Positions 1 through 11,899 of a stretch of DNA of 11,899 bases are shown here, in pieces. Within the stretch, counting starts at the first letter, position 1. Every line of letters begins with the position of its first letter. Both the position numbers and the translations under genes were made by a program. The DNA lies in contig CP070680.1 of NCBI GenBank assembly GCA_020352555.1, forward strand, positions 558,091-569,989, read 5' to 3'. Below the pieces are notes generated by a model, which saw only the letters and a list, made by a program, of their open reading frames with translations, made no database searches and was not told the origin of the DNA. Origin of the DNA: a candidate division WOR-3 bacterium. GTDB taxonomy: Bacteria; Hydrothermota; Tepidihabitantia; Tepidihabitantales; Tepidihabitantaceae.

Positions 1-232
1 CCATGCCATCGAGCTGAAGGCAAGGCAGGTGCTGAACTCGGCAGATGTGCCGAGCATGCTGTATGTCTTCTATCTCAATTATGCCCGTGAGCTGCACAGG
101 CTGAGCAAGCGGCTTTCCGGGCCTTCGCTTGTGCGCGAGGCGAACGTGCTGCTTGAGAAGTGGGTGGCAAGGACGCTTGAGCGCACGGCGCTTGAACGTA
201 TCCGGGACGAGGCGTTCTCGGTCGGGACCTAG
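1..232 (+). CDS. 3' end of a gene of unknown function (open to window start; stop TAG 230..232)
   Basis: Frame 2 is open from position 2 (HAIELKARQVLNSADV...) with no stop until TAG at 230..232. The track's Met at 29 is internal. The translated sequence has no recognisable motif. Confidence 0.45.
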   Translation, partial: HAIELKARQVLNSADVPSMLYVFYLNYARELHRLSKRLSGPSLVREANVLLEKWVARTLERTALERIRDEAFSVGT

Positions 233-3200
233 CGCTGAATCACGACCTTCTGAGTAGCTGCGAAGCCCTCGGCTTCGAGCTTCACCACATACACCCCGGC
301 GCTGAGGTGTCTGAGGTCAAGCGGCACCACCCCTCGGTGAGCTGGCAGGGCCAGCTCTCTTGTCTCCGCCACACGTCCTGCCACGTCATAGAAGGTCAGG
401 CAGCAGGTCTGGGCTGCAGGCATCACGTAGCACAGGCGGCAGCGCCGACCAGCCGCCACACTCGGCACCAGCTCTGCCTGTATTCGCCCAGGCAGAAGCC
501 CTTTCTCCTTCGCGATTCCCGGCCTGCCTGCGCCCTGAAAATACACGTCGTCGAGCATGAACGAGCCGTGGATGGCCCTGTTGGTCCGATGCCTGAAACC
601 GATGTAGATGGTGTCGCCGTCGTGCGTGTCCAGGCTGCGCCAGACCACTTGCCAGTCATGACCCGCAGTATCGGACGCGTAGAGCCGTTCCAGCCTGTTG
701 TCCGGATCCTGCCTGTCCATTGTCCAGACCTCGTACAGCAGGCCGGAATCCGCCCGGCAGACGAATCCGACAGTATCTCCGGTCAATGCGCTCGGCACAG
801 CAGCATCAGTGAACAACCAGTCGTCCATTCCTCCAACTACCCACTCGACCGCTGACGAAGCACATGACCGGCCGGTATGCGAGGCCGTGCTGTCGCGCTT
901 CCAGGTCTGACTTCCTCTGTCGTTGTTCACTGCCACCCAGCCGGAAGGCGGAAAAAGCGTGTCCTCAAAGTCCTCGATCCAGTACGTGCCGGTCGGAAAA
1001 ACAAGGGCGCTGACCGTGGCCGTATCGTTGTAGGGATTGTCGTCACAGGCACAGGCGGCGAGTGAGAATAGGTGCATTTGGTAGCCCTGTAGAGGTGGAA
1101 CCAGGAAGTACATCTCGACCGGGATTGTATCGCCCGGCCTGACTTCCGGGACCCTGGCCGAATCGAGAGGTGTGAGCAGGTCGAGGAGCGCTATGACGTC
1201 TACGTCCGTGGCAGCCGAGTCACCTGTGTTCAAGAGGAAGCCGGATAGGACATTTGTGTCGCCTGCGACTGCAGGATAGCGAACCGACTCCGAATCGCAC
1301 AGCACCGCGACATCAATGACCCCGGACGGCTCGACATAGTCAACCTTCAGGTAGGGACGATTGGGAGAACTACGCCCGTAGATGAGGCCGGCGGGCCACG
1401 AGCTTACATCGAAGCCCGTCACGAACCACCCCCTGCCAATGTCGCCCTGCAGAGCGGAATCCCCTTCAGGTGTGAATATCGTGCCGTTCCAGCCTGCCCG
1501 GGGGCAATCGACTCCGGGACTGACGCTGCGCGACCCGAGGTGGGCCAAGTACAGCTCCTCGCTGTCGGCAACAACAGGGTCTACCCGGATGTTGGCTACC
1601 CTGATACTTGTCAGGTCAGAGTCGGGCAACAGGAAGAAGCACAACTCGCAGAATAGGATTTCCGACCCGAATCTCAGCGGATTGAGGTCGAACTTCGCCC
1701 ACCCGTAGCTCAACGAGTTCCTATCATACATGACTATGTCCCCGTCCTCCTTCGGCCCGATGGCGCCGCCATACCAACGTTTCTGCGACCCGGTCCAGAA
1801 GGGCTGAATCTGAGCAATGAGGAAGACACTGTCCGGGTGAGTCTCCAGCACGCGCACTGGGATGGCGGCGGCGTTGTTGTCCGGATTGTAGTCCTCCGGG
1901 AGCATGGTCGAGCACTTCGCCACAAACCGTCCCAGAGAATCCGGCACCCATTTCCTGAAATTGACCGTGCAGGCTCGACCCCCGTCCAGCAGGACGGAGG
2001 TATCGTTGCTGTAGGCCTCTCCAATCGTGAAGCGAATCGGGAGTGTCCAGGGATGTGTCCCGTAGTTGTGCACGCGGGCCGACGGGACGAATGTGTCGCC
2101 AACGACCCCAAACCCGCGTGGCGTGAGAATTGCCGAACATCCAGCATCGGCCCGATGAACCTCGACGGTACAGACAACGCAGTCATTTCCAGGCCGTTCG
2201 TCTCCGGAGAGCATGGTCGAGCACCTGACTGCAAGAGTGCCGAGTTCGGCAACCATCCAGGGCGGAAATGAGACCGTGTCCCGCTCACCGCCGTCGAGGA
2301 ACAGCGTGGTGTCTGAGAGATAGCGGGTGCCGATGCTGAATCTGACCGGGACGGTCTGAGGTTCCAGGCCCCGGTTTGCCACAACCGCCCTGGGGACGAC
2401 CACCGCGCCCGAATCGATTCGTCCGAAGGGCGACAGAAGCCGGATGACTCCCGCATCTCTTTGCACCATGCTGTAGAGCAGAACCAGCTCTGGTGTAGAG
2501 TCGTCGCTGGCATCTCCATGCCCAGAGTGGCATCGTATGCCGAGCGATATCGTATCGGCCGGCAGCGTTTCCAGCAGTCGGTGAGCTTTGACAAGGTTTC
2601 GGTGAACCCAGCCGAGGTTATCCTGAAGCGTATCGCCGAGAGGACGGCCTTCATACAGAGCCCACCACAGCGGTTCCGGTTCGGTTTCAACGGGGTCACA
2701 TTCGATCAGCACGATTGTGGTCGTCGGCAGCCCCTGATGCCACCAGAGGTGGTACCGCAGGCCGGCCCAATCGATCCGGGCGTCGGTCGGGACAGACGTA
2801 AGGGCAAATGATAGGTAGCCGTGATAGAACCACCCGAAGGGTTCCAGGTTACCGGGCTCCTTCCAGAACTCCCAGTCCCAGTTGCAGGCAGTGCCAATGA
2901 CATGGGCTGGCACCGTAGTGCCCTCCGCTGCCTCGACTGAGTCAAGCAACCTGTCATTGCCCGGTCGCTCGTCGAGGTCAAGCATCGTTGAGCAACTGAC
3001 CACGTAGCGTCCCGAGTCCATAGGCACCCACGGTGGGAACGAGACGACTGTGGTTTCCCCCGCAGCCACGGAGGCCGTCGTTTCTGCCTCGTACATACCG
3101 CCTATGGACATCCGCACCGGGAATGTCTCGGCCACCTCTCCATAGTTCACAACCTGGGCTCGTGGAACGATAGGGAAACCAGTGGCTGTCTTACCGGTCG

Positions 3201-3363
3201 GTCTGAGGATCGCGGCTGTTCCGACATCCCGCAGCAAGGTTTCCACCCGAATCGAATAGACATCCGCATCGTCTCTGAACTCGCGGTCCTGCGCGAGCAA
3301 CGCCGCCAAGGCCATGATTGTGACCAGGAGCGTGCCGGTGGTCCGGCGTGAATGGTGGTTCAT
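229..3363 (-). CDS. Large T9SS-secreted surface protein with an N-terminal signal peptide, three CARDB-like repeats, an unassigned central region, a choice-of-anchor-J / cleaved-adhesin-like domain and a Por_Secre_tail C-terminal sorting domain
   Basis: The 1044-aa ORF starts MNHHSRRTTGTLLVTIMALAALLAQD, which reads as a signal peptide. Three ~100-aa repeats end in D-ERPGND / PEDYNPDNN motifs (VNYGEVAETFPVRMSIGG..., VANRGLEPQTVPVRFSIGT..., VHNYGTHPWTLPIRFTIGE...), typical of CARDB. The region YWIEDFEDTLFPPSGWVAVNNDRGSQTW...IYIGFRHRT...FMLDDVYF matches the MAM-like choice-of-anchor-J / Cleaved_Adhesin pattern. The C-terminus LTFYDVAGRVAETRELALP...LSAGVYVVKLEAEGFAATQKVVIQR matches the T9SS CTD consensus. 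Stop TAG is on the minus strand at 229..231. Confidence 0.85.
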   Translation of the reverse strand: MNHHSRRTTGTLLVTIMALAALLAQDREFRDDADVYSIRVETLLRDVGTAAILRPTGKTATGFPIVPRAQVVNYGEVAETFPVRMSIGGMYEAETTASVAAGETTVVSFPPWVPMDSGRYVVSCSTMLDLDERPGNDRLLDSVEAAEGTTVPAHVIGTACNWDWEFWKEPGNLEPFGWFYHGYLSFALTSVPTDARIDWAGLRYHLWWHQGLPTTTIVLIECDPVETEPEPLWWALYEGRPLGDTLQDNLGWVHRNLVKAHRLLETLPADTISLGIRCHSGHGDASDDSTPELVLLYSMVQRDAGVIRLLSPFGRIDSGAVVVPRAVVANRGLEPQTVPVRFSIGTRYLSDTTLFLDGGERDTVSFPPWMVAELGTLAVRCSTMLSGDERPGNDCVVCTVEVHRADAGCSAILTPRGFGVVGDTFVPSARVHNYGTHPWTLPIRFTIGEAYSNDTSVLLDGGRACTVNFRKWVPDSLGRFVAKCSTMLPEDYNPDNNAAAIPVRVLETHPDSVFLIAQIQPFWTGSQKRWYGGAIGPKEDGDIVMYDRNSLSYGWAKFDLNPLRFGSEILFCELCFFLLPDSDLTSIRVANIRVDPVVADSEELYLAHLGSRSVSPGVDCPRAGWNGTIFTPEGDSALQGDIGRGWFVTGFDVSSWPAGLIYGRSSPNRPYLKVDYVEPSGVIDVAVLCDSESVRYPAVAGDTNVLSGFLLNTGDSAATDVDVIALLDLLTPLDSARVPEVRPGDTIPVEMYFLVPPLQGYQMHLFSLAACACDDNPYNDTATVSALVFPTGTYWIEDFEDTLFPPSGWVAVNNDRGSQTWKRDSTASHTGRSCASSAVEWVVGGMDDWLFTDAAVPSALTGDTVGFVCRADSGLLYEVWTMDRQDPDNRLERLYASDTAGHDWQVVWRSLDTHDGDTIYIGFRHRTNRAIHGSFMLDDVYFQGAGRPGIAKEKGLLPGRIQAELVPSVAAGRRCRLCYVMPAAQTCCLTFYDVAGRVAETRELALPAHRGVVPLDLRHLSAGVYVVKLEAEGFAATQKVVIQR
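232..500 (-). other. Region encoding the T9SS (Por_Secre_tail-type) C-terminal sorting domain of the 229..3363 protein
   Basis: The last ~90 aa contain ...YDVAGRV.....G.....L..LSAGVYVVKL.A.G......KVVIQR, which is the CTD beta-sandwich signature. The domain boundary is approximate. Confidence 0.6.
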
Positions 3364-3386
3364 GATTCAGCCCCTAAGACCATCTG

Positions 3387-3415
3387 AATCTAGGCCTGTT
3401 TTCTTCTCTTGTCAA
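3387..3415 (-). promoter_or_regulatory. Candidate sigma70-type promoter for the 229..3363 gene (-35 TTGACA, 17-nt spacer, -10 TAGATT on the minus strand)
   Basis: The minus strand reads cTTGACAagagaagaaaacaggccTAGATTcagatggtcttAGGGGctgaatcATG. On plus coordinates TGTCAA is at 3410..3415, there is a 17-nt spacer, and AATCTA is at 3387..3392. The ATG at 3363 is preceded by AGGGG. Confidence 0.4.
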
Positions 3416-3418
3416 GAG
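3406..3418. promoter_or_regulatory. Perfect 13-bp palindrome CTCTTGTCAAGAG overlapping the -35 element, itself flanked by a 7-bp inverted repeat GGCCTGT (3393..3399) / ACAGGCC (3429..3435). Candidate operator.
   Basis: Read directly from the sequence. The palindrome is centred on T3412 and all six flanking pairs are complementary. Confidence 0.35.
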
Positions 3419-3518
3419 GGATAGTCAGACAGGCCCTGAACGCGGGAGGAACACTGCGGGCGGCAGATACTGCCCGGGCTCTTTTTTCAGTGTAACGACA
3501 GTCGGGCGGAAGGGGAGG

Positions 3519-4226
3519 TCAGTGCAGGACTACCCAGGCGTCGGCCGGCATTCCGGGTTTGAACACCCGGTCGGTGTTGGGCAAAGAGACCTTGAGCCGG
3601 CAGACCGAGTTGACGCGCTCTTCGCGGGTCTGGATGTCCTTGGGTGTGAACTCGGCCTGCTCAGAGATGAAAGTGATGCTGCCTGAAAAGTCGCGGTCCG
3701 GATACGCGTCGACCTTAACGAGCACCGAGTCGCCAAGCCTGACCTGGCCGAGCAGGCGCTCGGGCAGGTAGACTGTAAGCCAGGTCTGGTCCAGGTCAGT
3801 GATGGTAGCTACGGTCTGGCCAGGGTTGACGGTCTCGCCCGGCCGGAAAACCAGGGTGGAGACCACACCAGGGACCGGTGCGAGCACGGTGCAGTCATTG
3901 AGCCGGGCAAGGGCAAGCTCGTACTGGGCCCGGGCTGCTGAGGCGGCAGTTGCTGCTGCATCGGACGCAGACTTGGCAGCTTGGGATTCGGCCCGTGCCT
4001 TGTCAAGGTCCTGGGCTGACAGGTCGCCGTTTCTGGCAAGGGCGCTGAGCCGGTTGAGGGTTGCTGAAGCCAGCTCGCTCCGGGCCTGGGCAGCGTTCTG
4101 TGCTGCAATGGCTGACTGCCACTGGCTGCGCGCTGCGCTGGCAGCCAGTGAGTAGTTGGCAGTGTCGAGCTTGGCAAATGTCGGGGACATAATACGACTT
4201 ATCTGCGCCGAGAAGATGCAGCGCAT
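3519..4226 (-). CDS. HlyD-family membrane-fusion / periplasmic adaptor protein, N-terminally truncated fragment (possible pseudogene)
   Basis: The Ala/Gln-rich coiled-coil hairpin (AKLDTANYSLAASAARSQWQSAIAAQNAAQ...AQYELALARL) is followed by VLAPVPGVVSTLVFRPGETVNPGQTVATITDLDQTWLTVYLPERLLGQVRLGDSVLVKVDAYPDRDFSGSITFIS...KPGMPADAWVVL, which is the adaptor lipoyl/beta-barrel signature. There is no TM anchor or first lipoyl half-domain. No in-frame start exists between Met4226 and the stop of the upstream SPFH gene. The fragment uses a TGA stop. Confidence 0.6.
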   Translation of the reverse strand: MRCIFSAQISRIMSPTFAKLDTANYSLAASAARSQWQSAIAAQNAAQARSELASATLNRLSALARNGDLSAQDLDKARAESQAAKSASDAAATAASAARAQYELALARLNDCTVLAPVPGVVSTLVFRPGETVNPGQTVATITDLDQTWLTVYLPERLLGQVRLGDSVLVKVDAYPDRDFSGSITFISEQAEFTPKDIQTREERVNSVCRLKVSLPNTDRVFKPGMPADAWVVLH

Positions 4227-4355
4227 TCCGCTTTCTGCGCTGCGGACCGAGGAGGGACAGGATTGGCCGAAGCTGGTGCTGGTGAAGTAGGTCGGGACTC
4301 GTGCAAGAGGCAGGGCGGCAAGTGCCGCCCTGCCTCGCTCTGGGTGGAGTGCTGA

Positions 4356-5267
4356 CTAGCGGTTGACGTTGAGCATCGGGATGAGGTCCTGGTCGAACGG
4401 CATGACGACAAAGGTGGTGTTCTGGCTCTCGGCAACCCTCTTGAGCGTCTCGACGTAGTACCAGGTCAGGTAGTTTGACGTCAGCGAGCCGGCAATCGTC
4501 CTGTTGGCTGCCGCGATGCCGCCGGCCTCTATTTCCTTGCGCTCGGCTTCGCGCTTCTCCTTGGCCAGGGTGAACTCCATCTTCTGGGCGTTCTGGTCCT
4601 CGGCCAGCTTCTGCTCGATGGCGGTCATGACGATGTCGGGCAGCTTGACCCGGCGCAGCAGGACCCGCTCGCGGATGACGCCCTTGTCGGCGAATGCGAC
4701 ATCCATCAGCGAATCGACCTGGACGGTGTAGGCGGTACGGCCGGCAGAGGAGTAGAGCTCGGAGGCGGTGAAGCGCGACGCGGCGTCGCGCAGCGCGGTG
4801 CGGATCGAAGGCCGGACGATCTTCTCGACGTAGTTGGGTCCGATGTTCTTGTAGACCCAGCTCGCCATCTTTTCGTCGAGCCGGTACCAGGTGGTCACGT
4901 CGAGCTGGACGGTGAGACCGTCGGACGCGAGTGCGTCGATGGCGTCGTCGCCTTTGATCTGGCCTTCTTCGCGCATCGACGACATGGTGTAGGCGTTGGT
5001 GCGCACGTCCATGAGCACGACGTTGACGATCGGCAGCACGACGTTGAGCCCGCTCTGCATCTGGTTCTGGACCCGTCCGAGCAGCACCGGCACCCCGGCG
5101 TGGCCTGGCGGCACGATGCGGAAGAACGAGATGCCGAACAGGATGCCGACGATGACGATGGCGATGATGCCGACGCGCTTGGCGTAGAGCCGGGCCTTGC
5201 CGCTCTGCCGGATGGCCACGTAGGCGATAATGGCGGCGATGGTGAGGGCGATGACTACTCCGAACAT
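4356..5267 (-). CDS. SPFH / band-7 (prohibitin/stomatin/HflKC-like) membrane protein
   Basis: An N-terminal hydrophobic anchor is followed by RIVPPGHAGVPVLLGRVQNQ...GLNVVLPIV..V..MDVRTN...DGLTVQLDVTTWYRL...YVEKIVRPSIRTALRDAASRFTASELYSS... and a coiled-coil KLAEDQNAQKMEFTLAKEKREAERKEIEAGG, typical of SPFH proteins. SD GGAGGT lies 4 nt before the ATG. Stop is TAG. Confidence 0.8.
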   Translation of the reverse strand: MFGVVIALTIAAIIAYVAIRQSGKARLYAKRVGIIAIVIVGILFGISFFRIVPPGHAGVPVLLGRVQNQMQSGLNVVLPIVNVVLMDVRTNAYTMSSMREEGQIKGDDAIDALASDGLTVQLDVTTWYRLDEKMASWVYKNIGPNYVEKIVRPSIRTALRDAASRFTASELYSSAGRTAYTVQVDSLMDVAFADKGVIRERVLLRRVKLPDIVMTAIEQKLAEDQNAQKMEFTLAKEKREAERKEIEAGGIAAANRTIAGSLTSNYLTWYYVETLKRVAESQNTTFVVMPFDQDLIPMLNVNR

Positions 5268-5349
5268 CTTACCTCCAGTCCTTGGTTGTGGTTCTGTCTT
5301 TTGTCTCTGCCCTGTCGGTCACTGTCTGTTCTACACGCAGAAGGCCGCG

Positions 5350-6786
5350 ATGTCAAACCGCATACGCCTGCGGCCCGGCTTGCTCACGAGTGATGGTCCG
5401 GCTACAATCAGCCACTTGGCCCAGGACAACGCCGACGCTGCGTCCGTGAAACCCGATAAGGGCATGAGGTCGGTGGTGCGTCGGCCCCAGTTCCTGATTT
5501 TCGCGATATCCCAGTCGGTTTCCCTGTTCGGCGACAAGCTCGACTACATGGCGATGCTGGCCCTGATCGCGTTTTTCGCCGAGCGTGGAGGATGGGACAG
5601 CAGCCGGGCGATAGCTGCGCTGGCGGTCGTGGCCGCGCTGCCGACGGTGATGTTCGGGCCGCTGGCCGGGGTGTTCGTCGACCGTCGGGACCGGCGCAAG
5701 GTGATGGTGCTCTGCGACTCGGCCCGGGCGCTGATGGTGCTCGCGGTGCCGTTCGCAGCGCTGGCAACGGGCAGCATCTGGATCATCTTCGTCATCGCGT
5801 TCGCGGTGTTCCTCTGCGGCCTGGTGTTCAACACCACCCGGCTGTCGGTGCTGCCCAACCTGGTCAGCGACGAGCAGATCGCTCCGCCGAACCGGCTGCT
5901 GGCCGCGAATTCGTTCATGAACGTAACCGGCAGGGTTGCGACTCTGCTTGGGATGGTGCTGGGCGGGTTGATTGTCGACTGGACCGGCTGGCAGCGGATC
6001 GGTATCACCTATTCGTGGAGCGCGGGGTTCTATGTCGACGCGCTGACCTATGCGGTGTCGGTGCTCGGGCTGCTGCTGATCTATCAGCGGATATCGGTGG
6101 GCCCTCGAATCGGGGTGGGCAGGACCGGTGATAGGTCGTCTTTCGGGCGGCTGGCCCGGGACAAGTTCCTTCACGTGATGGACGACCTCAGAGGCGCATG
6201 GCATGTGATGGTGCGGGAGCCGTCAGTGCTGTTTGTCTACTGCGTGGTCGTCGCGTTCGTCCTAATCGGCGCGGGATTTACCGTGCTTTTCATCCCGCTG
6301 GTTCAGGGCGGAGCCGAAGTCGAGGGCCTGGGGCTCGGCACCCGGGGTGTCGGAATCCTGGCCGGCATCGGTTCGGTCGGGCTGATTCTTTCCTCGCTCG
6401 GCTACGGGATTGCAGGGCACGGGCTGAAGCGGTACCAGGCGGTGCTGGGTTCGATTGTCACGCTGGGAATCGCCATTGCGGTCATCGCAGTCTGGCGTTC
6501 ACTGGTGGCGGTTTGTGCTGCCGCGTTCGTCGCCGGTCTGGCGATTTCACCGGTGTACATCGGCCTGGACACACTGCTGCACGAGACCGTACCGGCCGAG
6601 GCGCGCGGGCGGGTGTTCTCGACCCGGGAGTGGATAATGCACGTGTTCTTTGCCGGAATGGCGTTCCTGCTCGGACAGCTCACCCGGGTCGTGCCGAAGC
6701 GGGACCTGCTGTTTGTCGTCGGGGTGCTCGTCGCAGCGGCCGGGGTGGCCGGTTTCTTTCTTACTCACCGACAGAGGATAGGATAG
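5350..6786 (+). CDS. MFS transporter (DHA3/EntS-like efflux family)
   Basis: There are about 12 predicted TM segments. The N-terminal MFS motif is RRPQFLIFAISQSVSLFGDKLDYMAM, then GPLAGVFVDRRDRRKVMVL. The track start 5230 overlaps the divergent SPFH start. ATG 5350 is preceded by GAAGG 7 nt upstream, and ATG 5464 (MRSVVRR) is an alternative start. Stop is TAG. Confidence 0.75.
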   Translation: MSNRIRLRPGLLTSDGPATISHLAQDNADAASVKPDKGMRSVVRRPQFLIFAISQSVSLFGDKLDYMAMLALIAFFAERGGWDSSRAIAALAVVAALPTVMFGPLAGVFVDRRDRRKVMVLCDSARALMVLAVPFAALATGSIWIIFVIAFAVFLCGLVFNTTRLSVLPNLVSDEQIAPPNRLLAANSFMNVTGRVATLLGMVLGGLIVDWTGWQRIGITYSWSAGFYVDALTYAVSVLGLLLIYQRISVGPRIGVGRTGDRSSFGRLARDKFLHVMDDLRGAWHVMVREPSVLFVYCVVVAFVLIGAGFTVLFIPLVQGGAEVEGLGLGTRGVGILAGIGSVGLILSSLGYGIAGHGLKRYQAVLGSIVTLGIAIAVIAVWRSLVAVCAAAFVAGLAISPVYIGLDTLLHETVPAEARGRVFSTREWIMHVFFAGMAFLLGQLTRVVPKRDLLFVVGVLVAAAGVAGFFLTHRQRIG

Positions 6787-6797
6787 CAGAGCCGGGG

Positions 6798-7844
6798 TCA
6801 GCGCAGGGTCGCTGGGGTGTGCCTGGTCACGGCCTGATGGGTCGCGGCCCTCTTTTCGGAGTGCACCGCTTGTCGGAGCCACTCGTCCACAAGTCGGACA
6901 GCGCGAGGCGCATCGTCGTGCAGGCAGTACCTTACCCCGGTAGACGGCTGATGCAGGGGGAAGCGGTCGAGCGCGGCCAGGAAACGCTCGAGCGCTCTGG
7001 GCAGGCGGCGGATGCTGCCGATCATGCCCCAGCCCGAGGCGGCCAGCATCCTGGCATTCAGTTCCTGCTCGTACTGGCCCTGCTGAGGAAAAACGAGCAG
7101 CGGCTTGCCCAGGGACAAGCATTCGGAAATGAGCTGGTGTCCTGCCGGCGCGACGATGCCGAGGCAGGACGCCAGTGAATCGGTGAAGCTGCTATGCCCT
7201 GACGGAAAGACCCTGAAGTTCGTGTCCGGGAATCGGCCCAGTGCCGGGACTACGTGTTCGCGAAACGCCTCGCGGGCATAGACGAAGACGAAGTCTCCCC
7301 GGGTCGGCGTCTTGCCGGTGACCTCCTGCCGGATCAGCGGTCCGACATCACCGTTGTAGAACGACGAGGTGATATGGGCGTTGCCGTAGGGCATCATCAC
7401 CCGGTTGATGAACCAGGCCAGGAGCCACGAGGGCTTGAGCGACCTGTGGGTGTCAACCACGCCCTGGTGATTGAAGAGCAGAACCGGGATGCCTGCACGC
7501 TTGGCTGCCAGCGGGCCGAAGGGCTCGTAGTCCGAGATCAGCGCCTGGATTCCCATGTCCTGCAGCCGGTCGGCAAGCCGGCGGGTCGTCCAAGGGCGGC
7601 GCAGGAAGTGGCCGGAGTTGAACACCAGGGTGCGGCCGACATCGACCGAATTGTAGCGATAGATGGTTCTCAGATACGGGATGGGTGTGAAATCGAAGTC
7701 CGGGAACCTGGGGCGCAATCTGTCCCAGGTGTGGTCCGGGCACAGGAGCGAGACCCGGTGTTCACCGGACAGTCCCTGGCACAGGGCCGCCATCCTGGTG
7801 GCGTGACCAGAGCCTTCTCCGTTGAGCGAGACCGCTACGTTCAA
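6798..7844 (-). CDS. GT-B fold glycosyltransferase (MurG/GT28- or GT1-like)
   Basis: An N-terminal Gly-rich G-x-G-H motif (VAVSLNGEGSGHATRMAAL) sits next to the start. The C-terminal donor-binding region is IVAPAGHQLISECLSLGKPLLVFPQQGQYEQELNARMLAASGWG. The start codon is TTG, since a TAA stop lies six codons upstream in frame and there is no ATG. Stop is TGA. Confidence 0.65.
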   Translation of the reverse strand: MNVAVSLNGEGSGHATRMAALCQGLSGEHRVSLLCPDHTWDRLRPRFPDFDFTPIPYLRTIYRYNSVDVGRTLVFNSGHFLRRPWTTRRLADRLQDMGIQALISDYEPFGPLAAKRAGIPVLLFNHQGVVDTHRSLKPSWLLAWFINRVMMPYGNAHITSSFYNGDVGPLIRQEVTGKTPTRGDFVFVYAREAFREHVVPALGRFPDTNFRVFPSGHSSFTDSLASCLGIVAPAGHQLISECLSLGKPLLVFPQQGQYEQELNARMLAASGWGMIGSIRRLPRALERFLAALDRFPLHQPSTGVRYCLHDDAPRAVRLVDEWLRQAVHSEKRAATHQAVTRHTPATLR

Positions 7845-7995
7845 GGCGTTAGTGTACCTCGATTAGGCCGTGTGCCAGGGCTGTCATAAGTCCGTCACCC
7901 ATCTTCGACAGAGTATGTCTCCGGTGCCACTTAGTCAAGTGCGTGAAGTGAATGGCGCCCCTGGTGTCGAGCCGGCGGGCAGATGTTGCCCGAGC

Positions 7996-9999
7996 ATGGT
8001 CGGCGCTGTAGAATGGTCACCCTCAGGAGGCCCTCTGAAATACCGATTGCTGACAGTCGCCTGCAGTGCCCTGCTTCCGGTCCTCGCGCCTGCCCGCGCC
8101 GGAGTGGACAACCTTGCCCTGCTCGGCCACAACGAGGTCAACCGCAACCACCTGATGGACGTGGAAATCTCGGGCGATCGGGCGTTCGTCTGCAACGGTC
8201 TAGGCTCCGGCCTCGAACTCTACGACATCTCCGATCCGGGCAACCCGAACCGGACCTGGACCGGCGGCCCGGACTGCTGGCGGGCCCGCGCCTACGGCGA
8301 CTCCGTACTCTTCATGTTCTGCCGCCTCGACGGCACGGTCCGAGTCGGCATCACCGGCACGCCCGCCAGCCGCGGCAACTACAACCCGCCCGGCAACCGC
8401 GAGGCGCTCGAGGGCGGCGCGCTGGTTGGGGACACGCTCTACGCCGCCGCGCACCAGAACGGCATCTACTTCATCGACTGCTCGAGTCCGACGACAGTCA
8501 CCAAGGTCGGCGCGATCTCGCTGGCCCCGACCGCCGCGGCATGGAATGTCGAGGCGCGCGACAGTTTCCTGTTCGTCGCGAACGGCCGACACGGCCTGGC
8601 CGTCATCGGGCTGGCCGGCGCACCCCGCCGAATCGTTGACCTGGCACTGCCGGGGCTGGCCAACGACATTGTGCTCGACGGTGCCGTCGCCGCGATCTCG
8701 CTCGGCGCCGGCGGGTTCGCGACCGTGGACGTATCCGACCCGTACGCCCCGGTCCTGCTCGACGTCGCGGAGACCGGCGGCTCGTGCTGGGGGCTCGGCA
8801 TCACCGGCCACCTCGTCGTGTCCGGCTCGTGGCGCGTGCTCGAACTCTTCGACATCTCGGACCCGGCGAACATCAGGCCGGCCGGCTGGGACAATTCCCA
8901 GACCTGGGCCCACGGCGCCGACATCCGCGCCGACTCGCTGGTCGCCATCGCCGACTGGCGCGGCATGTCGTGCTACCGGGTCGGACCTGACCCGGGCCCG
9001 GACATCGACGTCTGCCCAGAGTATGTCGACTTCGGCGCGGTCTCGAGTGCGGTAGAGACGACGGTCACGGTCCGCAACACCGGCGCCTCCGCGCTCGTCG
9101 TCGGCTCGGTCACGACGCCGGGCGGCATCGACGTCGACCCGGCGTCCTTCACGATTTCGGCCGGCGACTCGCTCAGCGTCGAAGTCAGTGCGGCCGGGAC
9201 CGGCCGGGTCAGCTCAAACATCGTCTTCAACTGCAATGACCCGTTCTACCCGCAGTATCGTGTCGAGGTGCACAAGAACAACTCCGCCTTTCCGCAGTAC
9301 GGTTCGCTGGCGCCCGACTTCACGCTCCTGGGCAGCGACGGCCGTTCGCACACGCTCAGCGATTACCGGGGCCGGGTCGTCTACCTGATGTTCGGCGCCT
9401 CGTGGTGACCGCTCTGCGGGCCGCAGGCTGCGGCCGCGGACGGCTCGATGTTCGAACGCTGGGACAGCTCGCAGGTTGTGATGTTCGCCGTCGGGGCCGA
9501 CAGCCACCAACTCAGTGAGTTCACAGACGTGTTCGGGTGGCGCTCGGTCGGGCTCATCGATCCGTCGAGTTCGCTCTACAGCTCCTGGCGCGTGCCTCAG
9601 CCGCTGGCGCCATACCCGCAGGACTACATCGTCGACCAGGACGGTGTCGTCCGCTACTGGTCGGATCAGTACGATGCCCAGGCGGTGATTCAGACGGTGG
9701 ACCGGCTGCTGGCTACCGGCGTCGGTGAGCGTGCCGGCGGCCCTGACCAGATGCAGCGGCTGCGGCTGACGTTGTCACCGAACCCGGCAGCCGGTGCGGT
9801 TCGGCTGCAGGCGCTCGGTCTGGCCGGCGGTGGAGGTACTGTTGAAGTCTTGGATGTTTCCGGAGCGGTGCTTGACCGGTTCGAGGTCGGTACCGAGAAT
9901 CCATTCACGTGGAGGCCCGAGGCGCCGGCCGGGGTGTACTATTTCCGGCTGGTGTCGGGCGACGACGAAGTTGCGACGCCGTCAGTGCTGGTGCGCTGA
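7996..9999 (+). CDS. T9SS-sorted selenoprotein: signal peptide + LVIVD-repeat beta-propeller + Ig-like (choice-of-anchor-D-like) domain + TlpA-like thioredoxin-fold redoxin with a U-x-x-C active site (TGA 9406..9408 read as selenocysteine) + Por_Secre_tail CTD
   Basis: Track ORFs 7870..9408 and 9448..9999 are in the same frame, with no other stop between them. The TGA lies in ...YRGRVVYLMFGASW-U-PLCG..., which is the WCxxC position of TlpA/ResA-like redoxins. The rest of the fold continues after it (VVMFAVGADSHQ...GLIDPSSSLYSSWRVP...PQDYIVDQDGVVRY). The signal peptide is KYRLLTVACSALLPVLAPARA. Repeated LVIVD motifs include GLELYDISDPGNP, GIYFIDCSSP, GFATVDVSDPYAP and VLELFDISDPANI. The CTD is LSPNPAAGAVRLQ...TVEVLDVSGAVL...PAGVYYFRLVSGDDEVATPSVLVR. 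The start ATG 7996 is uncertain (alternatives below). Confidence 0.7.
9406..9408 (+). other. In-frame UGA recoded as selenocysteine (UxxC redox centre)
   Basis: It falls at the first Cys position of the thioredoxin-fold CxxC motif, and the downstream sequence continues the same domain in frame. TGA is used as a true stop by the HlyD fragment, the glycosyltransferase and this gene's own terminus, so this is not code-wide reassignment. Confidence 0.65.
9414..9439 (+). promoter_or_regulatory. Candidate bacterial SECIS-like hairpin immediately downstream of the UGA
   Basis: CUGC(9414..9417)-G bulge-GGCCGC(9419..9424)-loop AGGCU(9425..9429)-GCGGCC(9430..9435)-GCGG(9436..9439) gives a ~10-bp stem with U·G wobble and one bulge, and a 5-nt apical loop containing GG at +18/+19 from the UGA. 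It was folded by eye only, and the region is GC-rich enough to allow alternative folds. Confidence 0.35.
9757..9996 (+). other. Region encoding the T9SS C-terminal sorting domain of the selenoprotein
   Basis: RLRLTLSPNPAAGAVRLQALGL...TVEVLDVSGAVLDRFEVG...PAGVYYFRLVSGDDEVATPSVLVR* matches the Por_Secre_tail consensus. The boundary is approximate. Confidence 0.6.
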
Positions 10000-10029
10000 C
10001 CACATCGTGTCAAAGACAGGAGGCAGAAC

Positions 10030-11899
10030 TTGAGACTGACCGCACTGCTGATGCTGAGCCTGGTTGCGCTTTCTGTGGGGACAGCCCGCATACCGGGTCC
10101 AGAGGGGCATGAGACCAAGTGGTTCCTGCCGTTGCCGGATCCGCCTCCGGTATTCGCGGAGTCCACCCACGAATACGACACGCGGTTCTTCAGGCTGGAT
10201 GTCAACCTGCCGATGACTTCGGGCGCGATGGACGCCCATGCAGGGATATGGATAGTCAGCGAAGTCGCGGGCCTGGACACAGCGGTTTTCGATTTCCGCA
10301 ACCTGGTGTGCGACTCGGTGAAGCTGAACGATACGATGCTCGGTTTCTCGACGACCTACCTCCAGCTCATGGTGGTGTTCGATGAGCCGCTTGCCTCGGG
10401 TGACTCGGTTCTCCTCGACGTCTTCTACCACCGTACAGCGGGAACGCAGAATCGGGGATTCTACTGGTACGAGCAGGATCCGCCGCGCAACCGGCTGCAC
10501 ACGGTCTGCTACACGCTGACCCAACCCGAGAACGCCCGGTACTGGTTTCCCTGCTGGGACCACCCGTGGGACAAGGCGGAGCGGGGCTGCCAGGTCAACA
10601 TAACGGTGCCGGATTCGTTCACCGCCTGTGCCAACGGCCTGCTCGACAGCACAACCTCGAACAGCGACGGCACCAAGACGTTCTGGTGGACCCACCGGTA
10701 TCCGATCTCGTCCTATCTGGTCAACTTCGGAGCCAGCGTGTTCTCGGTCTGGACCCAGTGGTCGTACCTGCAGAACGGCGATTCGGTTCCGACGGTCAAC
10801 TACATCTGGCCCGAGGACTCGGCGGTTTCTTTGAGCTCGTTCCGGAACGTGCCCAACATGCTCGAGTTCTTCTCTGACTCCATTCGGTTCGGCTTGTACC
10901 CGTTTCCGGAAGAGAAGTACGGCCATCTGGCCGTGTACCCGTTCGGGGCCGGCGGCATGGAACACCAGACGATGACGACCGTGCACCGGCAATGGGTGAC
11001 GCGAGGGTCCGAGTCCGGGATCGCGCACGAGCTCGCCCACATGTGGTACGGTGACTTCCTGACCTGCTTCATCTGGGCCGACATCTGGCTCAACGAGGGC
11101 GGGGCAAGCTACCTGGACCCGCTTTGGATGGAGCATTTCTACGGGCATTCGCGTTTCCTCCAGGACATGGAGGACTACCGGCGGTACTTCCTTCGCTCGG
11201 ATTCGGTGGACCGGCACCCGATATACGACCCGGGTTTGGGCCGGCTGTTTGACTACGGACATACCTACTGCAAGGCGGCGTGGGTGAACCACATGCTGCG
11301 CTATGTCGAGGGTGACACTGTCTTCGACCAGCCCGGGATCTGGTGGCAGACGGAGAGGGCGTACCTGGACAGCTTCGCGTACGGAACCGCGACGACCGAG
11401 GACCGCAAGCGTATCCACGAAGCCCACACCGGACTGGAGCTTGACTGGTTCTTCGACGATTGGGTGTACATGGCCGGGTTCCCCAACTACTCGGTGAACT
11501 GGTTCGGCCGTCACACGACGGACGGCTGGGAAGTCGTAGTCGACATCGGTCAGAACAACGGGGCCCAGGCGCCGGAGTGCTTTCACATGCCGGTTGAGCT
11601 CCTCGTCGGTACCGCGGCAGGAGATACTCTGTTCCACTTCGGCATCACCCAGAACCCCCAGCGCAGCGTGTTCCCGGTTTCGGCAGAGCCGAACAGCGTC
11701 GTGTTCGACCCGGGCAAGTGGATACTGAGCAAGCACACAATCACCAGCGGAATTGAGAATGAGCTCGACCCCGGGGCCGGTGTGAGCCGTCCGACGCTGC
11801 ACTCGGCAGCACCCAACCCGGCTCCGAATGCAGCGATTGTCCGTTTCAGCCTGCCCAATGCCCAGGACGTGAGCGTCCTGGTCTACGACGCGACCGGCC
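10030..11899 (+). CDS. M1-family zinc metallopeptidase (aminopeptidase N-like) with a signal peptide and the start of a T9SS CTD; 3'-partial (runs off the window); TTG start
   Basis: Not in the ORF track because no stop is reached. My own translation from TTG 10030 is open to the window end: (M)RLTALLMLSLVALSVGTARIP (signal peptide) ... ARYWFPCWDHPWDKAERGCQVNITVP ... GAGGMEHQTMTT (GAMEN-type exopeptidase motif) ... HELAHMWYGD (HEXXH) ... WLNEGGASY (third Zn ligand) ... SAAPNPAPNAAIVRFSLPNAQDVSVLVYDATG (CTD onset). A perfect SD AGGAGG at 10018..10023 lies 6 nt before the TTG. The in-frame TGA at 9997..9999 directly upstream leaves TTG as the first possible start. Confidence 0.8.
   Translation, partial: MRLTALLMLSLVALSVGTARIPGPEGHETKWFLPLPDPPPVFAESTHEYDTRFFRLDVNLPMTSGAMDAHAGIWIVSEVAGLDTAVFDFRNLVCDSVKLNDTMLGFSTTYLQLMVVFDEPLASGDSVLLDVFYHRTAGTQNRGFYWYEQDPPRNRLHTVCYTLTQPENARYWFPCWDHPWDKAERGCQVNITVPDSFTACANGLLDSTTSNSDGTKTFWWTHRYPISSYLVNFGASVFSVWTQWSYLQNGDSVPTVNYIWPEDSAVSLSSFRNVPNMLEFFSDSIRFGLYPFPEEKYGHLAVYPFGAGGMEHQTMTTVHRQWVTRGSESGIAHELAHMWYGDFLTCFIWADIWLNEGGASYLDPLWMEHFYGHSRFLQDMEDYRRYFLRSDSVDRHPIYDPGLGRLFDYGHTYCKAAWVNHMLRYVEGDTVFDQPGIWWQTERAYLDSFAYGTATTEDRKRIHEAHTGLELDWFFDDWVYMAGFPNYSVNWFGRHTTDGWEVVVDIGQNNGAQAPECFHMPVELLVGTAAGDTLFHFGITQNPQRSVFPVSAEPNSVVFDPGKWILSKHTITSGIENELDPGAGVSRPTLHSAAPNPAPNAAIVRFSLPNAQDVSVLVYDATG

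Follow-up and report, generated by a model that had tools for sequence, protein, structure and literature searches.

An in-frame TGA at the active site of a secreted redoxin gene from a WOR-3 bacterium is very probably a selenocysteine codon

Two open reading frames on the plus strand of a WOR-3 bacterium, 7870..9408 and 9448..9999, lie in one frame, with TGA 9406-9408 and the 39 nt that follow it (9409..9447, 13 sense codons) between them. Is this TGA the end of one gene, or is it a selenocysteine (Sec) codon inside a single gene? A preliminary description of the window, by which we mean the whole 11,899-nt stretch of DNA analyzed here, had favored the latter, and translation confirms the shared frame and the spacing on which that proposal was built: read through, the product passes from RGRVVYLMFGASW across the TGA into PLCGPQAAAADGSMFERW and continues to TGA 9997-9999. 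The databases annotate gene 7996..9999 in two pieces, a 470-aa N-fragment and a 183-aa C-fragment. Its start at ATG 7996 agrees with protein P0001, although the in-frame codons at 7915 and 8047 may serve as alternative starts. Our explanation as a whole, which we hold to be very probable, is that of one gene whose UGA is decoded as Sec by means of a SECIS element, yielding a five-part secreted protein with selenol-based redoxin chemistry. The features to which we refer are as follows, all on the plus strand.

7996..9999, plus strand: single selenoprotein gene, 667 codons and the terminal TGA
7996..8100, plus strand: probable signal peptide, residues 1-35, read from the sequence, with a putative cleavage site between ...LLPVLAPARA and G
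8107..8985, plus strand: LVIVD-repeat beta-propeller, residues ~38-330 (Pfam PF08309; AF2 pLDDT 87.6; Foldseek)
8998..9240, plus strand: Ig-like domain of the HYDIN/VesB/choice-of-anchor D type, residues 335-415 (PF22544, E 4e-9; NF012200)
9301..9657, plus strand: TlpA/ResA-like redoxin with thioredoxin fold, residues 436-554 (PF00578, PF08534), its annotation broken by the TGA
9406..9408, plus strand: in-frame TGA, predicted selenocysteine codon, residue 471 in the motif W-U-P-L-C; TGA in 67/67 loci
9409..9443, plus strand: extended hairpin as found in the window sequence, its lower-stem pairs only partly conserved
9415..9417, plus strand: TGC, Cys474, the resolving Cys of U-x-x-C, present in all orthologs but L016 and L021
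9419..9435, plus strand: core of the SECIS-like hairpin, a 7-bp stem (9419-9425 / 9429-9435) with loop GGC (9426-9428)
9448..9450, plus strand: internal codon of Met485, from which annotation wrongly begins the downstream 'ORF'; the 13 preceding codons are kept as protein in all loci
9607..9627, plus strand: A-P-Y-P-Q-D-Y loop, residues 538-544, a probable cis-Pro loop that aligns with 'RSYPTQAF' (S-Y-P-T loop) of 4evm
9775..9996, plus strand: T9SS type A C-terminal sorting domain (TIGR04183)

The 667-residue product thus combines a signal peptide, an LVIVD beta-propeller, an Ig-like domain, a U-x-x-C TlpA/ResA-like redoxin and a T9SS (type IX secretion system) sorting tail. At the N-terminus, the AF2 model of the N-fragment shows a hydrophobic helix of low pLDDT at residues 13-29, and the N-termini of the orthologs resemble that of the protein described here. 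Foldseek matches that model to generic WD40-like propellers, which offer no clue to function; the propeller would be of the 7-bladed LVIVD type, and together with the Ig-like domain it probably binds a substrate or a partner. An NCBIfam match of the Ig-like region to 'OS_HP2 family (seleno)protein' was set aside as noise (16 bits against a cutoff of 100).

When the joined protein is scored with Cys in place of the TGA, Pfam AhpC-TSA (PF00578) covers residues 436-554 and positions 2-123 of the 124 in the profile (E 5.8e-15, 55.8 bits against a cutoff of 26), and Redoxin (PF08534; E 1.3e-9, 38.5 bits against a cutoff of 26.6) likewise runs across the TGA at residue 471, so that the claim of a thioredoxin fold intact on both sides of the codon stands. 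The preliminary description had also placed the TGA on the nucleophilic Cys of a W-C-x-x-C motif, and alignments to structures agree: a phmmer search of the PDB matches 'GASW[U]PLC' to 'WASWCSIC' (4evm/4hqs) and also to ResA and TlpA, which puts the TGA at the N-terminal Cys position of CxxC. These TlpA/ResA/Etrx-type redoxins, at 26-36% identity, have their nucleophilic Cys at the TGA position (FWASWCxxC against FGASWUPLC). The only members without the Cys at +3, L016 and L021, have a Cys at -2 instead (C-W-U), and this apparent exchange of one Cys for the other fits a required Sec-Cys redox pair. The P-Y-P of the probable cis-Pro loop is almost invariant across the family. At the level of named families, the NCBIfam models for ResA (36.6 bits against a cutoff of 170) and TlpA (19.9 against 230) score below threshold, and these scores, taken together with the multidomain secreted host and the lack of conserved neighbors, lead us to regard the redoxin as related to ResA and TlpA and not as a member of either.

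Do the homologs truly stop at this position? They do not. At 67 of 67 related loci, which span at least six phyla, the codon is TGA, and at none is it TAA, TAG or a Cys codon. The gene was found in at least 30 species. Down to 43% identity these loci come from WOR-3, Stahlbacteria, Eisenbacteria, Gemmatimonadota, Calditrichaeota and MAGs labeled Phycisphaerales, and the more distant subfamilies (L036, L037, L041, L049 and L119, at 24-29% identity) have the TGA with a hairpin of different sequence in the same place. On its 3' side the frame is open and conserved for 190-215 codons and runs into the remainder of the redoxin, with the pattern U-P-[LIV]-C..Q-A-A..D ... YRVP.PEAPYPQDY.ID..G.VRYW. 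The database proteins mirror this, in that about 112 of them terminate precisely at the Trp preceding the TGA (...FGxxW), and, when 1.84 billion representatives were scanned exhaustively with HMMER, each of the 12 end-to-end orthologous ones stopped at the last profile position. A paralog in the source MAG has the same TGA and hairpin, and the codon is retained in an independent assembly (L159, 17 SNPs) and in P0001, a 99%-identical JGI protein; with all three agreeing, a sequencing error at 9406..9408 is excluded. The expectation that Cys-containing homologs would align to the TGA was borne out in part: the TlpA/ResA/Etrx relatives do have Cys there, but no Cys-form ortholog was found among the database proteins, the fetched loci or the 1.84 billion representatives of the HMMER scan, so that the Sec/Cys pairing exists only at the superfamily level.

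A bacterial SECIS element would be expected downstream of the TGA, and the hairpin found there both fits the published model and covaries. The criteria for such elements (PMC13188914) call for a loop of 3-9 nt, a stem of at least 4 bp (upper stem 4-16 bp), a G at loop position 1 or 2, a distance of 16-37 nt from the UGA to the loop, and an MFE of at most -7.5 kcal/mol; all 64 distinct sequences have hairpins within these limits. In 61 of the 64, 5 or more contiguous bp of the stem keep the register; in the remaining three the loop, of 3-5 nt, is shifted and the stem is 5-7 bp long. The apical loop is GGC in 45 sequences, GUC in 7, AGG in 6, GUU in 4 and GGU in 2, and lies 17 nt from the UGA in the window and in nearly every homolog. 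Across the family the MFE ranges from -8.4 to -26.5 kcal/mol; at -24.4 the window hairpin, folded alone, is no more stable than shuffled sequences of its composition (z = -0.22 at 63% GC), and for this reason the case for a SECIS rests on comparison. Four stem pairs show compensatory changes, the covarying pairs including +11:+27 (GC 33, CG 18), +14:+24 (CG 47, UA 12) and +13:+25 (CG 46, UG 10, UA 4). Paired cells make up 85%, a share that falls to 26-55% once the partner column is slid, and the observed covariation score was matched in 0 of 500 shuffles. Synonymous sites within the stem are frozen, with CCG in 32/32 at codon +5 and GCU in 46/46 at codon +7; the other four-fold sites, outside the stem, have an entropy of 1.3-1.9 bits. 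Judged by the covariation and the frozen synonymous sites, selection is acting on the RNA structure. In the mechanism that we propose, the ribosome would translate UGA 9406-9408 as selenocysteine, and the hairpin beginning about 11 nt 3' of it (core 9419-9435) would act as the SECIS that brings SelB with Sec-tRNA(Sec) to the codon.

The machinery for such decoding was sought in the sequences at hand. ARAGORN found no tRNA-Sec in 36 loci, none of selA, selB, selC and selD is encoded within the 11,899-nt window, and tblastn with approximate E. coli queries gave no match to SelA, SelB or SelD in the fetched loci (~1 Mb in total); the last result is expected, as the loci cover only ~10 kb per genome. 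Scanned against Rfam at E <= 10, the window returned nothing relevant, and no tRNA was placed at the site of a 'tRNA-Pro' called by ARAGORN.

Several other readings of the TGA could be considered, and the comparison weighs on each of them. That it is a true stop, ending an LVIVD/Ig protein with a redoxin stub ahead of a separate small protein from ATG 9448, is how every pipeline annotates the gene, and an ATG does stand 13 codons downstream. However, a stop here would sever one thioredoxin fold at its active site, the 13 'intergenic' codons are kept as protein in all loci and include the partner Cys of CxxC, the start chosen downstream by gene callers varies among orthologs (C-fragments of 137-193 aa), and the codon is invariably TGA though genes in these genomes end in TAG, TAA and TGA. 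We consider this reading highly improbable; the contrary claim, that the TGA is Sec rather than a real stop, is strongly supported by the invariant TGA, the open frame and the covarying hairpin. Even less weight, next to none, goes to TGA as a sense codon (code 4 or 25), to a pseudogene lesion or to an assembly error. Some metagenome callers have indeed rendered the homologous TGA in the second subfamily (P0136, P0139 and P0145) as W, following code 4. Against this, the stops of the neighboring genes are as first described, TGA for the HlyD-like gene and the glycosyltransferase, with TAG for the Band7, MFS and 1044-aa ORFs, and among the orthologs the terminal stops are TAG in 30, TGA in 20 and TAA in 13, those in TGA falling exactly at the conserved end of the T9SS tail. 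Since 20 of 63 orthologs and the gene itself terminate at TGA, a TGA-sense code, already judged unlikely in the preliminary description, is excluded. The GC content of the window, 63%, and the retention of the TGA in independent assemblies and in the paralog count against the reading as well, and a lesion is implausible for 67/67 loci. A somewhat better, though still very unlikely, reading is that translation continues past the UGA with an amino acid other than Sec. A tRNA-Sec-like tRNA(Cys) with UCA anticodon, aided by a SelB-like factor, could insert Cys, or near-cognate suppression could insert Trp; under both, the hairpin would serve as a recoding signal. Mukai et al. have reportedly described SelC-like tRNAs that decode UGA as Cys in some uncultured bacteria, the conserved TGA, hairpin and open frame do not identify the inserted amino acid, and Sec machinery is absent among the sequences searched. 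Yet the nucleophilic Cys of a CxxC redoxin is a classic site for Sec and the hairpin matches the bSECIS model of the SelB type; read-through as Cys would lead one to expect TGC or TGT in some of 67 loci from six phyla, where 0 have it, and Trp as the CxxC nucleophile would inactivate the domain.

With the UGA taken as Sec, the chemistry of the domain can be discussed by analogy with TlpA, ResA and thioredoxin. The selenolate of U471 would attack a substrate disulfide or other oxidized sulfur species to form a selenenylsulfide, which Cys474 would resolve into an intramolecular Se-S bond. One alternative keeps the Sec decoding but makes the domain a Prx-like peroxide scavenger, or has it carry or reduce sulfur, polysulfide or a metalloid, instead of acting as a protein-disulfide reductase. 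It is in line with AhpC/TSA being the top Pfam match, with weak matches to thiol peroxidase models, with the C-x-U in place of U-x-x-C in two members, and with the absence of a reductant partner nearby. Set against it are the W-C-x-x-C motif and the fact that the best matches in structure are the TlpA/ResA/Etrx disulfide reductases; moreover, peroxiredoxin selenoproteins have T-x-x-U (PMC13188914), a motif absent from the redoxin here. We regard this alternative as rather unlikely, if far from negligible, and retain disulfide reduction as the preferred chemistry. The surroundings of the gene name no partner: neighborhood clustering of 39 loci gave no conserved partner gene, no CcdA/DsbD or other reductant partner is encoded nearby, and the apparent neighbor clusters among the 39 loci were either antisense ORFs or shared T9SS tails. 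In L002 and L081 the ortholog has a second candidate selenoprotein beside it.

The sorting tail suggests where this chemistry could take place. TIGR04183 scores 23.2 bits on the C-terminal part alone, a borderline match to a cutoff of 23, and 22.1 bits on the full protein; it matches 16 of 23 ortholog C-fragments, and the C-fragment of the paralog is named a T9SS sorting domain protein by NCBI. In the same window, ORF 229..3363 on the minus strand also has a T9SS sorting domain, and a secreted peptidase is encoded as well. Going by its domains, the product would leave the cytoplasm through the Sec translocon and then cross the outer membrane with the help of the type IX system, a route that would bring the redoxin to the cell surface or into the extracellular space. 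The product is probably a cell-surface selenol/thiol oxidoreductase, and, with a T9SS tail on a selenoprotein, selenium chemistry probably occurs on the surface of uncultured sediment and groundwater bacteria.

The gene at 7996..9999 and its relatives are a solid, hitherto unannotated case of a well-known kind of selenoprotein; what appears to be unreported is the family itself, together with its architecture and the absence of Cys orthologs. Our literature search found nothing pertinent on selenoproteins with LVIVD or on WOR-3 with selenocysteine, and no paper linking T9SS cargo to selenocysteine. Neither BSepDB nor a 2026 review mentions WOR-3 or Gemmatimonadota; secretion, T9SS and propeller architecture are absent from the review, as is 'multi-domain' from BSepDB. 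A wider proposal, plausible enough to be put forward tentatively though we stop just short of favoring it, is that the family is an undescribed group of obligately Sec oxidoreductases of the surface or extracellular space, which are T9SS cargo or, in a marine sister subfamily, dockerin-tailed. If true, an obligate-Sec family would extend through WOR-3, Eisenbacteria, Gemmatimonadota, Calditrichaeota, Marinimicrobia and further uncultured lineages, its members would be the first selenoproteins among T9SS cargo, and their selenol catalysis would take place outside the cell with no obvious electron supply. Could its role be to open disulfide-stabilized extracellular proteins for the co-encoded secreted peptidases, or to act on environmental sulfur species? 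Nearly all selenoenzymes have Cys homologs, which are the more abundant form (PMC13188914), and a family in which every member has kept Sec over deep divergence would be a clean case for asking what Sec does beyond Cys. For annotation, hundreds of family entries now appear in two halves, as 'hypothetical proteins'; joining the halves makes the redoxin domain whole again and indicates selenocysteine use in little-known phyla. The family also supplies at least 60 natural SECIS variants in a conserved coding context, which could aid models of bacterial SECIS elements outside Proteobacteria and Firmicutes.

Among known systems, SaoL, SaoB and SaoT (Haft & Gwadz, 10.1101/2022.07.06.499078) show the same signature, in which all database entries stop at one aligned UGA, and some selenoproteins of this type are exposed outside the cytoplasm (10.1101/2022.07.06.499078); their folds, motifs and gene contexts are unrelated to those of the redoxin family here. 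Closer in kind are the known TlpA-like selenoprotein families of PF00578, with which the family shares U-x-x-C, Sec at the nucleophilic position and a SECIS hairpin right after the UGA. By their descriptions, those families are listed with a single redoxin domain model, whereas here the redoxin is the fourth module of 667 residues, and the family differs further in its propeller, Ig-like domain, T9SS tail and lack of Cys-form orthologs. TlpA, ResA, CcmG(DsbE) and Etrx of S. pneumoniae (1jfu, 1st9, 4evm, 4hqs; E 1e-12 to 2e-3) have the same fold, W-C-x-x-C motif, cis-Pro loop and extracytoplasmic location. They are, however, Cys-based, face the periplasm or cell wall through a membrane anchor or as lipoproteins, and depend on CcdA/DsbD for recharging, whereas the protein here has Sec, no such anchor and no CcdA/DsbD neighbor. 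In HBP35 of Porphyromonas gingivalis, a thioredoxin-type CxxC is likewise joined to a T9SS C-terminal domain; this protein is exported and surface-anchored, and the recombinant form reduces insulin (PMC2907840, PMC3120885). HBP35 differs in its use of Cys, its hemin binding and its lack of a propeller.

The ORFs at 7870..9408 and 9448..9999 lie in a single frame, as seen from the ORF table and the translation of 7870..9999, and the gap between them consists of the TGA at 9406-9408 and 39 nt, or 13 sense codons. The read-through peptide is YRGRVVYLMFGASW-[TGA]-PLCGPQAAAADGSMFERW and terminates at the TGA at 9997-9999. With Cys substituted for the TGA, residues 436-554 fit Pfam AhpC-TSA (E 5.8e-15, positions 2-123 of the 124 in the profile), and Redoxin is matched too; both cross the TGA at residue 471. 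A phmmer search of PDB chains pairs 'FGASW[U]PLC' with 'FWASWCSIC' of 4evm/4hqs, pneumococcal thioredoxin-family proteins, with ResA and TlpA also among the matches, which places the TGA at the nucleophilic Cys of a W-C-x-x-C motif. The shared frame, the position of the TGA on the first Cys and the use of TGA as terminator by neighbouring genes had all been put forward in the preliminary description, and all are borne out. Its interpretation of the TGA as a selenocysteine codon is supported by the conserved TGA, the open frame and a covarying hairpin, and we consider it very probable that the UGA at 9406-9408 is decoded as selenocysteine (U471).

With the joined protein as query, about 115 orthologs between 99% and 41% identical were recovered. 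All have about 455-470 residues, align with no more than the first two thirds of the query and have perfectly aligned C-termini (112 finish at ...F-G-x-x-W). DNA of relatives, taken from species-representative genomes and metagenomes, argues against a genuine stop at this point: the codon after the motif is TGA in 67/67 motif-bearing loci, the frame remains open for a further 190-215 codons, and the downstream peptide is strongly kept (U-P-[LIV]-C-x-x-Q-A-A-x-D ... Y-R-V-P-x-P-E-A-P-Y-P-Q-D-Y-x-I-D ... V-R-Y-W), with the 13 codons annotated as intergenic forming part of it. Neither Cys nor TAA or TAG was found at this codon in the 67 loci, using a search pattern that allowed Cys as well. When 1.84 billion cluster representatives were scanned exhaustively with HMMER, 12 orthologous ones aligned end to end; all 12 stop at the final position of the profile, without continuing into a Cys-containing redoxin. 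A sequencing error is countered by L159, an independent assembly with 17 SNP differences, and by a paralog (L160), both of which retain TGG-TGA-CCG. A TGA-sense code, already thought unlikely in the preliminary description, is ruled out because the same genes use all three stop codons as terminators (TAG 30, TGA 20, TAA 13).

A hairpin lies directly 3' of the UGA in the window. Taken alone, its stability is no better than that of shuffled sequence (z = -0.22), and thus the evidence for an RNA signal must be comparative. RNAalifold, applied to an ungapped alignment of 32 loci, predicts a 7-bp stem with a 3-nt loop and compensatory double changes at four stem pairs. Among 60 distinct sequences (positions counted downstream of the UGA), pair +11:+27 is GC in 33 and CG in 18, pair +13:+25 is CG in 46, UG in 10 and UA in 4, and pair +14:+24 is CG in 47 and UA in 12, while three further stem pairs are invariant. 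A 12-bp version is paired in 85% of cells, compared with 26-55% for slid partner columns, and its covariation score exceeds those of all 500 shuffles; the lower stem is conserved in part only. Four-fold degenerate third positions elsewhere have an entropy of 1.3-1.9 bits; codon +5 is always CCG (32/32), codon +7 always GCU (46/46), and only G or A occurs at codon +8, in step with its pairing partner. We take these alignments to show that synonymous sites in the hairpin are under selection at the RNA level. The published bacterial SECIS consensus specifies a loop of 3-9 nt with a G in one of its first two positions, an upper stem of 4-16 bp, a UGA-to-loop distance of 16-37 nt and an MFE of at most -7.5 kcal/mol (PMC13188914). 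All 64 distinct sequences satisfy it, with loops GGC, GUC, AGG, GUU or GGU, a spacing of 17 nt and MFE values from -8.4 to -26.5.

The product has 667 residues in five parts:
Part 1: N-terminal hydrophobic signal-like helix
Part 2: LVIVD-repeat beta-propeller
Part 3: Ig-like HYDIN/choice-of-anchor-D domain
Part 4: U-x-x-C redoxin
Part 5: T9SS type A sorting domain
AF2 models the N-fragment confidently (pLDDT 87.6), with generic WD40-like propellers as structural neighbours. On the C-terminal part, the score for the sorting tail is 23.2 bits, against a cutoff of 23, and 16/23 ortholog C-fragments match as well. Conserved UGA, SECIS-type hairpin, intact redoxin fold and export signals are all present. 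The T9SS tail is swapped for other C-terminal modules in L011, L012, L023 and L025; the Phycisphaerales-labelled, Gemmatimonadota and Calditrichaeota versions show such a replacement.

In the databases, JSU73_02605, on a 3,261,475-bp contig of a 'candidate division WOR-3 bacterium' MAG, matches the C-terminal ORF at 100% identity. The same contig carries both halves of a paralog, annotated as JSU73_09400 and as a 'T9SS type A sorting domain-containing protein'; this paralog is a second copy of the family in the source MAG, at 57-60% identity (locus L160; proteins P0046, P0131). In L160 (Logan SRR14739665, same sample) the TGA lies at 2643 and the hairpin is the same. Two selenoprotein paralogs per MAG also occur in one Phycisphaerales-labelled MAG (L011 and L014) and in one other (L020 and L032).

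Deeply diverged subfamilies (L036, L037, L041, L049, L119; 24-29% identity in the propeller) carry TGA at the same motif position, with a hairpin in the same place but of different sequence. In two Eisenbacteria-type MAGs (L016:6378, L021:6327) the active site reads F-G-A-C-W-U-P-V-V, and C-x-U replaces U-x-x-C; no other locus lacks Cys at +3 from U, and none besides these two has a Cys at -2. This coupled loss and gain, a small natural experiment, supports a Sec-Cys redox pair. A marine sister subfamily (L041:6384, L049:5494; P0136, P0139, P0145, P0149, P0205) has FF(A/S)Px-U-PVCSPELSD and ends in dockerin repeats (PF00404) or a T9SS tail. Its TGA is translated as Trp under code 4 by some metagenome callers, which explains the 'W' at the Sec position of database proteins.

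Directly downstream of the target-gene orthologs, on the + strand, L002:6794-8257 (TGA 7142) and L081:3155-4468 (TGA 3407) encode repeat proteins of ~488 aa with 48% identity to each other. Both keep an in-frame TGA (...FVI(W/Y)(H/Q)EGC-TGA-FTRDVKGVRVTP(D/E)G...), followed by a conserved hairpin, GGGCGUC-CGGGU-GACGCCC, whose loop lies 24 nt downstream. Close relatives of the window organism thus have a candidate for a second selenoprotein, one with a C-U motif. Repeat proteins homologous to it are also present in L005, L087, L016, L021 and L091.

No neighbour gene is conserved across the loci compared. Two neighbours in the window are:
10030..11899 (runs off the window end), + strand: secreted aminopeptidase of the M1 family, with a signal peptide, encoded 30 nt beyond the stop of the selenoprotein gene
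229..3363, - strand: second T9SS cargo, 1044-aa ORF with a choice-of-anchor J domain and T9SS sorting tail (NCBIfam)
The aminopeptidase starts at a TTG with AGGAGG upstream, and is missing from the ORF list because it leaves the window; a 606-aa ORF at 9982..11802 (-) has no family match and is probably spurious. The 1044-aa ORF has no Pfam match. ARAGORN calls an 87-nt tRNA-Pro (tgg) at 9813..9899 (+), within the T9SS-tail coding region, which is very likely a false positive, since an Rfam scan at E <= 10 gives no tRNA there. The HlyD/RND-adaptor ORF at 3519..4226 (-; 235 aa, profile positions 59-241 of 322) looks N-terminally short, a 78-aa ORF at 4199..4435 (-) overlaps its start, and a frameshift or truncated gene is possible.

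As to mechanism, Sec would be inserted at the UGA in a SelB-dependent manner, and the protein would be exported via the Sec-translocon and then by the T9SS to the cell surface. There, the U471 selenolate may attack and C474 resolve in a thiol/selenol-disulfide exchange. Instead of such exchange, the protein may plausibly have a peroxidase-like or a sulfur-directed activity.

U-x-x-C thioredoxin-fold selenoproteins are a well-documented kind, and the redoxin domain fits it. The target gene is, from its sequence, a predicted and so far unannotated selenoprotein of this known kind, and its interest rests on a predicted extracellular location and apparently obligate Sec use. No Cys-form orthologs were found in the joined-protein and related searches, including 1.84 billion cluster representatives; nearly all selenoenzymes have commoner Cys homologs (PMC13188914). 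There is no NCBIfam model for the family, and no paper in the literature searched links selenoproteins to LVIVD proteins or T9SS. What seems to be new is the secreted architecture with its several domains, the targeting by T9SS or dockerin, and the total lack of Cys-form orthologs. Although related to ResA and TlpA, the redoxin scores far below their NCBIfam cutoffs, and hence the protein should be given neither name. Other selenoprotein families were recognised by entries that all stop at one aligned residue, always at UGA, with the frame resuming (preprint 10.1101/2022.07.06.499078), and the annotation signature here is identical. For a thioredoxin-type T9SS cargo, Porphyromonas gingivalis HBP35, which has reductase activity (PMC2907840), offers a precedent, but one based on Cys, whereas the protein described here is predicted to use Sec.

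Follow-up and report, generated by a model that had tools for sequence, protein, structure and literature searches.

The question raised by this locus is whether a TGA codon inside a long reading frame ends a gene, as annotated in GenBank, or is read as selenocysteine (Sec) in a longer protein, and what such a protein might do. The window which we have analysed is the whole stretch of 11,899 nt from a candidate division WOR-3 bacterium. [quoted passage not shown] This composition is borne out by our analysis: profile searches support the redoxin domain (PF00578, PF08534) and also the C-terminal domain (TIGR04183, borderline in the window). All features are collected in Table 1. A single frame runs from ATG 7996 to TGA 9997–9999, and its sole internal TGA is found at 9406–9408. 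The start codon is uncertain, with candidates from 7915 to 8047. ATG 7996 is the start preferred by most gene callers; every candidate retains the hydrophobic core LLTVACSALLPVLAPARA and the GVDN after it. The earlier note had also considered that the gene could be a chimera, with a break near position 9400. There is no such break: in an independent Logan assembly (L127), positions 4534–11711 of the window recur with 99.76% identity and without gaps. Together with the presence of the same architecture in over 30 unrelated assemblies, this rules out an assembly artefact.

Table 1. Position of the features found in the window (aa, amino acid positions in the predicted 667-residue protein; AF2, AlphaFold2)
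Feature	Positions	Strand	Remarks
Complete gene of the putative selenoprotein	7996..9999	+	667 codons, one in-frame UGA, terminal TGA 9997-9999
N-terminal signal peptide, predicted	7996..8100	+	n-region with K15 and R17; hydrophobic core LLTVACSALLPVLAP; predicted cleavage between ARA and GVDN
Seven-bladed LVIVD-repeat beta-propeller, aa 38-330, predicted	8107..8985	+	PF08309 and AF2
Ig-like domain, HYDIN/VesB/CFA65 type, aa 335-427	8998..9276	+	PF22544; AF2 beta-sandwich
TlpA/ResA-like thioredoxin-fold (AhpC-TSA/Redoxin) domain, aa 436-554	9301..9657	+	motif W-U-P-L-C, cis-Pro loop APYPQD
UGA very probably read as selenocysteine, aa 471	9406..9408	+	position of the N-terminal Cys of the CxxC motif
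SECIS-like upper stem-loop GGCCGCA-GGC-UGCGGCC	9419..9435	+	10 nt after UGA; inside a longer hairpin, 9407-9446
C-terminal T9SS type A sorting domain, aa 594-667, predicted	9775..9996	+	TIGR04183, borderline in the window
M1 metallopeptidase, co-directional context gene	10030..11899	+	TTG 10030, 30 nt past the selenoprotein stop; cut by the window end

If the GenBank annotation were correct, TGA 9406 would be a true stop: a 470-aa LVIVD protein would end there and a separate protein of 183 aa (JSU73_02605) would start at ATG 9448. Every gene caller splits the gene in this way. But the stop would then sever a thioredoxin fold inside its CxxC motif. The AhpC-TSA profile match extends across the TGA, which falls on the first Cys when aligned to Etrx1 (WCSIC) and on the CxxC in alignments with TlpA proteins. 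Conservation of amino acids is also unbroken over the 39 nt from TGA to ATG 9448 (P-L-C-G-P-Q-A-A-x-D), and the loci of the family have 189–335 conserved in-frame codons downstream of the TGA. The codon itself is TGA in 37 of 37 loci (the window, 35 genome loci and the paralogue L126): this includes 31 of 31 loci of the main family, as well as four distant loci and the paralogue. Yet the real terminators vary: in the 31 main-family loci they are TAG in 15 cases, TGA in 12 and TAA in four. If the internal codon were an ordinary stop drawn from this mixture, the chance of finding TGA in all 31 would be about 1e-13 by our own arithmetic. Over 110 homologues in the databases (30–99% identity) end exactly at the internal TGA, and matches with 30–33% identity, in a search of 1.84 billion representatives, also end at ...F[GF]xx[WF].

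A hairpin follows the TGA. In its helix (alignment columns 14–20/24–30) 97% of the cells are paired, against 18–57% in slid controls, and five of the seven pairs show compensatory changes. Its folding z-score is -2.96. Distant subfamilies keep a hairpin at that site with different codons. In Escherichia coli fdhF, the sequence of which was verified, the TGA is followed by 11 nt and GGTTGCAGGTCTGCACC, with a matching position and a GG-containing loop. In its G-containing apical loop and its covariation the stem-loop resembles a bacterial SECIS element. The UGA at the start of the redox motif and the hairpin after it recur in all family members examined. Rfam offers some support to the two-gene annotation: a scan of the whole window, in which matches were accepted to an E of 10, returned only three at chance level and no SECIS family. 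No tRNA-Sec was found within 35 loci (about 12 kb around each). Since the TGA is conserved while the terminators vary, since a domain match crosses it and since the hairpin covaries, we conclude that TGA 9406–9408 very probably codes for selenocysteine; the chance that the GenBank annotation is right appears to be minimal. An alternative genetic code, with UGA as Trp or Gly, is out, because TGA is the ordinary stop of three of the six genes of the window and of 12 of the 31 family genes.

The protein read through the TGA has a clear modular organization. Its signal peptide was called from hydropathy and inspection of the sequence. The homologues have signal-peptide-like N-termini throughout, which end right before (G/D)(V/I)DNL. 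A lipoprotein signal in the window protein was considered and rejected: T-V-A-C is a poor lipobox and its Cys is not conserved (it is Leu in P0004). For the Pfam scores of the selenoprotein given here U was replaced by C. The LVIVD profile PF08309 reaches 33.6 bits (cut-off 20.2). An AlphaFold2 model restricted to aa 1–470 (pLDDT 88.9, pTM 0.83) predicts a seven-bladed propeller in aa 40–330, with 27–28 strands, followed by an Ig sandwich in aa 337–427. PF22544 (HYDIN_VesB_CFA65-like Ig) matches aa 335–415 with 37.0 bits (cut-off 25.5), and NF012200 has 26.8 bits in this region, under its cut-off of 45. The Ig-like domain is related to choice-of-anchor D. A Foldseek search of the PDB with the propeller found only generic WD40-like propellers with 7–8 blades, which are functionally uninformative. 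The succession of an LVIVD propeller and an Ig-like domain is shared with LVIVD and choice-of-anchor surface proteins (PF08309, TIGR04312, NF012200). However, the other LVIVD proteins which we have found (P0116–P0120, L039–L079 and giant multi-repeat proteins) have neither a redoxin domain nor Sec.

The redoxin domain matches PF00578 (AhpC-TSA) with 55.8 bits (cut-off 26) over aa 436–554, a span which includes aa 471, and PF08534 (Redoxin) with 38.5 bits (cut-off 26.6). Its best relatives in the PDB are Etrx1 (4HQS, E 1.1e-12), then Etrx2 and ResA. In the alignment with Etrx1 the loop APYPQD lies opposite the YPTQ loop; P68, Y69, P70, Q71 and D72 are invariant across the family. The closest proteins with Cys are single-domain TlpA/CcmG proteins, with at most 36% identity. 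Full-length equivalog or subfamily models of ResA and TlpA remain far under their cut-offs (36.6 against 170 and 19.9 against 230), as expected for a single domain. The cut-offs of NCBIfam selenoprotein models are not reached either: NF041054 (WAxxUGC_long) has 10.9 against 300, NF041425 (OS_HP2) 16.2 against 100 and NF038285 (deiodinase-related) 10.7 against 250. The domain is closest to the extracytoplasmic TlpA/ResA/Etrx reductases.

Among solved structures the best matches, with E from 1e-12 to 1e-9, are the surface thioredoxin lipoproteins Etrx1 and Etrx2 of Streptococcus pneumoniae (4HQS, 2YP6, 4HQZ) and ResA of Bacillus subtilis, which have in common with the domain of the window a W-C-x-x-C-type motif and a cis-Pro loop. 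They are extracytoplasmic, surface-exposed reductases (PMC3914529). All three differ from the window protein in that they belong to Gram-positive bacteria, have Cys instead of Sec and are single domains, anchored by lipid or by a membrane helix. Their electrons come from CcdA, encoded in the same operon, and they act in cytochrome c maturation or on MsrAB2, whereas no ccdA, msrAB or ccm genes were found near any of the loci compared. Neither could we recognise a CcdA/DsbD electron donor among the recurrent neighbour clusters and profiled neighbour ORFs of 36 loci; it could be encoded elsewhere in the genome. A reductase on the outer surface has no obvious electron source, which counts against the surface disulfide exchange that we prefer below.

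A peroxidase would present another solution: Sec would attack peroxides in the manner of GPx or 1-Cys Prx, would be recycled by external thiols or sulfide, and would protect the surface from oxidants. AhpC-TSA is the best Pfam match, BCP/PrxQ models give weak matches (16 bits with a cut-off of 140, 14 bits with a cut-off of 260), and Sec is resistant to over-oxidation. Furthermore the resolving Cys is absent in two of 33 relatives, L016 and L021 (U-P-V-V), which must therefore use a one-Sec mechanism; they do not fit a simple dithiol exchange. But the motif of the family, W-U-P-x-C, is of the TlpA/ResA type: in the window it is FGASW-U-PLC, different from the peroxidatic PxxxTxxC/U of peroxiredoxins, and models and structures of ResA, Etrx and TlpA score far above those of peroxiredoxins. 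We consider a peroxidase decidedly unlikely. Reductase, isomerase and peroxidase are all putative activities of the selenoprotein.

The position of the protein in the cell can be approached through its C-terminus. In the window TIGR04183 has 22.1 bits with the full protein and 23.2 with the C-terminal piece, against a cut-off of 23, and PF18962 has 13.4 against 27. In the family as a whole the C-terminal domain is clear: TIGR04183 matches 24 of the 32 C-termini (best E 1.8e-10) and PF18962 matches 12 of them; the latter is also precomputed on many downstream fragments. NCBI lists the paralogue fragment P0132 under the name 'T9SS type A sorting domain-containing protein'. The remaining eight of the 32 relatives have other tails. 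A dockerin replaces the tail in L041 and L049, and there is no tail in L036 and L037, which have a lipobox-like N-terminus (LLGC and LAAGC). T9SS domain, dockerin and lipoprotein signal are thus interchangeable anchors, as in the LVIVD and choice-of-anchor proteins. This exchange of the T9SS tail for a dockerin or a lipoprotein anchor argues for a location of the selenoprotein at the cell surface.

Cargo of the type IX system with a type A domain (TIGR04183/PF18962) shares with our protein an N-terminal signal peptide and, at the C-terminus, some 70 aa of sorting domain. The same tail is found in neighbouring genes: two further proteins of the window have a C-terminal sorting domain or a tail which begins like one. 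The host, a WOR-3 bacterium, lies outside Bacteroidota, and a T9SS in it is putative. For further phyla of the FCB (Fibrobacteres-Chlorobi-Bacteroidetes) superphylum the system is reported as a possibility (PMC11285876). A literature search for selenoproteins among T9SS cargo turned up none.

The neighbours of the gene were compared in 36 loci with a greedy set of non-overlapping genes, as a safeguard against antisense shadow ORFs in high-GC DNA. In the window the gene is followed by the M1 metallopeptidase (PF01433, 96 bits), with no terminator-like site between them. The earlier note had proposed a functional link with this peptidase, which our comparison does not sustain: the synteny is limited to the window and its closest relatives, L002 and L003. 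The M1 peptidase is a context gene and not a conserved partner. Throughout the 36 loci only partial links are apparent: a NosD-like gene in seven, the M1 peptidase in three and ASST in two.

Some of these neighbours bring to mind a dedicated folding catalyst, a disulfide isomerase or oxidase which would act, in the periplasm ahead of export or at the surface, on particular Cys-rich secreted proteins encoded next to it. E. coli DsbL/DsbI, which serve the arylsulfotransferase AssT, provide a model. Directly downstream of the selenoprotein gene, L016, L017, L024 and L027 encode a NosD-like beta-helix protein whose C-terminus is rich in Cys, and in P0113 and P0114 a NosD-like beta-helix domain is fused N-terminally to the selenoprotein. 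The dockerin-tailed selenoproteins of L041 and L049 have upstream of them an ASST-like protein which itself bears a dockerin. However, such neighbours occur in only six of the 36 loci and are absent from the window. Surface proteins are commonly of the beta-helix, LVIVD or ASST kind, so that adjacency may reflect only a shared location, and the closest relatives of the redoxin domain are reductases, not oxidases. We think that a dedicated folding catalyst is unlikely.

The NosD-like neighbours and fusions could also be related to metals: the Sec-Cys pair might hold Cu, Hg, As or Se species at the surface, as a Sco-like or chaperone-like protein, instead of catalysing disulfide exchange. There is a weak match to SCO1/SenC (E 0.095), and several known bacterial selenoproteins bind metal (PMC13188914, Table 1). 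But the SCO1/SenC match is far under the cut-off, Sco proteins use CxxxC and a His, and PF05048 takes in many beta-helix surface proteins unrelated to copper. We consider a role in metal or metalloid binding very unlikely.

The earlier note had treated this gene as a single odd case. It belongs instead to a large conserved family, with Sec in every member examined, which is widespread in uncultured bacteria and is split in two by gene callers. Its carriers are WOR-3, Stahlbacteria, Eisenbacteria, Gemmatimonadota, Calditrichota and some Planctomycetota bins. The suggestion that the architecture had not been described does stand: a search of the literature on selenoproteins with LVIVD or WOR-3 yielded no description, it is missing from a table of 119 bacterial selenoprotein families (PMC13188914), and none of the specific NCBIfam models fits it.

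For most selenoprotein families there are counterparts with Cys. In this family we have found none with the same architecture by a full-length word search, by a search with C-terminal fragments, by a search with the redoxin domain, or by an exhaustive search in which the N-terminal part was compared with 1.84 billion representatives. A DNA-pattern scan of metagenome contigs for FGxxW-C-PxCxxQ gave 46 loci, none of them related according to tblastn.

The UxxC selenoproteins reported in surveys as Prx-like or Redoxin-family proteins are known as single-domain proteins. These Prx-like thiol:disulfide oxidoreductases, thiol-disulfide isomerase-like and Redoxin-family selenoproteins (PF00578/cd02966/PF08534), known from the Sargasso Sea and GOS surveys, share with our family the thioredoxin fold, Sec as the first residue of UxxC and a SECIS directly downstream (PMC13188914, Table 1). 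Cys homologues were reported for them (PMC1088965). The window protein differs by its length of 667 aa, by its further modules (signal peptide, LVIVD propeller, Ig domain, C-terminal sorting domain) and by the lack of any Cys version of this architecture in our searches. Other selenoproteins predicted in the outer membrane or outside the cytoplasm, such as the FCYXU-type TonB-dependent receptor, the GSU2204 MtrB/PioB-like barrel and the ExtKL cytochrome, have other folds and chemistry (PMC13188914, Table 1); none of them is a soluble, secreted enzyme of the thioredoxin fold that carries a sorting signal at its C-terminus. The propeller-redoxin family is not in the current bacterial selenoprotein catalogue. 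It is a multidomain form of the UxxC TlpA/Prx-like selenoproteins.

The best explanation as a whole, which we consider probable, is an exported surface selenoprotein of 667 residues which carries out disulfide exchange. Sec would be inserted at the UGA by SelB and tRNA-Sec; the chain would cross the inner membrane by means of its signal peptide and fold in the periplasm. The type IX system would recognise only full-length, Sec-containing chains, because the sorting domain lies 3' of the UGA, and would place them on the cell surface or release them from it. There the seven-bladed LVIVD propeller and the Ig domain would form a surface binding platform and a spacer. The Sec-Cys pair would perform thiol/selenol-disulfide exchange, either reduction or isomerisation, on a substrate outside the cell or in its envelope, as in Etrx1/2 and ResA. 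Sec would supply a high nucleophilicity and resistance to irreversible over-oxidation where no repair system exists.

One may go further, although we do so tentatively and with considerable doubt: soluble redox selenoenzymes might here be displayed beyond the outer membrane of bacteria for the first time, in a family wholly dependent on Sec, in which secretion acts as proofreading and recycling is due to environmental sulfide or thiols and not to a cellular electron chain. With each kind of surface-sorting signal (T9SS C-terminal domain or dockerin) placed past the UGA, chains without Sec would never be exported.

Reading the UGA as Sec repairs over 100 database entries, each of which is now a truncated 'hypothetical protein' accompanied by an orphan fragment, and enlarges by one multidomain family what is known of bacterial selenoproteins in little-studied phyla. 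With no Cys form found and an exposed compartment without a repair system, the family offers a natural test case for the idea that selenium is kept as a safeguard against irreversible oxidation. It also raises a testable question about the extracellular redox chemistry of uncultured sediment and hot-spring bacteria, and about the source of its electrons.

The internal TGA of the selenoprotein gene is, as judged from its homologues, a conserved recoding site and not a stop. A full-sequence search of 5.8 billion proteins gave more than 110 homologues with 41–99% identity. Nearly all of them have 440–480 residues and cover only the first two thirds of the query; their C-termini are all of the form ...FG[AG]x-W, which ends exactly one codon ahead of the TGA. 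When 1.84 billion cluster representatives were searched exhaustively with HMMER, the same stop point appeared at 30–33% identity: every match which aligns as far as query residue 470 terminates at it, the tails being ...F[FG]A[ST][WF]. We collected 79 genomic loci, among them 31 complete loci of the main family. The next codon is TGA in all 31, with P-[LI]-C after it in 29 and P-V-V in two, and a further 189–335 in-frame codons downstream. The real terminators of these genes are TAG (15), TGA (12) and TAA (4). Given this mixture, the chance of finding TGA 31 times out of 31 would be about 1e-13 if the codon were an ordinary stop. TGA and P-x-C are also present in four distant relatives with 23–27% identity (L036, L037, L041 and L049) and in the paralogue L126. 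Since TGA terminates three of the six genes in the window, the selenoprotein gene included, the organism uses the standard genetic code. An annotation as two genes, with a true stop at the internal TGA, is effectively excluded. All database copies of the selenoprotein are annotated as truncated hypothetical proteins.

Features of the window and of the compared loci (nucleotide positions are those of the window unless a locus is named; aa, residues of the selenoprotein)
Feature	Position	Strand	Evidence or remark
Internal TGA	9406–9408	+	aa 471
LVIVD repeats	N-terminal part of the selenoprotein	+	Pfam 33.6 bits, cut-off 20.2
HYDIN/VesB/CFA65-type Ig domain	aa 335–415	+	Pfam 37.0 bits, cut-off 25.5
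AhpC-TSA	aa 436–554	+	Pfam 55.8 bits, cut-off 26
Redoxin	match includes the TGA at aa 471	+	Pfam 38.5 bits, cut-off 26.6
T9SS type A sorting domain	aa 594–658	+	NCBIfam 22.1 bits (full protein), 23.2 bits (C-terminal piece alone), cut-off 23
Hairpin GGCCGCA-GGC-UGCGGCC	9419–9435	+	10 nt past the UGA
1044-aa secreted protein	229–3363	-	choice-of-anchor J NF038128 39.9 bits; TIGR04183 23.2 bits, borderline
M1 metallopeptidase, cut by the window end	10030–11899	+	HELAHMWYGD; PF01433 96 bits
U-P-V-V in place of U-P-x-C	L016 7378–8022; L021 7327–7971		
NosD-like right-handed beta-helix gene, directly downstream	L016 8145–9416; L017 8031–9359; L024 2223–3617; L027 8051–9388		C-terminus ends SWGxIKxxFR
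ASST-like (arylsulfotransferase-like) gene with type I dockerin	L041 4247–5689; L049 2354–3799		just upstream of the dockerin-tailed selenoprotein

The hairpin which follows the UGA lies within a longer one (9407–9446; -26.3 kcal/mol, z = -2.96 versus shuffles). In an ungapped alignment of 34 loci its seven-pair helix has 97% of the cells paired, with compensatory changes at five of its pairs, for instance C-G to U-A and C-G to G-C, each in 12 sequences. As a control the 3' partner was slid by 1–3 columns: pairing falls to 18–57%. One compensatory change pairs a Pro-to-Leu codon change with a synonymous Ala change. Distant subfamilies have S-E-V-S-D instead of G-P-Q-A-A, yet they have a hairpin at the same site, with loops GGUC, GUU or AGUUA. 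This persistence with other residues, together with the covariation, indicates that the structure is conserved as RNA. Just past the active site, in U-P-L-C-G-P-Q-A-A, the Gln and Ala residues (positions 6, 8 and 9 of the family alignment A3) are invariant; they fall where the hairpin has its apical part, CAGGCUGC (9421–9432), and the distant subfamilies have different residues there. It is probably the RNA structure, and not the protein, that keeps them constant. The layout matches that of E. coli fdhF: TGA, 11 nt and then GGTTGCAGGTCTGCACC, a sequence confirmed in 5,419 E. coli genomes. An Rfam scan of the window gave no match at the hairpin.

The earlier note had proposed a signal peptide, an LVIVD propeller, an Ig-like domain, a selenocysteine redoxin and a sorting domain in one polypeptide. 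This multidomain architecture is borne out by the reading frame, the Pfam and NCBIfam domains and an AlphaFold2 model. A single frame covers 7870–9999 on the + strand, with the TGA at 9997–9999 as its end and the internal TGA as its only interruption; counted from the ATG at 7996 the protein has 667 residues. The internal codon, translated as Cys for the Pfam search, sits within the motif FGASW-U-PLC, and similarity to ResA and TlpA is also found with NCBIfam. The model of residues 1–470, built with 36 homologues, is confident (pLDDT 88.9, pTM 0.83). It begins with a helix that corresponds to the signal peptide; a propeller of seven blades at 40–330 and an Ig sandwich at 337–427 follow, and it ends in the first strands of the next domain. 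Foldseek matches of the propeller are only generic seven- and eight-bladed propellers; we read it as a binding platform. The chimera near 9400 which the earlier note had considered was not found. Run SRR14739665, assembled independently in Logan (L127), agrees with window 4534–11711 at 99.76% identity, gap-free and straight through the TGA, which rules out an assembly artefact. P0121, a C-terminal fragment with NCBI locus tag JSU73_02605, agrees with the window at 100% identity and assigns it to a 3.26 Mb contig from a candidate division WOR-3 MAG; a paralogue with 57% identity, P0046 (JSU73_09400), is encoded there too. Two paralogous copies per MAG are also found elsewhere (L011 and L014; L020 and L032; L013 and L029), and the source sample of the window likewise has a second copy, L126.

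The C-terminal sorting domain proposed before is borderline in the window protein and, by profile matches, clear in the family: TIGR04183 matches 24 of 32 C-terminal regions (best E 1.8e-10), PF18962 12 and the related FlgD_ig 16. PF18962 is present on many downstream fragments in the database, and the fragment of the paralogue is named "T9SS type A sorting domain-containing protein" by NCBI. The tail is replaced by type I dockerin repeats in L041 and L049. L036 (LLGC) and L037 (LAAGC) have no tail and a lipobox-like N-terminus; other Ig-like tails are found in L011, L014, L015 and L028, and in L023 and L025. Surface proteins of the "choice-of-anchor" kind behave in this way, with predicted anchors swapped round a core that stays constant; of the indirect evidence that the protein is at the surface or extracellular, we consider this the strongest. 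The N-terminus combines a charged stretch (K15, R17) with a hydrophobic core, LLTVACSALLPVLAP, and the site ARA|GVDN; the homologues have signal-like N-termini which end directly ahead of a conserved (G/D)(V/I)DNL. Gene callers place the start at 7996 or 7915. A promoter-like site, TTGCCC-17-TAGAAT at 7986–8014, overlaps the annotated ATG, and AGGAG at 8025–8029 is followed by in-frame CTG 8035 and TTG 8047. Both the promoter-like site and AGGAG hint at a true start further downstream than the annotated one; the signal peptide would then be shorter and of textbook form.

The redoxin domain is assigned to the TlpA/ResA class by its W-U-x-x-C motif and an invariant APYPQD cis-Pro loop. Among solved structures its best relatives are Etrx1 (4HQS, E 1.1e-12) and Etrx2, followed by B. 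subtilis ResA and TlpA. Etrx1 and Etrx2 are surface-exposed thioredoxin lipoproteins of Streptococcus pneumoniae, with PDB codes confirmed; they are extracellular reductases, fed by CcdA and serving MsrAB2 (PMC3914529). No CcdA/DsbD gene was seen among the neighbours of the compared loci. An assignment to the true peroxiredoxins was rejected: the domain lacks their PxxxTxxC motif and has negligible scores with BCP/PrxQ. Among the Cys-containing proteins of the large database, the nearest have a single domain and 160–250 residues, are named TlpA family disulfide reductase or CcmG/DsbE, and reach at most 36% identity across most of the redoxin domain. A Cys-motif scan of metagenome contigs (L080–L125) yielded an unrelated family, with proteins of up to about 1600 residues and FFGADWCPFCxxQK some 110–180 residues from the N-terminus. 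Two relatives, L021 from an Eisenbacteria MAG and L016 from an unclassified MAG, have neither the resolving Cys nor a conserved replacement, which implies a one-selenocysteine mechanism in that branch. Their lack of a resolving Cys is a point against a simple dithiol exchange. As rival functions the protein could be a peroxidase or a metal binder.

The neighbours of the gene vary. In the window the M1 peptidase starts 30 nt past the selenoprotein stop, with no terminator-like site in the interval, and its last 35 residues before the cut look as if a further T9SS C-terminal domain begins there. Only here and in the closest relatives, L002 and L003, does the peptidase gene follow that of the selenoprotein. 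The 1044-aa protein has several internal repeats of about 110 residues and no Pfam match. Four loci encode, directly downstream, a NosD-like beta-helix protein whose C-terminus is rich in Cys; three more have one in the vicinity, and in P0113 and P0114 a NosD-like domain is fused to the selenoprotein N-terminus. Another rival function is that of a dedicated folding catalyst for adjacent Cys-rich secreted proteins. L011 also has an ASST-like region, related to the gene in L041 and L049.

UxxC selenoproteins of AhpC-TSA/TlpA-like fold have long been known: Prx-like thiol:disulfide oxidoreductase, thiol-disulfide isomerase-like and Redoxin family (PMC1088965; PMC13188914 Table 1). The catalytic module is therefore of a known kind. 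Outer-membrane selenoproteins have also been predicted, among them a FCYXU TonB receptor and a MtrB/PioB-like barrel (PMC13188914 Table 1), so selenocysteine outside the cytoplasm is not new in itself. New by comparison are the predicted multidomain surface architecture, its interchangeable anchors and the apparent absence of a Cys form. Neither an LVIVD propeller nor a T9SS tail is listed for any of the 119 prokaryotic selenoprotein families in a 2026 inventory (PMC13188914), the selenoprotein is not recognised as such by any NCBIfam model, and we found nothing relevant in the literature on selenoproteins with LVIVD, type IX secretion or WOR-3. The family is real and conserved, and we found no description of it.

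We have thus a conserved gene, with its UGA and SECIS, for a protein with signal peptide, propeller, Ig, TlpA-like (UxxC) and sorting domains. Selenocysteine would be inserted by SelB, the protein would be exported via the Sec translocon, and the T9SS would then recognise it by its C-terminal domain. Since this domain is encoded after the UGA, only chains with selenocysteine inserted would be sortable, and the terminated ones would stay behind. At the surface the propeller would hold a substrate, and the selenocysteine-Cys pair would act on it by disulfide exchange.
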